From NCBI GenBank assembly GCA_964486505.1, contig CAZAMC010000001.1, positions 26,748 to 90,747 of the forward strand: 64,000 nucleotides of DNA, in the 5' to 3' direction. The number at the start of each line of letters is the position of its first letter. The stretch's first letter is position 1. The notes beneath the pieces were generated by a model that worked only from the letters and a program-made list of their open reading frames with translations, ran no database searches and was not told where the DNA came from. The position numbers were made by a program, and so were the translations under genes. This document shows, piece after piece, positions 1 through 64,000 of this stretch. The stretch is from an uncultured Gammaproteobacteria bacterium (GTDB lineage: Bacteria > Patescibacteriota > Patescibacteriia > PEXW01).

Positions 1-336
1 GATGACGCCGAATTGGGCGTGCTCTATCGGAATGCTTTCGCCTACGTCTTCCCGAGTTTGTACGAAGGTTTTGGCCTGCCCCCACTCGAAGCAATGGCGC
101 AGGGCACGCCGGTGATTTCTTCAGACGCGGCGTGTATGCCAGAAGTGCTTGGCACTGCGGCGTTGTATTTTACGCCGAAGAGTGTTCGGAGTTTTACCGA
201 CGCCCTTCAGCAGCTAGCGAACGATCCAGGAGTCCGGCCGCGCTTAATTGCGGCTGGCCACCAACAAGTGGCGCAGTACTCATGGCAGGACTTGGCGACC
301 GCAACACTCCAGGTGTACCATGCCAACGCACGATAA
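1..336 (+). CDS. Glycosyltransferase family 4 (GT1 fold), C-terminal fragment; the gene starts upstream of the window
   Basis: Motif [21 protein letters not shown] matches the GT4 E-x7-E sugar-donor binding region. The frame is open to the window edge. Confidence 0.7.
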
Positions 337-342
337 CCTTGT

Positions 343-2574
343 ATGAGCACCCGACGAACTGGCGATATTCCCGATGAAAACATCCTCGACCTGCGCGCTC
401 AGCCGCAGGAAGACCCCCATGGGCTAAAACCAAAGCGGGGGAAGAAGCAACACGTGGATTTCCTCTCGCTGGTAGAAGAAGGTGAAGAGCGAGTAACCGA
501 AAAAGTTCACAGCTTTTTTCGGCGTCGGGAGAAGCCACAATCAACAGTTGCACCAGTTGAAGTACCGACCATTGTTGAAACGGCGGCACCGCCGCCCTCA
601 CCGCGCTCCGCATCTCTACCAAATCGAAAGGTGCCCTTTGGGGCGGCGATTCGTTTTGCCGTTTTACTCCTCCTCCTGACGGCGGGGGTTGTTGGTGCCC
701 GCACGCTCGGTAATGTGCAACGTGCGAAGGCTGACGTTTTAGGAACGTCGGCCGAAGCCTTGCAACGCGTCTTGGCTGCTGGCACTGCCGCGCAGGATTT
801 GCAGTTCAACACTTCTGCCGATGAGCTGCAGGCAGCGCAGCAAGCATTCGCTACTGCTGAACAGCAACTCCTGGATGTGGCTGGGTCGCTTTCCAGCCTG
901 CCCGGCGCAGGCAAAGTTCGCCGCGCGCAAGCGTTGCTGGAAGCCGGGCAAGTGGTCACGCAAGCAGCGGCCAAACTGGCGCATGGCGCTCAGGCTTTGG
1001 CCGACGAAGGTGACGGTCTGCCCCTGCTGCGTATCGTCGAGCAATTCCGCACAAGCCTTGCTCCGGCAGCGGTTGACTTGGCTCGTGCAGCAGAGCTCCT
1101 GCAGGAAGTCCAACCAGCGGATATTCCAGAGACGTACCGCGATGCCTTTACAGCTATGCAAGCGCAACTGCCTAGCTTGGAGCAGCAGTTCCGACGGTTG
1201 GAACGGGTGGGCAGTTTCTTGGAGCAGTTTTTAGCCGTTGATGGCACGCCGAAGCGCTACCTCTTCCTTTTTCAGAATTCCAACGAACTGCGGCCTACCG
1301 GTGGCTTCCTTGGGAGCATGGCGGTTGTGGATGTTTCCGGCGGCGCCATTGCGAAAGTAGAGATCCCCTCAGGCGGCATCTACGACATTGCGGGTCAAAC
1401 CGGCTTGCGCTACGTGGCGCCCGAACCCATGCAGCTGGTGCAAGCGAACTGGAACCTGCAGGATGCAAACTGGTTTCCAGATTTTCCCACCTCCGCCCAG
1501 AAGGTGCTGGCATTCTACGAGAGTGCGGGCGAGCCGTCCGTTGATGGCGTAGTTGCATTTACGCCCGCGGTTTTGGAATCGTTTTTGCGGCTCACCGGAC
1601 CGGTTGAAGTGCCCGAGGTCGGGGAGACGTTCACTGCCGAGACCTTTACTACGAAGTTACAAATCCTCATAAAAGAAGCAGAGAAGAAGGATTACACGAA
1701 ACCCAAGCTGGTGCTGGGGTACTTAGCGCCAAAGATTCTTTCGCGGGCGCTTAGCCTAGAGCGCGCGCAGCTCTGGGAGATGTTGGGGAAGTTGCAGGAG
1801 CATTTGGTTAGCCGTGACATTCAGCTGTACTTCACCGATGCCCAGGCACAGGCCACAGTAGCTGACTTGGGGTGGACGGGCGCCCTGCAGACATCGCCGC
1901 GCGATTTCCTCCACGTGAATCGGACCAACCTGGGCGGCGGTAAAACTGATGGGGCCATTGAAGAAGTTGATAGTCATGAGGTGAGCATTGCTCCCGATGG
2001 AACGGTTACCGCCACGCTCACGATAATTCGTAAACACAATGGCCTTGTCGGCGATAAGTTTACCGGGGATCGGAATGTGAGCTACCTGCGTGCGTACGTC
2101 CCGCAGGGGAGTGAGCTCTTGAGTGCGTCGGGATTTGAGCGGATTGACCCCAAGCGGTTTCGGGCGCCCTCGCCCGACCGCGTGCCCGATCCTGATCTTG
2201 TGGCGCTGGACGCGGGCGCAATCGTTGATGCCACATCGGGGACGCGCGTGAGTCAGGAAGGGGGGCGTACCGTGTTTGGGAACTGGATGGGTGTGGGCCC
2301 GGGTGAAGTAGCAAAGGCAACAATCACGTACCGTTTACCTTTCACGCTGAAGGTGGGAGGGCTGCTAGATCGGTCGGATTCGTACAGCCTGTTAGTGCAA
2401 ATGCAGCCTGGAACGCGCGTCAACTTCTCATCCAAACTTTTCTTCCCTCAGGGTTGGGTAACGTCGTGGACAGGAAGCACGGCGCAGGTGTTCACCCAGG
2501 AGTCCGCCGGCACCTACCGCATGAGCGCAGTGCTGGATCGGGATGCGTACTACGGGATGGTGCTAAAAAAGTAA
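343..2574 (+). CDS. DUF4012-like membrane-anchored protein (single N-terminal TM, large extracytoplasmic domain)
   Basis: 743-aa ORF with an N-terminal hydrophobic segment (FAVLLLLLTAGVVGA). Central motif FLFQNSNELRPTGGFLGSMAVVDVSGG matches the DUF4012 signature recalled from surface-polysaccharide loci. Confidence 0.55.
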   Translation: MSTRRTGDIPDENILDLRAQPQEDPHGLKPKRGKKQHVDFLSLVEEGEERVTEKVHSFFRRREKPQSTVAPVEVPTIVETAAPPPSPRSASLPNRKVPFGAAIRFAVLLLLLTAGVVGARTLGNVQRAKADVLGTSAEALQRVLAAGTAAQDLQFNTSADELQAAQQAFATAEQQLLDVAGSLSSLPGAGKVRRAQALLEAGQVVTQAAAKLAHGAQALADEGDGLPLLRIVEQFRTSLAPAAVDLARAAELLQEVQPADIPETYRDAFTAMQAQLPSLEQQFRRLERVGSFLEQFLAVDGTPKRYLFLFQNSNELRPTGGFLGSMAVVDVSGGAIAKVEIPSGGIYDIAGQTGLRYVAPEPMQLVQANWNLQDANWFPDFPTSAQKVLAFYESAGEPSVDGVVAFTPAVLESFLRLTGPVEVPEVGETFTAETFTTKLQILIKEAEKKDYTKPKLVLGYLAPKILSRALSLERAQLWEMLGKLQEHLVSRDIQLYFTDAQAQATVADLGWTGALQTSPRDFLHVNRTNLGGGKTDGAIEEVDSHEVSIAPDGTVTATLTIIRKHNGLVGDKFTGDRNVSYLRAYVPQGSELLSASGFERIDPKRFRAPSPDRVPDPDLVALDAGAIVDATSGTRVSQEGGRTVFGNWMGVGPGEVAKATITYRLPFTLKVGGLLDRSDSYSLLVQMQPGTRVNFSSKLFFPQGWVTSWTGSTAQVFTQESAGTYRMSAVLDRDAYYGMVLKK

Positions 2575-2697
2575 CGTCATTGCGACCCCCATGAGGTCGT
2601 TGTTCAGAAACCACGAAAGAGCCAGCATAGCCAGCATTTAATAGCGTCAGTAAATGGCTCAGTTGAGCCATTTTGGCTTACCTTAGCCATATTTAGT

Positions 2698-2726
2698 CTT
2701 GACACAGTATGCACAGGCGTGTATAC
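2698..2726 (+). promoter_or_regulatory. Consensus sigma70-type promoter (TTGACA-17 nt-TATACT)
   Basis: Direct read: ttgaca cagtatgcacaggcgtg tatact. No convincing long ORF lies downstream; the repeats and small ORFs follow. Confidence 0.5.
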
Positions 2727-2915
2727 TGCTCCGTTACGTTGAAAATCTAGCATTTCCCCTAGTAGTCCAGTTTGCCGAAAGAGAGAGCGGCCAGCCGGAC
2801 AAGCCCAATGTTGCTATTGGGCGTATCCCAGGTGCTCTCTCGCAGAGGACCTGCGTTTTGTGTGCAGCGATATGGAGGGGGTTGTGCTTACGAAAGTAAG
2901 CGCAAGCGAGATGTG

Positions 2916-3020
2916 AGGGAGCGGTATCGCGTGGGGTTTACTCCACAAAGACACTTAACCTTCGTTGGGGTGCGGGCTTCGGTCCAAAGCACCCTACGTC
3001 TCACCTCCAGATCGTTACGC
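2916..3020. repeat. Copy A of a ~100-nt direct repeat (shared 38-nt identical core ggagcggtatcgcgtggggtttactccacaaagacact)
   Basis: Aligned by eye to copy B at 3075-3185, roughly 85 percent identity. Both end with tcacctccagat. Confidence 0.6.
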
Positions 3021-3074
3021 GCAATCGCCCATGCAATTTGACAATTCTTTCTATCAACTTGGAGGCGAATTTTT

Positions 3075-3185
3075 CGATGGAGCGGTATCGCGTGGGGTTT
3101 ACTCCACAAAGACACTCAACCGTCACTCGGGCGTGGGCTTCGGTCCAAAACGCCTTTCACTCACCTCCAGATTGATGGAAGGAAC
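3075..3185. repeat. Copy B of the ~100-nt direct repeat
   Basis: See copy A. Spacing between copies is about 60 nt. The reading frames differ between copies, which argues against a protein-coding repeat. Confidence 0.6.
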
Positions 3186-3208
3186 ATGATTTTATTCTCG
3201 GAGGATGT

Positions 3209-3415
3209 ATGGCAGTTGTTGAGTTCTTACGGCGTAGTCTGCGGTATCTCTATGGGGCACTGCTTCTTATGACCATTCCGGATGAATGGTTTCACGCAGA
3301 GATGGTAGTGCAGGGGATATCCCAACCGAGTATCTGGCGTTCGCGTCAGGATTACATGGGTGGAGCACTACTCTACCGCGCATCGTTTACAAGGGCGTTG
3401 CATTACTTTCAGTAA
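3209..3415 (+). CDS. Hypothetical small protein (68 aa)
   Basis: Strong RBS ggagga 5 nt upstream of ATG. No recognisable domain. Confidence 0.2.
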   Translation: MAVVEFLRRSLRYLYGALLLMTIPDEWFHAEMVVQGISQPSIWRSRQDYMGGALLYRASFTRALHYFQ

Positions 3416-3717
3416 TCGCTACCCCAGTTGACCTTTGGGCAAGAGAGTTGGATGAAACCTTCTCTCTTTCTCATCCCGAACGATCTTCATCGAAGGTCAC
3501 TCGAGATGAGCAACATTTCCCTCTTCGATATGGAGGGGTTTGGGTACTGGTGGTGCTAGCATTGCGGCGGGTTTCACTCGCCAAAAACGTTTGGCCCATC
3601 ACCGCGCATCGCAGCTTCGGCTGCAAAGGTGCGCACATGTCCAGGGGTTTCCCCTGGCTCTCTTGCCCACGCCTCCAGATCGAAGAAGGAAAACAAGAAT
3701 CTCAAAGCGAGGTAGAT

Positions 3718-3972
3718 ATGCAGATCATAAGACTGTTTCGTGCGGTAAAGACGACTGTCCGATGGCAATACGAAGAGTACCAGCATCGCAAAAGGCAGCG
3801 AAAAGCGTGGCAAGATACCATCCGCACAATCGACCAGTATATGGCCGAAGCGCGGGAAAAACGCTTCCGGTATTCAGAAGCCGGTCTGACCAAGGCGGTC
3901 CTTCGCATGCACAGGTTTGAATTGAGGTTGGTGTTCGCGAAGGAAATCTGCGTGGCGATGTTGAGTCGCTAA
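3718..3972 (+). CDS. Hypothetical small basic protein (84 aa)
   Basis: RBS gaggt 4 nt upstream of ATG. Helical, Lys/Arg-rich sequence, no recognisable domain. Confidence 0.2.
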   Translation: MQIIRLFRAVKTTVRWQYEEYQHRKRQRKAWQDTIRTIDQYMAEAREKRFRYSEAGLTKAVLRMHRFELRLVFAKEICVAMLSR

Positions 3973-4002
3973 GCAATTACCAAATCCAGTTAAGGGAGGA
4001 AA

Positions 4003-4125
4003 GATGATAGCATTGTTCATTTCAGCAAGCGTGGTACTGGCCATCGTCATTCTATACTCGGTGGTGTACTACCGGGTGATAACTGCGGTCAGTTCGTGCG
4101 TTGCTAAGTTCGCCCCGTTGCGCTA
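4003..4125 (+). CDS. Hypothetical 40-aa hydrophobic peptide (MIALFISASVVLAIVILYSVVYYRVITAVSSCVAKFAPLR)
   Basis: RBS agggagg 5-6 nt upstream of ATG. Single predicted TM helix. Not in the ORF track because it is under 60 aa. Confidence 0.3.
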
Positions 4126-4347
4126 AGCGGGAAGAGGTAAGCAGGAGCCTTTGTTCTTATCCTGCACTTCCCTCAAACGGTTTCACGACGAAGCCGGGTG
4201 AGGGAAGTAAAAAAATTACGGCTGGTGTGGCGAGGGGCCACCGGATGATAGCCCGGAGCGAAGGAACGCTCGGCACGCAAGTGCACAGGGATCGAAACCC
4301 TTCCAGCCTACAAAATGTTCCAGCGGACTCCCTGCCGCTGGTTTACC

Positions 4348-4387
4348 GAGAAGGGCAGCCAATAGTGTTGCTCCGGCTGCCCTTCTC
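4348..4387 (+). promoter_or_regulatory. Perfect 13-bp stem / 14-nt loop hairpin followed by T-rich tract (candidate terminator/attenuator arm)
   Basis: gagaagggcagcc-aatagtgttgctcc-ggctgcccttctc, then tttctc. Its 3' side overlaps the 5' arm of the downstream leader hairpin, so the two structures are mutually exclusive. Confidence 0.4.
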
Positions 4388-4431
4388 TTTCTCCCCCAAG
4401 CGTTGAAATACTTCGACGGGTGGGGGAGAAG
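4383..4431 (+). promoter_or_regulatory. Leader hairpin element copy 1 (ttctccccc...gcgttgaaatacttcgacgggt...gggggagaa), ~35 nt upstream of the ATG of the 4465 gene
   Basis: Outer stem is ttctccc/gggagaa, with an inner 7-bp stem cgttgaa/ttcgacg. The core is 30/31 identical to copy 2 at 4949-4979. Confidence 0.5.
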
Positions 4432-4464
4432 ATAAGAAAAAGTGAACATAAAAGGAGGCAGTGT

Positions 4465-4893
4465 ATGCGGAAGTTTTTGCTGGACGTGCTGATAATTTTC
4501 GCATTTATCGAAGTCTATCTGTTGTTCGTGGTGGCCTCCATTGACATACTGCCCTTTGCGTATGTCAGTGGCGTGACCTTCTCCGGGTATGTGTGGGCAA
4601 GTTTATTCATCGTTGTGACAATTACGGTCCTACGGTGGGCTCGTAAGAAGCTCGCCGTACGTGACGATGAGTATTTCTTGAAGCTCAAGTACCATTCGGA
4701 AACGTGCAGCGTGGCAATTTTTGTCTTGCTTGCCTGGGAAACCGGCAAAGCTTGGTACATCTGCGGATTGCCCGTGGTCCTCCAGTGCCTATGGGGGATC
4801 ATTACATGTGTCGTGGTCACAGCGTTTGTTGGAATAGTGGTCAGGAGCCATCTCAAACAGAGATACCAGCGCATCCTTTCGGCGCAGCGATAA
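4465..4893 (+). CDS. Small polytopic membrane protein (about 4 TM), hypothetical
   Basis: RBS aaggagg 7 nt upstream of ATG 4465. Hydrophobic segments LLDVLIIFAFIEVYLLFVVA, VWASLFIVVTITVL, VAIFVLLAW and LWGIITCVVVTAFVGIVV. Confidence 0.55.
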   Translation: MRKFLLDVLIIFAFIEVYLLFVVASIDILPFAYVSGVTFSGYVWASLFIVVTITVLRWARKKLAVRDDEYFLKLKYHSETCSVAIFVLLAWETGKAWYICGLPVVLQCLWGIITCVVVTAFVGIVVRSHLKQRYQRILSAQR

Positions 4894-4936
4894 AAAGATT
4901 CTTTGGAAAAGTGGCGAGTTGCACCTGCAGCTCGTC

Positions 4937-4979
4937 CTTCTCCCTCACGCGTTGAAACACTTCGACGGGTGGGGGAGAA
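4937..4979 (+). promoter_or_regulatory. Leader hairpin element copy 2, ~32 nt upstream of the ATG of the 5011 gene
   Basis: ccttctccctcacgcgttgaaacacttcgacgggtgggggagaa has the same nested hairpin as copy 1. Confidence 0.5.
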
Positions 4980-5010
4980 ACACAACAGAACCCACTATCA
5001 AGGAGGATAC

Positions 5011-5433
5011 ATGCAAGGATACCGGCATGTTTTCGAAGGATCACTCTTCATGCTTGGGTGCTTCACTGGGGTGACCTGTGTCATCCTGCTCATGAACCCC
5101 AGTGTGGACGCGCTGCAATTCGTGTGGCAGTACGGCCGTTTCCCGTTTGGCATTGTCATCGCTGCTCTCTACCTAGGAGCGCGAGGTATAGCCTGTACAC
5201 GGACGGAGTTTATCTCGTACAGTCGGGTTGTACTCTTCGTCATCGGGGGGCTGTTCACACTCTTCGGTGTGATTAGCACCGTGGGGAACCTCGTCGGCGA
5301 CGGTACCCAGGATCAAACACTGAATACAGCGTCGGTACTCGCGGTCGGAGCAGCAATGCTTACTGTCAGCTGGTTAACCCGGCGCATTGCCGGCACTTCC
5401 TGCTGGCCACAGGTAAAATCAATGCTCTCGTAG
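5011..5433 (+). CDS. Small polytopic membrane protein (about 4 TM), hypothetical
   Basis: RBS aggagga 5 nt upstream of ATG 5011. Hydrophobic helices throughout. Confidence 0.55.
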   Translation: MQGYRHVFEGSLFMLGCFTGVTCVILLMNPSVDALQFVWQYGRFPFGIVIAALYLGARGIACTRTEFISYSRVVLFVIGGLFTLFGVISTVGNLVGDGTQDQTLNTASVLAVGAAMLTVSWLTRRIAGTSCWPQVKSMLS

Positions 5434-5728
5434 GTCATTGAGGAAGGTGAGTGACATAGGATTGTCGCTCGCCTCTCTCCCAGAGTCCCGCAGTGCGGGA
5501 TTGCGGGAGGGGCTTGCAACCGTAAGGCACGGGCCTATACTCGAGGCGCCTCCTCTGCCCCCGCCCACCGGATACCTTCCTACGATCTCAGGTTTGAAGA
5601 AATCCACTAGGACTCTCTCCCTGCTGGATAGACGTGAACCCGGGTATTAGTCGCACGGTATCGGTGGGCAAGGACAGAGGGGAAAGAGAGAGCGAAAGCA
5701 CCACGCTTGATAAAAGCGTGGTTTTTTC
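5434..5728 (+). ncRNA. Candidate structured leader/cis-regulatory RNA or sRNA ending in an intrinsic terminator immediately upstream of murJ
   Basis: No credible ORF in the region. GC-rich paired segments include ctcccagagtcccgcagtgcgggattgcgggagg. It ends in the terminator at 5700-5728. Confidence 0.3.
5700..5728 (+). terminator. Rho-independent terminator (9-bp stem accacgctt / aagcgtggt, loop gataa, then TTTTTT)
   Basis: Direct read. It lies 18 nt before the murJ ATG (5746) and inside the TTG-started ORF of the track, so it forces the later start. Confidence 0.6.
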
Positions 5729-5745
5729 GTATTCTGCATCCACCT

Positions 5746-7371
5746 ATGTGGACGAAACTCTGGACAAAACTCTCCACCACTATCCTTGGCGGAGCCATCG
5801 TTATTGGCTTTACGGGCATCATTAGCCGGTTCCTGGGGTTGCTCCGTGACCGGCTTCTGGCCAGTGAGTTTGGCGGTAGCGGTGCGCTCGACCCGTACTT
5901 CGCTGCATTTAAGCTACCCGACTTCATCTTTAACGTCCTCGTCCTGGGGGCGCTTTCGTCTTCGTTCATTCCAGTTTTTGTTCAGTACCTGAAGAAAGAA
6001 GAAGGTGGCCTCACACGAGATAGCGAAGCGTGGCGCATTGCGAACTCTGTGCTCAATCTCTTGCTCATCGTTCTCATTGGACTCGGCATTCTCTTCTTCG
6101 CTTTTGCCAACCAGCTCGTCCCCCTCATCGCCCCGGGCTTTTCCGGAGAGCAATTGGAAACGACAATCCACCTAAGCCGTATCATGTTGGTGGCAATTAT
6201 TTTCTTTGGCGCGAGCAATATTGTTTCGGCAATCCTTAACTCCTTCAAGCGCTTCTTCGCGTTCGCGCTAGCGCCGGTTCTCTACAACCTCGGCATCATC
6301 TTGGGCATTGTGGTCTTTGTCCCGAAGTGGGGGCTTGTCGGGCTTGCTTACGGTGTGGTTGTGGGCGCCTTTGCGCACCTGGTCATACAGCTACCAGGCG
6401 TCTTCCGAGTGGGCTTTCGGTACCAACGCATTCTGGATCTGAAGCACGCGGGCGTGAGGCAAATTGGCAAGCTCATGTTACCGCGAACATTTGGTTTGGC
6501 GGTTAATCAAATTGACCAGCTGGTGAGCACCATCATTGCCTCGGGCCTTGCTGCTGGGAGCCTGACGCAATTCAACTTTGCGAATAACCTCCAGAATTTT
6601 CCAATTAATGTGTTTGGCGTTTCTCTGGCCATTGCGGTGTTCCCAGCATTTTCCGAAGCGTATGCGGCAAAAGATATGCAGGCTTTTGTCGTACACTTTT
6701 CTCGAACCGTTCGCCGCTTGTTGGTTGTCATGATCCCGGCCTCGATCCTGCTTCTCATTCTGCGGGCGCAGATTGTGCGGGTGGTCGTGGGCGCACAGGC
6801 TTTTGACTGGGACGCCACCTACCAGACAGCCCAAGTGCTGGGCTACTTCACTCTTTCCATTTTTGCTCAGGCGCTCATTCCCATCCTGGCACGGTCGTTC
6901 TACGCTCTGCACGATACGGCAACTCCGGTGAAGGTTGGCATTGTGGCTGTTGCGGTTGACATTGCCGCCGCCCTCAGCCTGGCGCCGCGGTATGGGGTCA
7001 TTGGTCTAGCGCTCGCTTTTTCCATTTCCAGTTTGGTAAACATGCTGAGCCTCTACATTATTCTTCGGCGCCGCATAGGGGACTTGGACGATGCACGCAT
7101 TTCTCGCACGACCCTAAAAATTGTGCTTGCCTCGTTGGTGGCAGGCGGGGTGGCGTGGTTGGTACTGCGCTTTGCCGCGCTCGGTGTTGATATGCGCTCG
7201 CTCGTTGGCATCTTCTTGCAAGGTTTCGTTGCGGGGTGTGCCGGAATTTTTGCCTTCCTCGTTGCGGCCTCGATCTTGCGGGTTGAAGAGGTGCAAGTTC
7301 TGCATAGCTGGTGGAGACGGGTCGTGGCATTCCTTCGCAATGGCTCGCGTAACGGGACCGTTCAGCCATGA
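5746..7371 (+). CDS. murJ: Lipid II flippase MurJ (MviN)
   Basis: FAAFKLPDFIFNVLVLGALSSSFIPVF is the MurJ N-terminal signature. The protein has about 14 TM segments, and the C-terminal region is also typical. Start is placed at the first ATG after the terminator. Confidence 0.85.
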   Translation: MWTKLWTKLSTTILGGAIVIGFTGIISRFLGLLRDRLLASEFGGSGALDPYFAAFKLPDFIFNVLVLGALSSSFIPVFVQYLKKEEGGLTRDSEAWRIANSVLNLLLIVLIGLGILFFAFANQLVPLIAPGFSGEQLETTIHLSRIMLVAIIFFGASNIVSAILNSFKRFFAFALAPVLYNLGIILGIVVFVPKWGLVGLAYGVVVGAFAHLVIQLPGVFRVGFRYQRILDLKHAGVRQIGKLMLPRTFGLAVNQIDQLVSTIIASGLAAGSLTQFNFANNLQNFPINVFGVSLAIAVFPAFSEAYAAKDMQAFVVHFSRTVRRLLVVMIPASILLLILRAQIVRVVVGAQAFDWDATYQTAQVLGYFTLSIFAQALIPILARSFYALHDTATPVKVGIVAVAVDIAAALSLAPRYGVIGLALAFSISSLVNMLSLYIILRRRIGDLDDARISRTTLKIVLASLVAGGVAWLVLRFAALGVDMRSLVGIFLQGFVAGCAGIFAFLVAASILRVEEVQVLHSWWRRVVAFLRNGSRNGTVQP

Positions 7372-9224
7372 GTAGTGCCATCCGAAATTTTTGCATCATT
7401 GCCCACATCGACCACGGGAAGTCAACGTTGGCTGATCGGCTGCTTGAAGTTACGGGTACGGTTTCCAAGCGGGAAATGCGCAGCCAACTTTTGGATCAAA
7501 TGGACATTGAGCGGGAGCGAGGCATAACCATAAAATTAGCACCAGTCCGGATGGCGTATACGTCCGCCGGGCGCGCCTTTGAGCTCAACCTCATTGATAC
7601 CCCCGGGCATGTAGACTTCACGTACGAAGTCTCACGCTCACTTGCTGCCGTTGAAGGGGCAGTGCTTCTGGTGGATGCCACCCAGGGCGTTGAAGCGCAG
7701 ACCTTAGCCAACCTCTACCTCGCTGTTGAGCAAGGGCTCACCATTATCCCCGCTATCAATAAGATTGACCTTCCGAACGCCCGCGTTGAGGAAACTGCCC
7801 ATGAAATTGTAAAAATTTTGGGTTGCCAGCGCGAGGACATCCTGCTGGTGTCTGGGAAAACTGGTGTGGGCGTGCCCGAACTTCTCGAGCGGGTGGTGCG
7901 GGATGTGCCGCCGCCCACCGGGGATTCTGCAGCCGCCTTACAAGCGTTGGTTTTTGATTCGACGTTTGATGACTACCGGGGAGTAATAAGTTACGTGCGG
8001 GTGGTGCAAGGGCACATCCAGCGGGGTACCAATGTGCAGTTCATGGGGAGTAAAGTGCACAACATTGCATTAGAAGTTGGAACGTTTCAGCCCAAGCTCA
8101 CACCCGCAGACAGCATTCAGGCTGGAGAAATTGGCTACGTGGTAACCGGGGTAAAGAGTGTAGCCGATGCCCGCGTGGGCGACACGATGACCGACGAGAA
8201 GCGCCCAGCCGACGCACCATTGCCCGGCTACCGGGAAGTGCGGTCAATGGTGTACGCCAGTTTATTTACCAAAGAGGGCGATGACTACCCGCTCCTGCGC
8301 GAAGGTCTGGCCAAGCTAAAGTTGAATGATGCCGCCCTCAGCTTTGAGCCCGAACACTCGCAAGCGCTCGGCCATGGTTTCCGTTGTGGATTCTTGGGCC
8401 TGCTGCACGTAGACATTGTGCAGGAACGTTTGAAACGAGAGTACAACCTGGATCTCATTGTGACTGTACCGTCTGTGGCGTACCGTGTGCACCTCAATCC
8501 TGCCGGCCAGCACGCTCGCCAGCGCTTAGTGAAGCAATTGGGTTACGAAGCCGCAGACCAATTGGGCGTCGTGACCGTCACCAGCCCGCTGGATCTACCG
8601 GAGTCTTCCCACGTGGAGCGCATAGAAGAACCGTGGGCGAATGTCGACATTGTAACGCCCGCTACGACCATTGGACCGCTTCTCGCCCTCATCGTGGAGA
8701 AGCGCGGTGAACACACGAGCACGGAGTACTTGGATGAGGCGCGTGTGGTCATCCATGGTCGTGTGCCGCTCGCTGGTATTCTCGTGGATTTCTATGATAG
8801 ATTGAAGAGTGCATCCAGTGGTTACGCCTCGTTGAACTACGAAATTCTTGGAACCAAACCGGCAGATGTGGTGCGGTTGGATATCCTCGTAGCGGGCGAG
8901 CGCGTCGATGCCTTGGCCAACATGGTGTACCAGGATGAAGCGCAACGGGCCGGGCGTCAGATTGTTGAGTACTTGAAGACCATTCTGCCGCGCCAGATGT
9001 TTGAAGTGAAGATCCAAGCGGCGCTGGGGGCTAAGGTCATCGCCTCGGCGACGCTGCCCGCAATGCGTAAAGACGTTACGGCAAAGCTCTACGGCGGCGA
9101 CGTAACCCGCAAACGGAAGCTCTTAGAAAAGCAGAAAAAGGGCAAGCGCCGGATGCGCGCCATGGGAAAAGTTGATATCCCGCAGGAGGCGTTCTTCGCG
9201 GTTCTGCGTCGCGATCGTCCTTAG
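7368..9224 (+). CDS. lepA: Elongation factor 4 (LepA), translational GTPase
   Basis: Contains the G1 motif IRNFCIIAHIDHGKSTL, the G3 motif DTPGHVDF and the LepA-specific C-terminal domain. ATGA overlap with the murJ stop. Confidence 0.95.
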   Translation: MSSAIRNFCIIAHIDHGKSTLADRLLEVTGTVSKREMRSQLLDQMDIERERGITIKLAPVRMAYTSAGRAFELNLIDTPGHVDFTYEVSRSLAAVEGAVLLVDATQGVEAQTLANLYLAVEQGLTIIPAINKIDLPNARVEETAHEIVKILGCQREDILLVSGKTGVGVPELLERVVRDVPPPTGDSAAALQALVFDSTFDDYRGVISYVRVVQGHIQRGTNVQFMGSKVHNIALEVGTFQPKLTPADSIQAGEIGYVVTGVKSVADARVGDTMTDEKRPADAPLPGYREVRSMVYASLFTKEGDDYPLLREGLAKLKLNDAALSFEPEHSQALGHGFRCGFLGLLHVDIVQERLKREYNLDLIVTVPSVAYRVHLNPAGQHARQRLVKQLGYEAADQLGVVTVTSPLDLPESSHVERIEEPWANVDIVTPATTIGPLLALIVEKRGEHTSTEYLDEARVVIHGRVPLAGILVDFYDRLKSASSGYASLNYEILGTKPADVVRLDILVAGERVDALANMVYQDEAQRAGRQIVEYLKTILPRQMFEVKIQAALGAKVIASATLPAMRKDVTAKLYGGDVTRKRKLLEKQKKGKRRMRAMGKVDIPQEAFFAVLRRDRP

Positions 9225-9334
9225 GTGCCCACTCCGAAGCCGAAGAGGGGTAGCAGGGTGAAGAACACCATGCTCAGCGTGCCGATGATAGCAACGATGA
9301 TCCACAGCGCTCTAACAATTCGTTTCCGTTTCAT
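9221..9334 (-). CDS. Hypothetical 37-aa hydrophobic peptide (MKRKRIVRALWIIVAIIGTLSMVFFTLLPLFGFGVGT)
   Basis: Own translation of the minus strand. Its stop overlaps the lepA stop, and its ATG abuts the ATG of the 9335 gene (catatg). Confidence 0.2.
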   Translation of the reverse strand: MKRKRIVRALWIIVAIIGTLSMVFFTLLPLFGFGVGT

Positions 9335-9952
9335 ATGTTTGAGCAACGGCTACTAGAAAACGTGAAGGAAGGGGAAGAGGTTGTCGCACTTGTGCGCCGA
9401 ACGCCTCTCGTTTCTTTGGGCGCGAATCTGGTAACAGTGGTTCTCATTATAGCACCGTTTTTCTTCCTCTACCCTCTCCTTAAGTTGGGGCCAGGCGGCG
9501 TGATAATCATTACGTTGAGCCTGCTCGTTGGGGTCATCCTGGGTATTCGGACGCTGTGGGTGCAGCAACTCAACGCCTTCATCCTCACTGAACAGCGCAT
9601 AATTGACGTGGACCAGCGGGGCTTCTTCCATCGGGTGGTATCCGAGACCACGTATGATAAAGTTCAGGATGTGAGCTACGTGGTGAAGGGTATTGTGCCA
9701 ACGATGCTGCGGTTTGGCACGGTGTTGGTACAGACGGCTGGGTCTAGCGCAAACTTGGAGTTGCAAGGAGTGCGCCAACCCCAGCGCGTGCAAGACCTTA
9801 TCCTCCGTCTCCAGCGGGAAACTTCTAGCCGTTCGTCCACGGATCAGCTTTCTGCTGACGAACTCTTAGCCATGATCCAGCGCATTAAGGCGGGGATAGG
9901 GGAGGAACAATTTCGCCGTCTCGTTGCAAACCGACCGCGGAAGCAGGTATGA
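9335..9952 (+). CDS. Bacterial PH-domain (bPH_2/DUF304-like) membrane protein
   Basis: Two N-terminal TM helices are followed by a PH-like domain. Confidence 0.5.
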   Translation: MFEQRLLENVKEGEEVVALVRRTPLVSLGANLVTVVLIIAPFFFLYPLLKLGPGGVIIITLSLLVGVILGIRTLWVQQLNAFILTEQRIIDVDQRGFFHRVVSETTYDKVQDVSYVVKGIVPTMLRFGTVLVQTAGSSANLELQGVRQPQRVQDLILRLQRETSSRSSTDQLSADELLAMIQRIKAGIGEEQFRRLVANRPRKQV

Positions 9953-10584
9953 CGCGCGTGGAACCCCCCGTACAGGCCCAGGCAGCGCCACGATCGCATT
10001 TCCACCTGCCTGTTCCGCGATTTACCATAAAACGGTTTGTTGGTCTAGTTTTTTTAGTTGCAGTTTTTTGGGCGGGCATGCAAGTAGCGCGGACTGGGCT
10101 TGTTCGTTTGCCATTTTTTACAAACGTTTTTTACACTGCACCCGAGCCGCGAGCAACAGCCGCTGGTCTTGAGCCAGGGAATGTAGAAGAGCAGCTCCGA
10201 GCAGCGGCCCGTGGGACAGTCACACTTTCTAACAGGACACTTTCGGACTTGGCGCAGGTCGGCGCTGATCGGTTGCACCTAGGGATTGCCAACGTGCATG
10301 TCGTCGGCGGCACTGATGTTCCACTGGAGCTATCCTTCATCATTCCTCAGCGGAACAATGCGATCGTCCGGATTGATTTGGCACCGGAGGTCGTTGATGG
10401 GGATCTTCATTTCCGCAGTGCCCGCACGAGGATAGGGACAGTAGATGTCCCGACGTGGCTCATTGGTGAGCCCACGCGACTCCTGCTCACTGCCCAGTTG
10501 CAGCCTCTTCTTCGGATCGCTCCCCCTATTGGAACAGCAAGGGTTGTCGAGCGGGGTCTATCCCTCACCTTCACATCTCCATGA
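9949..10584 (+). CDS. Hypothetical protein with N-terminal TM anchor
   Basis: ATGA overlap with the upstream gene. Hydrophobic segment FVGLVFLVAVFWAGMQVA. No recognisable domain. Confidence 0.45.
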   Translation: MTRVEPPVQAQAAPRSHFHLPVPRFTIKRFVGLVFLVAVFWAGMQVARTGLVRLPFFTNVFYTAPEPRATAAGLEPGNVEEQLRAAARGTVTLSNRTLSDLAQVGADRLHLGIANVHVVGGTDVPLELSFIIPQRNNAIVRIDLAPEVVDGDLHFRSARTRIGTVDVPTWLIGEPTRLLLTAQLQPLLRIAPPIGTARVVERGLSLTFTSP

Positions 10585-11342
10585 TTCTCTTCCTTCGATC
10601 CCTGCCCGTCATTTTGGGGTTCGTCGTGCTAGCGGGTTTAAGCTTTGCTACCCGCTCAGCCGAGCTCTTTTGGTACGCCTCGGGCGCGACGTTCCTCTGC
10701 ACTCTGGCAGGCATGTGGCTCATCTTGCGTCGGACCCTGCGGGCGCGTGAAGCTGTGGTAACCCTAACTTTTCCCGCCCTCACGTTACTGACCGCTATTG
10801 GCGTTCTGCTTTTTTCTGAGCTGAATACCTTTCGGTACCTTTTGGCATTGGCTCTTGCCGCAGTGTTCTGGATTTTTTGTGAGCAAGCTTTCTACTTTGC
10901 GTACCAGCCATCCCGGTACCAGCCGAATGCGCTTGTGAACTTGAATTCCCTGCTGTGCATTGTGAGTACATTTTTTGCTAGCGTGGCGGTCTTTGACATG
11001 CAGCTTTTTGCAAGTTTACCGTTGTGGGGGGCCATCGTGGCCTTTAGCGCATTCATGTTGGTGTGCACGTTCGCCCTCCTGTATGTCCTCAGCGTACCCG
11101 CACTGTCTCGCTGGACGTGGGGCACTGTGGTGTTCCTTGCCATCGTGGCGTGCTTTGGGGTGTTGGCGTGGTTACCGGCGCTTCCGGTAGTGAAAGCAGC
11201 TGTTCTTACGTTGCCTTTCGCCTATGCGGTTGTGAAAATTCGTGAAGATATTGCGGGCACCCCTTTACCGAGTCGCTGGACTTTCATCGTGGCCAGTCTC
11301 GTGCTACTCTTGCTTCTAGCTACCACTCGTTGGTTCGTTTGA
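10581..11342 (+). CDS. Hypothetical polytopic membrane protein (about 7 TM)
   Basis: ATGA overlap. Continuous hydrophobic helices. No recognisable domain. Confidence 0.5.
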   Translation: MILFLRSLPVILGFVVLAGLSFATRSAELFWYASGATFLCTLAGMWLILRRTLRAREAVVTLTFPALTLLTAIGVLLFSELNTFRYLLALALAAVFWIFCEQAFYFAYQPSRYQPNALVNLNSLLCIVSTFFASVAVFDMQLFASLPLWGAIVAFSAFMLVCTFALLYVLSVPALSRWTWGTVVFLAIVACFGVLAWLPALPVVKAAVLTLPFAYAVVKIREDIAGTPLPSRWTFIVASLVLLLLLATTRWFV

Positions 11343-11349
11343 GGACATC

Positions 11350-12594
11350 ATGAAAGCGAAGATCGTTCCAACATCACCAAAAGAGCGACTTCCAGCAGAC
11401 CGTTCTGCTGATGTTGAAGCATTTATGCGGGAGTCCACCGAAATTGCCAAACCCACCGTGGTGCGATTTCCAGTGGGGTTTCTCATGCTCGTGGTAGTGC
11501 TCAGTCTCTTCGCGGGGCTTGTTGGTACGGCCGTCTTTTCGTATGGGAAAGAGTCGTGGCCCTGGCTGGCGCAGTGGTTTGGTTCGGCGAGTTCCGATTC
11601 AACAGTTATTCGAACTTCCCCAAAAAGCGACGCTACGGTTGTGAACAACGCCGATGTGGTTCGTGAAGTTGGGCAGTCCGTGGTGAGCATCTTCGTGCGA
11701 CGTACTCCAGCGAAGGGCCCAGAAACGCTTAACCAGATGTACGTCCCCGAAGATTTTCGAGGGGCGGGAGTTATTGTCACCGAAGATGGCATTGGCGTTA
11801 CCACCCGTCGCACCATTCCAGATTTAGCAAAGGAAGTCGCCGTGGTTACCAGTGATCGCACGGTGTACTTAACAAAAGATTTTTCTGTGGATCCAGCCTC
11901 CGATCTGGTCTACTTTCGAGTTAGCGGTAAGGGTTTCCCGGTTGTAGATTTTGCCGACGGTGCATCGCTCCTGGTTACCCAGCGAGCGGTGACGGTTAGT
12001 CTGGATCCAACCACGTTAGCATACGTAGCGGCGACGGCGGACATTACGGCAACACATACTTTCCGAGTTTCATCCCGGTCGGATTTGCTGCGCAGCACTG
12101 AGCGCCTTTCACATCTCCTACGCCTTTCTCGATCAACGAGCGTACCCGCAGAACCCGTGTTTACCACCGAGGGAAAGCTCGTTGGTTTACAAACTGGGAC
12201 GAATGGCGATGTCCTGCCCATAGATGTTGTGGCCAGCGGCTTGCAGCGGCTCCAGCGTGATGGCGGAGTATCGCGGAATACTCTGGGGCTTCGCTACGTC
12301 GACCTACCCGTAGTGAAGGGGTTGCTCCTCACGCCCTTGGATGTCGGCTCACGGGGGGCTTTGATAACCGGCGACGCTGGAATAGCGGCGGTGACTCCTG
12401 ACAGCCCCGCGGATCGAGCCGGCGTGGAGGCCGGTGATGTGGTTTTGCGGGTTGATGATCGGGCAATAGGGGAGAATCCGTCATTCGCCCAGGTCGTACA
12501 GTCTTTGCCCGCGCGCTCATCCATTACTCTCACCGTTCTCCGGGATGGGGAAGAGAAGCGCCTTCCGGTAACCCTAGAAACCTTGACGCCATGA
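11350..12594 (+). CDS. HtrA/DegP-like trypsin-fold protein with C-terminal PDZ domain, with His and Ser of the catalytic triad apparently substituted (candidate pseudoprotease)
   Basis: The HtrA scaffold is recognisable:
- GAGVIVTEDGIGVTTRRTI corresponds to GSGFII..DGYILTNNHVV, with Arg in place of the catalytic His.
- DLVYFRV corresponds to DLAVLKI; the Asp is kept.
- No GNSGGP motif precedes TEGKLVGLQTG.
- A PDZ domain follows (GDVVLRVDDRAI...ITLTVLRDGEEK).
The N-terminus has a TM anchor. Confidence 0.55.
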   Translation: MKAKIVPTSPKERLPADRSADVEAFMRESTEIAKPTVVRFPVGFLMLVVVLSLFAGLVGTAVFSYGKESWPWLAQWFGSASSDSTVIRTSPKSDATVVNNADVVREVGQSVVSIFVRRTPAKGPETLNQMYVPEDFRGAGVIVTEDGIGVTTRRTIPDLAKEVAVVTSDRTVYLTKDFSVDPASDLVYFRVSGKGFPVVDFADGASLLVTQRAVTVSLDPTTLAYVAATADITATHTFRVSSRSDLLRSTERLSHLLRLSRSTSVPAEPVFTTEGKLVGLQTGTNGDVLPIDVVASGLQRLQRDGGVSRNTLGLRYVDLPVVKGLLLTPLDVGSRGALITGDAGIAAVTPDSPADRAGVEAGDVVLRVDDRAIGENPSFAQVVQSLPARSSITLTVLRDGEEKRLPVTLETLTP

Positions 12595-14729
12595 CGTGGC
12601 GGACGTGGGTGAGTCTGGTGTGCGCAACGAGTGTGCTTTGGAGCGTTGTACCAGCTCGGGCTTTGGCCGGCGAAGCGCCTTTTTCAGTGGTTGTGGAGTA
12701 TGCTGATGGTCATTTAGAAACAGTTCAGGAGTATGCGGCGAACGCCAGCGCGGCGCTTGAGCAGGCACAGCAACGCACGCAGGGTGTGCATGTGGAGCTT
12801 GACGTTGCCTACCACCTCGCCCTGGTTCCCAACGATCCGCTTTTTGCCGCCCAGGTACAGTTGGAGCAAATAGGTGCGCCTGCTGCGTGGGACACGCGCA
12901 CAGATGCAGGCGAGGTCATTGTGGCCGTCCTTGATTCGGGGGTTGATACCAGTAACCCCGAGTTGGCGAGTAACCTTTGGGTGAATCCCCGGGAGATTGC
13001 AGGCAATGGCGTAGACGATGACAGCAATGGGTATACGGACGACGTGAATGGCTGGAACTTCGTAGAGGATAGTGCTGACCCTCGGCCGCAGATTACCGAA
13101 GGAGCCACCGCCGCCGGCCTTCACCATGGCACTGTGGTTGCGGGTATCATAGGCGCTGAAGGCAACAATGGGGTGGGCGTTGTCGGTGTAACCTGGAATG
13201 TCCAAATTCTCCCCGTACGTGTGCTCGATAGCACTGGCTCGGGTACGACCGTGACGGTAGCGGAAGGTATTCGGTATGCCACCGCCGTGGGCGCTGATGT
13301 TATTAATCTTAGCTTTGTTGGTTCAGGAGTTAGTCCTACGTTGGCAAACGCGATTAGCGCTGCTCAAGCCGCGGGGGTGGTTATTGTGGCTGCTGCCGGG
13401 AATGAAAATTTGGATGTCGATACCACACCACAGTATCCCGTTTGTTACAGCGGCGTCATTGGGGTGGGCTCCGTAAACGCGAGTGACGTAAAGTCGAGTT
13501 TCTCAAATTATGGTTCCTGCGTAGACATCGTTGCACCAGGTGAGAATGTCACCAGTACTCTGCTCTATGCGCCTGCCTCTGGGCACACCAGCCCTACCGG
13601 TGGTGGCTGGTATGGGACATCTGTTGCCTCGCCTTTTGTCAGTGGAGCTGCGGCCCTCATCCGAGCGAGTATGCCAAACGCGTCGGTTGAGAATGTTGAG
13701 CAGATCCTCAAGAGTCATGCGGTATCAATTGCCGGTAGTAATCCTGGATTCGGCGATGACTTAGGGGCAGGCCGGCTGAGCGTGAGCACGCTGGTTGCCG
13801 ATGCAACAGTCGTCGCGGCGAATCGGGTGAGCATTTTGACCATTCCTCGCGCAGGGGATAGCCCTCGCGTCCGTGAGTACAGTGATGCCGGTAAGGTGCT
13901 GCAGCAATTTTACGGTGCACCCCAGAAGTTACAAAACGGGGCAATGGTTCGGAGTGGGGATGTCAATGGTGATGGGAGCGCAGAAGTGGTAACCGCTACG
14001 TTGCAGGGTAGTGATGCGCGCGTCCGTACCTACTCACGCACGGGGCAGCAGTTGAAGTCGTTCCTCGTGTTCCCGTCAACGTATCGCGGGGGCGTCTCAC
14101 TCGCGGTTGGTGACGTGACAGGTGATGGCGCGGCCGAGATTGTTGTGGGTACGCAACTCGGCTCCTCACAGATTCGGGTGTTTTCTGGGGACGGGGCACT
14201 GCTCGGCCAGTTTTTCGCTTTCACGAAGCAGTATCGCGGCGGCGTATCTTTGGCGGTGGGCGATCTCAATGCCGACGGGGTGAATGAAGTACTCGTCGCC
14301 AAGCGCGCTGGAGAAGCACGGATTTCGGCATACACGTTTGCTGGGAAGTTGACCCGTTCTTTCTTGGCGTTTCCCCGCACGTACCGAAGTGGCGTTACGG
14401 TAGCTGTTGGGGATGTAACCGGGGACGGGCAGCCTGACGTGGTAGTTGGAGCAGTCCAGGGTTCACCAACTGTGCGCGTACTCTCCGCTAGCGGAGTGCT
14501 CATTCGGAATTACTCTGCGTACGATCGCGCCCAAACCGGCGGAGTGAGTGTAGCCGTTGGGGATGTTGACGGCGACGGCATTGCTGAAATTCTCACCGGC
14601 ACGGGACCCGGGGCAAAACCCGAAGTGCGCGTGTGGCGTAAGGCTGGGCAGCAACGGTCGCTATTGTTTAACGCGTACACCTCTGTATCTCGAACGGGCA
14701 TTGACGTTAGCGTACTCGCCAGCATATGA
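12591..14729 (+). CDS. Secreted subtilisin-like serine peptidase (S8) with C-terminal FG-GAP/integrin-alpha-like repeat region
   Basis: Signal peptide present. Catalytic motifs: VAVLDSGVD (Asp), HGTVVAGIIGA (His) and GTSVASPFVSGAAALI (Ser). Seven or more repeats of GDV(T/N/D)GDGxxEhVVG with YRGGVS(L/V)AVGD spacing. Confidence 0.85.
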   Translation: MTWRTWVSLVCATSVLWSVVPARALAGEAPFSVVVEYADGHLETVQEYAANASAALEQAQQRTQGVHVELDVAYHLALVPNDPLFAAQVQLEQIGAPAAWDTRTDAGEVIVAVLDSGVDTSNPELASNLWVNPREIAGNGVDDDSNGYTDDVNGWNFVEDSADPRPQITEGATAAGLHHGTVVAGIIGAEGNNGVGVVGVTWNVQILPVRVLDSTGSGTTVTVAEGIRYATAVGADVINLSFVGSGVSPTLANAISAAQAAGVVIVAAAGNENLDVDTTPQYPVCYSGVIGVGSVNASDVKSSFSNYGSCVDIVAPGENVTSTLLYAPASGHTSPTGGGWYGTSVASPFVSGAAALIRASMPNASVENVEQILKSHAVSIAGSNPGFGDDLGAGRLSVSTLVADATVVAANRVSILTIPRAGDSPRVREYSDAGKVLQQFYGAPQKLQNGAMVRSGDVNGDGSAEVVTATLQGSDARVRTYSRTGQQLKSFLVFPSTYRGGVSLAVGDVTGDGAAEIVVGTQLGSSQIRVFSGDGALLGQFFAFTKQYRGGVSLAVGDLNADGVNEVLVAKRAGEARISAYTFAGKLTRSFLAFPRTYRSGVTVAVGDVTGDGQPDVVVGAVQGSPTVRVLSASGVLIRNYSAYDRAQTGGVSVAVGDVDGDGIAEILTGTGPGAKPEVRVWRKAGQQRSLLFNAYTSVSRTGIDVSVLASI

Positions 14730-15136
14730 AGATGCCCTTTGCGCAGAATCCGATGTTCCGTCAGTTCGGCCGCTTCCTGATCATTGGATTCATGAATACC
14801 GGGCTGGACTGGATTGTGTTCTTTGCGCTGACCTCGTGGGTGGGCTGGTTTGGGCAGCATCTGTTGGTAGCGAATGCAATTGCATTTGGCGTTGGTTTTA
14901 CGAATAGCTTTATTTTCAATCGGCGCTGGACGTTCCGGTCAGGCGATCCACGGGTGGCCCGCCAGCTCATTATTTTCCTCCTCATCAATCTTGCCGGTTT
15001 GGGGATAAGCCAGACAATTTTGGCCACAGTGTACGCCTTTACGACGTCACGTCTACTTAGTAAGACCGCCGCAGTTGGACTGACGATGTTCTGGAATTTT
15101 TTTGCCGGCCGCGCCTTTGCTTTTCGGTCGTCGTGA
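14726..15136 (+). CDS. GtrA-family membrane protein (polysaccharide synthesis/translocation accessory)
   Basis: 136 aa with 4 TM segments. FLIIGFMNTGLDWIVFF...FIFNRRWTFRS is the GtrA signature. Confidence 0.7.
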   Translation: MKMPFAQNPMFRQFGRFLIIGFMNTGLDWIVFFALTSWVGWFGQHLLVANAIAFGVGFTNSFIFNRRWTFRSGDPRVARQLIIFLLINLAGLGISQTILATVYAFTTSRLLSKTAAVGLTMFWNFFAGRAFAFRSS

Positions 15137-15172
15137 CCTTGCGTAACTGGCTAGAAAGTGGTAGAGTGTGAG

Positions 15173-15193
15173 CACCCGTAGTGGGTGTTTTTT
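15173..15193 (+). terminator. Weak intrinsic terminator (caccc-gtagt-gggtg then TTTTTT) after gtrA
   Basis: Direct read. The stem is short. Confidence 0.3.
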
Positions 15194-15202
15194 CGACGAA
15201 CC

Positions 15203-15928
15203 ATGCAACTTTCTATAGTCATTCCGGCATACAACGAGGCCGCGTACATTCGCAAGAAGTTAGACCAGTACCTCGCGGTTTTTGGCGAGGCGGCAGAATT
15301 CATTGTGGTGCCTAATGGCTGCACAGATGAAACCCCGCATATTGCTGCGGCATATGCGAAGCAGTACTCGAATGTTCGGGTTACCGTCATTGCTGAATCA
15401 GTTGGAAAGGCGCGGGCCGTCCGGGAAGGTTGGCGTGTAGCCCAGGGGGAGTGGGTAGCGTTCCTAGACGCTGATGAATCCACAAGCGCCGAAGAATTCC
15501 AGCGCCTCTTCGCCGCCCGTCGCGATGCCGACGGAGTTATCGCTTCTCGGTGGGCACCGGGGGCGCGTGTGGAAAACCGTTCTCCACTTCGCAAGGTTGC
15601 GAGTTACGTGTTTGCCGGCATTGTGAAGCTGCTGTTTTGGATGCCCTACCGCGATACGCAGTGTGGGGCCAAGATATTTCGGCAGAAGCTGGTGCAGCGT
15701 ATCCTCCCGCACACCCGCGTTGATAATATCGCCTTTGATGTTGAACTCCTTCTCCTCTGTCGCCGGGCGGGCGCGCGGATAGTTGAATACCCAACGCACT
15801 GGGTTGATCGTTCCGATTCTGTAATTATTGGTTCTTTTGGCAAGCTCTTGCGTAGCAGTCTCTCTATGCTCTGGACACTCTTCATCCTCCGTCTTCGCTT
15901 TCTCCCTTTCATCGCCCCACGTGTATGA
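15203..15928 (+). CDS. Glycosyltransferase family 2 (polyprenyl-phosphate sugar synthase-like)
   Basis: LSIVIPAYNEAAYI and FLDADES (DxD). The C-terminus is hydrophobic. Confidence 0.8.
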   Translation: MQLSIVIPAYNEAAYIRKKLDQYLAVFGEAAEFIVVPNGCTDETPHIAAAYAKQYSNVRVTVIAESVGKARAVREGWRVAQGEWVAFLDADESTSAEEFQRLFAARRDADGVIASRWAPGARVENRSPLRKVASYVFAGIVKLLFWMPYRDTQCGAKIFRQKLVQRILPHTRVDNIAFDVELLLLCRRAGARIVEYPTHWVDRSDSVIIGSFGKLLRSSLSMLWTLFILRLRFLPFIAPRV

Positions 15929-16944
15929 CTCAACGTCGCCCAATTTTTGATAAGAAAAATGTCATTGTGGCTGGCGGTGCCGGTTTCTTAGGCTCGCACC
16001 TGTGTGATGAGCTCATTAAGAGTGCCAAGGTCATTTGTGTGGACAACTTTAGTACCAGCAGTATCGAAAATATTAACCACCTGCTACAAAATCCGGACTT
16101 TAAATTCATTAAGCACGATCTCACTGAGCCCCTCGACCTCGAAAAGTTTCCCGAACTGCACCCTTTTAAAGTTGCATTTCAAGGCGTGCAAGAAATCTAC
16201 AATTTTGCCTGCCCAACGTCGCCCAAAGAGTATACGCGCGTGCCCATCGAGACCCTCCTGGCCAATGCTTTTGCTTCCCGCCATCTCCTCGATCTTGCGG
16301 TGAAGTACGACGCGAAGTACCTCCTGGCGTCGTCTTCGGCCGTGTACGGCGAGCCTGTTGACTCGCAACCGTTCCGGGAGCAGTACTGGGGCTTTGTTGA
16401 TCCGGTTGGACCGCGGAGCTGCTACAACGAGGGCAAGCGCTTTTCTGAAAGTTTGACGCTCACGTACCGCGAGCAGAGGAAAATTGACGCCAAAGTACTT
16501 CGCATTTTCAATACTTACGGCCCTCGGATGCGGTTGACCGATGGCCGGCTCATCCCGGATCTGGTGAAGAGTGCCTTAGCTGGGGAGCCCTTGCAGATTT
16601 ACGGGCGCCCCGACGCGACCAGTACGTTCTGCTACGTATCCGATCTCGTGGATGGCATTGTGAAGATGATGAAGTCAAGTGACGGCGGGCCAATCAACCT
16701 TGGCAGCGCAGAGCCTGTGCTGCTGGTGACCGTTGCCGAAAAAATACTTTCGCTCACGCAATCAACGAGCCCGATCGAACACCTGGACGCCCATCCATTT
16801 GCGAGTCGCCAAGGGGTGCCCGATATTCGTCAAGCCAAGGACAAGCTAGGTTGGTTTCCCACAATACCCTTGGAGGATGGCCTGTTGGAAACTATAGAGG
16901 CAATGAAAGCGAGCCGAGTGCTAACCTACGAGCAAACGACATGA
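15925..16944 (+). CDS. UDP-glucuronate decarboxylase / UDP-xylose synthase-like SDR (NAD-dependent epimerase/dehydratase family)
   Basis: GGAGFLGSHLCDEL...VICVDNFSTSS...CYNEGKRFSESL resembles the UXS/ArnA-decarboxylase signatures (YDEGKR). Confidence 0.65.
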   Translation: MTQRRPIFDKKNVIVAGGAGFLGSHLCDELIKSAKVICVDNFSTSSIENINHLLQNPDFKFIKHDLTEPLDLEKFPELHPFKVAFQGVQEIYNFACPTSPKEYTRVPIETLLANAFASRHLLDLAVKYDAKYLLASSSAVYGEPVDSQPFREQYWGFVDPVGPRSCYNEGKRFSESLTLTYREQRKIDAKVLRIFNTYGPRMRLTDGRLIPDLVKSALAGEPLQIYGRPDATSTFCYVSDLVDGIVKMMKSSDGGPINLGSAEPVLLVTVAEKILSLTQSTSPIEHLDAHPFASRQGVPDIRQAKDKLGWFPTIPLEDGLLETIEAMKASRVLTYEQTT

Positions 16945-17873
16945 ACCTGCGCATTCTTGTTACTGGTGGGGCGGGATTCATTGGGTCACACCTCGTGGAT
17001 GCGCTTGTGGCACGCGGAGAAAGCGTCCTAGTCTTGGACGATCTTTCGTCCGGCAAACGGGAGTACGTGAACGAACAAGCCCAGTTCGAGCAGGTGGATA
17101 TTCGCACGTCGGCTGCTCAGGACGCGATACGGAATTTTAAACCCGAATTCATTTTCCACCTTGCAGCACAGAAGAGTGTCCCGGACTCGTTGAAGCAACC
17201 TCGGAAGGACGCCGATATAAACCTCGTGGGGTTATGCAATATTTTAGAAGCCCTGCCGGGTTTAGGGCTGAAAAAATTTATTTTTTCTTCAACGGGCGGT
17301 GCCATGTATGGCGATCATGCCCGTCTTCCTGCGACTGAAGAACAGGAAGCACAACCCTCGTCACCGTACGGCTTGGCAAAGTTTGCCTCGGAACGGTACC
17401 TGCAACTCTGGGGCGGTTTGCACAAGTTTCCGGTAACCGTTTTACGACCCGCTAATGTGTACGGGCCGCGTCAGGACCCATACGGTGAGGCGGGGGTCAT
17501 TGCCATTTTTTGCAAACGGGCTGTTGCCGGGCAGCCCATGCGAGTTTTTGGCACCGGTACGCACACGCGTGATTACGTATACGTTTCTGACATTGTGGCC
17601 GCATTCCTTGCCGCTCTGGACCTGGACGCAGCGGGAACGTTCAATCTTGGAACAGGCCAGGAGACTTCGGTGCAGGACATCATTGCAGCCCTTGAGCAGG
17701 AGACGAAGCAGACGTATCCAATCGACCGGCAGCCAGAGGTTGTGGGCGAGATGGAGCGAAGCGCACTCGACGCGAGCGTTGCTCGTCAGGCCCTTCACTG
17801 GCGGCCGAGCGTTGCGCTCGGTGAGGGCATCCGCCAGACGTACTCGTGGTTTTCGTCACATCCTAACGTGTAA
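16941..17873 (+). CDS. NAD-dependent nucleotide-sugar epimerase (GalE/UDP-glucose 4-epimerase family)
   Basis: ILVTGGAGFIGSHLVDAL, then YGLAKFASERY (YxxxK). ATGA overlap with the upstream gene. Confidence 0.75.
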   Translation: MNLRILVTGGAGFIGSHLVDALVARGESVLVLDDLSSGKREYVNEQAQFEQVDIRTSAAQDAIRNFKPEFIFHLAAQKSVPDSLKQPRKDADINLVGLCNILEALPGLGLKKFIFSSTGGAMYGDHARLPATEEQEAQPSSPYGLAKFASERYLQLWGGLHKFPVTVLRPANVYGPRQDPYGEAGVIAIFCKRAVAGQPMRVFGTGTHTRDYVYVSDIVAAFLAALDLDAAGTFNLGTGQETSVQDIIAALEQETKQTYPIDRQPEVVGEMERSALDASVARQALHWRPSVALGEGIRQTYSWFSSHPNV

Positions 17874-17878
17874 CCCCT

Positions 17879-19171
17879 ATGGCAAAGCGAAAAGGGAAAA
17901 AGGCAGCGGTGGCGATAGTGGGCTTGGGGTATGTTGGCCTGCCCCTTGCTGCTTTGGCTGTTGAAAAGGGTTACCGCGTGTACGGCATTGCCCGCAGCCG
18001 TCAGAAAGTGAATATGCTCAACCGGGGCGTGAGTACGCTGCCGGATGAACCTTCTATTGCGCCAACAATTGCAAAGAAGCAGATTATCGCTTCCACGACC
18101 TACGATGCCATCCGCAAGTCAGACGTGGTCGTCGTGTGCGTTCCAACACCCGTTGACCATCAGTACAATCCTGACTTGGGACCGGTGATTTCCGCATCGA
18201 AGAATATCCTCAAGAACCTCCGGAAAGGCCAGCTCATTATCATTGAGTCCACTATCAATCCGGGAGTGTGTGAAGAAGTGGTATTGCCTATCCTGGAGTC
18301 TACGGGGAAAAAAGTGGGGAAAGACTTTGAGCTCGCACACTGCCCGGAGCGCATTGATCCCGGGAATGCCAAGTGGAACGTCCGGAACATTCCCCGGTGC
18401 GTTGGCGGCGTAACGCCGCGGGGCGCGCAGCAAGCAGCAAAATTTTACCGCTCGCTCCTCGACGGGGAGGTGCGGGTTATGAAATCTATTAAGGAAGCCG
18501 AAGCAACGAAGATTATTGAAAATACTTTTCGGGATATTAATATTGCCTATGTGAATGAGCTAGCGAAGTCGTTCGATGTCTTGGGGATTGATGTGTACGA
18601 TGTCATCCAAGGCGCTGCCACAAAGCCATTTGCGTTCATGGCGCACTACCCATCGGTGGGGGTTGGTGGTCACTGTATCGCCGTAGACCCGTACTACCTC
18701 ATTGAGCGAGCTCGGAAGGCGGGGTTCGACCACAAGTTCCTCAAGCTGGCGCGGGAAATTAACAACAGCATGCCCGCGTATACGGTGGGAAAATTACAAA
18801 TTGCCTTGAATGAGCTCGGCAAGTCTCTCAAAGGTACGCACGTTGGCGTTCTGGGCCTTTCCTATAAAGCAAATGTGGGTGATATTCGCGAAAGCCCAAG
18901 TTTGAAAGTTATTGAGCTATTGCAGCAACTGGGAGCCAAGGTGCATGTCTACGATCCATACTTTCCTGACCGTTCGACCGAGAAAGACATCGAGAGGTTC
19001 CTGCATAGCGTTGAGGCGGCTGTGCTTGCTACGAATCACAAGCCGTTTTTGGCCGTGACGCCTGCCCAGTATAGGAAGGCTAAAGTTCGCGTCGTCATTG
19101 ATGGCAAGAACGCTCTCGACAAAGTCGCGCTGCAGAAAGCGGGGATTATCTACAAGGGGATTGGCAGATGA
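17879..19171 (+). CDS. Nucleotide-sugar dehydrogenase (UDP-glucose/GDP-mannose dehydrogenase family; likely UDP-glucose 6-dehydrogenase or UDP-ManNAc dehydrogenase)
   Basis: VAIVGLGYVGLPLA Rossmann motif and catalytic Cys in GGHCIAVDPYY. Confidence 0.8.
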   Translation: MAKRKGKKAAVAIVGLGYVGLPLAALAVEKGYRVYGIARSRQKVNMLNRGVSTLPDEPSIAPTIAKKQIIASTTYDAIRKSDVVVVCVPTPVDHQYNPDLGPVISASKNILKNLRKGQLIIIESTINPGVCEEVVLPILESTGKKVGKDFELAHCPERIDPGNAKWNVRNIPRCVGGVTPRGAQQAAKFYRSLLDGEVRVMKSIKEAEATKIIENTFRDINIAYVNELAKSFDVLGIDVYDVIQGAATKPFAFMAHYPSVGVGGHCIAVDPYYLIERARKAGFDHKFLKLAREINNSMPAYTVGKLQIALNELGKSLKGTHVGVLGLSYKANVGDIRESPSLKVIELLQQLGAKVHVYDPYFPDRSTEKDIERFLHSVEAAVLATNHKPFLAVTPAQYRKAKVRVVIDGKNALDKVALQKAGIIYKGIGR

Positions 19172-19842
19172 AGGTATTTGTTGTCATACCAGCATTCAAC
19201 GAAGAACGGGTTATAGATCAAGTGCTTCGGGATTTGCAGTCCACCGGATACCGCGTGGTGGTCGTTGATGATGCATCTGATGATGCCACGGTGCGCATTG
19301 CGTCGAAGTATACTCCAGACGTTCTTGAGCACTTAATTAACCGTGGCCAAGGGGCGGCGTTGAAAACGGGTATAACCTATGCCCTTGCCGAAGGCGCCGA
19401 GATTATCGTTACCTATGACGCTGATGGCCAGCATCGCGTAGAAGATATCACTGCGCTCGTACGACCGATTGAAGCCGGCGAGTGCGAAGTTACGCTGGGG
19501 TCGCGGTACCTTACGGAACTCTCAACGCAGCGCGTGCCTTTTACGCGCAAGGTACTTCATCGTTTAGCTGTTGCGTATACCAATCTGACCACGGGTCTTC
19601 ACTTAACGGATACACACAATGGTCTGCGAGCATTCACTGCCACAGCCGCTCAGCGTATTCAGTTCCAGCAGGATCGCATGGCGCATGCCTCCGAAATTCT
19701 TGATGAAATTGCTCGGAAGCACATTGCTTTTAAAGAAGTACCAGTAAATGTGTACTACACTGAGTACTCATTAGCGAAAGGGCAGCACGTGGGAGATTTT
19801 GTGAAGATTCTATTCAAGATATTCATTAATAAGTTGAAGTAG
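19168..19842 (+). CDS. Glycosyltransferase family 2 (ArnC/DPM1-like polyprenyl-phosphate glycosyltransferase)
   Basis: MKVFVVIPAFNEERVI, VVVVDDASDD and YDADGQH. Confidence 0.8.
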   Translation: MKVFVVIPAFNEERVIDQVLRDLQSTGYRVVVVDDASDDATVRIASKYTPDVLEHLINRGQGAALKTGITYALAEGAEIIVTYDADGQHRVEDITALVRPIEAGECEVTLGSRYLTELSTQRVPFTRKVLHRLAVAYTNLTTGLHLTDTHNGLRAFTATAAQRIQFQQDRMAHASEILDEIARKHIAFKEVPVNVYYTEYSLAKGQHVGDFVKILFKIFINKLK

Positions 19843-19843
19843 T

Positions 19844-20170
19844 ATGGTTATTAAGATTCTCATAACCATCTTCGTTGCCTTTGCCGTTTCACGTGTCTAC
19901 CTCCGCTACCGTGATAAAAGTTTTGGCCTCTTCGCTCTAGTCTTTTGGTCACTCATCTGGGGGGTTGTGCTTTTTTTCGCCTGGCTACCCCGGTCAAGCG
20001 ATACAATTGCCCGCATCCTAGGGGTGGGCCGTGGTGTGGAGGCGTTGCTCGCAATTGCGGTGGTAGGGCTTTTCTACGCAGTTTTTCGACTATACGTGAA
20101 GCTTGAGTGGGTTGAGCATGAAATAACTACGTTCGTGCGCAAGATTGCCCTTCAGAAGAAGAACAAGTGA
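19844..20170 (+). CDS. DUF2304-like small membrane protein (commonly paired with ArnC-like GT2)
   Basis: 108 aa with 3 TM segments. Sits directly downstream of a GT2 gene, the arrangement recalled for DUF2304. Confidence 0.45.
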   Translation: MVIKILITIFVAFAVSRVYLRYRDKSFGLFALVFWSLIWGVVLFFAWLPRSSDTIARILGVGRGVEALLAIAVVGLFYAVFRLYVKLEWVEHEITTFVRKIALQKKNK

Positions 20171-21339
20171 TCGGTGAATTATTTTTATACGTTGGGGGAG
20201 GCTTGCTGGTCTGGCTTTACGTTGGATACCCCGTTGTGACCTTTACGTTTGCACGATTCCGAAAGCCCACGAGTCGTACGCCACTTTCTAGGCCCTCAGT
20301 TGCCGTACTCATCATTGCGTATAATGAGAAGGCGGTTATTGCGAAGAAGTTACAGAATACCCTCGCCCTTCACTACGCACCTGGGAAAAAACACATTGTT
20401 GTTGTCGACAGCGGCTCAACCGATGGTATGCGAGAAGAAGTGGAGAAGTTTACGAAAGATGGTGTGCAGTACCTCAATCAGGAGCAGCGTGAGGGCAAGG
20501 CCTCGGCAATTCACTTTGGGGCGCAGCGGGTCTCCACGGACCTTATTCTCTCAACCGATGCAAATGCGTACTTTGCGCCGGATGCCTTGGAACACATGGT
20601 TTCGTATTTTGCCGATCCAACAATTGGCGGCGTGACAGCTGCAATGCGCCAAGCTGCGACTACGGGCCAAGCGGCAGAAGCCGAAAGTGAGCGGTACTGG
20701 AAGTACGAGCGGTACATACGCAGTGCAGAAGCGCGCCTTGCATCGGTGTGTAACTTGAGTGGCGAAGCAGCGCTTTTTCGACGGGAAACCTTGTCCTCTC
20801 GGGAGCTTTCCTCTTGGTACCCCGCGGGAACGGCAGATGACCTTTCACTTAGCGTGGCGTTGGTGCGCGCCGGGTTTCGGCTCGCCTACGCGGTAGATGC
20901 CGATGTGTGGGAAGTGGCACCCGCAACGTACCATGACTACTTCAAGCAGAAAGTGCGCATTGTCGTGCAAACCATTGCTACAGTTTTTGCTTCTTTGCCA
21001 ACGCTCCTGCTCAAACCGAGTGGGTACAGTTACTGGGTTTTCCCAAATCGGAAAGTACTGCCCCTGCTTTCACCACTGGGTTTTCTTTTCATGCTCTTCG
21101 GGGTTGCAAGTGTAGCGTGGCCGTTTGCGCTGGTCCTTTTGGGCCTCTACGGTGTTTTGCTCACTTCTCGACTCCTTCATTCTTCCAAAGGGGTCATTCG
21201 GGCGGGAGCTCAGGCCGCCGCCCTCTTTGGGCTGCTCAATGTGGCGGTAGTGCTTGGGTGGATTCAATTTTTTAGCGGGAAGAGGTATACAGTGTGGGAT
21301 CAGGCGGCGAGCACGCGTTCACAAGGGGCCGTTAGGTAA
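20167..21339 (+). CDS. Membrane-bound glycosyltransferase family 2 (processive/synthase-like GT2 with flanking TM segments)
   Basis: GTG start. N-terminal TM, VAVLIIAYNEKAVI and VVDSGSTDG. C-terminal TM helices. Confidence 0.7.
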   Translation: MIGELFLYVGGGLLVWLYVGYPVVTFTFARFRKPTSRTPLSRPSVAVLIIAYNEKAVIAKKLQNTLALHYAPGKKHIVVVDSGSTDGMREEVEKFTKDGVQYLNQEQREGKASAIHFGAQRVSTDLILSTDANAYFAPDALEHMVSYFADPTIGGVTAAMRQAATTGQAAEAESERYWKYERYIRSAEARLASVCNLSGEAALFRRETLSSRELSSWYPAGTADDLSLSVALVRAGFRLAYAVDADVWEVAPATYHDYFKQKVRIVVQTIATVFASLPTLLLKPSGYSYWVFPNRKVLPLLSPLGFLFMLFGVASVAWPFALVLLGLYGVLLTSRLLHSSKGVIRAGAQAAALFGLLNVAVVLGWIQFFSGKRYTVWDQAASTRSQGAVR

Positions 21340-21347
21340 ACCGTCAC

Positions 21348-22940
21348 ATGGGAAGCACGAACCGCATACAGAATTTTCTCCCGCTCCTGATTGTAGCGGC
21401 ATTGGCGCTGGCGGGGGCGACGATTATTGGCGTGTACGTGTACCAAGTGCACGGCGCCGGGTTTTTTGGTTGGGATGCACCATACTACATTGCTAAAACC
21501 AAGACTCTCGTTGAGGAGGGGTTGCCTGCACTCATTCGCACGCACGGTGGTCTGCGGATTGGTTATACGCTTTTTAGTGGTGCGGTGGCCATCGCTACCC
21601 CGCTTTCGTATATTGAAATCGAACGGTATGTACCGTACTTCTTCATCGCGCTCATTGCATTTTCCAGCGGATGGCTAGTGCTGCAAATGTTCCGGAAGAC
21701 TATCCTTGCTGCTATTGCCGTGGTTGTATCGTGCTCGTACTTTGGTCTCACCGACCTTGCGCTACGAAACAATTCCGATAACCTCTTCGCCTTTGCGCTG
21801 CTCGGGATTCTTGTCAATATCTTTGCGGCGTATTTTCTTGAACGCATTTCAGCGCGCGTAACCTTGGGGCTGTCTGCGCTCGTGCTCGGCATCATTGGCA
21901 TTACCCATCTTGAGACCTACGCCCTCGCGGGGATTCTGTATGTCTTCATGCTGGCCATTTTTGGCATTTCTATGCGAACCCAGTGGCGGGCGTGGTTACG
22001 GCTGATGGCGCCGTTGCTCGCGGCAGGTGGGCTAGCGACAGCAGTTGTGTTCATTCTTTGGGGTCCACGACTTTTTCAAGTAACAGATGCTGTATCGGTG
22101 CATGCGGGGAGTACGACGGTGGGCCAGGTCGCGGGCACCTACCAGCTGCCCATTTCCCCAGGCACGATTTTTTCCTCTATTGATCAGCCATACGCGTTGG
22201 TCTGGGCGGTACCATTGCTCATCGCCGCGGGCATAGCCGTGGGTCGCCGTCTGCGCCAGGCAGACCGGTTGGGCATCTTAGTATCCGCTTGGGCGTTAGC
22301 ATTTGTGGCCGCCTATGTGATTTTTTGGATTGCGCGCTTTGACTACAACTTCTTTATCCGGATTGTTTCGCTCCTTCCCATTGGGGTTTTCGTCGCTATC
22401 GGCGTGGCGGCCGCACGCTCTAGGGGGATAGTTGTGCAACTCGCCTTGCTCGCAATTACCATTGTGGGTTTCACCTCTTCGCTTGCCCAGCACATTCGGG
22501 CGTCAAAATCGTATGCACCTGAGGGACTGGTTGAGCAAATTCAGGGAGTCACGCGGTTTGCGAATACCCATTGGTCTCCTACCGATCCAATATTCATTTC
22601 TTCTACGACGACGAAGCATGATACTGGCGAATTCGCTACGTATACCATGTGGCAAAATTGGATCGCTGCTTCGATTCCGGAAAATTTTTCACACCCACTT
22701 ATTCTGCATTTCGGTAAGCCAACGGACCTAGAAAAATGCAAACCCTCTCAACCGGCCCAGGCCACGCAAACCGAGTATTTTGGTGTCAGCGAACAATCGG
22801 TGGCTACGATTTGCGATACCTACGGCACCCCCAAGCAGTACTTTGTTCTTCGCTCAATTAGCAAGGGGTACTACGATCAACTAAAACCAGCAGGCGAAGT
22901 AGTGGCGCCTGGCGTGCTACTCGTTGCGGCTACTCCCTAG
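21348..22940 (+). CDS. Large polytopic membrane protein (candidate Wzy-like polymerase or GT-C glycosyltransferase)
   Basis: 530 aa with about 12 TM segments. No conserved motif recognised. Confidence 0.45.
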   Translation: MGSTNRIQNFLPLLIVAALALAGATIIGVYVYQVHGAGFFGWDAPYYIAKTKTLVEEGLPALIRTHGGLRIGYTLFSGAVAIATPLSYIEIERYVPYFFIALIAFSSGWLVLQMFRKTILAAIAVVVSCSYFGLTDLALRNNSDNLFAFALLGILVNIFAAYFLERISARVTLGLSALVLGIIGITHLETYALAGILYVFMLAIFGISMRTQWRAWLRLMAPLLAAGGLATAVVFILWGPRLFQVTDAVSVHAGSTTVGQVAGTYQLPISPGTIFSSIDQPYALVWAVPLLIAAGIAVGRRLRQADRLGILVSAWALAFVAAYVIFWIARFDYNFFIRIVSLLPIGVFVAIGVAAARSRGIVVQLALLAITIVGFTSSLAQHIRASKSYAPEGLVEQIQGVTRFANTHWSPTDPIFISSTTTKHDTGEFATYTMWQNWIAASIPENFSHPLILHFGKPTDLEKCKPSQPAQATQTEYFGVSEQSVATICDTYGTPKQYFVLRSISKGYYDQLKPAGEVVAPGVLLVAATP

Positions 22941-23851
22941 GCAGTTCGGCGTCCGTACCGCTTCTGTAAACCATCCCGCACAGCGCCGTAGATGGTTTTG
23001 GCATTGGCGGAGCGATTGCGACGAAGTGACAAGTACAGGTAGCCCACAATGTTCCGGGGAGCGTAGACCACCATGAAGTAGAGCAGAAATGTGCTACTGG
23101 ACAGTGATGACCGTGCAAAGAGCAGCTTGTTGCGGAGCATGTAGTACAGGTAGGTTGCAGAAAGGTACTTCGTAGTGGCAGCAACTCGGTGCCGGGCAAC
23201 TGCTTTGGGGGCGTAGTCAAGTTTCCAACCGGCGCGCTGAGCACGGCGGCAGAGGTCAGTTTCCTCAAAGTAGGCAAAGTAGTGCTCGTCAAAGTAGCCA
23301 ACCTGTTGGCAAACAGTGTGGCGGATGAGTAGGCAACACCCCGAGATGTAGCCAAGTGATTGGCGGACTTGTGCTGCCGGAAGCAGCGTTTTTTTGGTGC
23401 GATTCCGGCCGATTAGCCGGAAGTTGTCGCGCCAGAGTTTTGCATATCCACCTGCTTGGCAGTAGACCCGGTCACTCTGGTCCACGTACACTGTGGCCCC
23501 AACAATGCCAACCTGGCTGTCTGCATGGAGGGCCTCCACGAGTTTGGTGATGGCATCGGGAGCTACGGCCGCGTCATTGTTGAGCAGGAGGTAGTATTCG
23601 GGGGTAGGGAAGTGATTAGACTGCATGCCATCATTGCATCCGCCAGCAAACCCGCGGTTCTCTGGGTTTGCAAGTACCTGGACGGTGGGGAAGGTTTCGG
23701 CTAGACGTTGGGCCTCGTTGTGCTCAGATCCATTGTCGACAATAACAATATCTACGCCGGGGTAGTCGCTCTTCTGTAGGGACTCGATACAGCGGACAGT
23801 GTCGGCAAAGCCGTTCCAGTTAAGGACAACAGCTCTAACGCGCCCGGGCAT
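22937..23851 (-). CDS. Glycosyltransferase family 2 (rhamnosyl/galactosyl-transferase-like)
   Basis: RAVVLNWNGFADTVRCIESL and DIVIVDNGS. Confidence 0.8.
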   Translation of the reverse strand: MPGRVRAVVLNWNGFADTVRCIESLQKSDYPGVDIVIVDNGSEHNEAQRLAETFPTVQVLANPENRGFAGGCNDGMQSNHFPTPEYYLLLNNDAAVAPDAITKLVEALHADSQVGIVGATVYVDQSDRVYCQAGGYAKLWRDNFRLIGRNRTKKTLLPAAQVRQSLGYISGCCLLIRHTVCQQVGYFDEHYFAYFEETDLCRRAQRAGWKLDYAPKAVARHRVAATTKYLSATYLYYMLRNKLLFARSSLSSSTFLLYFMVVYAPRNIVGYLYLSLRRNRSANAKTIYGAVRDGLQKRYGRRTA

Positions 23852-24833
23852 AGCGATGGGTTATGAAGGCGAGTTCAGTAATCCAGAGTGTACATGCGTA
23901 CCACGTGAGGAGTGTGAACGCTTCGTGGGCAGAAAGCGCGTAGTGTTTACTAGCGTAGATTGTGGCAACTATGCCGCAGCCAAAAATTCCGGCCAGCATC
24001 CAGCCTCCTGCGGCTAAGTTCAGGAACGCCACTATTACCGTGGCCAGAATTGCAAGAGGCGCGTAAGCAAAGAAGCGGTAGGGGAGAACTTCGTGCCCGT
24101 ACTGGCCAAGTTCAGGTGTGCCCCGGTGCTTACGCCAGAGAAGTGCTCGGCCAATTCCTTGTCGCCAGTAGCGGGTGAGCATCAAGCGCAGCGAAGTCAG
24201 GTCATTACGCAAACCAAGGTCGTGGAGGATCATTGGCGCCGGCAGCTTAAGGAAAGTAAATCCAGACCGCCGTACGAGCATGCCAAAATCTACTTCATCT
24301 TCGGCCGGAAGTTTTGGATCAAAATTTACGCCGTGGGCGATGACCGCCTGACGAATGAGGCCCGTGCCCGCGTTGTGCAACACGGCAGTGGCCTTCTTTG
24401 CTCCAGCCCGCAGGCCCAGTGAGAGAACGTAGTTGAAGAAAGAATTCAGGGGGTGTTGTTCAATAGTCGCACCGCCAATGACCCCAACGTGGTGGTTTTC
24501 AGTTTTGGAAAATTCACCTATAGCAGTGGTGAGCCACTGTGGGTGAAGAAGCGAGTCGGCAGCAACGTATTGGAGGTAGTCACCCGACGCAGCGGCTATG
24601 CCTGCGGCCAGTCCAGCAGCGGCAGACGGGGGCTGCGTGGACGAGGATACAACGCGGGCTCCGTGCTGTTTAGCAATTTCCTTGGTCTGGTCAGTAGAGC
24701 CAGTATCGCAAACTACGACCTCCACTTGCTGTTGGGGATAGTTTGCACGTTGGATTGAGGCAAGACACGCGGGGAGGTGAGCTTCCTCGTTTAAGGTTGG
24801 AATAACGATGCTTATTTTTGGGTACGAGGTCAT
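23835..24833 (-). CDS. Glycosyltransferase family 2 with C-terminal TM region
   Basis: ISIVIPTLNEEAHL and VVVCDTGSTD. C-terminal hydrophobic helices. Confidence 0.8.
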   Translation of the reverse strand: MTSYPKISIVIPTLNEEAHLPACLASIQRANYPQQQVEVVVCDTGSTDQTKEIAKQHGARVVSSSTQPPSAAAGLAAGIAAASGDYLQYVAADSLLHPQWLTTAIGEFSKTENHHVGVIGGATIEQHPLNSFFNYVLSLGLRAGAKKATAVLHNAGTGLIRQAVIAHGVNFDPKLPAEDEVDFGMLVRRSGFTFLKLPAPMILHDLGLRNDLTSLRLMLTRYWRQGIGRALLWRKHRGTPELGQYGHEVLPYRFFAYAPLAILATVIVAFLNLAAGGWMLAGIFGCGIVATIYASKHYALSAHEAFTLLTWYACTLWITELAFITHRYARAR

Positions 24834-26065
24834 GCAACCTCATCCTGCTCAGCGTACCCATACGCTTCACGGACTAGCGGATTGGTCTGAACCGCCTTGA
24901 AAGTCCGTGACCGGGCAAAGTACCCGGAAGTAATCCGCTTTGTAAGGTCGGCAAATACCAGATCGCTCGGACTCGTTTTCATGGGGTTCAGGGTGTAGCG
25001 GTCCCAGTCTTTTTTAAGACGCAGCGCCTTTAGAGCATTCTCGTACACATCTTCATTACTCAGAATTGTTGCGCCCGCAAAGATTGTCTCTGGTCGCTCG
25101 GTTGAGAGCCTGGTGATGAGCGCGGGCACGCCGAGAATCATTGCTTCTTCCTGCACAGTGCCACTATCAGATACGATGAGCTTCGCTTCCTTTTCTAGTT
25201 TTAAAAATTCAAAAAATCCAAGCGGTGCAACGGTCCGAATTTTTGACTTCCGGATTTTTGACCACAAGCCAAAACGTTTCAAATTTGCGCTCACCCGCGG
25301 CATAACCGGCCAGATGATTGGCATTTTGCGAGAAAGCTTTACAAAGCCCATGACCTTATTTGTCAGCGATATGCGATCGTCGGTATTTTCTTCACGGTGT
25401 AACGTGACCGCACAGTAACTCTTTGGCTTAAGTTGCAGCTCCTGGAGAATCTTCGTCTTGTCAGCTTTGGGGAGGAATTGTTCGACCGCATCGTAGATGA
25501 TGTTCCCAATAACCACAATTCTATCTGACGAAACCCCCTCTTGGAGGAGATTCTCACGGTGCCTAGGCATGTAGGCGTACAGGAGATCAGACATGTGGTC
25601 AATGAGGATACGGCACTTTTCTTCGGGCATTCGCCAATCAAACGACCGACCACCAGCCTCGAGGTGGATGACGGGTACCTTTGCTCGCGCAGCGATGAAG
25701 GACGACGTGACGCTATTGGTATCGCCAAGGTACATGACGGCGTCCGGTTTATACTTCTGGAGCATTTCTTCCATGCGCTCGAAGAGGAGTGACGTTTGGT
25801 ACGCATGGGTTGTAGGGCCGCCTCGTTCTTTGAGGGTTTTGCCGATGCCCAAGTTGAAATCCGGCTTGCGGATCCCCAGTTCTCGGTAAAACACCTCGTC
25901 CAATTCTTTGCTGTAGTGCTGGCCAGTATGCATGAAGAGGTGCTCGTACTTAAATTCTTTTTGGCCCCGGTCTAGGAGTTTTATGAGTTTATACATCCGA
26001 ATGAGATCGGGTCGGATGCCCAGGAGCGTGATGAGACGGAAGGGTTTTTTTGGCATGGCCTGCAT
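24830..26065 (-). CDS. wecB: UDP-N-acetylglucosamine 2-epimerase (non-hydrolysing), WecB family
   Basis: Matches to E. coli WecB: GIRPDLIRMY corresponds to GTRPEAIKM, and VIHLEAGGRSFDWRMPEE corresponds to VGHVEAGLRTGD..PEE. The ORF extends to 26254 but the N-terminal extension looks non-native, so start is set at MQAMPKK. Confidence 0.75.
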   Translation of the reverse strand: MQAMPKKPFRLITLLGIRPDLIRMYKLIKLLDRGQKEFKYEHLFMHTGQHYSKELDEVFYRELGIRKPDFNLGIGKTLKERGGPTTHAYQTSLLFERMEEMLQKYKPDAVMYLGDTNSVTSSFIAARAKVPVIHLEAGGRSFDWRMPEEKCRILIDHMSDLLYAYMPRHRENLLQEGVSSDRIVVIGNIIYDAVEQFLPKADKTKILQELQLKPKSYCAVTLHREENTDDRISLTNKVMGFVKLSRKMPIIWPVMPRVSANLKRFGLWSKIRKSKIRTVAPLGFFEFLKLEKEAKLIVSDSGTVQEEAMILGVPALITRLSTERPETIFAGATILSNEDVYENALKALRLKKDWDRYTLNPMKTSPSDLVFADLTKRITSGYFARSRTFKAVQTNPLVREAYGYAEQDEVA

Positions 26066-26142
26066 TGACAAGACGAGAGGGCGGTGGTAGCGTGCACCGA
26101 TTAGAGAATACCAGAATAACGCGAAAAAACAAGGAGAAATAG

Positions 26143-26736
26143 ATGAGTAGTGAGCGTTTGTTAGGTCCTGACTCGCCCTTTGATATCGACGTAACGTGGC
26201 GCGGTGATCCTCGACATCCAGATGAGATTTGCGTAGCCACGCGATACGCGACATTCACCAGTAGGGTGGAGCAGTCCGTGCATGGTCAGCCTGAGCAGTG
26301 GAATGTGCTTGAGACGCGTCCGGCTTTTGAAGTTGGGTTTCTCAAGCTCATCCAGTACGTTCCGTACATCTTGCTCATGCGCAAACGCCGGAAGGCCACG
26401 GATGCTCCGCGAACGAAAGCGCCGGGTGGCTACCTGTGGCGCGCGATTGCCGAAGCGGCACCGGAGAAGATTTTGGCCGATACGGGCGTGACGTTTGACT
26501 TTTCAACCACCCGCAGACTCCCGAACGTCATCGGGCACGCGGAAATCCAAACCCCCATTGAACTGTACTACACGTTTCAATGGGAACGTACGCAGGATCC
26601 TCGTGAGGGCGTTGAAGTTCTCGAAGTGCCGCTGAGCGAAGCCATTGAAATGGCGAGTCGAGGAGAAATTGAAAATGACAGCTCGTTTTCCCTCCTCATG
26701 TGGCTGTGGTACCTGCACACGAACCGTCAGTTATAA
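26143..26736 (+). CDS. Hypothetical protein, NUDIX-fold-like with degenerate Nudix box
   Basis: The C-terminus LSEAIEMASRGEIENDSSFSLLMWLW resembles the NudF C-terminal region. No clean GX5EX7REUXEEXGU box. Confidence 0.3.
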   Translation: MSSERLLGPDSPFDIDVTWRGDPRHPDEICVATRYATFTSRVEQSVHGQPEQWNVLETRPAFEVGFLKLIQYVPYILLMRKRRKATDAPRTKAPGGYLWRAIAEAAPEKILADTGVTFDFSTTRRLPNVIGHAEIQTPIELYYTFQWERTQDPREGVEVLEVPLSEAIEMASRGEIENDSSFSLLMWLWYLHTNRQL

Positions 26737-26794
26737 ACACCAAAAAGGCGAGGCTCACAAGAGTCCTCGCCTTTTCCACGTTTGCAAAGATTCT

Positions 26795-27682
26795 TTACAG
26801 GTCAGCAAGCATGTCTTGGAATGTCGGTACTTGAAGTTTGGGACAAAGATCTTTTACCGTCCCTAAACGACGATCTACAGGTGCCGGGGTAGCCTCTTCA
26901 ATAGTGACGTTCACGTTGTACTTCTGCTTGAAGGCCTGGACCATATCGTACTTCGATACGTCGTTGCTGAAGACGTGGTAAAGACCATTCGTTGGCCACT
27001 GGTTTCGGTTGGTAATAATTGTATGGCAGATCTTGCCGAACTGCTTGGTCGTAATACCGTTCCAGAAGTGGTTGGTAAAGCCTTTAATGGTTTTGCCATC
27101 TTGCTGTTTAAACCATTCGATGAGCGACACGTTGCTGTGCAACTCGGGACCAATGATGGACGTCCGGAGCACCAGACTGCGGTCGGCGGGCTCACCAAGG
27201 GCTTTGGACAGGCCGTAGAGGTCATTTGGTGACTTGGGTGATGCCTCGGTGTAGGGCGCGCCTTCTAGGCCGCTGTATGCGCAGTCTGTTGTAATTTGGA
27301 TGAGCTTTGGGCCGTAGTGCGCGGCGAGGATATGGGGGAAGGCTCCGTTGATGAACAACGTCATGGCCGGGTCTTTGGTGCTGTACGGTTTAATGACACC
27401 GACGGCGTTCACCACCCCGTCAACCTCGCCAACTTCTTTAGTCAGCGCTGCAAACTTTGGGCTCTGGTGGAGTTTACTAAAGCCCTCGAGGTAATCCTGG
27501 TAAAGTTCGGCAACGTCAAACCGAACAAAGCGGTGTTTGCTAACACTGCCGTAGGCATCATCGAGAAGCTTAAGTTTCTCTTCGTCACGCGAGAGCAAGA
27601 TGAGCTCATGTTGAGTACTCAGCACACCGTAGACAGCACTACCTAACATTCCGGTGGGGCCGAAGAGGGCAATGCGGGCCAT
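26795..27682 (-). CDS. NAD(P)-dependent sugar reductase/epimerase, RmlD-like SDR
   Basis: IALFGPTGMLGSAV and YGLSKALGE (YxxxK). Confidence 0.6.
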   Translation of the reverse strand: MARIALFGPTGMLGSAVYGVLSTQHELILLSRDEEKLKLLDDAYGSVSKHRFVRFDVAELYQDYLEGFSKLHQSPKFAALTKEVGEVDGVVNAVGVIKPYSTKDPAMTLFINGAFPHILAAHYGPKLIQITTDCAYSGLEGAPYTEASPKSPNDLYGLSKALGEPADRSLVLRTSIIGPELHSNVSLIEWFKQQDGKTIKGFTNHFWNGITTKQFGKICHTIITNRNQWPTNGLYHVFSNDVSKYDMVQAFKQKYNVNVTIEEATPAPVDRRLGTVKDLCPKLQVPTFQDMLADL

Positions 27683-27684
27683 AC

Positions 27685-28212
27685 TTAGGCTATTTTTTTA
27701 ACGGCGAAAGTGTTGCCGTCAATTTCTGTGGTTTCTACGTCGTACCCTTGGGCCTTGAACTCATCCTGAGAGACCAAGCACTTGTGCGCCTGGTGTGGGT
27801 TGTCATCCATGCCCCAAGCGTGGGCGACGTGCTCTTCATTGGAGTGGAAGTGTTTCGGCGTGTACGCGATAACTGCTTTACGGGCAATACGTTCCATCTC
27901 ACGCAAAAGTTTCATTGCTGCATCTTTCTCAAGGTGCTCCAGCAAGTCAGTACACAAAACCACGTCGTAACTCTTGTCAACAAATACGGATGTTTGCGTA
28001 ACATCGAGTCGAATAGTTGCGTATCGTTGTTTCACGATGTTGAGGTAGCGCTCGTCAATGTCCACGCCAACAATGTTTTTGCACTTTATGTTGCCTTCAT
28101 TTCCAGGGGTGCCAATGAAGTCGGTTGTGGCTTGCATAATGCCGCAACCAATATCAAGTACAGTATCATTCTTCCCGACATGCCGTTGGATTTTTTTGCC
28201 AAGCCAATTCAT
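27685..28212 (-). CDS. Class I SAM-dependent methyltransferase
   Basis: Motif I VLDIGCGIMQ. Acidic post-I motif VLCTDLLEHL. Confidence 0.7.
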   Translation of the reverse strand: MNWLGKKIQRHVGKNDTVLDIGCGIMQATTDFIGTPGNEGNIKCKNIVGVDIDERYLNIVKQRYATIRLDVTQTSVFVDKSYDVVLCTDLLEHLEKDAAMKLLREMERIARKAVIAYTPKHFHSNEEHVAHAWGMDDNPHQAHKCLVSQDEFKAQGYDVETTEIDGNTFAVKKIA

Positions 28213-28215
28213 AGG

Positions 28216-28668
28216 TTAGCGTCCTTTTACCGCCCACACATCGCCGAACTTGTACGGGTCCATACGTTTGTCGTCGTTAATGGACTCCTCAAAGCTGGCT
28301 GTGGATCCACATATGAGGATTGTATTGGGTTCAAGGGAAACCCAGCCATTTGCAAAGCCTGGTGGAACGACAATCACTTGCGGTTTGCGGCTAGAGCTGA
28401 TGAACGTGAACTTTTCGTCGGGATTCTTGGGGTCGAGGGCTACAAACTTTGCCGAGCCGTTGCAAATAGTGAAGATTTTCCACTCGCGTTCATGGAAGTG
28501 GAAGCCGCGCACAACACCCGCGCCGTAGTTGTACACGTAGTAGACCCGCTTCACCTTGAGGTCGGGCGCGTAGGGGAGTTTGTCGGTTTCTTGGAGCCAC
28601 GGTACAAAGGTGCCGCGGTCATCGGAAGAAACTTTCGATTCGTAGATAAATGGTTTTGTGTAGTCCAT
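28216..28668 (-). CDS. FdtA/WxcM-like cupin (dTDP-4-oxo-6-deoxy-hexose 3,4-ketoisomerase family)
   Basis: KRVYYVYNYGAGVVRGFHFHEREWKIFTICNGSAKFVALD aligns to the FdtA core KRVYYIFD...RGFHAHKKLEQVLVCLNGSCRVIL. Confidence 0.6.
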   Translation of the reverse strand: MDYTKPFIYESKVSSDDRGTFVPWLQETDKLPYAPDLKVKRVYYVYNYGAGVVRGFHFHEREWKIFTICNGSAKFVALDPKNPDEKFTFISSSRKPQVIVVPPGFANGWVSLEPNTILICGSTASFEESINDDKRMDPYKFGDVWAVKGR

Positions 28669-28672
28669 AGGT

Positions 28673-29668
28673 CTAAGCTTCTTGGTTGCGGTGAAAACTG
28701 GCGTAGTGGTCAACAATCGCGAGCATGCGCTTCTCATTGCTGTAGAACTCGTGTTCCAGGTCCACGACGCGATTTGCGTTGACGAGCTCCTTCACTTGCT
28801 GAATGCCGTGCAGGATTGTTCGTGCCGTGGTCGTTGGCAAAAGACCCGCAGCGCGCGCTTTCTTTGTATCGGCGTTGTAGTTGCGATTGTCTTGGAATTT
28901 TACGGGTGTGGTTTCAATGTTGCATCCCGTTTCCTGTTGAATTTGCTTCGCCAAGTCAATAATCGTAATGTTTTGGGTTGCTAAGTTATGGATTCCGGTT
29001 TGTTCCTTATTCAGGGCATCGACAATGAATTCACCAATGTCGTTCACGTGGATGAAGGGCCGCCACTGAGCACCGCCAAAGACCTTGAGGCTGCCTTTCT
29101 TGATGGCGTTCATGGTCATGTAGTTCACGGCCAGGTCCATGCGGATGCGTGAGTAGGTGTCGGATATGCCAAAGGCTGTTCCCAGCCGGAAAATGAGGGC
29201 ATTCTTATCTTTCAAGAAACTTTCGGCCGCGAGTTTCGTCTTGGCGTACACCGAGAGGGGATTTGTGGCCGAATCTTCAGTTACTGGCTTATCGTTTGCC
29301 CCGTACACCGAACAGGTTGAAAGAAAAATAATCCGGCCGTCAAAGTTTTTGGAAAGCCATTCCACCGCGTCTTGGTTGATTTGTTTGGTGAGTTCCGGAT
29401 TAATGGCGCAGGCACCGTCGCCTACCAGTGCCGCTAACCAAATAACGTGCGTGTATGACGAGAGGACTCGCTTGAGTTTCTCGCCATCGCGAACATCCCC
29501 GTATATGAAGTCCACGGGCTTAAGGTAGTGATTTTCGTAGGTGAGGTTGTCGTATACAGAAAAAGGAATGCCCTTGGCAAGGAGGGCCTCTGTTGTACCG
29601 CCACCGATGTAACCCGCACCGCCAACCACGAGGACTTTCATACTCATAGGATAGTAAAACAAAGCCAA
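28673..29668 (-). CDS. NAD-dependent epimerase/dehydratase (GalE-like SDR)
   Basis: MKVLVVGGAGYIGGGT. Catalytic YAKTKLAAE (YxxxK). Exact start uncertain (M1, M8 or M10). Confidence 0.7.
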   Translation of the reverse strand: MALFYYPMSMKVLVVGGAGYIGGGTTEALLAKGIPFSVYDNLTYENHYLKPVDFIYGDVRDGEKLKRVLSSYTHVIWLAALVGDGACAINPELTKQINQDAVEWLSKNFDGRIIFLSTCSVYGANDKPVTEDSATNPLSVYAKTKLAAESFLKDKNALIFRLGTAFGISDTYSRIRMDLAVNYMTMNAIKKGSLKVFGGAQWRPFIHVNDIGEFIVDALNKEQTGIHNLATQNITIIDLAKQIQQETGCNIETTPVKFQDNRNYNADTKKARAAGLLPTTTARTILHGIQQVKELVNANRVVDLEHEFYSNEKRMLAIVDHYASFHRNQEA

Positions 29669-29684
29669 CGGCGAAGCGTGGGAA

Positions 29685-30923
29685 TCATACCAAGTTGAGG
29701 ATTTTCGTCAATTTCTGAGCATTCTTGCGGGCGTCGTGGTTTTCCTGGAAGCTGCGCAGTGCATTCGTAATGTACTCTTGTCCTTTTGCGGGATTGCGCA
29801 AAAAAGTTCGGATTGCTTCCGCGAGTGTGCGTGGGTCATTTTGGTCAACGACCAAGCCCAGGTTGTGCTGCCGGGCGTAGGCGCAAACAAAAGCGTAGTT
29901 AGGGGCGTGGATGAGCATGGGCCTGCCCGAAGCTAAGTAATCTGTAAATTTGCCGGGTGTGGCGGTAGCAATGATCTCCGGTGCCTGCGTATTCCAGGCC
30001 AGGGGCAGGAAGAGGAGTGTGGCAGCCGACTGGATAGCTGGCATCTCGGCTTGGCTAGCGGCCCCTAGCCAAATATTTTTCTTGCCCGCCACCGCTTGGC
30101 GTATAGCGACTGTGGGGGTGGGGCTGTAGAGCTTTAGTTGAACGGGAATATCCTGCAGGTACTCCAAAGCGTGAATGAGATTGAGTACCGATTGTTCCTG
30201 TGCCCAGTACACGTTACCGGTAAAGGTAATAGTGAATGGTGGCTTCGGGTCGTACTGTGGTTGGGCTGTAAATAGCTCTGGAAAAGTTGCGTTGTGCACA
30301 ACGGCAGTGACAATTTTTGTGCCGTACCGTTGGTGGTAGAGTTGTTCAGTGCCTTCGTTAGTAAGGACAACGTACTTGGCATGGGTAAAAAGCCGACGTT
30401 CGATGAGTTTTGCTAGTAGGTTGTCGGAAAAGGAAAAATTGTTCCCGCGGTAGAGGTCAAAGAGGTAGAGCACGTACGGCCGGCCGGTAAAAAAGCTCGT
30501 AATCCCCGCTGCAATGAGCGCCGGTCCGTGGTCTGATATGCCCAAAATTATTGAGCACCTATCTCGCCGGACAATGCGGATAGCTTTTCGGGCCATGAGA
30601 AAGATTTTAATCGGAGTGGCAAAGTACGCCACCAGCGTGCGGATGCCAAACGGATATCGTGTTCCTGGGTTTGCGTCTGTGGGAACGGCGCCGCTTGGTT
30701 GCCAAGGGCCCGGGGGCAGTGGCTTGTCGAAGTACTCGTACTGCCCGGCGAGTGCGCTTCCTGACGTAAGGCCGGGAGTGTGCGTGGCCTGGTAGCTGGT
30801 GAGAATGCTGTAGCTATTGTTTGGAAATTGCGAAAAGAGGTTGTACATATTCTGAGGGCCGCCGACCATTGGCGGCGCCCAGCTTGTGACAACGAGAACT
30901 CGCTGGTGATCAGGCGTACTCAC
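29685..30923 (-). CDS. Glycosyltransferase, GT-B fold (family 1/4-like), divergent
   Basis: 412 aa. The C-terminal region PGKFTDYLASGRPMLIHAPNYAFV resembles the GT4 donor-binding segment. The N-terminus is unusual. Confidence 0.5.
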   Translation of the reverse strand: MSTPDHQRVLVVTSWAPPMVGGPQNMYNLFSQFPNNSYSILTSYQATHTPGLTSGSALAGQYEYFDKPLPPGPWQPSGAVPTDANPGTRYPFGIRTLVAYFATPIKIFLMARKAIRIVRRDRCSIILGISDHGPALIAAGITSFFTGRPYVLYLFDLYRGNNFSFSDNLLAKLIERRLFTHAKYVVLTNEGTEQLYHQRYGTKIVTAVVHNATFPELFTAQPQYDPKPPFTITFTGNVYWAQEQSVLNLIHALEYLQDIPVQLKLYSPTPTVAIRQAVAGKKNIWLGAASQAEMPAIQSAATLLFLPLAWNTQAPEIIATATPGKFTDYLASGRPMLIHAPNYAFVCAYARQHNLGLVVDQNDPRTLAEAIRTFLRNPAKGQEYITNALRSFQENHDARKNAQKLTKILNLV

Positions 30924-32106
30924 GGTACATTTGGGTTAGCGTACGGGTATGGTTCTCCCAGGAAAGAGTGCGCGCGGTTTCTTGGCCCGCCTGCACAAGT
31001 GCCCGCCGACGGTCTGGTGATTGGGCAAGCTCGGTCACCGCAGAGTCTAGGGCCTTTTGGTCATCAGGTTGGATGACGATAGCATCGGTGCCTGGTCGCA
31101 GGTATTCCACCAGGCCAATGCCGCTCGTGCATACTACGGCACAACCGTAGGTCATGGCTTCCAGGCAGGCCATGGAGAAACTTTCAAGTACGCTTGGATG
31201 TACAAGAATGTCTGCATTTCGGTAGAGCTCGATCATGTCTTGGGATGAAGCTGTTCCGTAGAAGGTTACCCACTGCGCCACGTGAAGCTCTCGCGTAAGT
31301 TGTCGAAGTTCTTTGGCCTGTGCGCCTTCGCCGACGATCGTTAGCGTGGCAGGAAGTTTACGTGCAGTGCGCAGGTGCGCCAGTGTACGAATAGACATGG
31401 CAAAGCGTTTTTCGGGAGCCAGAAAGCCAACAGAAAGAAGGTGGATGTCTGCTGAGGGTTTGTGCGTTGGTGCCGCTGGATCCGGGAGGGAGGTTGGCGA
31501 AATACCGTTGGGTAACGATTGGAAGTTCTGGCGCACACCGTGGTCTGTGTAGGAATTCGCCGCAAGCTTTGAAACCGAAAAGCATTTATGCATACCATTG
31601 ATATTCGCAATTGCACTTTCTACTACGGCGGCGCCAAAGTTGTTTCTGTGGTTCTCGTACACACCGTGCAGCGTGAAGAGCGAGGGTATGCCAAGGGCTG
31701 TGGCGATGGGGGCGGCCTCATCGCCCACATATACTTCGTGGCCGTGGACGAGTGAAAATGCTTCAGTGGCATGAAGTCGTCTCGCCATTGCGAGCAATCG
31801 GCGTGCATTGCGCTGTTTGTTGAGCGTAAATTCTGTATGCTTACTTATGATGTGTAGGGCTTCAAGCCCAACGATCCACCACGGGTATGTCGGCAAAGAG
31901 TAAATGGTGATACCACCTTCTTTGCGGACTCTGGGTTGGTGTAGCTGCAAGCGCTTGGTGTACCAGATAAAGTGTGTCGTGAGAACTGTAATCTCAAATT
32001 CTGCAGCAATACGCTCCAGGGGCTTCTGCACAAAATTTCCTAGGTACTTGTTCGCCGCGGTCGGGTAGAGTTCAGTGATGATGAGTAGTCGTTGACGTTT
32101 AGGCAT
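30910..32106 (-). CDS. Glycosyltransferase family 4
   Basis: VHPSVLESFSMACLEAMTYGCAVVCT is the E-x7-E motif region. Start placed at MPKRQRLLIITELYP to avoid a long overlap with the Wzx gene. Confidence 0.75.
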   Translation of the reverse strand: MPKRQRLLIITELYPTAANKYLGNFVQKPLERIAAEFEITVLTTHFIWYTKRLQLHQPRVRKEGGITIYSLPTYPWWIVGLEALHIISKHTEFTLNKQRNARRLLAMARRLHATEAFSLVHGHEVYVGDEAAPIATALGIPSLFTLHGVYENHRNNFGAAVVESAIANINGMHKCFSVSKLAANSYTDHGVRQNFQSLPNGISPTSLPDPAAPTHKPSADIHLLSVGFLAPEKRFAMSIRTLAHLRTARKLPATLTIVGEGAQAKELRQLTRELHVAQWVTFYGTASSQDMIELYRNADILVHPSVLESFSMACLEAMTYGCAVVCTSGIGLVEYLRPGTDAIVIQPDDQKALDSAVTELAQSPDRRRALVQAGQETARTLSWENHTRTLTQMYREYA

Positions 32107-33454
32107 TGGATGTTTGCTGGTCTTGGAGCTTCCGGAGTGTATAGAAAATTCGGATAAAACCCACCAGGTTGACAAGAACAATAGTTACTGTGGTTACACC
32201 CACGGCACCCATGTTCCCGTAGCGGGGGATAAAAATAAGGTTGCCAATGATGTGTAGAAAAAGCTGAACAACGGTTACGATCGCTAAGAATTTTTCCTGC
32301 TGCATGACGAGCAAGAAGTTGACAACTGGATTTAGCAGCAAACTCACAACAAAGCCCCCAAGCATTAAGGCCAGCACTGGCATGGAAGCGTCGAATTTAT
32401 TTTGAAATACCAGGTGGACAAGCGGCCGAATGGCAAAAAATGTTGGGATGGTGGCAATGGTAAGGAGGGTAGATACTCGGCTGACCGTTTTTATGGCGTT
32501 GCGAAAGTCCTCGTACTTCTGCAACTGTGACATCTTCGGGAGGAGAATGGTGTTCACCGTGCTCAGCACGAGGAGGTAGGCAGTGTAAATTGAATTCGCA
32601 AATGAGTAGAGCGCAACTTCTTTCAGTGAGACGTACGACGTGAGCATGAACACATCGAGTTTGAGAAAAATAAAGGTAGCGGTGGTCATGACCACCACCC
32701 ACTTGCTATACCGCAGAATGGCGCGGAGGGTTTCTTTCGGGATTGGTTTTCGGGGAATGCGCGCTAAGTTTGACGTGAAGTAGAAGATCACGCTGGCAAT
32801 AAAAATGCACAACATGAGGCCCAGAGTGAAGGTGACGTACCCTTTGGCTGTGAGTACGTTAAGGGCTTTCAGAGCGAATACGCCGGCAGTCCCGAGTGCT
32901 GCCTGAGCAATCGTAATGACGGCATAGAGCCGGAAGCGCTGCTGGGCTTGAAAAATGGTTTGGTAAAACGAGGTGAGTAAGGTAAGAGCAACCCCTGCCC
33001 CAGCAAGCTGGATGTAGGGGATGAGTTCAGGCTTGTTGAAAAAGAGATCATTTACCTGAGCTGCAAAAAAACCAAGCACCAAGAGGGCAGTCGCCGCGAG
33101 AATGAGCTGTATCCGGAGGACGGAACGGAGAATCCCCTTCGCTACTCCGGGGTCACTGGCTAAGAACTGGCTGACAAATCGGACGGTCACGGTATTCATG
33201 CCGCCGAGGATGATACCCGACGCCAGGGTGACCACATTGTTGTAGATTGCCAATGTGCCTAACGCGCTGTAGTCCAGGACCCGCTGGATGACCAAGACCC
33301 CAACCAGGCTTACAACGGTGCCAACAACGTTTGCAATAAAGACGGTAGAAGTATCCCGAAACGCTTTCGTTTGGAAGAAAGAAAAGTACGTTCGCAAGTG
33401 GTGGCGAATGCCAGTTGGGGGATGTACAGCCTGGTTTTGCGATTCCAAAGGCAT
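32099..33454 (-). CDS. Polysaccharide/oligosaccharide flippase, MOP superfamily (Wzx-like)
   Basis: About 12-14 TM helices with Wzx-like architecture. Start chosen at MPLESQ so as not to overlap the divergent gene at 33535. Confidence 0.6.
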   Translation of the reverse strand: MPLESQNQAVHPPTGIRHHLRTYFSFFQTKAFRDTSTVFIANVVGTVVSLVGVLVIQRVLDYSALGTLAIYNNVVTLASGIILGGMNTVTVRFVSQFLASDPGVAKGILRSVLRIQLILAATALLVLGFFAAQVNDLFFNKPELIPYIQLAGAGVALTLLTSFYQTIFQAQQRFRLYAVITIAQAALGTAGVFALKALNVLTAKGYVTFTLGLMLCIFIASVIFYFTSNLARIPRKPIPKETLRAILRYSKWVVVMTTATFIFLKLDVFMLTSYVSLKEVALYSFANSIYTAYLLVLSTVNTILLPKMSQLQKYEDFRNAIKTVSRVSTLLTIATIPTFFAIRPLVHLVFQNKFDASMPVLALMLGGFVVSLLLNPVVNFLLVMQQEKFLAIVTVVQLFLHIIGNLIFIPRYGNMGAVGVTTVTIVLVNLVGFIRIFYTLRKLQDQQTSNA

Positions 33455-33534
33455 AGGTATTCGGTGTTCAATACTGTACCATAAAGCTGTAAATTTCCTA
33501 CTTTTCTTGAGGGTATAAGTATGGTAACCTTTGG

Positions 33535-35466
33535 ATGATTTTAGCGCGTATGGACATGCTACAACGGTTGAAACCCGCAGCCTTCGGAATACTCCGTGCA
33601 CACTGGCGCAGGACGGCAGCAGTGTTCACTGCTGTTGCTTTAGTGAGTGCAAGTACCTCGTACGTTCTTCTTGTTGTCGTTGAGCGGATAATTCCGGGCG
33701 CCGTGAGCCGGTATGTCGCCTTGCCCACACTCGGGTACATTGTGGTGGCCTTCTTTATCCTCACCTACGTCTTTGCGCTACCCGGGCCTACCACAAGTGT
33801 CGTAGCAGGGAGAACACTCCGGCGACAGGTAGTTGCCAGCGTAATTGCGGTGACAGCATTCGTGATATTTCTGCTTGTCCTTGGGAGCGGCTTGGTTGGG
33901 TGGCTGTGTGCAGTTCTGGCCGCTGCGCTTGCATTGGCCCTCAGTCTTCAAGATGGCTCATTCCTCCCTTCGTTGCAGGTTCCTGGCCAGTCGCGGACTG
34001 CTCAACTTTTCTCTCAGTGCCTAGGGGCGGTGCCCGTCGTTGGCTTCCTCATTTTCTTAGGGTGGGTCGCCAATGAAAATTTGGCGTTTACCGGGGTACA
34101 CAGAATAGAAATTGCTAATCCCATTCACGCACCCCGCTCGGTGCAGTTTAATCCGGCGTACGAATTGGGCATGCTGCGTGATGGAAGCACTACCGTAACA
34201 AGACCATTTCGGGACCGCATAGATTTTTCGGCCACCCTGCCCCGAGGTTTTGACACGGTAGAACTTTCTCTTGCGTACCAATCGGATGCTTCCACCACTA
34301 TTTCCCTTCAGGCAGGGGGGTCCTTGAACCATGGTGAGCAAAACGTAACTTTCCGGCATCCCCAGCTTGTGCCCGGAGATCGTAAAGTTTTACTAGAAGG
34401 CGATGATGGTCGAGTGTACGTGCCCAATGATTTTCCAAGCAGTCCAGAAGACTTTTGGCGTACAACCTTCTCACACGAAAAAACCATTGGCATTGGCCCT
34501 CGGCCCGCCAACCTCATTGTACTCCCTTCCACATTTGCTGATTACCAAAAGTTCCAGAATGTACCTATAGAAGTCCGCGGAAGTTTTTCGATTACGGCCC
34601 TCCTGGGGCCGAAGAGCAGCTCGCTGACTTTCGTAAAGAGGGACCTCAACTACTCCGCGGGTGACGATACCTTGTCCCTTACGCTCCTTGGTCCGAATAA
34701 CTTTAGTTTAACGCAGTCCATTGGAGATAGTGATAGGGCCAAAGCTGGAGACTTTGCCGCAAACGAGGAAGAAATTTCGGTGTCTTTACCTGCTTTGCCG
34801 ACCGGAATTTACGTGATGAAGTTTTCTGCGAACAACGTTGATAGTGTTGTTCATCACGTGCGGTATTATGGGGGCGAGCCCCAGCTCAGCGGGGACATTT
34901 TTTTCGCCGATTCGCAAGATCAAGTCTCCCTCTACACCCAATGTTCGTCAGTGATTTTTGAAGCCGTGAAGCAGTCTGGCACGCAATCGGTTACCGTGGG
35001 GGGAAAAGTTGTTAGCGTTGCTACACCAAAGCAGCCAGTGAAGCACGCCCTGTCCGCGGGTACGCCGAGTATTGTCATTGCTCATGGGGGGATTGCCGTA
35101 CGGTCAAAGTGCGGGTTTCAATTGCAACCTGAACTTGCGTGGCGATTGAAGTACGACGAATTCCTGAAGAACTTTAAAGTCGTATCATCACCGCTGGCGG
35201 CAAATCTTGTGGCTTCCCCAGTTATTCTGGATAGTTTTAAGCTGCCCGCAACGAAAGGCGAAGCGTTAGTGGCCTCGGTGACGTTTGATACGAAAGAGTT
35301 GGTAATACGTAATCGGACAATCAACTTTACGATTAGCGCCCCAAATGCTTCCACGAAAGATGGACATTACCTACACGTGAAGTCCATAACCATCACTGCT
35401 CGGCGAGCTCCTTTTCAACTTTCGGATATTGCAAAAGCAGTACAACAGTTTGGAGCATCGAAATGA
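33535..35466 (+). CDS. Hypothetical large membrane protein (N-terminal TM bundle, about 450-aa extracytoplasmic domain)
   Basis: 4-5 N-terminal TM helices, then a soluble, beta-rich-looking domain. No motif recognised. Confidence 0.45.
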   Translation: MILARMDMLQRLKPAAFGILRAHWRRTAAVFTAVALVSASTSYVLLVVVERIIPGAVSRYVALPTLGYIVVAFFILTYVFALPGPTTSVVAGRTLRRQVVASVIAVTAFVIFLLVLGSGLVGWLCAVLAAALALALSLQDGSFLPSLQVPGQSRTAQLFSQCLGAVPVVGFLIFLGWVANENLAFTGVHRIEIANPIHAPRSVQFNPAYELGMLRDGSTTVTRPFRDRIDFSATLPRGFDTVELSLAYQSDASTTISLQAGGSLNHGEQNVTFRHPQLVPGDRKVLLEGDDGRVYVPNDFPSSPEDFWRTTFSHEKTIGIGPRPANLIVLPSTFADYQKFQNVPIEVRGSFSITALLGPKSSSLTFVKRDLNYSAGDDTLSLTLLGPNNFSLTQSIGDSDRAKAGDFAANEEEISVSLPALPTGIYVMKFSANNVDSVVHHVRYYGGEPQLSGDIFFADSQDQVSLYTQCSSVIFEAVKQSGTQSVTVGGKVVSVATPKQPVKHALSAGTPSIVIAHGGIAVRSKCGFQLQPELAWRLKYDEFLKNFKVVSSPLAANLVASPVILDSFKLPATKGEALVASVTFDTKELVIRNRTINFTISAPNASTKDGHYLHVKSITITARRAPFQLSDIAKAVQQFGASK

Positions 35467-35499
35467 AAATTCCTCCTGGGTGCACAGGAGGAATTATTT

Positions 35500-36582
35500 C
35501 TAGAGAGCAAGTTTTTGAGCGATAAATTCTGCTGCCGCGAGAGCCGCAGTGAACCCTGGGGATTCGTAGCCGAAGACGTGCAGGGCACGATCATGCAAGT
35601 GGAAGACAAAGTCTCCACTGGCAGATTTTGTTCGAATGCCAGCCGGTCCTAGCGCGAGTTGAACGTCGTGGACGCCTGGCCAGAACGGTGCCACCCGATC
35701 CCGGAAGAATTCCAGGGCTGCACGGGGGACGCTATCTCCATAGTCATCCGGGTGTTGCACAGCAACCGTGTTTGGCCCTAGCAGGAGCCGGCCATCAACG
35801 GTTGGCGTAATGTGGACACCCAGCCCGCCCTCGCCTGGCCGGGGTGTGGGGTACACCAGGGAGTGAAAGCGTCCTTGGTTTCCGCCAACAACTTCGGCGT
35901 ACTCGCCTCGCACGTAGTGCACAGGGTGATGCACCCCGCACCATCGAGCTACAGCTTGCGCGTGCGTTCCGGCCGCGTTAATGAGCAGGTCCGCGCGTAC
36001 GGCACCGTGCGGGGTTTGCAGTTCCCATACCGAAGAAGTTCGCGTTACGGCGGTGACAGGCGCTGAAAAAGTGAAGGTTGCACCAGCAGCGCGGGCGTCA
36101 TTGAAGATTTCCGCCACGTACTGTTCTCGATCAACAATGGCAACGTCATCTGCAACGATGCCAACGAGCCCTCGAACGTGCGGCTCGCGTTGGCGTATCT
36201 GCCAGGGTGATAAAACATCGAGGTGGATGCCTAGTCGCTTGCCCTGCCGAAGAATTCTGAGGAATTCTGGCGCTTGTTGAAATGCCGAAAGCCCATCACG
36301 CCAGGTGCCGGTGATGAGCATGCCGCTTTGCTTTACCGCAATGCGTTTTTGCCTGCAGAAGTCTAGGGCGTACTGGTGACCGCGCTGGGCCAGGGCAGCT
36401 TTGAGTGAGCCAGGTTTCAGGTGCATGCCCGCATGCAGCACGCCGCTGTTGTGCTTGCTGGTTACTAGGCCGGGGCCGGCTTGTTCTTCGAGTACGGTGA
36501 CGTTGTGTATGGGGTAGCGTTGACGCACGTGGCGGGCAATAGCACACCCGAGTACGCCAGCACCAATGATGACAATGTGCAT
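35500..36582 (-). CDS. FAD-dependent oxidoreductase, L-2-hydroxyglutarate oxidase (LhgO)-like
   Basis: MHIVIIGAGVLGCAIA (GxGxxG). HNSGVLHAGMHLKPGSLKA closely matches E. coli LhgO HNSGVIHAGVYYTPGSLKA. Confidence 0.7.
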   Translation of the reverse strand: MHIVIIGAGVLGCAIARHVRQRYPIHNVTVLEEQAGPGLVTSKHNSGVLHAGMHLKPGSLKAALAQRGHQYALDFCRQKRIAVKQSGMLITGTWRDGLSAFQQAPEFLRILRQGKRLGIHLDVLSPWQIRQREPHVRGLVGIVADDVAIVDREQYVAEIFNDARAAGATFTFSAPVTAVTRTSSVWELQTPHGAVRADLLINAAGTHAQAVARWCGVHHPVHYVRGEYAEVVGGNQGRFHSLVYPTPRPGEGGLGVHITPTVDGRLLLGPNTVAVQHPDDYGDSVPRAALEFFRDRVAPFWPGVHDVQLALGPAGIRTKSASGDFVFHLHDRALHVFGYESPGFTAALAAAEFIAQKLAL

Positions 36583-36663
36583 TGTGTCTCCTTGCTTTTC
36601 GTATGTTTTCCTCGTACCCTATCAGTAGTTCACACCCCCGTCAACGATTTAACGCACGCACGT

Positions 36664-37092
36664 ATGTCTGTCACCCTTGCGCACGCAGAACCGGCGAAAA
36701 AAGTTACTACCTACACCGCTGACCGCACTGAAAATGGTTTTCTCGTAGAGCTTTATAAAGACGGCGATAAAACCGTTGCCTACCTTACGGCAGCGCAGCC
36801 CGGAGCTTTTAAGGGGTACCACCTCCACCGCGTTCGCGCCGCCCGGTACGTGTGCATCCGCGGCAAGATGCGAATCATTCTGTATAAGGACAAGCAGCGC
36901 GAAGAGCATATCCTTGATGCGTCGCAGCCTAGCCGGCTGTTTATCCCGCCCCAGGTGGCAACCGGTTTAGAGAACATCGGCGATGAAGAGGCCTGGCTTA
37001 TTAACTACCCTGACCCGGCGTACGACCCGTCTTTGAAGGACGAGCAAGTTGAGTACACGCAAGCAGAGCTCGAGCAGGGGATAGTGAAGTAG
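36664..37092 (+). CDS. FdtA/WxcM-like cupin (sugar 3,4-ketoisomerase family), second paralogue
   Basis: NGFLVELY...KGYHLHRVRAARYVCIRGKMRIIL aligns with the FdtA core RGFHAHKKLEQVLVCLNGSCRVIL. Confidence 0.55.
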   Translation: MSVTLAHAEPAKKVTTYTADRTENGFLVELYKDGDKTVAYLTAAQPGAFKGYHLHRVRAARYVCIRGKMRIILYKDKQREEHILDASQPSRLFIPPQVATGLENIGDEEAWLINYPDPAYDPSLKDEQVEYTQAELEQGIVK

Positions 37093-37093
37093 C

Positions 37094-37558
37094 ATGCGCA
37101 AGATTGACACTGAACTTCTGGAAGGCCTCACGCACGAGGCCGCTGCACTGCCGCGAAAAAGAAAGAACTTCAATTTCCATCAGCCACAGGATGCGGCCCA
37201 GCGCTTTCTAAACGCCATGGAGCCGGGGACGTACGTGCGGCCACACCGGCACCTGGATCCAGATAAGTGCGAAACCACGGTGGTGCTGCGGGGAAAGATT
37301 GGGTTTATTATTTTTGGGGATGACGGCGCGGTTGTAGATACATTCCTCGCTCAGACTGGCGGGCCAGTGTTTGGCGTTGATCTGGCGCCAGCTGATTGGC
37401 ATACCTTGGTGGTCTTGGAACCTGGCTCCGTGATCCTGGAGTGCAAGCCCGGACCCTACGTGCCCGCTACAGACAAGGACTTTGCTGCCTGGGCACCGCA
37501 AGAGGGAACCCCAGAGGCAGTTACTCAGGTTGCGGCCTGGGAAAAACTTTTTCACTAG
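37094..37558 (+). CDS. WbuC-family cupin-fold metalloprotein
   Basis: RKRKNFNFHQPQDAAQRFLNAMEPGTYVRPHRH matches the WbuC family N-terminal signature as recalled. Confidence 0.55.
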   Translation: MRKIDTELLEGLTHEAAALPRKRKNFNFHQPQDAAQRFLNAMEPGTYVRPHRHLDPDKCETTVVLRGKIGFIIFGDDGAVVDTFLAQTGGPVFGVDLAPADWHTLVVLEPGSVILECKPGPYVPATDKDFAAWAPQEGTPEAVTQVAAWEKLFH

Positions 37559-37563
37559 CGACT

Positions 37564-38112
37564 ATGCAAAACCGCTGGCGCCGCTTGAGCCGAACGAAGA
37601 AGTACCAGAACCCTTGGATACACGTGGTTGAGGATAACGTCATTCGACCGGATAAGAAGCGCGGTATTTACGGTTTTCTTGTTCTCCGTGCCTCGGTGGG
37701 GGTCTTGGCAATTGATAGCCGCAACCGCGTTGCCTTGGTAGAAGAGTATCGGTATCCCCTTAAGGTCACTACTTTTGAATTACCACGCGGCCTATCGGAA
37801 CGGGGAGAGACCCCATTGCACGCAGCAAAACGCGAAGCCCAGGAGGAAGCCGGCATTTCCGGTGGACGCTGGCAGGCGATGGGCGTGCTGAATCCGGGCC
37901 CCGGTTTCACGAATGAATTCCTTCACTTGTACGTTGTCCGCGGTTTCCGGGTTGGGGAAACACACCCCGAAGGTGTAGAGGTGCAGCGGGTGCACTGGGT
38001 GCCTTTCCCGACGTTGCGGCAGTGGATTCATAAAGGCAAATGTAACGACGCCATGACCCTTGCCGCCGTGGCCCGGTACGATACACTTGCAAAGAAGCAG
38101 AAAGCAGGGTAA
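37564..38112 (+). CDS. NUDIX hydrolase (ADP-ribose/nucleotide-sugar pyrophosphatase-like)
   Basis: Nudix box RGLSERGETPLHAAKREAQEEAGI (GX5EX7REUXEEXGU). Confidence 0.7.
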   Translation: MQNRWRRLSRTKKYQNPWIHVVEDNVIRPDKKRGIYGFLVLRASVGVLAIDSRNRVALVEEYRYPLKVTTFELPRGLSERGETPLHAAKREAQEEAGISGGRWQAMGVLNPGPGFTNEFLHLYVVRGFRVGETHPEGVEVQRVHWVPFPTLRQWIHKGKCNDAMTLAAVARYDTLAKKQKAG

Positions 38113-38121
38113 CCCATTCCT

Positions 38122-39135
38122 ATGAAGCTATTTATTACAGGTGGCGCAGGGTTCATTGGTTCTAACTTCATTCACTACATCTTACGGGAACACCCGGAAG
38201 ACACGGTTGTAAATTTTGACAAGCTCACCTATGCCGGGAATTTAGCGAACCTAAAAGATGTAGAAAATGATCCGCGCTATTCTTTTGTACGAGGTGACAT
38301 TGCGGAAGTAGAAGAAGTGCGCAAGGCTCTGCCCGCCGATAGTGATGCCATTATCAACTTTGCCGCTGATTCGCACGTCGACCGCTCGATTCTAGACCCC
38401 GAAGCCTTTTTGCGGACGGACATCTTTGGCACGCGGGTGCTTTTAGAAGTTGCCAAAGAGCGCAAGCTTGAACGCTACGTGCAAATTTCTACCGACGAAG
38501 TGTACGGCGATATCGAACCCGGACAGTTTTCTAAGGAATCCGATCGGCTCCACCCCTCCAGCCCGTACTCGGCGTCGAAAGCCGCTGGAGATCTCATGGT
38601 TCTTGCTTACGTTCGGACCTACGGTGTGCCTGCGCTCATAACGCGATGTACGAATAATTACGGCCCAAATCAGTACCCCGAGAAGTTTATTCCCCTCGCC
38701 GTCACAAATCTCATCGAAGGAAAAGCTGTTCCGGTATACGGCGACGGTCAGCAAGTTCGCGACTGGTTACACGTCGATGACCATTGCCGGGGGATAGACC
38801 TCGCCCTGCGAAAGGGACGGGTAGGTGAGATTTACAACTTCGGCGCCAATCAGAATCCGGAATGGCCCAACCTTACCATCCTGGAAGCAATCTTGAAGCA
38901 GCTGGGCAAGGGCGAGGACCTGAAGACTTTTGTTAAGGATCGGGAGGGCCATGATCGCCGTTACGCTGTTGACACGACCAAAGCAACGCACGAGTTAGGC
39001 TGGAAACCAACCCGGTCATTGGCAGAAGGTCTGCAGCAAACCGTGCAGTGGTATGTTGATCGTCCGGAGTGGTGGCAGCCGTTGAAGAGCGGTGAGTACA
39101 TGGAGTACTACAAGAAGCAGTATAACCACCGCTAG
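38122..39135 (+). CDS. rfbB: dTDP-glucose 4,6-dehydratase
   Basis: MKLFITGGAGFIGSNF, YSASKAAGDLMV (YxxxK) and typical RmlB length of 337 aa. Confidence 0.9.
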   Translation: MKLFITGGAGFIGSNFIHYILREHPEDTVVNFDKLTYAGNLANLKDVENDPRYSFVRGDIAEVEEVRKALPADSDAIINFAADSHVDRSILDPEAFLRTDIFGTRVLLEVAKERKLERYVQISTDEVYGDIEPGQFSKESDRLHPSSPYSASKAAGDLMVLAYVRTYGVPALITRCTNNYGPNQYPEKFIPLAVTNLIEGKAVPVYGDGQQVRDWLHVDDHCRGIDLALRKGRVGEIYNFGANQNPEWPNLTILEAILKQLGKGEDLKTFVKDREGHDRRYAVDTTKATHELGWKPTRSLAEGLQQTVQWYVDRPEWWQPLKSGEYMEYYKKQYNHR

Positions 39136-39136
39136 C

Positions 39137-39985
39137 ATGCAGAAAGTCGTCGTCACCGGCGCACAGGGAATGCTCGGGCAGGAAGTTGTTCGAGTATTTT
39201 CAGCAGACCCACTGTGGCAAGTTGTGGGCTGGGACTTCGAGAACTTGGATATTACCGATGCGAAGAGCGTAGAGGACAAACTGACAGCGGCTGAGGCCCA
39301 ACTGGTCATCAATTGCGCCGCGTACAACAACGTTGATAAAGCTGAAGAGGAGCCCAGCAAGGCACAGCTGCTTAATGCAACGGCGGTGTCGAACCTGGCC
39401 CAGACCTGCACGGCCATTGGCGCCACGCTTGTGCACTTTTCTACGGATTACGTTTTCGACGGTACACGGCGCGAGGGGTACAAGGAAGATGACGTGCCAA
39501 ATCCGCAGAGTGCCTACGCCCGCTCTAAAGCGGCCGGTGAACTCGCGGCCGCACAGACGCCCAAGTACTACGTTATTCGGCTTTCCCGCCTCTTTGGAAA
39601 GCCCGCGGCGTCGGTAAATGCCAAGAAGAGCTTCGTCGACACCATGCTGGCGCTTGCCCAAACTCGACCCAGCCTGGAAGTGGTGGATGCAGAGTATTCC
39701 AGCCCAACCTATGCTCCGGATTTAGCCCAAGCGACGTACGATGTTGTTCGGTTGCAAGCACCGTACGGTATGTACCACCGGACAAATGCTGGTGCTTGCA
39801 CGTGGCACGCCTTTGCCATTGAAGTATTCCGTCTCGCGAAACAGTCCGTAAGCGTTACCCCCGTTGGGCCCGAGCGGTACCCACGGCCGGCGGTACGGCC
39901 CGCGTACTCGCAGCTCATCACCACAAAGCTCCCGGCTTTGCGACCGTGGCAGGAAGCTTTGGCGGAGTACTTGAACGTTCAGTAG
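39137..39985 (+). CDS. rfbD: dTDP-4-dehydrorhamnose reductase
   Basis: MQKVVVTGAQGMLGQEV, YARSKAAGE and about 280 aa, the typical RmlD architecture. Confidence 0.85.
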   Translation: MQKVVVTGAQGMLGQEVVRVFSADPLWQVVGWDFENLDITDAKSVEDKLTAAEAQLVINCAAYNNVDKAEEEPSKAQLLNATAVSNLAQTCTAIGATLVHFSTDYVFDGTRREGYKEDDVPNPQSAYARSKAAGELAAAQTPKYYVIRLSRLFGKPAASVNAKKSFVDTMLALAQTRPSLEVVDAEYSSPTYAPDLAQATYDVVRLQAPYGMYHRTNAGACTWHAFAIEVFRLAKQSVSVTPVGPERYPRPAVRPAYSQLITTKLPALRPWQEALAEYLNVQ

Positions 39986-39993
39986 GCACGTAC

Positions 39994-41985
39994 ATGTTTG
40001 TGGACTGGCATACGAAGCTTACTCCCCGCTGGCAGTGGGCCGTTTTTTGCATCGTTGTCCTGGGGGCACTTTTCTTTCTCCACCATGATGGTTTGCAGGC
40101 AAATTTTTTGGCGGATGACTACGACTGGCTCCGGATTGCTCGGGAAGACAGCACCAACGGTTGGTTGAGCACATTTACCCACTCACACGGGGGGAATTTT
40201 TACCGCCCGGTCGTTGCCCTGGGCTTCCATTTCGACTATGCAATGTGGCAGTACAATCCTTTGGGCTTCCACCTGCACCAGCTGGTTCTTCAGCTGCTGC
40301 TCATCTTCGGGGTAACGCTGCTCGTTCGACGAGTGACACGATCACCGTGGCTCGGCTTTGCTACCGGCGCCCTTTTCGCTGTCCACCCGGCCCAGCACGA
40401 AGTGGTAACGTGGTTAGCTGGCCGGCCCGATCTTTACGCTGCTATGTTCAGTGTCTGGGCACTCGTCGCTTTTTCCACCTGGCTTGAGCAAAAAAAGTGG
40501 CACTGGCTCGTAGTCAGCGCCGTGGCCGGCCTTTTGGGGATGCTGAGTAAGGAAACGGCATTTGTTCTGCCCGCCCTTGCTGGGTTACTCGCTGCGCCTG
40601 GACTTCGGCACCATACGCTAACCTGGAAGCGCGCGAGTGTGGGGGTTGCGCTTTTCGTCGTGCTCTTGAGCAGTGTACTCATTGCCAGGGGCAACGTGCT
40701 CACCAGTGCAATTGGGGGGTACCTGGTCGGGGGTGAACAATCGGGAACAAACTTTACCCTCGAGAACATTAATCGCCCGTTTACCTCACCGTTTAAGTTC
40801 GTGAACTGGGATTACGCATTGGAGCGCTATGGGGACGCCGGCATCGTTGGCTTGCTGGCTCGAGCCTACAATCATTTGGAAAAAGGTTGGGCTCTCTGGG
40901 GCACTCTGTTGCTCGTCGTTTTGGTTGCCTTGTGGTGGCGTCGGCGGAAGACTGCAGCCGCCTCACTACTTATCGGTGGTTTGCTTTGGTCGAGCATTGC
41001 CTTCATTCCGGTATACGGCTTGAGCGGTGATATTCGTTCTTCGCTCATGGGTACGCGGCTACTTTTCTTTGCGTCGATCGGGTACGTGGCTGCGCTGGTT
41101 GGTGCTCTGGGGCTGTTGGATTTTCAGGGACGTTTGTGGCCCACCCTGCGGGTTGTCGCTGTAGGCATTATTTTTGTGTGCGCAGCAGTTCTCTGGCGAA
41201 TAAATGTTGCACCGTGGCGTGTGGCCAGCGATCGTGTGGGCCAGGTGCGGGAGGCATTTGCTCAGCAACTTCCAGACGTACAGTCTGCTCAGGCGCAAGC
41301 CCTATTCTTCCGTCGTCTGCCAGGCTTGTACTTTGGCGCGTACGAGTACTTTGGACCGCGGAGTGTAAGTGAAATGGTGCGGTCTGTCGTTGGCGGAGCA
41401 CAACCCGCCGGGTACCTGGTCGGGAGTCGGGCTTTTGCAGATTCACCCTACTGTGCGTCACCGGTACCGGCCAGCAGCCTGCAGGTACTATCCTGGGACG
41501 CTACGGTAAAACAGTTTGCGCTTGCACCCGTTGCTGCTGTCCAGGAGGGGGTATCAAAAGTGTGGGATTTTCAATTGGGGTCCATGCCAGCGGGTTGGGT
41601 GGCATCAAGCCTTTCCATTGCGAGCACAGAAGGCGGTGTGCAATTTACGCCCGTTGAGCATGGGCAGTACATTGAGTCGCCGTCGCTAGAGGCTTTTACG
41701 GGTTCAGCGTACCGCACGCTCATCGTTCGCTTCCGACTGGTTGGTGAAGGGGACTTTGGCCGCCGCCGCTTCCGTGTAGATTGGCGCCAGAATGGTTCAT
41801 ACAGCCCTGGGCAGTACATCCGGCATGCGTACGACGCGTCTGACGGAAGTTACAGCGTGCGGATTCCGCTCTGCCAGTACTTGCCGTGGGCACTGAGCGA
41901 TGGGGTAGACCAGCTGCGTATACTCCCGGCTACGTCTGGCGCATTTGTTGTGGAGCAGGTTATCCTGTCTCCAGATGCACCCTAA
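39994..41985 (+). CDS. Large polytopic membrane protein, GT-C-like (candidate glycosyltransferase; DD motif in first loop)
   Basis: About 11 N-terminal TM helices, a LADDYDWLR loop motif and a roughly 250-aa C-terminal extracytoplasmic domain. Confidence 0.45.
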   Translation: MFVDWHTKLTPRWQWAVFCIVVLGALFFLHHDGLQANFLADDYDWLRIAREDSTNGWLSTFTHSHGGNFYRPVVALGFHFDYAMWQYNPLGFHLHQLVLQLLLIFGVTLLVRRVTRSPWLGFATGALFAVHPAQHEVVTWLAGRPDLYAAMFSVWALVAFSTWLEQKKWHWLVVSAVAGLLGMLSKETAFVLPALAGLLAAPGLRHHTLTWKRASVGVALFVVLLSSVLIARGNVLTSAIGGYLVGGEQSGTNFTLENINRPFTSPFKFVNWDYALERYGDAGIVGLLARAYNHLEKGWALWGTLLLVVLVALWWRRRKTAAASLLIGGLLWSSIAFIPVYGLSGDIRSSLMGTRLLFFASIGYVAALVGALGLLDFQGRLWPTLRVVAVGIIFVCAAVLWRINVAPWRVASDRVGQVREAFAQQLPDVQSAQAQALFFRRLPGLYFGAYEYFGPRSVSEMVRSVVGGAQPAGYLVGSRAFADSPYCASPVPASSLQVLSWDATVKQFALAPVAAVQEGVSKVWDFQLGSMPAGWVASSLSIASTEGGVQFTPVEHGQYIESPSLEAFTGSAYRTLIVRFRLVGEGDFGRRRFRVDWRQNGSYSPGQYIRHAYDASDGSYSVRIPLCQYLPWALSDGVDQLRILPATSGAFVVEQVILSPDAP

Positions 41986-43555
41986 CCTCCAAAACCTGCA
42001 GAAGTACCGTTGGCCAGCTCTTGCCTGGCTCTTGCTTGTTGCGTTGTACAGCATTATCGCTGTGCATGTGGCCGATTGGCCCGTGTTTAGTTCTCCTGAC
42101 GAAACAGCAAATTTTGCCTTTGCCACGCAGTTTACCGAGGATAGTCAGCTTGGCATTGCCACACCACTTCCATCGGGCGGCCCGCGCAGTGTCGTCAACC
42201 AAGGGCATACGCTCGTTCCCACTAGCTTTGCATTCTTTCCGGCGTTCCTGGGTACGGTAGGCAGCATTGCGGGTAACCTGGGGATGCTCTTGCTCGGGCC
42301 AATCCTTGCCGCGTCCGCGGTGCTGTGTTTGTGGGCGATGGCCAAAATCATCCTGCAGCACCGCATTTCAGCGCTCTGGGTTGGAGTGCTTTTCGCCACC
42401 ACACCAACGTACTGGTTCTACGCGAGTCGGAGTTTTTGGCAGAACGGCATCTTTGTGAGCCTTCTGGTTATTGCGGTGTGGTTGGGCATGCAGGCGGCAA
42501 AGCGACGGTGGTGGCTCGTTGCAGCCCTCAGTGGGCTCGTGGCTGGGGTCGCAGTTGCAATTCGCCCTAGCGAGCTGGTTTGGCTCGTGCCCGCCGTACT
42601 CGCAGGGGTGCTGCTGCTATGGCGAAGCATTTGGTGGCGCTACCTTGTTGTGGGGTGCGTAGCTGCGCTTTTGCCAATCCTCAGTCTTCTGAGCTTGCAA
42701 AAGGTGACGTACGGCGACCCCCTCGCCACCGGCTACCGGCAGGAAAGCATTCTTGAACCTACCCAAGCAAGTCCCGGGCAGTCGCAATTCCGCCAGTGGA
42801 AGAATGTGCTCTTTCCATTTGGAACGTCATTGAGCACAGCTATTGACCGGGTAGCCGCAAACGGGGTACCGCCCCTTTCGTACCTCGTGATTCCCGGGCT
42901 TGTGGGTTTGCTCTACCTCCTTGCTTGGCCGCGGACTCCAAGGGGGATCCGGCGTATGTTCCTGAGCGCTGTTGTCGGCGCCGTTGTCCTGATCGTGCTT
43001 TATGGGAACTACCGCTTTGTCGAATTTCCGGTAAGCCGGGTGCCCACTCTTGGTTCATCGTACTTGCGGTACTGGCTACCGTTCGTGCCGCTCCTGGGGC
43101 TTGGCGTTGGTGCCCTGTTGAATGTTCTTTTCCGACGGGGAGCAATAGCGAAACGTCTGGGCTGGATACTGGGGGCAGGAATTTTTTTGATCAACCTCAC
43201 CCTTATTTGCACGGCGGATATCGGTCTAGCAGACACCCTGCCACGTTTTACCCAATGGCAAGAGCACTCACAATGGGTTGTGCAGCAGACTTCTGCTGAT
43301 GCAGTGGTTGTGGCCGGAAGCAGTGACAAGCTCATTTTCCCTCGACGACAGGTTATTGGGTACGATGGGACCCTCCCCCCAATCACCTTTAGCTTCTCAA
43401 GCTTGGCAAAGGTTGCGCCAACCTACCTCCTGTTGCCAGCAGCAACTGATTTGGAGCAGCTCCAGGGTCGTTACCCCGATGTGCAGATTGGAGAGGCCAA
43501 AACCGGCCCCCAGGGAATTTTCCTCGTTCGGTGGGAAACGGTGCCGGAAATTTAG
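41975..43555 (+). CDS. Polytopic membrane protein, ArnT/PMT-like GT-C glycosyltransferase family (GT39/GT83-like)
   Basis: Many TM helices. The first loop SSPDETANFAF resembles the GT-C DE motif. Start uncertain (41945 or 41975). Confidence 0.45.
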   Translation: MHPNLQNLQKYRWPALAWLLLVALYSIIAVHVADWPVFSSPDETANFAFATQFTEDSQLGIATPLPSGGPRSVVNQGHTLVPTSFAFFPAFLGTVGSIAGNLGMLLLGPILAASAVLCLWAMAKIILQHRISALWVGVLFATTPTYWFYASRSFWQNGIFVSLLVIAVWLGMQAAKRRWWLVAALSGLVAGVAVAIRPSELVWLVPAVLAGVLLLWRSIWWRYLVVGCVAALLPILSLLSLQKVTYGDPLATGYRQESILEPTQASPGQSQFRQWKNVLFPFGTSLSTAIDRVAANGVPPLSYLVIPGLVGLLYLLAWPRTPRGIRRMFLSAVVGAVVLIVLYGNYRFVEFPVSRVPTLGSSYLRYWLPFVPLLGLGVGALLNVLFRRGAIAKRLGWILGAGIFLINLTLICTADIGLADTLPRFTQWQEHSQWVVQQTSADAVVVAGSSDKLIFPRRQVIGYDGTLPPITFSFSSLAKVAPTYLLLPAATDLEQLQGRYPDVQIGEAKTGPQGIFLVRWETVPEI

Positions 43556-44541
43556 AAAAGCTGGACTTCAACCCAGCGCCGTAGGTCGCCGTCTCGCACG
43601 AGCGCCTGGAATGTTCCGGGCGTGTCCGTTACGGCAACCGCAGTAACGTTGGCTTCAACTAGCGTGGTCACCTGGCCATTCGCTGCGTTGCGAATGGTAA
43701 TGTCTGTGTTGCGGATAGTCGCCGTTACCTGCCGGCCGAGGTGGATAACCTGCACAATGGGTTCGTACCAGCGGGAGAAGAGCTCTGGCTCATCGGTTCC
43801 ATTCGGCAGCAGCCACGCCGTGTCTGTACTGGTGAGGAACCAGCCACTCCCGTCAGGAATGTGCTGCACAGAGGTGAACTGCACATCTTCGCCAACTCGA
43901 TCGCGGATGCTCTTGGTTACGCCGGCCATTTCAACGGGGGCGCTGAGCCGAACGCCCGTACGATTGAGATAGGCGAGACGCTCATCATCATTGGTGCGTA
44001 CTTCCAGAACTTGGCCATCGTCTGACCAGAGAAGCTTTTGTGCGCTTGCAACCGTGGCCGCGTGCTGCGTACCCGTCGGTGCCGCAATGACAACCTGGTC
44101 CTGGTTAATCCAGGCGAGTGCATTGCCGGTCGGTGCCAAGCGGGCACTTGGGGGTATCCCAGTCCGGAGCGTGGTAGTGGGATTCTCTCGAATAAGCTGG
44201 ATGTCATCCAAAAAAACAGTTTCCCCTGGCCGAACATCTGCTCCGAGCACTTGCGTTCCATATCCAGGCGCGCCCACAAGGACGGTATGGTCGCCCGGTA
44301 GAACCCCGCGAGCAGTTACCGGGAGCGACGTCGTGCGGATATTCTGGCTATCAAGGCTAAGGTGAATGCGCTTGGGGAAGCCCGCTAAGGAAATGACCCC
44401 GGTTAGGCTTACCCGACGGTGCTTCATATCAACCCTGTACCCACGGCCGTAGGCAATGGTTAAGGGCGCAATTACCAGGAAGAGTAGGGCAAAAGTGAGT
44501 GCAATACCTCGTCGAACGTGGAGTTCCATAACCCAAAGCAT
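43552..44541 (-). CDS. Hypothetical membrane-anchored protein with PEGA-like domain
   Basis: N-terminal TM. LPGDHTVLVGAPGYGTQ resembles the PEGA motif. Confidence 0.4.
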   Translation of the reverse strand: MLWVMELHVRRGIALTFALLFLVIAPLTIAYGRGYRVDMKHRRVSLTGVISLAGFPKRIHLSLDSQNIRTTSLPVTARGVLPGDHTVLVGAPGYGTQVLGADVRPGETVFLDDIQLIRENPTTTLRTGIPPSARLAPTGNALAWINQDQVVIAAPTGTQHAATVASAQKLLWSDDGQVLEVRTNDDERLAYLNRTGVRLSAPVEMAGVTKSIRDRVGEDVQFTSVQHIPDGSGWFLTSTDTAWLLPNGTDEPELFSRWYEPIVQVIHLGRQVTATIRNTDITIRNAANGQVTTLVEANVTAVAVTDTPGTFQALVRDGDLRRWVEVQLF

Positions 44542-44601
44542 ACCGCACGCCCTCCCAGATGACTAGGCCGGATAGCGTGAATCCTGTATACTTGGTTTCG
44601 T

Positions 44602-45891
44602 ATGGAACGTTTCCGTATCACCGGAGGAACACCGCTCTCGGGTCGAACTCGCGTTGCAGGCGCGAAGAATGCCGCGACCAAGCTCATGGTCGCGTCGTTG
44701 TTAACTAATGAGCCGTGTCGCCTTGAGAATTGCCCAAATTTAGGGGACACACAAATCACGAGTGAGCTGCTAGAGCGGGTTGGTGCGGCAGTCGAGTGGG
44801 AAGGCTCCAATGTGCACATCCACACCCCGACCCTCACAACCACGGTTGTGCACCCACTCTCCAGGAAGAATCGCATCCCCATTTTGGCGCTGGCGCCGCT
44901 CATTCATCGTGGTCAGCACGCGCAAGTGCCCATTCTTGGGGGTGACAAAATCGGGCCCCGACCCGTGAATTTGCATCTGGATGCTTTGCGGGCAATGGGT
45001 GCGAAAGTGACCGAAACGAACGAGGCATACATTGCGGAAGCACAGCGACTTCGCGGCGCCGATATTCACTTGCCTTTCCCCAGCGTTGGCGCCACAGAGA
45101 CAATCCTCTTTGCGGCGGTCCTCGCGGAAGGGCGTACTCGGGTAACCAACGTTGCCATTGAGCCAGAAGTTCTTGAGCTCATAATGTTCCTACAGAATAT
45201 GGGGGCGCTGATTCACCTGGGCGCGGATCGTCGTTTAGAAGTTGAGGGGGTTCGCAAGCTGCACGGCGCGCGGCATCGAGTTGGTTTTGATCGCAATGAA
45301 GTAGTGTCTTTTGCGGCGGCGGCTATTGGTACGGGCGGAGATGTCTTCATCGAGGGCGCCGAACAGCAGCACATGATTACTTTCTTGAATGTCGTTCGAC
45401 GTTTGGGGGCAGCTTTTGAAGTGCAGCCAGACGGCATACGCTTCTGGCGACCCGGCGAGTTGCATGCCCTGGATTTGTGGACCGACACGCATCCCGGATT
45501 CATGACCGATTGGCAACAGCCCACCCTTACCCTCCTCACGCAAGCTCAGGGTACGTCGCACATTCATGAAACGATTTATGAGGATCGCTTTGGGTACACC
45601 CGTGACCTTGTACGCATGGGCGCCCAGGTGAGCGTTTCCGATGTTTGTGGGCAAGACCAATGCCGATTTGCTGAACGGCATGCCCAACACTATGCAGAAA
45701 TAAGCGGCCCAACGCCATTGCAGGCGGCCGACTTGGTTATTCCGGACATCCGCGCTGGCATGGCCCAGGTGGTGGCGGCGCTGTTGGCGAAAGGGACAAG
45801 CACGTTAGAGGGTATTGAGCATCTCGACCGCGGATACGTGAAGCTTGAAGACCGCCTCCGGCAGCTCGGCGCTGATATTTCTCGCATATGA
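44602..45891 (+). CDS. murA: UDP-N-acetylglucosamine 1-carboxyvinyltransferase
   Basis: FRITGGTPLSGRTRVAGAKNAATKLMVASLL matches the MurA N-terminus. 429 aa. Confidence 0.9.
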   Translation: MERFRITGGTPLSGRTRVAGAKNAATKLMVASLLTNEPCRLENCPNLGDTQITSELLERVGAAVEWEGSNVHIHTPTLTTTVVHPLSRKNRIPILALAPLIHRGQHAQVPILGGDKIGPRPVNLHLDALRAMGAKVTETNEAYIAEAQRLRGADIHLPFPSVGATETILFAAVLAEGRTRVTNVAIEPEVLELIMFLQNMGALIHLGADRRLEVEGVRKLHGARHRVGFDRNEVVSFAAAAIGTGGDVFIEGAEQQHMITFLNVVRRLGAAFEVQPDGIRFWRPGELHALDLWTDTHPGFMTDWQQPTLTLLTQAQGTSHIHETIYEDRFGYTRDLVRMGAQVSVSDVCGQDQCRFAERHAQHYAEISGPTPLQAADLVIPDIRAGMAQVVAALLAKGTSTLEGIEHLDRGYVKLEDRLRQLGADISRI

Positions 45892-47099
45892 ACGGTGACC
45901 AACCTTCCCGACCACCTCGAATTCCACTGGCAACGCTGCCCGTAACCTTTGCAATTTTGCTGTGTGTGGGGTTCATCGCTGGGTACTGGGTAGCCAATCG
46001 AGAGCAGGGCCTTACCAACCCCTTGGATGCCTTTCGAACTTCTGCGAACCTCGTGCCAAGCGCCGAGTCGGTTTTGGATTCGACCCTTGAACACATTCGC
46101 TCAGACTACGTTCGGCAGCCAATTGACCAGCAAGAGCTCTTCTACGGGGCTATGAACGGGTTAGTACGAAGTCTGGGTGATCCGTACTCAAATTTCCTCA
46201 CCCCTACGGCGGCAAAGCAATTTCGGGATGATTTGGATTTGAGCATCGAAGGTATTGGCGCCGAAATAGGGTATAAGGAAAAGCGCCCAGCAATCATTGC
46301 GCCGTTGCCTGATTCACCCGCGAAGAAAGCCGACTTACGCGCGGGGGACTACCTGCTTACAGTTAATGATGAAGACGTTACGAGTCTAAGCATTGATGAA
46401 GTCGTTCGTCGCATCCGGGGAGAAGCAGGCACCAAGGTTACCTTGCTTATCGAACGGGACGGCAAGCAGCAAACGGTTACCGTCACGCGCGCGCGCATTA
46501 CCATCTCCAGTGTTACGAATGAAAAGTTAGAAGGGAATATCGCGCACATTTCATTGGTGAGTTTCAATGATGATACGTTAGCGCGTTTGGATGCGATCAT
46601 TCGAGAACTTCTTCTCGATCTGCCCAACGGCATTGTGCTTGATGTGCGGAACAATCCCGGTGGTTTACTTGATGTTGCAGTGGAAGTCGCTGGGGAATTT
46701 ATGGGTAAGCAGCTTGTGGTCCGAGAGGTGAATGCGCGGGGTGAGGTTACAACTGATTCGGCTACGCGGGAGGCACGTCTGCCTCGTGTCCCACTAGTCA
46801 TTCTTGTGAATGAAGGAAGCGCTTCCGCTGCCGAAATACTCGCTGGCGCCCTGCAAGATGCGCAGCGCGCGACCATTGTGGGGGAGAAGACCTTTGGGAA
46901 AGGGAGCGTGCAAACGCTGCAGGACCTGCCCGATGGCTCTCAACTCAAGCTCACCGTTGCGACCTGGCAAACGCCAAAGGGCCGCTCTATCGATGGCACT
47001 GGCATCACTCCGGATGTTATCGTTGAGTTCAACGCGGACGTCTCGACGGATGTCCAGCTCGATAAGGCGGTGGAAATTGTAAAATCTTTAAAGCCATGA
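45888..47099 (+). CDS. Carboxy-terminal processing peptidase (S41, CtpA/Prc family) with PDZ domain
   Basis: PDZ domain (GDYLLTVNDEDV) and the S41 motif VILVNEGSASAAEILAGALQD. N-terminal TM. Confidence 0.85.
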   Translation: MNGDQPSRPPRIPLATLPVTFAILLCVGFIAGYWVANREQGLTNPLDAFRTSANLVPSAESVLDSTLEHIRSDYVRQPIDQQELFYGAMNGLVRSLGDPYSNFLTPTAAKQFRDDLDLSIEGIGAEIGYKEKRPAIIAPLPDSPAKKADLRAGDYLLTVNDEDVTSLSIDEVVRRIRGEAGTKVTLLIERDGKQQTVTVTRARITISSVTNEKLEGNIAHISLVSFNDDTLARLDAIIRELLLDLPNGIVLDVRNNPGGLLDVAVEVAGEFMGKQLVVREVNARGEVTTDSATREARLPRVPLVILVNEGSASAAEILAGALQDAQRATIVGEKTFGKGSVQTLQDLPDGSQLKLTVATWQTPKGRSIDGTGITPDVIVEFNADVSTDVQLDKAVEIVKSLKP

Positions 47100-47527
47100 A
47101 AGTAGTTTTTCTCAAATCACTGCCACCCTACAAAGTTGGGCAAGTCGCCTCGGTTGCCGATGGGTACGCCCAGAACTTTCTTTTCCCACGTAAACTGGCC
47201 CAGCCGGCAACGCAGAAAGCCTTGCAAGCGGCGCATGATCAGCAGCGCGCGGATGCAGCGGGAGTAGCGGAAAAAAATAAAGCAAATGCGCAGCTCCGAG
47301 AGGCTCTCAGCGGCGTTACTATTCGGCTCACTGCTCCCACGGCACCTAGCGGCACCCTGTACGCCGCGATTACTGCTCAGGCGGTCCGGCAGGCGGTGGC
47401 AAAGCAGTTACATGCCCCCGTCCCAGAACAGGTTGGTGAAGATATGGAGAATATTAAGTCAGCCGGTCAACATCGGGTAACCTGGAACCTTGACGGACAT
47501 CTCGTAACCTTTACAGTAGAAGTATGA
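47096..47527 (+). CDS. rplI: 50S ribosomal protein L9
   Basis: MKVVFLKSLPPYKVGQVASVADGYAQNFLFPRKLA is the L9 N-domain. Confidence 0.85.
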   Translation: MKVVFLKSLPPYKVGQVASVADGYAQNFLFPRKLAQPATQKALQAAHDQQRADAAGVAEKNKANAQLREALSGVTIRLTAPTAPSGTLYAAITAQAVRQAVAKQLHAPVPEQVGEDMENIKSAGQHRVTWNLDGHLVTFTVEV

Positions 47528-49176
47528 CGGCTCGCCGCACTCGGTACATTTTCGTTACAGGTGGAGTTTGTTCAGGCTTGGGGAAAGGCATTGCGGCCGC
47601 ATCCATTGGCGCGCTTTTGAAGGCCGCAAAATTTTCGGTTTTTTCCATTAAGTTTGACCCCTACCTCAACGTTGATCCGGGCACCATGAATCCGTACCAG
47701 CACGGGGAAGTGTTTGTGCTTCGGGACGGTACAGAAACCGATTTGGACCTGGGCCACTACGAGCGCTTTTTGGATGTTGAATTAACGAAGTCCTCCTCGG
47801 TATCCACGGGCCAGCTCTACCAACGGGTCATTGCCCAGGAACGGGCGGGTCGGTACCTGGGGAAAACTATTCAGATAATCCCGCACATTACCGAGGCACT
47901 GAAGCAGGCTATTCGAGAGGTGACAGAGGCGCAGAAGCCGGATGTCCTGATTATGGAAATTGGCGGTACGGTGGGGGACATTGAGGGCGAGCCTTTCCTC
48001 GAGGCAGCGCGGCAAATGCGTCATGAGTTTGGTAACCACGTCTTGTTTGTGCATGTAGGGCTGTTGCCGTACCTCAAAACTACTAAAGAGCTTAAGACGA
48101 AGCCCGTGCAGGCTTCGGTGCGAGAGTTACAGCGTGCCGGTATTCACCCAGACGTCATTATCGCCCGAGCAGATGAGACCATACGGAAAGACCATCTGGA
48201 GAAGCTGAGTCTTTTCTGTGGCGTGCCTTTGCACGCGGTTATTCCTGCCAAAACTTCCCGGAGCATCTACGACGTGCCTCTGGACATGGAAAAGCACGGG
48301 ATTACTAAGACCGTGCTCACCGCCTTAGATTTGGATAACCGACGCCCCCAGCTCACACCCTGGCGTGAACTTGTGCGACGATCACGAAATGGGAAGCCAA
48401 CCCTGAGCATTGTGCTCGTTGGGAAGTACGTTGAACACGGTGATGCCTACTTATCGGTCGTCGAGGCCCTGCGAGCCGCAGCCTACGCCAATGGAGCTAA
48501 ACTGACGCTTTCGTGGGTGGATGCTGAGAAGCTGGAAGAGCGTGACCGCCGATCTTGGGACACGCTACGGCAAGCAGATGGGATTGTCGTGCCCGGTGGG
48601 TTCGGCGCCCGTGGTGTAGAAGGAAAAGTCTCGGCCGTGCGGTATGCCCGTGAAGAGCAAGTCCCGTACTTTGGACTTTGCCTGGGTATGCAGATTGCAA
48701 CAATTGATTTTGCCCGCCATGTAGCGGGTCTGAAAGATGCAACGAGCACCGAGTTTCAACCAGATGCAAAGACGCCGGTTATTCACATTATGCCGGAGCA
48801 GGAAAAGAAATTGCTTTCGCAAGACTACGGCGCAACAATGCGCTTAGGCGACTGGTTGTGCGCCTTAACCCCGGGGAGCTTGAGTGCCCGGGCCTACGGT
48901 GAGACCCAAGTGCGTGAGCGTCACCGTCATCGGTATGAGTTTAATAACGAGTACCGTGAAACGCTTGAAAAAGCAGGTCTCCGGATTGCGGGGACGTCAA
49001 CAGACGGGAAACTTGTAGAAATTATTGAATTGAAAGATCACCCGTGGTTTGTGGGCGTGCAGTTCCATCCGGAGTTCACCTCCCGCCCCTTGCGGCCCCA
49101 GCCATTATTCCGAGATTTCATTGCGGCTGCAAAGAAACGAAAAATTGGCCGCAGCAGCGGGAAAGGGGAACGCTAG
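47524..49176 (+). CDS. pyrG: CTP synthase
   Basis: YIFVTGGVCSGLGKGI, the glutamine amidotransferase Cys in GLCLGMQ and HPEF. Confidence 0.95.
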   Translation: MTARRTRYIFVTGGVCSGLGKGIAAASIGALLKAAKFSVFSIKFDPYLNVDPGTMNPYQHGEVFVLRDGTETDLDLGHYERFLDVELTKSSSVSTGQLYQRVIAQERAGRYLGKTIQIIPHITEALKQAIREVTEAQKPDVLIMEIGGTVGDIEGEPFLEAARQMRHEFGNHVLFVHVGLLPYLKTTKELKTKPVQASVRELQRAGIHPDVIIARADETIRKDHLEKLSLFCGVPLHAVIPAKTSRSIYDVPLDMEKHGITKTVLTALDLDNRRPQLTPWRELVRRSRNGKPTLSIVLVGKYVEHGDAYLSVVEALRAAAYANGAKLTLSWVDAEKLEERDRRSWDTLRQADGIVVPGGFGARGVEGKVSAVRYAREEQVPYFGLCLGMQIATIDFARHVAGLKDATSTEFQPDAKTPVIHIMPEQEKKLLSQDYGATMRLGDWLCALTPGSLSARAYGETQVRERHRHRYEFNNEYRETLEKAGLRIAGTSTDGKLVEIIELKDHPWFVGVQFHPEFTSRPLRPQPLFRDFIAAAKKRKIGRSSGKGER

Positions 49177-49184
49177 GCCTCTTG

Positions 49185-49457
49185 TTAGACGACGTCGACG
49201 AAGCGGCTCTGGCGCAGTGAGCCGTCGAAACGGCGGACTTTGCGTACCCGGAAGCTGACCTTGCCTTTCAGAAGGGCGTAGAGGGTATCGTCCCCCCCAC
49301 GGCGGACGTTTTTGCCTGCTCGAATAGCCGTACCGCGCTGTCGGACGAGGATGGAGCCGGGCCGCACTACTTCACCGGCATACGCCTTTATTCCTAGGCG
49401 CTTCGATTGGGAATCTCGGCCTAGACTAGTTGTGCCTACCCCTTTTACGTGGGCCAT
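49185..49457 (-). CDS. rpmA: 50S ribosomal protein L27
   Basis: [24 protein letters not shown] matches the L27 N-terminus MAHKKGGGS..GRDS.SKRLG.K. Confidence 0.85.
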
Positions 49458-49524
49458 ACATCGCAAAAACCAAGTTAGAGTGCATGTACTCTACCGCGCC
49501 GGTCACTTGGCGTCAAGGTGGGCG

Positions 49525-49818
49525 TTAGAATGGATTTTCAGCTGCTGCCCGCTCGCTTTGCTTCTCCTCAAACTTCTTGCTGACGGTTTCAAAGTCCTTC
49601 ACATTCAGTTTCTCCTGCTTCTGCGTAATCCGTTCTTCGGGGACGGTGTTCACTATGTACGGCGTGTAGATTTTCGTATAGCCAAACCAACCGAGCCCGG
49701 CGAGCCCAATAACGCCAATGATGGCGCAGGTAATGCCCGCAATGAGAGGCACAGCGCTCATATTCAGCTGCAGGTGGCGCTTTTTACCTCGGAGTTTTTT
49801 TAGGAATGCTAGTGCCAT
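49525..49818 (-). CDS. Small membrane protein in the pilus operon (hypothetical; position compatible with PilP-like)
   Basis: A single TM (VPLIAGITCAIIGVIGLAGLGWFG) followed by a charged tail. Translationally coupled to the upstream pilO-like gene. Confidence 0.35.
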   Translation of the reverse strand: MALAFLKKLRGKKRHLQLNMSAVPLIAGITCAIIGVIGLAGLGWFGYTKIYTPYIVNTVPEERITQKQEKLNVKDFETVSKKFEEKQSERAAAENPF

Positions 49819-50354
49819 GGGATTGTGCCCGCTAGAGTGAGGGTTGCGCTTTCCTCGCTTGCCCGTTGGAGGGAGAAGGTGTTGACGAGCATGTACGCTG
49901 GTTGAATTTCAATATCCCGCAAGAAGGCCAGAACATTCTCGGTGCTGCCGGTAATGTTTAAGGAAAAATCCCGTTCTTCAACCGTGAATACGCCCGGTCG
50001 GGTGGTTGGGTTTCGGAGAGGCTCTACGGGACTAAAGTCCTCTTCCAAATTGTGCTTTGCGGCAAGCTGCTCAAAGTACTCAACCAGCTTTAGGGCTTCG
50101 GTTCGGCTTGCGAAAGCGACATCAAGTTTTGCAGCTTTGCTTTGAATCTCGGCCACTTGTTTTTGCAATGTGGAGATGTTCTGCGCTTCTCGGCGATTGA
50201 GCTCCACAGTAAGGAGGGCATCTTCGATTGTTGCCGCGTTGCTACTGAGCTTGCCACCAAAGAAAATGAGAATGAGCCATACGAAAGCTCCAGTGACAAC
50301 GACACCGGCACCAACCCAGACCCAGAGAAGCGCTTTGGGGGAAAGGGTGCGCAT
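49809..50354 (-). CDS. pilO: Type IV pilus assembly protein PilO-like
   Basis: N-terminal TM, a coiled-coil region, then an alpha/beta domain. Position after pilN. Confidence 0.5.
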   Translation of the reverse strand: MRTLSPKALLWVWVGAGVVVTGAFVWLILIFFGGKLSSNAATIEDALLTVELNRREAQNISTLQKQVAEIQSKAAKLDVAFASRTEALKLVEYFEQLAAKHNLEEDFSPVEPLRNPTTRPGVFTVEERDFSLNITGSTENVLAFLRDIEIQPAYMLVNTFSLQRASEESATLTLAGTIPWH

Positions 50355-50355
50355 A

Positions 50356-50895
50356 CTACAAAGTGAATACTGCTTTCATAGTAACGTTGAAGTCAAGGTT
50401 GGTCCGCTTCGTCATGAGCGGGAACACGACATTTGAGAAGTAGTCGCTCTCTTCTAGGGTTTTTTCGTACGCGGTGTAGGCTTCGCGGGTCGAGGCTATG
50501 CCACTCACCGTGCACGTGCCGTTCTTCACTGAGCAGCTTACAGTGCGGAGGGAGATAGTGCTTGGCGTTATACTTGCCAGGTGCTGGATGATGGGGGTCC
50601 AGAATACGAATCGTTTTTGGACGTCCATGAGTGATCGGACTTGGCTGTTGACCCGTTGGGTAGTTTCCGCAATCGAACCCTGGGACTGCGCGTTGAGGAG
50701 CAGGGTAGACTGCGCTGCTTCTTGCTCAACTGCGCTGGCGCGGCTTTTTAGTTGGGCTAGGCCAATGCCTGCAATTGCGGTGCCAACGAGCGCAGTGAGT
50801 GCGAGGGTGAGTACAACGCCGCGAACAGCAGCCAGCAGCACATGCTCGCGTAAGGTCTGCTGCATCTGGGGGGAGGTGAGATTCAGTAGCATCAT
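50356..50895 (-). CDS. pilN: Type IV pilus assembly protein PilN-like
   Basis: Short cytoplasmic N-terminus, a TM segment, then a periplasmic coiled coil. Directly follows pilM. Confidence 0.55.
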   Translation of the reverse strand: MMLLNLTSPQMQQTLREHVLLAAVRGVVLTLALTALVGTAIAGIGLAQLKSRASAVEQEAAQSTLLLNAQSQGSIAETTQRVNSQVRSLMDVQKRFVFWTPIIQHLASITPSTISLRTVSCSVKNGTCTVSGIASTREAYTAYEKTLEESDYFSNVVFPLMTKRTNLDFNVTMKAVFTL

Positions 50896-51971
50896 AGGTC
50901 TTTTGGTGCGGTCAGCGGCAATCGTTGAGCGCCTCGGAGAGCAAGACCTAGGGCAGTCAGGTAAGAGGCGCCTACGGACTTTACTTCTTTCGTGGGGGTG
51001 GAGATATTTTCGGGCCAGCTCCCAACCTGGACAGGGAGCGACAAGGTAGATTGCATGAGGGGGCTGAGGGCGATGAGTTGTGAGCCGCCGCCCACCAGGG
51101 TAATGTCCTGGACCTTTGCTTCCTTCGGTGCATGTTCTTCGTAGTAGCTAATGACTTCGAGCATGCGCTGGAAGAGCGGCCGAAACTCCGTTTCGAGAAT
51201 GCTCCGGACCGCGCCCTTGCCCCGTTTGGGGTCAAGGCCACAAATACGCTTTGCCTGTTCGGCTTCGTCGGCCGTTAATCCGAGCTTGGTTTGGAGGAGC
51301 GCGGTAAGCCCATTCCCCGAGAGAGGCATTGTGGATGCGTACGCTACCAGGTCGCCTTCCGTAATGATTATGCCTGTGCGAGTTGCACCCAGATCGATAA
51401 TCATGTGTCCGCCGGCTGCTTGGCGGGTATTGAGCACGACGCGGCTGAGCGCGGCGGATTCAGGTTCAAACACAATGGGGATAATCCCTGCTGCTTGGAA
51501 GGCAGCGATGTACCCTTCCACCAGTAACTGGGGGGCAACGCTCACTATAACTCGTGCCAGCTTATCGTTGGGTTGGGGCTGGGTAACGTACTGCCAGTCG
51601 ACGTAGGCCTCGTCGAGCTTCATAGGAATGTTTTGGACCAGACCTTGCTGGAGGGACGCCGAGAAAGGCGTGTCAGCGATGAGCGGAACGTCAATAATCT
51701 TTGTAAAAGTTTTTCGTTCGGGCAAGCAAATGATTGCCGCCCGAGAACTTGGATGACGGTGGTGAGGCTTGCTAATGAGGTCCTTTAGGACCGTTACCAT
51801 GGCTTGCTGGTCACGAACCTCGCCTTCCACAATGGTTTTATCGGGGAGCGGACGTGCACTTATTGAACGCAGCGAAAAACCTTTTCCGCGCGGCACGAGC
51901 TGCACCATGCGAACGACCTGGTCGCTCACATCGATGCCCATGGCATTACTGTAGGGGCGAAGCATGCTCAT
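50892..51971 (-). CDS. pilM: Type IV pilus assembly protein PilM (actin-like ATPase fold)
   Basis: MGIDVSDQVVRMVQL start. About 350 aa with ASKHA-like glycine motifs (DLGATRTGIII). Confidence 0.8.
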   Translation of the reverse strand: MSMLRPYSNAMGIDVSDQVVRMVQLVPRGKGFSLRSISARPLPDKTIVEGEVRDQQAMVTVLKDLISKPHHRHPSSRAAIICLPERKTFTKIIDVPLIADTPFSASLQQGLVQNIPMKLDEAYVDWQYVTQPQPNDKLARVIVSVAPQLLVEGYIAAFQAAGIIPIVFEPESAALSRVVLNTRQAAGGHMIIDLGATRTGIIITEGDLVAYASTMPLSGNGLTALLQTKLGLTADEAEQAKRICGLDPKRGKGAVRSILETEFRPLFQRMLEVISYYEEHAPKEAKVQDITLVGGGSQLIALSPLMQSTLSLPVQVGSWPENISTPTKEVKSVGASYLTALGLALRGAQRLPLTAPKDL

Positions 51972-51972
51972 G

Positions 51973-53190
51973 CTAGTTGATTTGGTCGGTTAACGAGTAA
52001 ATTGGCAGAATGACAGCGACCACGATGCCAGCAACGCCGCCGCCGAGGAGCAAGATGAGGATAGGTTCCAGAATAGAAGTTAGGTTCGCCATGATTTGGT
52101 CCACTTCTTCTTCGTAAAACTTGGCGATTTCTTCGCTTATTGTATCAAGAGTACCGCTCTCTTCGCCAACGGCAACCATTTGCGATACTACTGGGGGGTA
52201 GAGCTTTGGGCTGGTCATGAGCACCTTGGCAACGCTGGAACCCTTCTTGAGTTCTTCTGCCGTGCGCTCTAGCGACTGTCGGAAAACGACATTCCCAATT
52301 GTTCGAGAAATAATTTGGAACGTCTGTACAATTGGAATATCTGTCTTTAAGAGTGAACTTAAGTTTCGAGTGAAGCGTGCAAGGTTTATCTTCTTTAAAA
52401 TGGGACCAATAATTGGTAAGCGAAGAAGAAATTTATGCCAAAGTAATCGGCCTTTTGGAGTGTGGATCCACCACCGGAAAAGGAAAATAAGCCCAATTGT
52501 TCCGGGGATGATAAACGCGATGTAGTGGCGCAAGAAGTCTGAGAGAGCAATGAGAATTCGCGTTGGCAGGGGCAGGGTGCCGCCTGACTGGGTGAATATT
52601 TCTAAAAGTTTCGGGACCACCGCAACCATCATGACAAAGCCCAGGACAATCATAGCCACCACAACAATCGTCGGGTAGGTTAAGGCGCCCCGCACCTTCG
52701 CGACCAGCTGGTGGTCTTTCTTTAGCTGCACCGTGAGGCGCAAGAGCACCTCATCGAGTTTTCCCGATACTTCGCCTGCGGCCACCATGTTGACGAAGAG
52801 TTCGGGGAAGACCTTTGGGTGCTTGGCCAAGGAAGACGAAAGGGTTTCCCCGCCTTCAACGTCATGGGCAAGCTCTTGGATGATTCCCCGAAAACCCTTA
52901 TGTTCGGTTTGCTGGGTAAGGACGTCGAGGGCATGACCCAGGGAAAAACCCGTCCGGACCATGACCTGCAGGTTCTGTAGAAAAACAATTTTCTGCATGA
53001 CCGGCACCCCGCCAAAACTGATGTTCAGTGAGAACTTCTTTTTCTGCTGGACTGTCGTTGGGCGGCTACTCACGAGCGTAAGACCCCGCACCCGCAGCAA
53101 AGAAGCGAGAAAGTGTTCGTCTTTCGCGTCCTGTGCACCGTGGATGGTTGCGCCCTGCAGGTTACGGGCGACGTAGGAGTAGACGGGCAT
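51973..53190 (-). CDS. pilC: Type IV pilus inner-membrane platform protein PilC (GspF family)
   Basis: Two T2SS-F repeats, each followed by TM helices. 405 aa. Confidence 0.85.
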   Translation of the reverse strand: MPVYSYVARNLQGATIHGAQDAKDEHFLASLLRVRGLTLVSSRPTTVQQKKKFSLNISFGGVPVMQKIVFLQNLQVMVRTGFSLGHALDVLTQQTEHKGFRGIIQELAHDVEGGETLSSSLAKHPKVFPELFVNMVAAGEVSGKLDEVLLRLTVQLKKDHQLVAKVRGALTYPTIVVVAMIVLGFVMMVAVVPKLLEIFTQSGGTLPLPTRILIALSDFLRHYIAFIIPGTIGLIFLFRWWIHTPKGRLLWHKFLLRLPIIGPILKKINLARFTRNLSSLLKTDIPIVQTFQIISRTIGNVVFRQSLERTAEELKKGSSVAKVLMTSPKLYPPVVSQMVAVGEESGTLDTISEEIAKFYEEEVDQIMANLTSILEPILILLLGGGVAGIVVAVILPIYSLTDQIN

Positions 53191-53192
53191 GG

Positions 53193-54920
53193 TTACTCTT
53201 TAGTAACGCGGAGTACTTCTTCGATCGTCGTTATGCCGTACTTGGCCTTAATGAATCCGTCTTCGGCCATAGTGAGCATGCCCTGCTTCGCGGCGGCTCG
53301 CCGCAGGTCCTCGGTTGTCCCTTTATTCAATATGAGGTCAGCAATGTCGTGCGAAACCTCCATAATTTCGTAGATGCCAATACGGCCCTTGTAGCCTTCG
53401 TGGTTGCACTGCTTGCACCCCTTACCGCGGTAGAAGAGTAAGGACTCGATTGGCGCAGTTTCCGACATAATCGCCCCTTCACGGGCAAGCGTCTTCATGA
53501 TGAACTGGACGTCAAACTGCTTGTTGAGGTCTTCGACAGCTGCTTTGGAGAGCGTGTAACTTTGGATACAGTGAAGGCAAATTTTTCGGACCAGACGCTG
53601 GGCCATGAGAATGTTTGTGGTGGATGCGATCAGGAACGAGGGTACGCCCATTTCTCCAAGGCGGGGGAGCGCGGTAACGGCGTCATTGGTGTGCAACGTA
53701 GAAAGCACCAGGTGCCCAGTCATGGCCGCGTTCGCGGCAATTTCCGCAGTCTCGTTGTCACGGATTTCTCCAACCATAATGATGTTCGGGTCTTGGCGTA
53801 AAAGGGAGCGCAAGCCACCGGCAAAAGTAAAGCCGATTTTCGGGTTCACCTGGCTTTGGTTAACCCGGGGCATGCGGTACTCAATTGGGTCTTCCACGGT
53901 TGAAATATTAACCTCGGGTTTATTGAGGATGTTGAGTACCGTGTAGAGGGTTGTGGTTTTCCCTGAACCGGTTGGCCCAGTGACCAAGATGATTCCGTGG
54001 GGCTTCTTAATATTGCGCTTGAGCATTTCTAAGGGCTTTGGCTGCAAGCCAAGTTGCTCCAGGGAGAGTACCTGCGCGGACTCATTGAGCAAACGGAGGA
54101 CCGCTTTTTCACCGTCGTACACCGGCAGGATGGAAACCCGGAAAGCGACTTTGTAGTCTTTTGTGGTTATGGTAAAGCGGCCATCTTGCGGGAGTCGGTG
54201 TTCGTCTATTTTGAGGTTTGAGAGAATTTTAATACGGGCAATGATCCCCGATTGCGTAGTTTTCGGAAGGGTCATGACCTGCTTCAACCGGCCATCAATG
54301 CGATACCGGACGACGAGGTCGGCCTCCTGCGGTTCGATGTGGATGTCTGAGGCGCTTTCGAATATCGCATACTCCAACATACTGTCGACGATGCGGATAA
54401 TTGGCACATCCTCAGCAAGTTCAGTGAGCTTCTTCCCACCCTCAGCGTCGGTATCGACTGGCTCCCTCGCGATTTCCTTGAAGGTAGCGGATAAACCTTT
54501 GTGGAACTGTGACAGCGCATTCTTAATGCTTGACGGGGTGGTAATGGCAATGTCGGCTTGGAGGCCCGTTTTTTTCTTAATGAACTCAATGGTCTGGAGG
54601 TCACGGGGGTCCAATGTGGCGAGCTTTATGCGCTTAGGGTCCATGTCGTAGGCCACGACTTGGTGGACTTGTACCAGCGGTTCGGGGACGGCTTCCAGCA
54701 CGTCTTTACGAATGGTGACTTGGCGCAAGTCTATGAACGGCAGCTTGTAGTACGACGCTATGGTTTCGTACAATACGTTCTCAGACAAAATGTTATGGTC
54801 AACAAGGTACCGGTCTAAATCAAGGTTGGCTTTTTCTGCAGCCGAAACCGCCCCCGAAAGATCTGCTTCGGGGAGGACATTGGCATTGGTGAGGATTTTT
54901 GCCAGGGTCGCCGACTTCAT
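53193..54920 (-). CDS. pilB: Type IV pilus assembly ATPase PilB (GspE family) with N-terminal GSPII_E_N domain
   Basis: Walker A GPTGSGKTT, tetracysteine CLHC...CKQC and the N-terminal MshEN-like domain. Confidence 0.9.
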   Translation of the reverse strand: MKSATLAKILTNANVLPEADLSGAVSAAEKANLDLDRYLVDHNILSENVLYETIASYYKLPFIDLRQVTIRKDVLEAVPEPLVQVHQVVAYDMDPKRIKLATLDPRDLQTIEFIKKKTGLQADIAITTPSSIKNALSQFHKGLSATFKEIAREPVDTDAEGGKKLTELAEDVPIIRIVDSMLEYAIFESASDIHIEPQEADLVVRYRIDGRLKQVMTLPKTTQSGIIARIKILSNLKIDEHRLPQDGRFTITTKDYKVAFRVSILPVYDGEKAVLRLLNESAQVLSLEQLGLQPKPLEMLKRNIKKPHGIILVTGPTGSGKTTTLYTVLNILNKPEVNISTVEDPIEYRMPRVNQSQVNPKIGFTFAGGLRSLLRQDPNIIMVGEIRDNETAEIAANAAMTGHLVLSTLHTNDAVTALPRLGEMGVPSFLIASTTNILMAQRLVRKICLHCIQSYTLSKAAVEDLNKQFDVQFIMKTLAREGAIMSETAPIESLLFYRGKGCKQCNHEGYKGRIGIYEIMEVSHDIADLILNKGTTEDLRRAAAKQGMLTMAEDGFIKAKYGITTIEEVLRVTKE

Positions 54921-54977
54921 GATCGCGCGTTTCCTGTGAGCATGGTAGTTACATTATGCTAAAAAAAGCTCGTAGCG

Positions 54978-56834
54978 TCAATGAGCAGGTCTAGGCGCTC
55001 GGCCGTCGCGGAAGTCGAAGACATTAATGGACCCGCCGATTCGGGCATCGGGCTCGTACGCATTGAGCCACCAGTATGCTCCGTCCTGCGAAAGCTGGCT
55101 GGTAATGCTAATGGCAACGACGCAGTTTACGTCGGCGGGGGAATGGGGATCTGCAGCTGTGGGCAAGTAGCGGTAGTCAATGCCGTAGTACGTAAGGTCA
55201 GCTTGGCCAAAATAGCTCATGCACACGAAGGGGATGTTCCGCTCGCGCAGGTAGTGTGCAAGCCGTTTGAGGTCTTGGCCCCAATCAATGTTCGAATCCA
55301 CGAGGTAGCGAGAACCTTGCGAAGAACCCCCGGCAAACTCTGAGAAGTACGACGTGTAGGCCGGGTAGGCGAGCGCACTCGTAAGAATGTAGATCAGCAC
55401 AATGCCCCCCAGCACGATGCGGAGGAAACGCTTTGTATGGCTAAATGCATTTGTGAGGAATGTGCCAATGCCCACGAAAAACGCTGCGTACACCGGGAAG
55501 ATGTGGCGAATGCCAAGGTTCAGGCTGCTGGACATGCTCCAGAATAAGTACGCAATCGCTGCACCCATGATCAGGCTGTAGCCAGTCGCAAACTTTTGCT
55601 GTTTAACCAGGCGTGCGTACAGAAAGCCGGCAAAGGCCAGGAGACTCATCACCAACGTAGCGGCGGGCAGTTTGACAAAGAGTGCAAAGGGGAAGTACCA
55701 CCACCAGCCAAAGTTCGAGTACATGCCATTGAGGTAGGCGAGGTGGCCCCAGTACTCGTGGTTGACCACGAGGGCGAAGCCTTTGAGGTACGACCATGCG
55801 GGTACAGGGGTGTGTAGAACGAGGGTTTGCACTGTCCGGCCCAGACGGGTAGTGGGATCAGTCAGGCGAATGACCCGCTGGACAGCTGACGGCTGCTGCT
55901 CGATGCGATCTTGGGTGACGACACGCTCGCGTTCAGCGAGAAGGGCGGCTACCCACGGGTCATCGTTGCCCGTGCGAACTTGCCCAAAGTAGCAGACCAT
56001 CGCCGTAACAATTGTTCCAACTATGCTCACGAGGAGAATGGTTGCTGATTTGCGCAGTCCCACTCGGAAATTTCGTGATTGCCTAACAAAGAAGATGAAC
56101 GTTGCGCAGACGGCGATGATGAGTAAGAAGGCGGCAGAGAATTTGGCCATTTGGGCCAGACCGAATACTAGGGCAAAGATGAGTAACCGTTTGCGGGTCC
56201 AGTTTTCGAAGAGCCTCACTAAAAGGTAGAGGGTTGCGGCGTACCCAAGGGTCACGCCGACGTCAGTAGTGATGTAGCGTCCGTGGGCTAGGAAATTTGG
56301 ATCGAGAGCATACCACCCAAGGGTAAAAAGCCCACCCACGTCACCCGCGAGTTTCCGACCCCAGAGGTACAGCATGAGCCCCAGTCCTGCACCAAGCGCC
56401 ACCATGGCCAGCCTGCCCAGGAAGAGGAGCTGATCAGCATTATTCCCGCTGTGGTAAAGGAAATCGCGGGCAAATGCCCACTGGTTGCCTTCTTGCCACG
56501 ATGGTGCATCCAGCGGAATCGTTGGTCGAGCCAGGAGGACTGGTACCGCCGCAAGCAGCTTGATGAGTGGCGGGTGCTCCTCGTTGAGGCGGAAATCTCG
56601 GGTTACCCAGTAACTTACACCGGAAGCGAGGTGGACACCTTCGTCTACGGTCTGGACTTCCTCCCGCATCGAGGTAATCTGGAGTGTAGCCATGACCCCT
56701 ATAAGCACACCAACAATAACTCGGCGTACCCAAGGCCGAAGGTGGATCCACCGGGCAGTTGCGCCGCTTTGGAAATCGTCAGAACGCTGGCCTGCCATTG
56801 GGTCAGGTATTGGATTAGCGCTTGCGTGGGGCAT
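54978..56834 (-). CDS. Large polytopic membrane protein, GT-C-like (PMT/ArnT-like candidate glycosyltransferase)
   Basis: 618 aa with about 12 TM helices. The first loop carries a DEG motif (VQTVDEGVHLASG). Confidence 0.45.
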   Translation of the reverse strand: MPHASANPIPDPMAGQRSDDFQSGATARWIHLRPWVRRVIVGVLIGVMATLQITSMREEVQTVDEGVHLASGVSYWVTRDFRLNEEHPPLIKLLAAVPVLLARPTIPLDAPSWQEGNQWAFARDFLYHSGNNADQLLFLGRLAMVALGAGLGLMLYLWGRKLAGDVGGLFTLGWYALDPNFLAHGRYITTDVGVTLGYAATLYLLVRLFENWTRKRLLIFALVFGLAQMAKFSAAFLLIIAVCATFIFFVRQSRNFRVGLRKSATILLVSIVGTIVTAMVCYFGQVRTGNDDPWVAALLAERERVVTQDRIEQQPSAVQRVIRLTDPTTRLGRTVQTLVLHTPVPAWSYLKGFALVVNHEYWGHLAYLNGMYSNFGWWWYFPFALFVKLPAATLVMSLLAFAGFLYARLVKQQKFATGYSLIMGAAIAYLFWSMSSSLNLGIRHIFPVYAAFFVGIGTFLTNAFSHTKRFLRIVLGGIVLIYILTSALAYPAYTSYFSEFAGGSSQGSRYLVDSNIDWGQDLKRLAHYLRERNIPFVCMSYFGQADLTYYGIDYRYLPTAADPHSPADVNCVVAISITSQLSQDGAYWWLNAYEPDARIGGSINVFDFRDGRAPRPAH

Positions 56835-56854
56835 AGTGATCAGCGGCTATCCGC

Positions 56855-57105
56855 CAGGAACAGAGAATATCGTCACTCATTATAGCATTCCGTTTGGCAT
56901 TGATGGCATTGGCTCCTGGTGGCAAGTCTGGCTGGTGCCGGGCATTGCCACCGTCATGACAATCCTTTGCATTATTGGTATGCTGCCTGTCCTGCGTCGT
57001 CGTCAACCCAAGACCATTGGCCTCCTGCACAGCGCCGCGGTGTTCTGTAATTTCGGTATCGCTTGGGGGCTCTTCCTCCTGCGTATCCAGCAAGTGCCCG
57101 TATGA
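56855..57105 (+). CDS. Small membrane protein, DUF1648-like (hypothetical; GTG start)
   Basis: IVTHYSIPFGIDGIGS resembles the DUF1648 P..H....G..D motif. Two TM helices. Confidence 0.25.
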
Positions 57106-58151
57106 TTGATGAAGTTCCGGTTATCCGCATTTTTTTTCTCGCCACCTTCGCGTTCATTGCGGCGATGCTCTTTACGCCATTGTGGGCGGGTTTTCTGTAC
57201 CGCTACCAGCTGGGCAAGAAAATTCGCGCCGCTGCCGACGCGCCAATCTTTGCGAAATTCCACGAGAAGAAGTCTGGGACACCCACAATGGGTGGTGTCA
57301 TCATTTGGTTAACTGCCGCTGTCATAGCGCTGTTGTTCTTCATCATTCGGCAAATTGTACCGAGCGGCTTTTGGCATGAGTTGAATTTCCTTACTCGTCA
57401 GCAGACATGGCTGCCTATTGGGGCCCTTGTGGCGTCGGCGGTGGTTGGTTTGGTTGACGACTACTTCAATGTCCGGGGGTGGGGGCCCAAGGGCGGCGGA
57501 TTGCAGGTTCGGCACAAACTGCTCATCTACACCGTTATTGCCGTCGTGGGAGCGTGGTGGTTCTTCTCAAAACTTGGGTTTAGTACCATGCACGTTCCCT
57601 TCCTGGGGAATTTTGAAATTGGCTTGTGGTATATCCCGCTTTTCATCATCGTCATTGTTTCGACGGCGTTTTCAGTAAATGAGATCGACGGCCTTGATGG
57701 TCTGGCCGGGGGTACGCTCCTTGCTGCTTTCGTGGCGTTTGGCGCCATCGCTTTTGCGCAAGGACGGTATGAACTCGCTACCTTCTGCGCCGTCATTGCC
57801 GGTGGCCTGCTCGCGTTCCTGTGGTTCAACATCCCGCCCGCCCGGTTCTTCATGGGGGACACCGGGGCCATGTCTTTAGGCGTTACCTTAGGCATAGTAG
57901 CCATGCTCACGAATACCGCTCTCCTCCTGCCAATTATTGGGCTGCTGTTTGTTTTGGAGTCGGGGAGCGTCATTGTACAGCTCACCTCGAAGCGTTTGCG
58001 TGGGAAAAAGGTATTCCTCTCCGCGCCCCTGCACCACCACTTGGAAGCAATTGGTTGGCCGGAGTCAAAAATTGTCATGCGCTTCTGGGTCATCGCCGCG
58101 GTCATGGCCGTCATTGGCGTGGTCCTCTACCTCATCGACCGGACGCTCTAA
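57102..58151 (+). CDS. mraY: Phospho-N-acetylmuramoyl-pentapeptide transferase
   Basis: KKSGTPTMGG, a DD motif (VDDYFNV) and about 10 TM helices. Confidence 0.9.
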   Translation: MIDEVPVIRIFFLATFAFIAAMLFTPLWAGFLYRYQLGKKIRAAADAPIFAKFHEKKSGTPTMGGVIIWLTAAVIALLFFIIRQIVPSGFWHELNFLTRQQTWLPIGALVASAVVGLVDDYFNVRGWGPKGGGLQVRHKLLIYTVIAVVGAWWFFSKLGFSTMHVPFLGNFEIGLWYIPLFIIVIVSTAFSVNEIDGLDGLAGGTLLAAFVAFGAIAFAQGRYELATFCAVIAGGLLAFLWFNIPPARFFMGDTGAMSLGVTLGIVAMLTNTALLLPIIGLLFVLESGSVIVQLTSKRLRGKKVFLSAPLHHHLEAIGWPESKIVMRFWVIAAVMAVIGVVLYLIDRTL

Positions 58152-58193
58152 TAGTTTTTCGACCTTGACGAATGCCCATGGTATGCTGGATGC

Positions 58194-60281
58194 ATGCAGG
58201 TTTTTCAGTCAGCGATTCTGCGTACACTGCCAGGAATTACACACGGGACGGCGCCAAAATCAGCGCAGCCGCTCACTTTTTCCGGTCACACCCGGCAGAG
58301 TGTTCGGCGCTCGCGCGCGCATTTTGCGAAACAGCTTCATGTTAACGTTCATCACCTTACCTTAGGGCGGCAGGTGCATGGTACAAAGGTGCGGATTGTT
58401 GACGACGAGCAGTGTGGTGCAGGCGCCCTTGACCCGGCTACGTACCTTCCGCGCACTGACGGTCTGCTTACCCAGCGACCGGGAATCGCTTTGGGAATCT
58501 TTACCGCTGACTGCGTACCGGTGCTTTTGGCGGATCCCCGTACGGGTTGGATTGGTGCGCTCCATGTGGGTTGGCGGGGTGCTGTGAACGGGATCGCGGC
58601 CGTGGCCTTGGCGGCACTGCAGAAGCACGGTGTACGCATGCAGGATGTCCGGGTGTGGCTGGGTCCAGCAATCTGCGGTGATTGTTATTCGGGCCACGAT
58701 CGGCAGCGCACGCAAAAGTTAGCCCGCGCTTTTGGCGGTCACGGTGTAGGGCGCCATGCAGGGCATGTGCACGTCGATCTTCGACAGGGGTTGCACTGGC
58801 AGCTTCGTCGCTCTGGCATTCTCACCCGGCATATCGAAATTTCTCCGGTTTGCACTTTTGAGGAACGGCGACTCCCTTCCCACCGCCGAGAAGGGCACGG
58901 TCACGCAAATACCTTGACCGTCATCTCACGTGCTTCATTGCCGGGTGATGTTCGAGGTTTACGGGTAGCAGTCCTTGGTCTGGGCGTACAGGGTGGGGGA
59001 GAAGCCAGTGTCCGGGCAGCGGCGCTCGGGCACGCGCAGTCAGTTTTGGCTCTTGATGAAAAGCCAGCGGCGGTTTTCAAGGACGTCAGGCGGCGGCTGA
59101 GAGCGCTGAACATCGCGTATGCGTTTGGGCCCACGGTTCGTACGGCGTCGGCGAAAGTTGATTGGGTGGTGAAGAACCCTGGCGTACCGCTCACTCATCC
59201 CTACCTCAAGCGGGCCCGGCAGGCAGGAGCAAGTCTGGTAACCGATATTGGCTGGTTTCGCGCGTTGCACGACAACCCGGTCATTGCGGTGACGGGTACC
59301 AAGGGGAAGTCTACTGTCGTTTCGTGGCTAGCGCATGTGCTCCGGGGGGTTCACCGGCGCGTAGAACTGGCGGGAAATGTTCGGCGGTCCCCATTGGACA
59401 TTCAGAAATTGCAGCCTGAGACGCCGGTGATTCTCGAGTTATCATCATTCCAACTCGAAGCACTGGAAGTTCCCCTGGCGGCAAAACTCGCGATTGTTAC
59501 TAATCTCTACCCCGACCATTTGAATCGACACCGGTCTATGCGGACGTATGCGCGGGTGAAGTCCAGGTTGTCGGCCGGGCAGGATCGGCACAGCACACTC
59601 ATCCTGCCACTGGATAGTGAGTGGCCACAGTTTGGAAATATTCAATCTCCGGCGAAACGATTTTTTTCGAGCCTCGTATCCCAGCCAAAGTCAGATGCCT
59701 ACATCCGTAATGGGTGGATTGTGCTCCACGGTCGGCGCCTTGTGCAAACTCGCACACTCCGCATTCAGGATGTGGGTTCGCTCCGTAATGCGGTTACCGT
59801 TGCTCTTGCGGCTGCTGCTTGGGGCGTGCCCCGAAGGGTCATTACGAAGCGGCTCTGCACCTTCACGGGGGTGCCGGAACGTTTCCAGGTCATACGCAGG
59901 TATAGGGGGCGGACCTTTATCAACAATACAACCGCGACGAACCCAATCTCAGCAGCCTTTGGCATGCAGAGCGTGGCCGGCTCGTTCATACTCATTGCGG
60001 GGGGCGCTGACAAGGGCTTACCACTTGGCCCTATGTTGCATGCAGCAAAGCGTTCTCGGTGTGTGGTGCTCTTACCTGGTTCAGCGACCAAATTACTCAA
60101 GAAGCGCTTAGAGTGTCCCACGGTGGCTGCAACTTCCATGCGTGAAGCTGTGCGAGTAGCCTGGAAGCAGTCTCAAACCGGAGATACTATTCTGCTTTCG
60201 CCAGGCGCTGCGAGTTTTGGCATATTTACGAATGAATTTGATCGGGGCGCGCAGTTCACCACTGCAGTCCGCGCATTATGA
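58194..60281 (+). CDS. murD: Fusion protein: N-terminal YfiH/PgeF (DUF152, peptidoglycan-editing factor / purine nucleoside phosphorylase family) domain plus C-terminal UDP-N-acetylmuramoylalanine--D-glutamate ligase MurD
   Basis: - **PgeF part, residues 1-~240:** FTADCVPVLLAD...GALHVGWRG is the PgeF/YfiH signature, followed by a His/Cys-containing C-terminal region.
- **MurD part, residues ~245-695:** VAVLGLGVQGG, the P-loop AVTGTKGKSTV and the C-terminal ligase domain.
A single uninterrupted frame. Confidence 0.8.
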   Translation: MQVFQSAILRTLPGITHGTAPKSAQPLTFSGHTRQSVRRSRAHFAKQLHVNVHHLTLGRQVHGTKVRIVDDEQCGAGALDPATYLPRTDGLLTQRPGIALGIFTADCVPVLLADPRTGWIGALHVGWRGAVNGIAAVALAALQKHGVRMQDVRVWLGPAICGDCYSGHDRQRTQKLARAFGGHGVGRHAGHVHVDLRQGLHWQLRRSGILTRHIEISPVCTFEERRLPSHRREGHGHANTLTVISRASLPGDVRGLRVAVLGLGVQGGGEASVRAAALGHAQSVLALDEKPAAVFKDVRRRLRALNIAYAFGPTVRTASAKVDWVVKNPGVPLTHPYLKRARQAGASLVTDIGWFRALHDNPVIAVTGTKGKSTVVSWLAHVLRGVHRRVELAGNVRRSPLDIQKLQPETPVILELSSFQLEALEVPLAAKLAIVTNLYPDHLNRHRSMRTYARVKSRLSAGQDRHSTLILPLDSEWPQFGNIQSPAKRFFSSLVSQPKSDAYIRNGWIVLHGRRLVQTRTLRIQDVGSLRNAVTVALAAAAWGVPRRVITKRLCTFTGVPERFQVIRRYRGRTFINNTTATNPISAAFGMQSVAGSFILIAGGADKGLPLGPMLHAAKRSRCVVLLPGSATKLLKKRLECPTVAATSMREAVRVAWKQSQTGDTILLSPGAASFGIFTNEFDRGAQFTTAVRAL

Positions 60282-61375
60282 CCACCCTTCGTCAACCCGA
60301 CTCCCTTTTCCTGGCGCTCATCGTTCTCCTGTGCGTATTTGGCATTATTATTTTTTCTTCCGCCAGCAGCGTTGTCTCATTCCAGTCTCTGGGTGACCCA
60401 AATGCGCTGTTGAAGAAACAGGCAATTGCCTTGGTCCTCGGCCTATTGCTCATGGTGGTTACCATGCGACTAGATTTGCGTTTGCTGGAGAAATTCGCCA
60501 CACCCCTCTTTGTTTTTTCCGTTGCCCTCATGCTCCTGCCGTTTGTTCCCGGTTTGGGGCCTGAACTGCTGGGTGCTAAGCGCTGGGTAGTCCTCGGCGG
60601 TTTTTTCTTCCAACCTTCGGAACTGGTAAAGCTCACCATCGTTGTCTTTCTCGGTCGGTGGCTTACGGGCTTGCGCATCGACCGTGCGGAGCCGCGAGAA
60701 ACCCTTTTCCCCCTCCTGGGCATTCTTGGAACAGTTGTCCTCATCTTGGTCCTTCAGCCTGACTTAGGCACCGCGATTGTCATCATGGCGGTGAGCATAA
60801 TCTTGTACTTTGTGGTGGGGGCGCCAGTGAAGCACTTTGCATGGATCGCCGCCATTACCGCGATTGGGCTGGCGTTACTCATCCAGGTAGCTCCGTACCG
60901 CGCTGCTCGACTCACCGTTTTCCTCAATCCAAGTGACGACACCCAGGGCTCTGCGTACCACATTAACCAGTCGCTCCTCGCTATTGGTTCGGGTGGCCTT
61001 TTTGGGCGGGGTCTCGGGCACTCTATTCAGAAGTTCAACTACCTGCCCGAAGCAGAAGGGGATTCTATTTTTGCCATCGCCGCAGAGGAACTCGGTTTCT
61101 TCCTGAGCGCGGGCCTCATTGCCCTTTACGTGGCAGTGGTTTGGCGAGGTGTCCATCTAGCCCGACGGGCGTCAGACAGCTACGTGAAACTCGTCATTAC
61201 TGGCATCGTGTGCTGGTTTGGGATGCAGGCTTTTATAAATATTGGAGCACTCACGTCAGTTTTGCCGCTTACCGGTGAACCTTTGCCATTCATTTCCAAC
61301 GGCGGGTCATCACTGGTCATTTCATTAGTCGCGGCAGGTATCCTCTTGAATTACTCACGGACTATTCGCGTATGA
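60278..61375 (+). CDS. ftsW: Peptidoglycan glycosyltransferase FtsW (SEDS family)
   Basis: 365 aa with 10 TM helices and SEDS motifs (GAKRWV, PSELVK and GGSSL near the C-terminus). Confidence 0.85.
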   Translation: MTTLRQPDSLFLALIVLLCVFGIIIFSSASSVVSFQSLGDPNALLKKQAIALVLGLLLMVVTMRLDLRLLEKFATPLFVFSVALMLLPFVPGLGPELLGAKRWVVLGGFFFQPSELVKLTIVVFLGRWLTGLRIDRAEPRETLFPLLGILGTVVLILVLQPDLGTAIVIMAVSIILYFVVGAPVKHFAWIAAITAIGLALLIQVAPYRAARLTVFLNPSDDTQGSAYHINQSLLAIGSGGLFGRGLGHSIQKFNYLPEAEGDSIFAIAAEELGFFLSAGLIALYVAVVWRGVHLARRASDSYVKLVITGIVCWFGMQAFINIGALTSVLPLTGEPLPFISNGGSSLVISLVAAGILLNYSRTIRV

Positions 61376-62424
61376 GCACTATTCTTTTGGTTGGGGGCGG
61401 GACGCTGGGATCGGTGAACCCATTGCTCGCTGTAGCCAGCGCACTCAAACGGGCAAAACCAGGAACGGTAGTGCATTTTTGGGGTTCACGGCGGGGGCTG
61501 GAGCGGCAGGTTGTGGGGGACGCCGGGATTCCATTCTCTGCAATTCCAGCTGGAAAGTTGCGACGGTACTTTTCACTTCGGACTCTTGTTGATGTTCCGG
61601 TCATTGCTTGGGCAACCCTTCTTGCCTGGACTCGGCTTCGCCGCCTGCACCCGGCTTTGGTTGTTTCGGCTGGAAGTTATGTTGCCGTGCCAGTGGCCTG
61701 GGCAGCGCGGGCGTTGCGCATCCCCGTCCTCTTGTACCAGCAAGACGCGACGCTCGGCCTTGCCAACCGGCTTATCGCCGGGGTTTCCCGGATCCGTACC
61801 GCCACAACGGAGCAGGCCGCGCATTTGCTCAAGCCTCCAGTTACGGTCGTTGGCTTTGCACTCCGAGCCGACCTCTATACCGGAGATCGTGATCGTGCGG
61901 CCGCCGCGTACGGCCTCGATGTACGTCGTCCAGCACTCCTAGTTATTGGCGGGAGTTCCGGCGCGCTAGGCATGAACCAGAAGTTTGGCGAAGCACTGCC
62001 GTTCCTCCACCCCGACCTTCAAGTTGTGCACATCACGGGGACTGGGAAGGAAATTCAGTTTCAGCGGAAGGGTTACGTGCAAATCCCTTTCACGAATGCG
62101 GCATTGCCAGACCTCTACGCCTTGGCCACGGTAGTGGTAAGCCGTGCGGGGAGTAATGTCCTGGCCGAATTGGTGGCGCTCCGAAAACCATTAGTCATCA
62201 TTCCTTTGCCCCACTCTCACCAAGTGCAGAATGCTGTCGTCTTTGAAGAGCGGGGTATTCCTGTGCGTGATCAAAACGCGGTGAGTGGTCAGTCATTGGC
62301 CTCTGACCTCAATGCACTATGCTTTGATCCGCAACAGCTTCAGAAGTTGAGCCAAGCCGTGTCATCCTTGTGGGATACTGATGGGGCCCACACACTGGTA
62401 GCGCTCATGAGCCCATACTTATGA
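61372..62424 (+). CDS. murG: UDP-N-acetylglucosamine--N-acetylmuramyl-(pentapeptide) pyrophosphoryl-undecaprenol N-acetylglucosamine transferase
   Basis: LLVGGGTLGSVNPLLAV matches the MurG N-terminus. 350 aa. Confidence 0.9.
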   Translation: MSTILLVGGGTLGSVNPLLAVASALKRAKPGTVVHFWGSRRGLERQVVGDAGIPFSAIPAGKLRRYFSLRTLVDVPVIAWATLLAWTRLRRLHPALVVSAGSYVAVPVAWAARALRIPVLLYQQDATLGLANRLIAGVSRIRTATTEQAAHLLKPPVTVVGFALRADLYTGDRDRAAAAYGLDVRRPALLVIGGSSGALGMNQKFGEALPFLHPDLQVVHITGTGKEIQFQRKGYVQIPFTNAALPDLYALATVVVSRAGSNVLAELVALRKPLVIIPLPHSHQVQNAVVFEERGIPVRDQNAVSGQSLASDLNALCFDPQQLQKLSQAVSSLWDTDGAHTLVALMSPYL

Positions 62425-63791
62425 ACCTCCACACCGCAAAGCATGTTCACTTCATAGGGATTGGAGGAATTGGCGTTTCTGCTATAGCCAAATGGTCTAT
62501 TGAGCGGGGGCTCGTGGTCTCGGGCAGTGATTTAACGGAATCACCTTCGGCAATGTGGCTTCGCCAACATGGTGCGCAGGTGCGGATTGGGCCTCACCAG
62601 GCTAGCGCTATACCAGAGTTGTGTGACCTCGTCGTTTGCTCTGTGGCGATACGGGCAAATAACCCCGAACGTCTCGAGGCCGAAAAACGCCGGATACCGG
62701 TTCTGCCCTACCCTGAAGCGCTGGCACAACTCTTCGAGCGGCACGTTGGCATTGCAGTGGCGGGTTCACATGGAAAGTCTACGACGACCGCTCTTCTCGG
62801 CTCGATTCTCACCGCTGCGCAACGTGACCCAACAGTTATTGTTGGAACGCGGGTGCGGGATTTTGGTGATACCAATGAGCGAATTGGCAAGGGCCAGGAG
62901 GTGCTCGTTGAAGCTGATGAGTACAACCAAGCGATTCTCTTCGTACAGCCGGAACACGCGGTTGTATTGAATGTCGACCATGAGCACGTTGATGTGTACC
63001 CCACGCTCGAAAAGCTGCAGAGCGCGTTTGGCCGATTTGTGGCTAGTGTTCCCTCAACGGGGAGTGTCACCCTTTGGGCACAGGATCCCAGTGTTGAGTT
63101 ACTACGAAAACGGGCACAAGGTACAGTCAAAACCTTTGGTTTTCAAGATGCTGACCTGGTTGCTGGAGAGGTCATTGCGTCCGCGGCTGGCACGTCTTTT
63201 ACCGTGCGGGGTCTTTACCGGGGAACCGTACAGACGAAGCTTTTTGGTGAACACAACGTTCGCAACATCCTCGCGGCAATGTGCGTGAGTCATAGCCTTG
63301 GTATTCCTTTTGATACCATTGTTCAGGCGGTGCAAGAATTTCCCGGTACCTGGCGACGGTTTGAAAACCGTGGCACCTGGCAGGGCGCCACGATTATTGA
63401 TGACTACGCGCACCACCCCACAGAACTTCGAGCAACCCTTGCGGCGGCTCGTCAGGCTTTCCCGGGCAAGCGAATAGTTTGTGTGTTCCAGCCGCACTTG
63501 CATAGCCGCACAAAAGCGTTTCTTAAAAATTTTGTGAAGGAGCTAGCGGTTGCTGATCGAGTTATCGTGGTGGAAGTGTACGACGTTGTCGGGCGTGAAG
63601 ATGGGGAACGAGTTTCGAGCCAGGAGATTGTTACCGCTCTTGGCGAGCAGGCCTCATATGCGGCAAAAGTTTTTGACGCCGTTGAAATACTACAAGCCGA
63701 AGTATCGTCATCCGACGTGGTGCTCACGGTTGGGGCGGGTGACATTACGCACTTTACCGAAATTGCCCGACATGAAAACCCTCCTCAGTGA
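62421..63791 (+). CDS. murC: UDP-N-acetylmuramate--L-alanine ligase
   Basis: VHFIGIGGIGVSAIA, the P-loop GSHGKSTTT and DDYAHHP. Confidence 0.9.
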   Translation: MNLHTAKHVHFIGIGGIGVSAIAKWSIERGLVVSGSDLTESPSAMWLRQHGAQVRIGPHQASAIPELCDLVVCSVAIRANNPERLEAEKRRIPVLPYPEALAQLFERHVGIAVAGSHGKSTTTALLGSILTAAQRDPTVIVGTRVRDFGDTNERIGKGQEVLVEADEYNQAILFVQPEHAVVLNVDHEHVDVYPTLEKLQSAFGRFVASVPSTGSVTLWAQDPSVELLRKRAQGTVKTFGFQDADLVAGEVIASAAGTSFTVRGLYRGTVQTKLFGEHNVRNILAAMCVSHSLGIPFDTIVQAVQEFPGTWRRFENRGTWQGATIIDDYAHHPTELRATLAAARQAFPGKRIVCVFQPHLHSRTKAFLKNFVKELAVADRVIVVEVYDVVGREDGERVSSQEIVTALGEQASYAAKVFDAVEILQAEVSSSDVVLTVGAGDITHFTEIARHENPPQ

Positions 63792-64000
63792 GGTGAGGAG
63801 GGTTCTATAGGAATGTACGTGAAGAGGGTTTGCTTGTACTGCACAGCATCGCCGTAGTGAATGTGCTGACGCACAATTCGCAGACGAACCGGCGCCACAA
63901 TTGGTTCCTTGATGCTGCCCATGAGGAATGAGACAACACCGAGAACGGTTCCAGCTTCAACGACACGGCCGACGTAGGTTGTAACATCACCTTCGGGCGC
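63785..64000 (-). CDS. Partial CDS (C-terminal 71 codons), hypothetical; weak resemblance to the C-terminal segment of M23/LytM-type peptidase domains
   Basis: Own translation of the minus strand gives an open frame from the window edge, ...APEGDVTTYVGRVVEAGTVLGVVSFLMGSIKEPIVAPVRLRIVRQHIHYGDAVQYKQTLFTYIPIEPSSPH*. Its stop overlaps the murC stop. Confidence 0.3.
   Translation of the reverse strand, partial: APEGDVTTYVGRVVEAGTVLGVVSFLMGSIKEPIVAPVRLRIVRQHIHYGDAVQYKQTLFTYIPIEPSSPH

Follow-up and report, generated by a model that had tools for sequence, protein, structure and literature searches.

The RNase III stems that flank 16S and 23S rRNA, like the R sites of the early genes of phage T7, are duplexes of about 21 bp placed around a folded RNA or between cistrons, and RNase III has little sequence specificity. 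Shine-Dalgarno-sequestering riboswitches and leaders are built on a conserved multi-stem domain of the 5' UTR, and a tandem arrangement is known for glycine and some other riboswitches. In Firmicutes, mRNA 5' stabilisers (for instance cryIIIA STAB-SD and the ermC and aprE leaders) carry a GGAGG that resembles a Shine-Dalgarno site, a stable structure at the 5' end, or both. Integron arrays, those with the Vibrio cholerae repeats included, hold small ORFs separated by attC sites, and many bacterial copies of the hammerhead, twister and pistol ribozymes occur in contexts comparable to the one described here. Genomes of CPR bacteria (Patescibacteria) are small and tightly packed; to our knowledge almost nothing is known about RNA regulation in these organisms.

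In the window (the whole stretch of DNA that was analysed, 64 kb), 89% of the sequence lies in ORFs 150 aa or longer. Its largest stretch with small ORFs only is an island at 2575–5730, in agreement with the low-coding region of the original prediction, which had also reported 4-nt gene overlaps; the overlap of murJ and lepA (7368–7371) is real. A 228-aa ORF at 3286–3972 was rejected as a mechanical artefact that crosses the third RNA copy. The island is a single plus-strand unit. Its setting is constant in the related loci (L numbers below), which belong to a small clade of Patescibacteria: a DUF4012 gene on one side and murJ-lepA on the other. Judged from its sequence, the island is probably transcribed as one unit from promoter to terminator, in which small ORFs that change quickly are interspersed with structured RNA modules:

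2656–2688, no strand assigned: two 14-bp palindromes, GGCTCAGTTGAGCC (2656–2669) and GGCTTACCTTAGCC (2675–2688), just 5' of the −35 box
2699–2727, plus strand: predicted sigma-70-type promoter, TTGACA (2699–2704), 17 nt, TATACT (2722–2727), with 11 of 12 consensus positions
2734–2857, plus strand: conserved 5' leader, from an alignment of 10 loci and a consensus fold
2858–3024, plus strand: type-A RNA copy 1 (covariance-model match of 141 bits; folding energy z-score −6.5)
3045–3184, plus strand: type-A RNA copy 2 (121 bits)
3209–3415, plus strand: 68-aa ORF that begins 32 nt past copy 2, Shine-Dalgarno site GGAGG
3470–3510, plus strand: predicted hairpin CUCAUC...GAUGAG with a pyrimidine tract before it, read from the sequence, directly 5' of copy 3
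3516–3692, plus strand: type-A RNA copy 3, diverged (84 bits)
3718–3972, plus strand: gene of an 84-aa basic protein with a Shine-Dalgarno site, starting 33 nt past copy 3
4004–4126, plus strand: gene with its own Shine-Dalgarno site; the 40-aa product has one transmembrane segment
4166–4208, plus strand: type-B hairpin copy 1, CUUCCCUCA...UGAGGGAAG (inverted repeat I3; compensatory changes)
4220–4309, plus strand: multi-branched element M, closing stem GGCUGG/CCAGCC and five small hairpins
4348–4387, plus strand: strong hairpin GAGAAGGGCAGCC / GGCUGCCCUUCUC, then UUUCU, in the minimum-energy fold of 4127–4464 (z-score −6.9)
4389–4430, plus strand: type-B hairpin copy 2, 19-nt arms (inverted repeat I5; direct repeat D3, 91% identical; pattern search; kept in relatives)
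4465–4893, plus strand: gene of a 142-aa membrane protein, following type-B copy 2, a purine-rich tail and a Shine-Dalgarno site
4935–4979, plus strand: type-B hairpin copy 3 (D3 partner; pattern search), before the next gene
5008–5433, plus strand: gene following type-B copy 3
5700–5729, plus strand: strong predicted intrinsic terminator (nine-pair stem, then TTTTTT), closing the island

The TTGACA-17-TATACT promoter had been placed one nucleotide off but is present, and both hexamers and their spacing are kept in 11 related loci. The palindrome GGCTAAnnTTAGCC occurs twice before the promoter, at equal spacing, in 11 loci, and no further copy was found in the 64-kb window; the two copies are presumed to be transcription-factor binding sites. 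No minus-strand promoter was found in 2400–5900. In the leader, compensatory changes were seen at 6 of the 13 predicted pairs (10 loci). It contains a hairpin GCCG[AAAGAGAGAG]CGGC at 2774–2791, then a variable hairpin, and a terminator-like hairpin (2829–2853) followed by a U-run; a terminator-like site was also flagged at 2841–2855. As GAGAGAGC (2781–2788) has the option of pairing with GCUCUCUC (2834–2841) instead, the leader may be an attenuator.

The two direct repeats of about 100 nt that had been noted are genuine, with 87% identity over 79 nt (2915–2993 versus 3076–3154) and the tail CTCACCTCCAGAT in both. They fall in two copies of a structured RNA, here called type A, which has three paralogues in the island. 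The motif cctccagatcg, expected near 3667, does occur; its true position is 3672–3682, and it is the 3' end of a full, diverged third copy rather than an isolated match. CCTCCAGAT has three occurrences in the 64-kb window, all inside the island (0.39 expected by chance). All copies follow one plan, a 21-bp closing helix that clamps a three-way junction and ends on its inner side in five pairs between a Shine-Dalgarno-like GGAGG and an anti-Shine-Dalgarno-like CCUCC. The closing helix of copy 1 (2858–2878/3004–3024) is followed by an extra hairpin (P1a) and helix (P1b), and then by the junction of P2, GGAGCGGUAUCGCG...CAAAGACACUUAACC, and P3, a C(UUCG)G hairpin with an AAA bulge. That of copy 2 (3045–3065/3164–3184) has a conserved C.A mismatch and is paired at 20 of 24 positions; copy 3 (3516–3536/3672–3692) has an additional 3' hairpin. 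The core contains highly conserved unpaired nucleotides, an invariant G.U pair and the conserved loops GGAGCGGUAUCGCG and CAAAGACAC.

Operons of this kind have two to four type-A copies. Copy 1 is always the first after the promoter and is the best-conserved piece of the island (132–142 bits in 9 loci, 115 bits in L006). Orthologues of copy 2 are present in L002, L006, L010 and L019, and those of copy 3 in L027, L001, L002 and L020, with compensatory changes in P2 relative to L027. In the type-A alignment 98.8% of the cells are paired, as compared with 40–52% in controls with slid alignments; compensatory changes occur in 23 of 37 pairs, and none of 500 shuffles reached the same. The closing helix was found as an ungapped 21-bp duplex in each of the 26 elements, which come from the window and 11 relatives (12 loci), with 89.7% of the cells paired (36–50% when slid) and covariation in 11 of the 21 pairs. 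The inner GGAGG:CCUCC is nearly invariant (each pair in 24–26 of 26 elements) and the outer 13 bp are wholly different between copy types. The sense fold is 98.8% and the antisense fold 88.8% paired, with 78 G.U versus 4 A.C cells; the type-A structure is selected on the sense strand.

An Rfam scan, one of the checks proposed with the original prediction, matched no family. Rfam 15 (4227 models, including riboswitches, ribozymes, 6S, SRP, tmRNA and RNase P) gave no gathering-level match in the 64-kb window; at E≤10, applied to three sub-regions, nothing beyond chance microRNA matches was obtained, these being over 2500–5100, with none at all over 2855–3190. Type A is a new RNA family. Several other identities were considered and rejected. 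The repeats are not a peptide gene (MERYRVGF...), since its ATG lacks conservation and the substitutions from copy to copy compensate RNA pairing, not coding. A diversity-generating retroelement does not fit, as copies 1 and 2 differ largely by compensatory changes in stems, not specifically at adenines, and the island has no reverse transcriptase. As an identity of the leader together with copy 1, RNase P RNA was dismissed because it is found elsewhere in the relatives, and SRP, 6S and tmRNA because none of these families matches. The units of 120–190 nt have no spacer architecture and no associated protein, unlike a TIGR/CRISPR-like array. A new class of self-cleaving ribozyme, severing the polycistronic transcript between cistrons, would account for several same-orientation copies between the small genes of one transcription unit and for a three-way junction with an invariant core, in a context like that of many hammerhead, twister and pistol copies. 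We regard it as very unlikely, since no known ribozyme model resembles type A even at E≤10, core-less hairpin variants take equivalent positions and no feature marks a cleavage site.

Promoter, leader and copy 1 have 72–84% nucleotide identity in most relatives (66% in L006; L023 aligns over the first 140 nt only). In the same relatives the neighbouring DUF4012 protein has 54–65% identity, and no alignment of the island ORFs is possible; the type-A RNAs are far better conserved than these ORFs. The idea of a decayed pseudogene, dead mobile element or chance repeat, to which the missing long ORF and the repeats had lent some colour, is refuted by the very check set out with the prediction: the element is conserved at the same locus in at least 11 relatives, its conservation is above that of neighbouring coding sequence, the promoter is kept and the base changes are compensatory.

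The covariance model matches type-A RNA in the island only. The exact core pattern had 10 matches among 185,579 species representatives, of which 3 are genuine, all in CPR; the other 7 (Pseudomonas, Streptomyces, Bacteroides and others) were discarded, being without the remainder of the motif. The same pattern matched viral contigs once, by chance, and a BLASTN search of 50,697 phage records with 2690–3200 as query gave no match. The more distant relatives L024, L025 and L026 are without type-A RNA.

Between genomes with murJ 82% identical, the ORF content of the island is wholly different and the modules are kept. In principle, the modules could act at the DNA level, as attC-analogous recombination sites or homology anchors for the exchange of small ORFs behind a fixed promoter. 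Besides this replacement of ORFs, the one-orientation array of small ORFs behind a strong promoter and the imperfect palindromes with a conserved mismatch and variable interior agree with such integron-like sites. Against them, the annotated neighbours in four relatives, over a span that starts some 8 kb upstream and reaches lepA on the downstream side, are glycosyltransferases, DUF4012, MurJ and LepA, with no recombinase or integrase among them. The ends, (T)ATCAAC...ATTGAT(A) or CGATA...AGATCG, are unlike attC RYYYAAC / GTTRRRY; pairing is better on the sense strand, as judged from the G.U and A.C cells, whereas attC folds on the bottom strand; and the junction core and conserved loops would have no role. 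Recombination sites are therefore improbable to a high degree.

The three short ORFs reported earlier at 3209, 3718 and 4003 exist together with their Shine-Dalgarno sites. The 68-aa ORF is an orphan by sequence comparison: only itself was found among 5.8 billion proteins, and L027, the closest relative, has unrelated sequence in its place. The 84-aa protein has a homologue (P0122) with 73% identity and substitutions of 18/14/39 by codon position. Its AlphaFold2 model is a helical hairpin (pLDDT 95) with non-significant matches only in the PDB (ferritin/Dps, ClpC, ESCRT-III and Rop among them). An exhaustive HMMER search of 1.84 billion representatives returned the protein itself only, and a tentative link to an 85-aa ORF of L004 was dropped as not significant. 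The 40-aa gene begins 31 nt past the 84-aa gene; in L027, the relative with the 84-aa homologue, the C-terminal 27 residues of the peptide are kept and the N-terminal length difference is in frame. The 84-aa and 40-aa ORFs evolve as real genes do. Five small proteins compared with Pfam, NCBIfam, PADLOC and PHROGs belonged to no family. The island proteins are small and mostly membrane proteins, with one pilin-like protein in a relative, and are exchanged wholesale between related genomes.

The 40-aa hydrophobic peptide had been proposed as the toxin of a type I toxin-antitoxin-like module, with a cis or antisense RNA to restrain it. The peptide is conserved and has one transmembrane segment; its gene has a strong Shine-Dalgarno site and lies close to heavily structured RNA. 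We nevertheless consider this barely credible: no minus-strand promoter was found in 2400–5900, selection acts on the sense strand, neither PADLOC nor another family library gave a match, the structured RNAs precede other ORFs and not the 40-aa gene, and the same modules stand before many unrelated ORFs that are mostly not toxin-like. The other suggestion, a cluster of small or structured RNAs, was right in substance, given the covariation-backed paralogues and the further conserved RNA elements of the island.

These further elements lie mainly behind the 40-aa gene. The type-B family consists of hairpins of 17–20 bp, with 2–4 per island in relatives. Element M is approximately 100% identical to L027 and 80–86% to L001 and L020; one of its hairpins, GGGAUCGAAACCC, is T-loop-like. 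Counted jointly, the consensus fold of type-B copy 1 and element M has 10 compensatory pairs. Element M is not a tRNA (ARAGORN finds no tRNA or tmRNA in the window) and has no Rfam match. The region 4365–4446 is conserved in L002 and L004, and the hairpin at 4348–4387 is possibly a weak internal terminator or 3' stabiliser. Around the hairpin before copy 3, the region 3455–3540 is conserved in L002, L020, L013 and L027.

The type-A modules always have the orientation of the genes. In 13 cases the model match ends 27–41 nt before a start codon (65 nt in L023), and no terminator intervenes; copy 1 is without an ORF of its own where copy 2 comes next, and in L006 the distance from copy 2 to the next ORF is 219 nt. 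The ORFs behind type-A RNAs are unrelated orphans without a shared function. When the 5' strand of the helix was removed, CCUCC paired with the downstream Shine-Dalgarno in most minimum-energy folds, a result that complementarity alone would predict. In L001, L004, L013 and L020 an unrelated hairpin takes the place of the core and the helix is retained; homologous ORFs are preceded by the core in L010 and by a plain hairpin in L013. Since the core is replaceable, and type-B hairpins hold the equal position before other ORFs, the helix and not the core was taken as the shared functional part.

Our tentative reading, held with somewhat less than even confidence, is that type A is a modular cis-acting leader and processing element. 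It would act in cis as the leader of the ORF that starts some 30–40 nt downstream. With the helix closed, CCUCC would be locked away and the Shine-Dalgarno of the ORF free; with the 5' strand unavailable, CCUCC could mask it. The helix, two helical turns long, has the size of an RNase III substrate, and cleavage might divide the polycistronic RNA into separately stable units. The junction domain would be an accessory that tunes the ease of helix closure, most likely via protein binding or its own folding and not by metabolite sensing. We infer transcription, cleavage and translational gating here from the structure, conservation, strand, position and alternative pairing potential that were observed.

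The same helix length would suit the excision of stable small RNAs, for which the helices serve as processing stems, the cores (chiefly that of copy 1) are products acting in trans or structurally, and the ORFs are read-through passengers. The position of copy 1, best conserved and always first behind a strong, regulated promoter, often without its own ORF, speaks for this, and the conservation of the internal loops and of the G.U pair, which is invariant, points to a specific partner. However, copies 2 and 3 and the hairpin-only variants keep a narrow distance from ORF starts, the core can go missing before a homologous ORF, no terminator lies behind any copy and no target or partner could be identified, which makes excised RNAs unlikely. 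A new class of metabolite or ion riboswitch, partly tandem, would have a ligand in the junction stabilise the closing helix and so switch downstream translation on. The multi-stem junction with covarying stems and highly conserved unpaired nucleotides, the 5' UTR position, the tandem layout and the potential inbuilt relay of Shine-Dalgarno, anti- and anti-anti-Shine-Dalgarno sequences would fit a riboswitch. The downstream genes, however, are unrelated orphans with no common function, one operon has two to four copies, a plain hairpin substitutes for the core before a homologous gene and the spread is very narrow (3 true matches in 185,579 species representatives); we hold this to be decidedly unlikely.

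Within our preferred reading of a leader and processing element, the core may have more than an accessory role, since unpaired nucleotides this highly conserved, together with a G.U pair that never varies, are usual in a specific binding site. Taken furthest, and in our estimate quite unlikely, the core would be a new class of sensing RNA (riboswitch-type or a factor-binding switch) built around an internal Shine-Dalgarno:anti-Shine-Dalgarno duplex and recurring along the operon, gating swappable cassettes of small membrane proteins in an episymbiotic CPR bacterium, with the modules also serving as a fixed frame for cassette swaps.

Overall, some 3 kb of a compact genome is spent on a strongly promoted, apparently factor-controlled unit, in which selection is far stronger on the non-coding modules than on the proteins encoded behind them. 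As leaders or processing elements, the modules would provide a compact, modular post-transcriptional control of hypervariable surface proteins and might be linked to host interaction; a core that binds a ligand or cleaves itself would be a new RNA class. The covariance model, the coordinates and the 26 aligned examples make the question directly testable.

Compared with the RNase III stems, type A has a duplex of the same length, interrupted by a single mismatch, and it recurs several times in one polycistronic RNA. As a candidate cleavage site it differs in that it encloses a 100-nt junction domain, not rRNA, and in that the inner GGAGG:CCUCCAGAU is sequence-invariant, which RNase III does not require; the RNase III idea leaves the invariance of CCUCCAGAU, even where its partner varies, unexplained. 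Integron arrays and the island have in common one promoter, many small variable ORFs of the same orientation, and conserved imperfect palindromes of 70–190 nt between them, with a conserved mismatch and a variable interior; the island, in contrast, is without integrase and attC core sites, shows selection on the sense strand (RNA) and has a conserved junction domain in its modules. With Shine-Dalgarno-sequestering riboswitches and leaders type A shares a conserved multi-stem 5' UTR domain and a helix whose CCUCC could mask a downstream Shine-Dalgarno, but it precedes unrelated genes, its domain is replaceable by a hairpin and no Rfam riboswitch matches. In the Firmicutes stabilisers the GGAGG is free for the ribosome, whereas in type A it is paired to the internal CCUCC; a Shine-Dalgarno-like GGAGG and/or stable structure well upstream of the real ribosome-binding site is common to both.

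The window derives from a genome of the Patescibacteria (CPR), and the nearest named relatives of its DUF4012 protein are 'Patescibacteria group' and Kerfeldbacteria MAGs. Only small ORFs were found between the stop codon of the DUF4012 gene and murJ. ORFs of at least 150 aa make up 89% of the window, and the island (2575–5730) is its largest stretch with small ORFs only, in agreement with the low-coding island of the original prediction. The promoter described there is present (TTGACA-17-TATACT, 2699–2727), as are the three short ORFs, each with a Shine-Dalgarno site, and the two repeats, which are 87% identical over 79 nt. The sequence CCTCCAGAT occurs three times in 64 kb, always inside the island (chance expectation 0.39), and the region around 3672, where a related sequence had been noticed, aligns as a third, diverged copy.

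Features of the island and its flanks (window coordinates; the island is a plus-strand unit)
343–2574, DUF4012 protein gene
2656–2688, 14-bp palindrome GGCTAAnnTTAGCC, twice, at a 19-bp interval immediately 5' of the −35 box
2858–2878/3004–3024, closing helix of type-A RNA, copy 1
3045–3065/3164–3184, closing helix of type-A RNA, copy 2
3516–3536/3672–3692, closing helix of type-A RNA, copy 3
4166–4208, 4389–4430 and 4935–4979, type-B hairpins
4220–4309, multi-branched RNA M: closing stem GGCUGG/CCAGCC, five small hairpins, one T-loop-like
5514–5541, promoter-like site TTGCAA-16-TATACT
5549–5690, long imperfect hairpin of ∼140 nt, between promoter-like site and terminator
5700–5729, strong terminator, ending the unit
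from 5707, murJ as mechanically listed
from 7368, lepA, overlapping murJ by 4 nt

The reading of the repeats as structured RNA was borne out by compensatory changes: when the two repeats and the region around 3672 were aligned, the differences were compensatory in the predicted stems of this RNA, termed type A. Copies 1, 2 and 3 fold better than shuffles (z-scores of −6.5, −3.3 and −3.9, respectively). The consensus from 15 aligned copies contains 37 pairs, 17 of them with compensatory changes, and the covariance model built from it yielded 20 strong matches (57–142 bits), every one of them inside the island and in gene orientation; in the 64-kb window it found the three copies only (141, 121 and 84 bits). 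In the alignment of the 20 sequences 98.8% of the cells were paired and both sides changed in 23/37 pairs; this alignment was fitted to the covariance model, a bias toward structure, and an independent MAFFT alignment agrees. The observed values were reached by 0 of 500 shuffles, and sliding the partners lowered pairing to 40–52%. Pairing was better on the sense than on the antisense strand (98.8% versus 88.8%; 78 G.U versus 4 A.C cells), and the structure therefore belongs to the transcript. An Rfam scan, suggested with the original prediction, gave no matching family even at E≤10, and a full-text literature search found no description of the RNA. An exact-pattern scan of 185,579 species (one genome each) located the core in no more than three genomes, all CPR MAGs, each with a single copy at the island locus. 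Type A is a genuine structured RNA family, with strong support and no Rfam match.

A three-way junction forms the core. Within it, P2 is a long hairpin that carries an invariant G.U pair and three conserved internal loops (GGAGCGGUAUCGCG ... CAAAGACACYUAACC); its tip varies, and one relative has 40 nt inserted there. In P3, a C(UUCG)G hairpin, an AAA bulge is conserved. Copy 1 has two additions, hairpin P1a and the 7-bp helix P1b, and copy 3 has one, a 3' hairpin. A new self-cleaving ribozyme is a very unlikely identity for this RNA, and the tests for membership of the known ribozymes failed. The defining tests for a tRNA and for a diversity-generating retroelement failed as well.

Extension of the element flanks revealed an ungapped closing helix of ∼21 bp in 26/26 elements, core-less variants included (12 loci, the window and 11 relatives); the 3' strand of the helix thus corresponds to the purine-rich 'tail' that follows CCUCCAGAU. 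The inner five pairs of the helix, GGAGG:CCUCC, are all but invariant (24–26 of the 26 elements per pair), and one conserved mismatch occupies step 7 or 8. Between copy types the outer 13 pairs have wholly different sequences and keep their pairing. Overall, 89.7% of the cells were paired, versus 36–50% when slid, with compensatory changes in 11 of the 21 pairs. The second element of four relatives retains the helix, with an unrelated hairpin in place of the junction core; homologous ORFs lie downstream of an element with the core (locus L010) and one without it (locus L013). The hairpin-only second elements of L001 (11171–11295) and L013 (1116–1238, minus strand) consist of short, degenerate repeats (TACGGC / TATAGC / TACGC) that fold into a long imperfect hairpin within the conserved closing helix.

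The syntenic locus was retrieved from relatives with DUF4012 proteins 54–65% identical. The order of DUF4012, 3.5–5 kb of small plus-strand ORFs and murJ-lepA is kept, with one to four type-A copies per locus, so that the repeat unit, whose absence from relatives would have suited a decayed region, is present there. A pseudogene or mobile-element remnant is contradicted by the paired structure, the covariation and the conservation of the modules at this locus, and can practically be dismissed. Type A is absent from the more distant L024 and L025 (DUF4012 54–55% identical). A GC-rich, structured-looking stretch unlike type A occupies the post-DUF4012 position there (L024 9390–9620, L025 2390–2560), with the common motif ...GCGCCGTCGCG...TTTTRTCGTGGATAACT. 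The RNase P RNA of relatives (Rfam RF00010, 135–186 bits; L001 2118–2600, L002 2071–2602, L004 2111–2609, L006 2132–2610, L020 1201–1576) lies upstream of the DUF4012 gene at a distance of ∼5.5 kb and ahead of a block of glycosyltransferase genes, a position that falls outside the window.

Matches to the type-A model end 27–41 nt before a small-ORF start codon (in one case 65 nt), except for copy 1 where copy 2 comes straight after it and for one element 219 nt from the next ORF. The conserved type-B hairpins (17–20 bp, with CCUUCCCUCA and UGAGGGAAGG on opposite strands; 2–4 per island in relatives) stand at a similar distance upstream of other island ORFs. M is preceded by a type-B hairpin in every case. 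Its sequence in the window is nearly 100% identical to that of the closest relative (L027 925–1071), above the adjacent coding sequence, and it is conserved in three others (L001 13348–13516, L020 13934–14108, L004 12535–12695); it gave no ARAGORN tRNA call and no Rfam match. The folding z-score of 4127–4464 is −6.9. Nucleotide conservation in the island is concentrated in the non-coding modules, and the operon, whose conservation extends over a narrow clade of the CPR, is unusually RNA-rich.

The ORFs between the modules mostly encode small membrane proteins and, with few exceptions, cannot be aligned between genomes, even for two relatives with murJ 82% identical. The 84-aa ORF has a single homologue (73% identical; substitutions by codon position 18/14/39) and is evolving as a gene; the relative with this homologue also conserves the 40-aa peptide, and the 68-aa ORF is an orphan. 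None of the three matched a family, fold or defence system. The type I toxin-antitoxin module offered in the original prediction, with a hydrophobic peptide and its RNA, is hardly credible, and the island failed the defining membership tests. In a relative, the product of one variable ORF (L002 13752–14225) resembles a type IV pilin (weak N_methyl match; MFGNSKGFTLIELV...), which hints that the island proteins may be surface or envelope components.

The promoter is conserved in 11 loci, together with the upstream palindromes and a leader of ∼125 nt. The palindromes, with no further copy within the 64-kb window, are presumably the binding site of a regulator. In the leader, a terminator-like hairpin shows covariation and GAGAGAGC can pair alternatively with GCUCUCUC, so that the leader may attenuate transcription. 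At the other end, 5514–5733 is 97% identical between L001 and L002, although murJ is only 82% identical there, and 85–92% identical when several relatives are compared with the window. The stretch looks like an independent, highly conserved small-RNA gene of ∼180 nt, for which Rfam has no match. The listed TTG start of murJ falls within the hairpin of the terminator, and translation probably begins instead at the ATG at ∼5747 (MWTKLW...).

From the observed structure, strand, position and conservation we tentatively infer, at somewhat less than an even chance, that type A is a cis-acting leader with helix closure as the operative event, and possibly an RNase III processing element. The fixed short distance upstream of ORF starts, the lack of terminators between element and ORF, the invariant GGAGG:CCUCC sequence and the replaceability of the core by another hairpin argue for the leader. 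The closed helix would withhold the anti-Shine-Dalgarno-like CCUCC from the ribosome-binding site of the ORF. In folds without the 5' strand CCUCC paired with that site in most cases, as complementarity alone predicts. Tuning of closure would fall to the junction core, most likely via a protein or its own folding; control by a metabolite, as in a true riboswitch, is unlikely. RNase III cuts two-turn helices, and rRNA-flanking stems and phage T7 R sites split polycistronic RNA into separately stable pieces. Since the two-turn closing helix has the size of an RNase III substrate, the modules may divide polycistronic RNA likewise. That the excised pieces are stable small RNAs acting in trans seems rather improbable.

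Type-A RNA is of moderate to high relevance to RNA biology and CPR biology. As a leader, it is proposed to work like an RNase III stem and a Shine-Dalgarno-sequestering leader combined. The array of the island superficially resembles an integron, but it fails the defining integron tests. Cassette sites at the DNA level, attC-like or homology anchors, are a highly improbable explanation.

Follow-up and report, generated by a model that had tools for sequence, protein, structure and literature searches.

Two-hairpin modules ahead of ORFan genes in a Patescibacteria gene island: candidates for structural punctuation of a long transcript

What is the role of a hairpin that stands, in two almost identical copies, just in front of two dissimilar small genes? 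The question is raised by the 64,000-nt stretch of DNA analysed here (hereinafter, the window), for which a preliminary description had reported a duplicated nested hairpin and proposed it to be a cis-regulatory RNA. The duplication is genuine. Its 31-nt core, GCGTTGAAAYACTTCGACGGGTGGGGGAGAA, is present at exactly two sites of the 64-kb window, 4400-4430 and 4949-4979, with chance matches in 0 of 100 dinucleotide-preserving shuffles, and the full repeat comprises 45 nt (4386-4430 versus 4935-4979) at 91% identity. Both copies have the same architecture, in which an outer stem of 11 bp is joined through a small internal loop to an inner stem of 7 bp closed by a 4-nt loop; in copy 1 it is formed by the 5' arm UUUCUCCCCCA, the inner stem CGUUGAA/UUCGACG and the 3' arm UGGGGGAGAAG. 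The predicted folds are very stable (dG -27.9 kcal/mol and z -6.0 for copy 1, folded as 4383-4431; dG -29.6 kcal/mol and z -7.9 for copy 2, folded as 4937-4979), and the antisense strands fold more weakly (-23.5 and -19.8 kcal/mol, respectively). As explained below, the repeated hairpin is the second hairpin (H2) of a bipartite module, and the sequence version found in these two copies is designated type A:

4388-4431, + strand: copy 1, type A H2 hairpin (repeat search, fold, type A model)
4938-4979, + strand: copy 2, type A H2 hairpin (repeat search, fold, type A model)

The type A model assigns 69.7 bits to copy 1 on the plus strand and 40.0 bits on the minus strand, the respective values for copy 2 being 73.7 and 38.4 bits. 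One more exact match, to GGGTGGGGGAGAAG, at position 58991 inside an ORF of 695 aa, is coincidental.

The surroundings of the two copies are as follows:

4348-4387, + strand: H1 of module 1, GC-rich hairpin of 13 bp directly adjoining H2 (inverted repeat I8, fold)
4432-4464, + strand: A-rich spacer; AAGGAGG at 4452-4458 is the Shine-Dalgarno site (sequence)
4465-4893, + strand: ORFan gene of a 142-aa hydrophobic protein (ORF list, protein search, hydropathy)
4899-4906, + strand: UUCUUUGG box, 5 nt past the stop codon of the 142-aa gene (predicted pairing)
4913-4936, + strand: H1 of module 2, GGCGAGUUGCA..UGCAGCUCGUC (fold)
4980-5010, + strand: spacer with the Shine-Dalgarno site AAGGAGG at 5000-5006 (sequence)
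5011-5433, + strand: gene of a polytopic membrane protein (140 aa) whose family evolves fast (ORF list, protein search)

Thus, as had been described, each hairpin lies close upstream of an ATG, the measured gaps being 33 nt for copy 1 and 31 nt for copy 2. The hairpin is all that the copies share: they differ in their flanking hairpins, in their spacers and in the coding sequences, and therefore no recent local duplication that included coding sequence took place. The proposal of a leader element common to dissimilar genes is likewise borne out, the repeat containing no coding sequence and the 142-aa and 140-aa proteins being unrelated to each other. The former matched only itself among 5.8 billion proteins and the protein-database search with the latter also returned only itself, which makes a protein-anchored comparison impossible; at the loci L008, L007 and L025 homologues of the 140-aa protein are 22-27% identical to it, and the Logan contigs that encode it are identical to the window. 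Kyte-Doolittle profiles reveal multiple hydrophobic segments in both proteins, compatible with about four transmembrane helices, so that the 4-TM description holds in general terms though not as an exact count, which is approximate since the segments merge in the 142-aa protein. A Pfam scan of 15 proteins of the island region gave nothing above threshold.

The two genes belong to a clade-specific island, which in a group of Patescibacteria is inserted between a DUF4012 gene and murJ (these two genes bound it in the window and in L025) and is absent from the outgroup locus L030. Analysis of the island revealed what the preliminary description, correct as to the leader hairpin, had missed: type A is one sequence version of H2 in a module that, in many such versions, precedes almost every island gene. 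The module opens with H1, a terminator-like hairpin that is rich in GC and variable in sequence. H2 starts 0-3 nt past it, its 5' arm being the pyrimidine-rich tract that follows H1, and its purine-rich 3' arm folds back on this tract, enclosing a small inner stem-loop. Next is an A-rich spacer, 10-35 nt long and unstructured, after which come a Shine-Dalgarno site, located 9-36 nt downstream of H2 across the modules and 20 nt downstream in copies 1 and 2, and the start codon. H1 abuts 43 of the 105 pyrimidine/purine hairpins of the island, and 33 of these 43 form complete modules; with 33 complete modules in 36 kb of island against 2 in 126 kb of flanks, the modules are about 57-fold denser per kb inside it. 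Two more members of this series lie near the copies:

4166-4208, + strand: H2-like pyrimidine/purine hairpin (CUUCCCUCA / UGAGGGAAG) with an A-rich linker behind it (inverted repeat I4)
5446-5512, + strand: third module, H1 at 5446-5473 and then a type B H2, CUCUCCCAGAG-UCCCGcaguGCGGGA-UUGCGGGAG (module scan)

The former scores 25.5 bits with the type A model, and its orthologues contain 4 compensatory pairs; the latter has no following ORF in the window genome.

Is the element conserved as an RNA structure? Type A is represented by 11 copies in six related Patescibacteria genomes, i.e., in five besides that of the window, all of them on the sense strand and all inside the island; the model found no copy in the rest of the 64-kb window, in ~126 kb of flanking DNA or at the outgroup locus L030. 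Between genomes the copies are 84-91% identical, compared with 68-75% for murJ DNA, and between the modules the island ORFs no longer have detectable DNA similarity. The conservation also takes in H1 of module 1 (L008a and L005). Of the pair cells in the type A alignment, 95.7% are paired, one pair occurs in three forms (A-U, G-C, U-A), and the variation of the 5' arm is always from C to U opposite G; pairing is thus preserved through one compensatory pair and five C-G/U-G pairs. Taken on its own, the type A covariation is thin, as it amounts to one pair, and part of the conservation could result from gene conversion, the comparison genomes all being close relatives. Compensatory changes are also found in other H2 versions, affecting 4 of 15 and 4 of 7 predicted pairs; among them are those of the outer stem of type B, 4 across 8 loci. 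At the equivalent positions of L024, L025 and L027, including those before orthologous genes, the H2 sequences are quite different, and the architecture of the module outlasts complete sequence turnover of both arms. The strand bias agrees with this: 35 H2 hairpins contain 68 G·U pairs in the sense orientation versus 24 in the antisense one, and 29 of the 35 are more stable as sense than as antisense strands (p = 4e-6), therefore the sense RNA is favoured as the acting strand.

These data bear directly on the alternative that tandem duplication left the repeats behind without a function and gene conversion has since kept them similar. The close relationship of all the genomes, and the resemblance of the repeats within each of them, are what such an origin would produce. 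Yet the element is better conserved than the DNA of the adjacent essential murJ, its substitutions preserve pairing in a strand-specific manner, and its architecture survives full replacement of both arms, so that we regard mere leftovers as very improbable.

No counterpart of the element was found among described RNA families, in agreement with the remark that it resembled no motif that could be named: Rfam gave no matches at the gathering score over the whole window and only chance microRNA-type matches at E <= 10 over 2500-5800; a 17-mer of the hairpin had only chance coding matches in viral contigs; and nothing relevant was found in the literature on described RNA motifs of Patescibacteria. 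The proposal of a cis-regulatory RNA is supported insofar as the element is a conserved, structured leader on the sense strand; the specific mechanisms offered for it (riboswitch, attenuator, sRNA target) are not. The observations named beforehand as refuting it, an absence of conservation or covariation in orthologous leaders and a recent duplication with coding sequence, did not emerge. As for a riboswitch or ligand-responsive attenuator, the position in the 5' leader is conserved and a Shine-Dalgarno-like 3' arm is paired with an anti-Shine-Dalgarno-like 5' arm, as could be expected of such a device. However, the element is a simple hairpin with no multi-helix junction; its loop has 10 sequences among the 11 copies; its minimum-energy and centroid folds (-28 to -30 kcal/mol) coincide, leaving no competing, mutually exclusive fold; the Shine-Dalgarno site is 20 nt downstream, outside the hairpin; and the genes that follow are unrelated ORFans devoid of Pfam matches and of functional coherence. 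Attenuation is further contradicted by what comes after the hairpin, an A-rich run and not a U-tract. A riboswitch is, in our opinion, hardly credible here, and H2 looks like a static structural part rather than a ligand sensor. Nor does it resemble a fourU or ROSE RNA thermometer, the Shine-Dalgarno site being outside H2 and H2 itself very stable.

If there is any sensor at this locus, a better candidate for it than H2 lies upstream of module 1:

4220-4308, + strand: five-helix RNA domain of ~95 nt (comparison of loci)

This domain, GGCUGG...CGGAUGAKAGCCCGGAGC...ACAGGG...CCCUUCCAGCC, is present at 5 loci with 7 of 29 pairs covarying; it has no Rfam hit, and in viral contigs a 16-mer of it had only chance coding matches. 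It follows a module (4166-4219) and is non-coding, therefore the module is not tied to translation alone. The search for tRNA and tmRNA was negative for the whole window.

How, then, is the island transcribed? A single good consensus promoter is found upstream of the gene array, at the head of the island:

2699-2727, + strand: sigma-70-like promoter (TTGACA, 17 nt, TATACT; score 11/12)

The stretch around it, 2666-2757, is conserved in L025 (78%), and the promoter scan detected no sigma-70-like consensus sites in the modules of the window or in those of L027. The possibility that the hairpin itself carries a promoter was rejected: TTGAAA of the inner stem is not accompanied by a -10 partner, and the scan finds none. 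With respect to termination, some H1 hairpins of the more AT-rich L027 have six U in a row behind them, as canonical terminators do, and this run doubles as the 5' arm of H2. The U-tracts of the window H1 hairpins are weak (UUUCUCCC, CUUCUCCC), and the terminator scan did not call these hairpins. By the definition of an intrinsic terminator, H2 is not one, and H1 resembles one in part.

We tentatively favour, with a confidence somewhat short of even, the reading that the module is a structural punctuation mark between the units of one long island transcript, type A being its H2 version. The mechanism could be as follows. The island would be transcribed mainly from the strong promoter at 2699-2727. 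H1 with the pyrimidine tract would act as a leaky terminator, or as a 3'-end hairpin for the upstream unit. In the RNA that reads through, H2 would form a very stable clamp, which might mark and protect the 5' boundary of the next unit and at the same time lock away the anti-Shine-Dalgarno-like pyrimidine tract; H1 and H2 could also constitute two arms of a three-way junction. Judging from the sequences, the modules would influence how efficiently transcription terminates or reads through, how the RNA is processed, whether the mRNA is protected and whether translation is coupled.

The same layout is open to an enzymatic explanation, according to which H2, perhaps stacked on H1, is a site where RNase III or another double-strand nuclease cuts the island transcript into mRNAs. 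The two stems of H2 add up to about 18-19 bp, with a small conserved internal loop between them (A/C-G opposite G-G); its position directly next to H1 would permit coaxial stacking; modules flank a non-coding unit as well; and the presence of one strong promoter without internal consensus promoters implies a polycistronic RNA. Irregular intercistronic RNase III hairpins of ~20 bp with an internal loop are known from the early region of phage T7, and H2 is likewise an irregular hairpin of ~20 bp between dissimilar genes of a putative polycistronic transcript with a promoter at one end. In contrast to the T7 sites, H2 has a strict pyrimidine/purine polarity of its arms and always abuts a terminator-like hairpin. 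Such polarity is not needed for recognition by RNase III, and the stem lengths and internal loops vary widely among the H2 versions. Cleavage at H2 therefore seems to us unlikely, if worth considering.

The punctuation reading acquires an additional aspect at copy 2, where the UUCUUUGG box is predicted to pair with the Shine-Dalgarno region (4998-5005) with a probability of 0.77, a value reached in 0 of 15 shuffles. This pairing would provide the third helix of the junction, between the box past the upstream stop codon and the downstream Shine-Dalgarno site, and might couple downstream translation to the termination of translation of the upstream gene. Three orthologous modules retain the Shine-Dalgarno-sequestering junction, the genes downstream of them being different, and H1 of module 2 has two compensatory pairs relative to L031. 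Coupling of the translation of adjacent cistrons by long-range RNA structures is known in the RNA phage MS2 and in some ribosomal-protein operons; similarly, the predicted pairing of the Shine-Dalgarno site of copy 2 with the upstream stop region could be melted by a terminating ribosome, although among the modules it is predicted only for a subset. At module 1 the Shine-Dalgarno site (4452-4458) is predicted to be 84% unpaired. Two generalisations of this scheme were rejected. Pairing of Shine-Dalgarno sites with upstream stop regions in general equals that obtained with shuffled flanks (0.32 native vs 0.28 shuffled, p = 0.47), and is real for the subset that includes copy 2. General shielding of the Shine-Dalgarno site by the 3' arm has on average a modest effect (mean unpaired probability 0.58 in native modules, 0.47 after mutation of the 3' arm and 0.57 after mutation of the two arms together), a strong effect being confined to about 8 of 29 modules.

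One property of type A is left unexplained by a purely structural role. Its 3' arm, CGACrGGUGGGGGAGAA, is invariant in 11 of 11 copies, even where a change from U·G to U-A would be tolerable, and this hints at a sequence-specific partner. The inner stem with its fixed U·G pair and G·G mismatch is equally invariant, in contrast to the variable loop and 5' arm, and the G·G (± A·G) mismatch is the sole conserved non-paired feature. Together with the occurrence of the same version ahead of unrelated genes within one genome, this would suit a site recognised by a dedicated RNA-binding protein, or by another trans-acting factor, that co-regulates the island genes. But a specific factor would have to co-evolve with the different H2 sequences of L024, L025 and L027, and there is no candidate regulator in the island, the island proteins tested lacking Pfam matches. 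The neighbouring sRNA-like unit does not look like the partner either: in a comparison of the relatives' rows, with the window's own row excluded, its purine-rich 3' region pairs with the element no better within than between genomes, i.e., the complementarity is not genome-specific, which also speaks against the earlier suggestion of an sRNA target site. We consider such a factor rather improbable.

Besides their putative role in RNA, the repeated hairpins could, as a side effect, supply short homology tracts for the exchange and loss of island genes, and, to judge from the sequences compared, they appear to act as recombination points at which these genes are swapped or deleted. Module 2 of the window is a mosaic, its H1 and H2 resembling L008b (88%) and its spacer, Shine-Dalgarno site and gene resembling L008c. 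Identity among island genes falls to 22-27%, against 75-82% for MurJ, and the gene content of the island differs among genomes whose MurJ proteins are 75-88% identical. It could be supposed on these grounds that the hairpins are primarily DNA-level sites bounding mobile cassettes, like the attC sites of integrons, which carry R'' (RYYYAAC) and R' (GTTRRRY) cores at the ends of one imperfect hairpin of 57-141 nt. As in attC arrays and CALINs, near-identical hairpin repeats, homogeneous within each genome, are located here between unrelated small ORFan genes in an array of variable content, and the mosaic junction falls at H2. Against this, the unit consists of two adjacent hairpins; the cores are absent from the hairpin boundaries (H2 ends in UUCUCCC / GGGAGAA, and its sole GTT, in GTTGAAA of the inner stem, misfits GTTRRRY); no integrase-like gene was noticed within or next to the island, either in the window or in L025, and the island proteins tested lack Pfam matches above threshold; and the G·U asymmetry favours a sense RNA over either DNA strand alone. 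The lack of cores and of an integrase led us to reject attC identity. Ordinary homologous recombination would account for the module 2 mosaic just as well. We therefore regard a primary function in DNA recombination as very unlikely. REP/BIME and Correia-type repeats, co-transcribed hairpins that are dispersed genome-wide, affect mRNA ends and stability and promote recombination, are also comparable in being intergenic, putatively co-transcribed in the present case, and recombination-promoting; they differ in their distribution, as type A is confined to one island within the window and flanks of ~126 kb.

A further parallel is provided by the PeSL cassettes of T4-type phages, in which a terminator stem-loop and an early promoter are placed between small ORFan genes of a hyperplastic region with conserved core genes on either side, and which serve as points of homologous exchange (PMC2839356, PMC4122927). 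The island modules are also short conserved motifs with a terminator-like stem-loop between small ORFans, the island is also flanked by core genes, and the mosaic junction at H2 (one clear mosaic) fits homologous exchange. Unlike PeSLs, the modules have no consensus promoter, add a pyrimidine/purine hairpin and then a Shine-Dalgarno site, and reside in a cellular Patescibacteria chromosome and not in a phage. Patescibacteria possess tiny genomes with few recognisable regulators, and their fast-evolving envelope proteins are thought to be important for host-attached life. All this combined, it is possible, though doubtful, that the modules make up a clade-specific RNA punctuation system of a hypervariable island of ORFan envelope genes, a cellular counterpart of PeSLs. 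Such a system would comprise one strong promoter and a long transcript, modules that delimit cistrons and non-coding RNAs and in some cases couple neighbours, constraint above that of the adjacent essential murJ, portable homology for the shuffling of cassettes, and at the head the five-helix domain, which may be a sensor, a ribozyme or an antiterminator. The locus has a compact layout based on RNA structure, with two-hairpin modules more conserved than the neighbouring essential gene, and, if confirmed, it would offer a concrete, testable case of an uncultured lineage in which RNA structures punctuate transcripts and cassettes are shuffled.

One more structured RNA unit, which has no name, occupies positions 5548-5729, directly upstream of murJ; it and the five-helix domain would merit curation as new RNA families.

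The hairpin element that stands before two small membrane-protein genes is genuine: it is structured as well as conserved, and it belongs to no described family. Its two copies and their 31-nt core lie in the window as follows:
4386-4430, copy 1 (core 4400-4430), before the gene of a 142-aa protein
4935-4979, copy 2 (core 4949-4979), before the gene of a 140-aa protein (5011-5433)

The core occurs exactly twice in the 64 kb, and no match appeared in 100 dinucleotide-preserving shuffles; the full repeat is 45 nt long, with 91% identity between the copies. In both, a small internal loop separates an outer stem of 11 bp from an inner stem of 7 bp, which is capped by a 4-nt loop (-27.9 kcal/mol, z -6.0, for copy 1; -29.6 kcal/mol, z -7.9, for copy 2), and the antisense strand of each folds more weakly than the sense strand. 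The copies end 31-33 nt from an ATG preceded by an AAGGAGG Shine-Dalgarno site. The preliminary description was thus right about the repeat upstream of small genes and its nested fold, and also about the dissimilarity of these genes, whose products are unrelated to each other. Since the two leaders have just the hairpin in common, a recent duplication including coding sequence is rejected. The supposed lack of a named counterpart was confirmed by an Rfam scan, which gave no match in the whole window at the gathering score and, around the element at E <= 10, chance microRNA-type matches only. Exact GGGTGGGGGAGAAG is also found at 58991-59004, within a 695-aa ORF where it encodes ..VQGGGEA..; this match is coincidental, because the hairpin partner is absent.

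Relatives were sought with TTCGACGGGTGGGGGAGA, one genome per species. The scan returned 16 loci, with the complete element in 3 Patescibacteria genomes, each time before a small hydrophobic ORF. All three of these loci are syntenic with the window (MurJ identity 75-82%) and carry the element in a small-ORF array directly upstream of murJ-lepA. Further loci (L021, L023, L024, L025, L027 and L031) were added by a MurJ-anchored metagenome search and MurJ homologue look-ups. Nine copies went into a covariance model of the element's sequence version (type A), which detects 11 in six genomes (two each in the window, L021 and L031, three in L008, one each in L005 and L007) and none outside the array; their scores are 60-74 bits for the sense strand and 20-40 bits for the antisense strand. 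Conservation in orthologous leaders is thereby established. As to base-pairing covariation, the pairing itself is kept (95.7% of pair cells in the 11-sequence alignment), but covariation inside type A is thin, because it consists of one compensatory pair, closing the inner loop in three forms (A-U, G-C, U-A), and five pairs that vary solely between C-G and U-G. Between genomes type A is nonetheless strikingly conserved, with 84-91% identity against 68-75% for murJ DNA, and the ORFs of the array have no detectable DNA similarity.

Beyond structure and conservation, every step below is what we infer. The earlier reading of the element as a riboswitch or attenuator was not borne out: it does not look like either, and its loop has 10 different sequences among the 11 copies. 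On the best-supported reading it belongs to an intercistronic punctuation module, as a structural part that stays static. Two rivals remain: it could be a site where a nuclease processes the RNA, or one where a protein binds, and protein binding would account for the 3' arm CGACrGGUGGGGGAGAA, invariant in all 11 copies.

The module reading comes from the leaders of nearly all array genes, folded in seven genomes. They have a recurring order: a GC-rich hairpin of variable sequence (H1), a second hairpin directly after it (H2, of which type A is one version), an A-rich spacer, a Shine-Dalgarno site and the start codon. H2 encloses a variable inner stem-loop between a pyrimidine-rich 5' arm and a purine-rich 3' arm, with at least 24 different outer-stem sequences (for example UUCUCCC/GGGAGAA, CUCUCCC/GGGAGAG, CUUCCCU/GGGAAG, CUCCCAU/AUGGGAG and UUUUUUC/GAAAAGA). 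A mechanical scan found 33 complete modules in 36 kb of array sequence versus 2 in 126 kb of flanks, a density per kb about 57-fold higher. In two other versions of H2, 4/15 and 4/7 predicted pairs have changed in a compensatory way; across 35 H2 hairpins, G·U pairs number 68 in the sense versus 24 in the antisense strand, and the sense strand is the more stable in 29 (Wilcoxon p = 4e-6). These data support real pairing in the sense RNA, the form in which the element acts. We regard the element as a new variant among known kinds of intergenic RNA hairpin, of moderate novelty, in an unusual and little studied genomic context.

As for the mechanism, H1 resembles a terminator. L027 is richer in AT, and there the six-U run typical of canonical terminators comes after some H1 hairpins; it forms the 5' arm of H2, which would explain the pyrimidine/purine polarity of H2, this arm being the terminator tail. 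The window H1 tails are weaker (UUUCUCCC, CUUCUCCC) and were not called by a terminator scan. Upstream of the array there is a single strong promoter of near-consensus sequence (2699-2727; TTGACA, 17 nt, TATACT); it is conserved in L025 with the common downstream sequence GTTACGTTGAAAATCTA and is the likely start of the array transcript. No consensus promoter was found within modules; the array therefore looks polycistronic, its genes probably depending on read-through. The role of the module is not confined to translation, since one (4166-4219) precedes a non-coding domain (4220-4308). Mutating the 3' arm in silico lowered Shine-Dalgarno accessibility from 0.84 to 0.42 at copy 1 and, modestly, from 0.58 to 0.47 on average, with strong effects in some leaders; in these models shielding by H2 would be partial. 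For the whole copy 2 module a three-way junction is predicted, in which UUCUUUGG (4899-4906), 5 nt past the stop codon of the upstream gene, is paired to the Shine-Dalgarno region (4998-5005) with probability 0.77; none of 15 flank shuffles gave as high a value. Orthologous modules of L008 and L031 preserve the junction despite different downstream genes, and their H1 has two compensatory pairs. This suggests translational coupling at copy 2, where translation of the downstream gene would be tied to that of the upstream one and the element may contribute. Such pairing is not general (mean 0.32 versus 0.28 with shuffled flanks, p = 0.47).

In the more distant L030 (MurJ 65%) the DUF4012 stop codon and the murJ start are 4 nt apart (6997-7001, versus 2574-5746 in the window), so the array is a clade-specific island of 2-7 kb, all of it an insertion between these genes. 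Its gene content and number differ widely among genomes with similar MurJ. Compared with one L008 module (L008b), window module 2 matches at 88% over the UUCUUUGG box, H1 and H2, while its spacer, Shine-Dalgarno site and gene match another, L008c, instead; the genes flanking the common module on both sides are unrelated between the two genomes. Among described systems the closest analogue is found in T4-type phages, whose PeSL cassette is a conserved motif of terminator and promoter that mediates the shuffling of small ORFan genes (PMC4122927), although no promoter was found in the island module. Serving as a recombination point would, on the best-supported reading, be a by-product of the element.

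Both proteins behind the copies are strongly hydrophobic, have no Pfam match and, among 5.8 billion proteins, match themselves alone. Homologues of the 140-aa protein in L008, L007 and L025 share only 22-27% identity, while MurJ of these genomes is 75-82% identical, a contrast indicative of very rapid evolution, or of diversification, among the island proteins. In the homologues' leaders the H2 sequences differ and the architecture is unchanged. A very hydrophobic 40-aa ORF (4004-4126), weakly similar to a 79-aa island protein of L025, has a strong Shine-Dalgarno site (AAGGGAGG) and its own pyrimidine/purine hairpin upstream (3899-3944).

Many contigs of the clade end just upstream of murJ, several retaining only 140-412 nt there. 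Independent assemblies (L001/L002, which start inside the island at window 4782/4788; L026, L029, L032, L033) tend to break in or just 3' of the island. These breaks suggest strain-level heterogeneity.

Further RNA features lie nearby:
five-helix domain, ~95 nt: window 4220-4308; L005 2013-2101; L021 3315-3412; L024 1813-1911; L031 1404-1492
sRNA-like unit: window 5514-5729, directly upstream of murJ
~110-nt tandem repeats: window 2915-3024 and 3076-3184; L025 5256-5525; L005 8-159

The five-helix domain, flanked by a module on one side and the copy 1 leader on the other, combines two covarying hairpins (7/29 pairs in 5 sequences) with an invariant core (CGGAUGAKAGCCCGGAGC, ACAGGG..CCCUUCCAGCC). 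It had no Rfam match and only chance matches in viral contigs; as a candidate riboswitch or ribozyme it ranks above the element. Between it and module 1 two relatives carry a palindromic insert (GTCATTGCGAGCCCGAGTGCACGAGGGCGCG...CGCAATGAC; L005 ~2117-2245, L008 7900-8000, minus strand), absent from the window, that looks like a small mobile repeat. The sRNA-like unit comprises a promoter-like site (5514-5541), a long irregular hairpin and a canonical terminator (5693-5729) ending 17 nt ahead of the murJ ATG (5746). The core is shared by 8 loci, 10 pairs covary, and Rfam gave no match; the unit may be an sRNA in its own right or else a leader/attenuator of murJ. The purine-rich 13-mer GAAAGAGAGAGCG is identical near the island transcript start (2777-2789) and in the single-stranded 3' part of this unit (5682-5694). 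The tandem repeats, 87% identical over 79 nt and also kept as a pair in L025, each have two hairpins, one UUCG-looped, and an anti-Shine-Dalgarno-like end CACCUCCAGAU; similar CAC(C/G)CCUCCAGA ends precede other small ORFs (3154-3184, 3662-3692).

Follow-up and report, generated by a model that had tools for sequence, protein, structure and literature searches.

A conserved rod-shaped RNA upstream of murJ in one Patescibacteria clade is probably a separate small RNA gene

The region upstream of the lipid II flippase gene murJ in the stretch of DNA analysed here (64 kb; the window) is probably a separate small RNA (sRNA) gene, whose hairpin-shaped product of about 180 nucleotides (nt) would be transcribed from its own promoter, end at its own terminator and lie head-to-tail before murJ. 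This reading is drawn from sequence comparison, in which the region has a predicted promoter of its own, a structure supported by compensatory changes and no coding character. An earlier note on this DNA had offered two explanations, a transcription-attenuating riboswitch that controls murJ and an independent sRNA gene, and it is the second that gains support from a −10 box at a fixed distance from the RNA in eight of ten genomes, a fold backed by covariation and an intrinsic terminator in most of the genomes. The RNA family is most likely previously undescribed, narrowly distributed and otherwise of an ordinary kind, that of small structured RNA genes.

To our knowledge, the non-coding RNAs described for Patescibacteria (CPR) are very few apart from the universal ones, and a literature search for non-coding RNAs of these bacteria found nothing relevant. 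A promoter-to-terminator sRNA gene with covariation support would offer a handle on RNA-based regulation in reduced, uncultivated bacteria. The features discussed are listed with their coordinates in the window.

2575–5745: clade-specific island (3.2 kb) between a DUF4012 gene (343–2574) and murJ, from comparison with sister lineages
5445–5474, + strand: hairpin A, a 12-bp stem in the MFE fold, just past the stop of a small membrane-protein open reading frame (ORF; 5011–5433)
5475–5511, + strand: hairpin B, CUCUCCC-AG-AGUCCCGC...GCGGGAUU-GC-GGGAGGG
5514–5541, + strand: predicted sRNA promoter from a consensus scan (−35 TTGCAA at 5514–5519, 16-nt spacer, −10 TATACT at 5536–5541)
about 5548–5690, + strand: conserved rod-shaped RNA, from covariance models R1 and R2 and covariation
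5549–5576 with 5658–5683, + strand: covarying closing helix of the rod
5610–5621, + strand: invariant apical sequence GGACUCUCUCCC, a candidate interaction site
5684–5690, + strand: purine tail GAGAGAG, the 3′ end of the conserved block
5700–5727, + strand: intrinsic terminator, where the RNA (about 180 nt) is predicted to end
5707–5735, + strand: predicted murJ promoter from a consensus scan (−35 TTGATA at 5707–5712, 17-nt spacer, −10 TATTCT at 5730–5735)
5746–7371, + strand: murJ (lipid II flippase), 541 aa, ATG start, Pfam PF03023

Fold, conservation and distribution of the RNA

The conserved RNA is an unbranched rod of about 135 nt (5549–5683), in which a closing helix, a 5 × 6 internal loop, a middle helix, a 6 × 6 internal loop and an apical hairpin follow one another. 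The full region from 5434 to 5745 (312 nt) folds at −147.7 kcal/mol, compared with −109.3 ± 5.2 for shuffled sequences (z = −7.4), whereas the opposite strand reaches z = −5.4. In an alignment of ten sequences 93.9% of the cells are standard pairs, a percentage that is inflated because the alignments were fitted to the model, and 18 of 46 pairs covary with substitutions in both partners; shuffles gave 4.5 ± 1.7 and controls with slid partners 2–5, all counted on alignments of the same kind. The closing helix holds 13 of these 18 pairs; in the divergent genome L093, for example, CCGGGUU/AACCCGG replaces the CCCACCG/CGGUGGG of the other genomes. The middle helix is conserved in sequence and shows little covariation, so its pairing is predicted. 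The same fold came out of an independent MAFFT/RNAalifold analysis of six sequences, and about 40 G-U cells, which would turn into A-C mismatches on the opposite strand, fit the + strand only.

At the apex of the RNA, the 12-nt sequence GGACUCUCUCCC is identical in all ten sequences, including those of L093 (46% GC) and L095; at its centre is an 8-nt loop, ACUCUCUC (5612–5619), and the flanking stem (UAGG/CCUG) covaries, with the pair at alignment positions 71–84 occurring as AU, UA, GU and UG. As a separate observation, a GAGAGAG heptamer complementary to the CUCUCUC of the invariant loop is found between the RNA helix and the terminator in five of the ten genomes (the window, at 5684–5690, L095, L002, L001 and L115) and is missing from L003, L004, L005, L083 and L093; it directly follows the helix in all but L001, in which the two are about 110 nt apart. 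The complementarity may reflect a pseudoknot or an alternative pairing.

The description of this region as ORF-free in the earlier note stands in a loose sense. Mechanical ORFs are present at 5438–5650 (+ strand, 70 aa) and 5419–5607 (− strand, 62 aa). The former was rejected as a protein-coding gene: it is interrupted in relatives by 1-nt indels and stop codons, has no Pfam match and shows 71, 35 and 41 substitutions at the three codon positions, so that third positions are not favoured. Similarly, the GC-rich paired segments that had been pointed out are present at 5475–5511, but they belong to a repeated hairpin module and not to the conserved RNA.

Covariance model R1, which was built from six sequences, and the broader model R2 place one copy of the RNA per locus in each of ten distinct related Patescibacteria genomes, in every case upstream of murJ and on the same strand; the window has exactly one. 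Contigs collected through MurJ homologues had added L093, L095 and later L115 to this set. A comparative alignment of murJ upstream regions, as the earlier note had recommended, has brought out a conserved RNA with a covarying structure in ten genomes. Further afield, R1 found no RNA in 71 more distant MurJ loci and R2 found none in 90 loci, a metagenome pattern scan yielded only two true matches and one new genome, and two scans of viral contigs did not find the RNA.

No family in Rfam 15 matched the 64-kb window at the gathering threshold. At E ≤ 10, the segment 5300–5850 and two divergent members of the family matched only miRNA-type hairpin models far below threshold, and for this reason ydaO, 6S and SRP are not supported; the Infernal/Rfam scan that had been suggested returned nothing meaningful at either threshold. 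Two local resemblances were considered and rejected. GGUUU-GAAG-AAAUC can be read as an SRP-like GNAR tetraloop hairpin, but the consensus pairs GGUUUG with the 3′ strand and there is no SRP match; and the 3′ strand GUCGCACGGUAUCGG is similar to domain V of group II introns, but lacks a local hairpin, the AGC triad and an Rfam match. ARAGORN detected no tRNA and no tmRNA in the window.

Promoter, terminator and the separation from murJ

The predicted sRNA promoter ends 7 nt 5′ of the conserved helix, and the RNA is predicted to start at about G5548, one base 5′ of that helix. The −10 box (TATACT, or TATAAT in L093) keeps a constant distance from the helix in eight of the ten genomes and the sequence upstream of it diverges; TTGnnn hexamers resembling a −35 box lie 16–18 nt upstream of the −10 box in the relatives. 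In L004 and L095 there is no convincing −10 box at the expected place.

At the other end, the earlier note had described a clean terminator with a 9-bp stem and T6, 18 nt before the murJ start, and inspection of the sequence and scans alike bear this out. The hairpin at 5700–5722 on the + strand (ACCACGCTT-GATAA-AAGCGTGGT) has nine pairs, five of them G-C, and a 5-nt loop in the consensus scan; it runs into T6 at 5722–5727, and 18 nt separate the end of the T-run from the murJ ATG, which is at 5746 rather than 5747. When the definition is made strict (a stem of 8 bp or more, a loop of 3–8 nt, and T6 or longer no more than 2 nt away), it is the sole match on either strand of the 64-kb window, against a mean of 0.08 in shuffles. 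A loose terminator pattern showed no enrichment over the first 20 kb (24 matches, compared with 23.4 expected from shuffles). The hairpin lies on the same strand as the conserved RNA and at the 3′ end of its predicted transcription unit, 14 nt past the closing helix. In essence it is what the earlier note had raised against its own proposal: the hairpin ends an unannotated gene that lies upstream on the same strand, and that gene here appears to be an RNA gene.

Relatives also have a terminator at the equivalent place. L001, L002, L083 and L095 have a homologous terminator common to all four, CCGTNCGG-loop-CCGTGCGG-T6, 3′ of the RNA and at most 20 nt from its helix in three of them; beyond it come 100–290 nt of an unrelated, hairpin-rich spacer and then the murJ promoter block. 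In the window and in L115 this spacer is missing, and a hairpin built around the murJ −35 box ends the RNA. Because four relatives share a terminator right after the RNA followed by the longer spacer, the compact RNA–terminator–murJ layout of the window is probably a derived state. The remaining genomes vary: the hairpin that follows the RNA has no U-tract in L004 and a weak one in L003, and in L093 a weak hairpin that lacks a U-tract comes after the RNA, and then a Shine–Dalgarno site and an ORF of 117 aa, so that in this genome the RNA would be a 5′ leader.

murJ has a putative promoter of its own that is interlocked with the terminator, the −35 box lying in the loop and 3′ arm of the hairpin and the 17-nt spacer containing T6. 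This promoter is part of a second conserved block directly before murJ, CTTGATAAAAGCGTGGTTTTTTCGTATTCTGCA...ATG, which reads as a sigma-70-type promoter: each of the 12 relatives examined has TTGAHA-17-TAnnCT 10–14 nt upstream of the ATG, and L097 and L100 retain the hexamers though they lack the T6. A hairpin over the −35 box is formed by four different, mutually complementary pairs of arms in five of the ten genomes, namely that of the window, CCGUACUU/AAGUACGG in L115 and L005, GCCCUU/AAGGGC in L004 and AUGCUU/AAGCAU in L083; in L001, L002, L003 and L095 it is weak or missing. Transcription of murJ is predicted to start at about 5742, leaving a leader of about 4 nt, and because the promoter hexamers hold both the 17-nt spacing and the distance of 10–14 nt from the ATG in every relative, the murJ mRNA seems to be nearly leaderless and to start after the hairpin. 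This arrangement suggests that the promoter of an essential cell-wall gene is near-leaderless and physically interlocked with a terminator. We also observed that murJ has no Shine–Dalgarno site, that its −10 box ends 10 nt before the ATG and that the ATG sits within a small UCCAC/GUGGA hairpin.

The terminator had also been placed inside a TTG-initiated ORF, and the mechanical ORF 5707–7371 does contain it. We rejected TTG 5707 as the start codon of murJ. In L003 an additional base between the two codons breaks the frame, so the extension is non-coding, and a database protein of exactly 541 aa (P0001) agrees with the ATG start at 5746 and is identical to the product read from it; the TTG-extended murJ is likely an annotation error, which is corrected here. 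An exact-protein look-up of the window's MurJ found nothing on record, and its closest relatives (75–90% identical) come from Patescibacteria metagenome-assembled genomes, one of them labelled Candidatus Kerfeldbacteria.

Together, these elements would work as follows. The sigma-70-type promoter at 5514–5541 would drive constitutive transcription of the rod, which would stop at 5700–5727 to give an RNA of about 180 nt, and murJ transcripts from the promoter at 5707–5735 would start downstream of the hairpin. The hairpin would both end the sRNA and shield the murJ promoter from transcription arriving from upstream, with no on/off switching of murJ. Some effect in cis may still exist in the window, because read-through of the terminator would run on into murJ.

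Alternative readings of the conserved RNA

The same layout could be that of a cis-acting leader, with the rod as the sensor of a riboswitch or of an attenuator responsive to protein or RNA, and the hairpin and T6 as the platform that decides read-through into murJ–lepA. Such a leader would account for the constant position of the RNA upstream of murJ on the same strand in ten genomes, for the short distance of 18 nt between terminator and ATG in the window and L115, for a murJ without a Shine–Dalgarno site and for the upkeep of the −35 hairpin with four arm pairs in five of ten genomes, even where there is another terminator upstream (L083); the sequence-conserved internal loops could make a binding pocket. 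We nevertheless judge it unlikely. No riboswitch family, ydaO included, appears at E ≤ 10, and a shared transcript with a conserved expression platform overlapping the sensor was not found: the spacer that separates RNA and murJ is non-homologous among the relatives, with lengths of 46–480 nt, and in L093 it holds the complete 117-aa gene with its Shine–Dalgarno site and a strong terminator of its own. By inspection, the RNA has no antiterminator complementarity to the 5′ arm of the terminator; the conserved promoter lies downstream of the hairpin stem; the hairpin itself is absent or weak in four genomes; and the rod is unbranched, with both ends tied up in a long covarying helix. The riboswitch or attenuator for murJ that the earlier note had put forward fares badly on the same grounds (no Rfam aptamer, the variable spacers, the intervening gene of L093 and the conserved murJ promoter), and its c-di-AMP (ydaO) version is excluded, as RF00379 gave no match at E ≤ 10. 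The likeness to ydaO/yuaA and other terminator-type riboswitches is that of a structured RNA upstream of, and on the same strand as, a cell-envelope gene, with a terminator near the start codon in the window; unlike them, the present RNA forms an unbranched rod, not a pseudo-symmetric fold of several helices, matches neither RF00379 nor another riboswitch, has no conserved expression platform and is separated by variable spacers, one of them with a gene, from a murJ that has its own promoter. EAR (eps-associated RNA) is a processive-antitermination RNA inside polysaccharide operons. The present RNA resembles it in being embedded in a cell-envelope gene cluster (GT4, DUF4012 and MurJ) just before terminators, and differs in showing no family similarity and in having a predicted promoter of its own and being itself terminated.

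Other readings keep the RNA apart from murJ but deny it the status of a dedicated sRNA gene of this clade. It might be a structured leader or processing element that stabilizes or processes a polycistronic island transcript, not autonomous and mostly bereft of its ORF, given that many conserved structured modules precede small ORFs in the surrounding island, that L093 has a Shine–Dalgarno site and an ORF about 40 nt past the RNA and that the CUCUCCC motif of the loop is shared with the 5′ arms of hairpin B; yet nine of the ten genomes have no ORF between the RNA and murJ, most have a canonical terminator 3′ of it, the RNA has its own −10 box and is single-copy whereas the other modules are multi-copy, and its strong conservation despite ORF loss argues for an autonomous role. 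We regard this as quite improbable. The chances are slimmer still that it is a housekeeping RNA in divergent form, for instance a 6S-like binder of RNA polymerase or another protein scaffold in a CPR version missed by Rfam. The size of about 140–180 nt, the long covarying closing helix that joins the 5′ and 3′ ends, the rod shape and the concentration of conservation in the middle of the RNA recall 6S RNA, and no 6S, SRP, tmRNA or RNase P gene was seen in the 64-kb window. The distribution, however, is very narrow, and the RNA is absent from the sister-lineage locus and came with an inserted island. Instead of a large central bubble there are only two internal loops of about 5–6 nt per side, the invariant apical loop sets it further apart from 6S, and neither the 6S model (RF00013) nor the SRP model gave anything at E ≤ 10; for SRP (4.5S; RF00169), the expected GNAR tetraloop of domain IV is replaced by the 8-nt loop. 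That the conserved block works at the level of DNA, as an imperfectly palindromic recombination or insertion site and not as a functional transcript, strikes us as the least credible of these possibilities. It would fit the position of the RNA, which is always at the murJ-proximal boundary of a hypervariable island whose other end has a different conserved block. Against it, frequent G-U pairs and one-sided changes suit pairing of a + strand RNA only, the block is flanked by a promoter and a terminator, an invariant 8-nt loop and internal loops are needless for a cruciform, and no recombinase gene is nearby, the island ORFs having no Pfam matches. A separate sRNA gene remains the reading that we prefer.

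The surrounding island and a possible role in trans

The island is found in the window's clade, where it measures 2.1–4.5 kb (L095 and L098 included). In sister lineages, with MurJ proteins 60–66% identical, the gap between the DUF4012 gene and murJ is 3–17 nt, and neither the RNA nor the island was found. murJ would formerly have been co-transcribed with the upstream gene and would have needed a new promoter once the island arrived, and the insertion would explain why murJ needs a promoter of its own. Three zones can be told apart: at the 5′ end a conserved, structured block preceded by a strong promoter, in the middle a variable stretch with small ORFs, and at the murJ end the sRNA studied here. 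The ORFs of the middle zone have no family matches (Pfam gave no match for island ORFs, and only DUF4012 for the flanking gene), include some predicted membrane proteins and are interleaved with repeated hairpins.

Hairpins A and B both lie outside the conserved RNA. Hairpin B, and hairpin A at least in L083, are copies of a repeated intergenic module that occurs several times per genome in the relatives, where hairpin B copies usually lie about 25 nt before the Shine–Dalgarno site and ATG of small ORFs. L083 has three copies of hairpin B (4441–4576, 4920–4956 and 5280–5358) and also hairpin A (4418–4443), in which a C-to-U change retains the pair as G-U; BLAST blocks at 5446–5485 and 5449–5487 of the window match L003 and L083 at 92–95%. 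The pattern CTCTCCC[AT]G occurs on the + strand of the window in hairpin B and in the sRNA loop only, and the island is rich in GGGAGRG arms complementary to that loop.

Our best guess is that the RNA works in trans and makes contact by way of the invariant C/U-rich loop at its apex, which is the most speculative step of the proposed mechanism. The partner could be purine-rich GGGAGAG-type sequences, abundant in both the hairpin modules and the ribosome-binding regions of the island, or a protein that recognizes the loop. A duplex scan of the apical loop against both strands of the window gave no enrichment and no outstanding target at translation starts, and the best non-self match was antisense to a coding region. 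A more specific proposal would make the RNA a dedicated trans-acting regulator of the undescribed, RNA-rich, hypervariable island in one Kerfeldbacteria-like Patescibacteria clade. Its loop GGACUCUCUCCC would mimic the CUCUCCC 5′ arms and would invade, or compete for, the GGGAGRG 3′ arms or the protein that binds them, and so co-ordinate the variable small membrane-protein genes, each of them preceded by a module. Taken as a whole, this chain of steps is unlikely to be right.

RsaE/RoxS of Firmicutes are terminator-ended, trans-acting sRNAs with C-rich or C/U-rich loops. The present RNA is similar in being a stand-alone gene with a predicted promoter and an intrinsic terminator, and in having an invariant pyrimidine-rich loop motif that could pair with purine-rich, Shine–Dalgarno-like sequences. 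It differs in that there is no similarity in sequence or model, in that a nearly fully paired rod of 135 nt takes the place of a few short hairpins, and in its restriction to one Patescibacteria clade.

The island contains several more conserved RNA structures, and this RNA-rich island is possibly more noteworthy than the sRNA itself. Near its 5′ end, in the region 2699–3190, is a strong predicted promoter at 2699–2727 (TTGACA-17-TATACT, 11 of 12 matches). A second structured RNA family lies 3′ of it in three copies (2870–3014, 3057–3174 and 3528–3682), which are closed by UGGAGG/CCUCCA and contain GAGCGGUAUCGCG, a covarying hairpin, CAAAGACAC and a GGGCUUCGGUCC hairpin. The family is also present in L002, L003, L095 and L098, directly 3′ of the DUF4012 gene; 14 of its 35 predicted pairs covary among seven sequences, and no Rfam family matched it. 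Downstream of the second and third copies lie small ORFs (3209 and 3718) that have ribosome-binding sites but are not conserved.

Further modules are found in the middle of the island. A 42-nt hairpin, UUCUCCCCC...GGGGGAGAA, occurs in two copies (4389–4430 and 4937–4985, 91% identical), each about 30 nt before the Shine–Dalgarno site and ATG of a small membrane-protein ORF (4465–4893 and 5011–5433, respectively); it has no U-tract and is 80–92% conserved in L001, L002, L003, L004 and L083, more than the flanking coding DNA. The repeated hairpins were rejected as integron attC sites, for which the GTTRRRY/RYYYAAC cores are lacking. A conserved non-coding block at 4141–4315, which includes a hairpin with 19-bp arms (4166–4208), is 80% identical to L083 2952–3120 and is found also in L002 and L098. 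Just upstream of this block, the ORF at 4004–4126, whose strong ribosome-binding site reads AAGGGAGGAAAG, encodes a hydrophobic, single-helix peptide of 40 aa; the island of L098 likewise has a called ORF of 40 aa, and the peptide resembles a type I toxin in form only.
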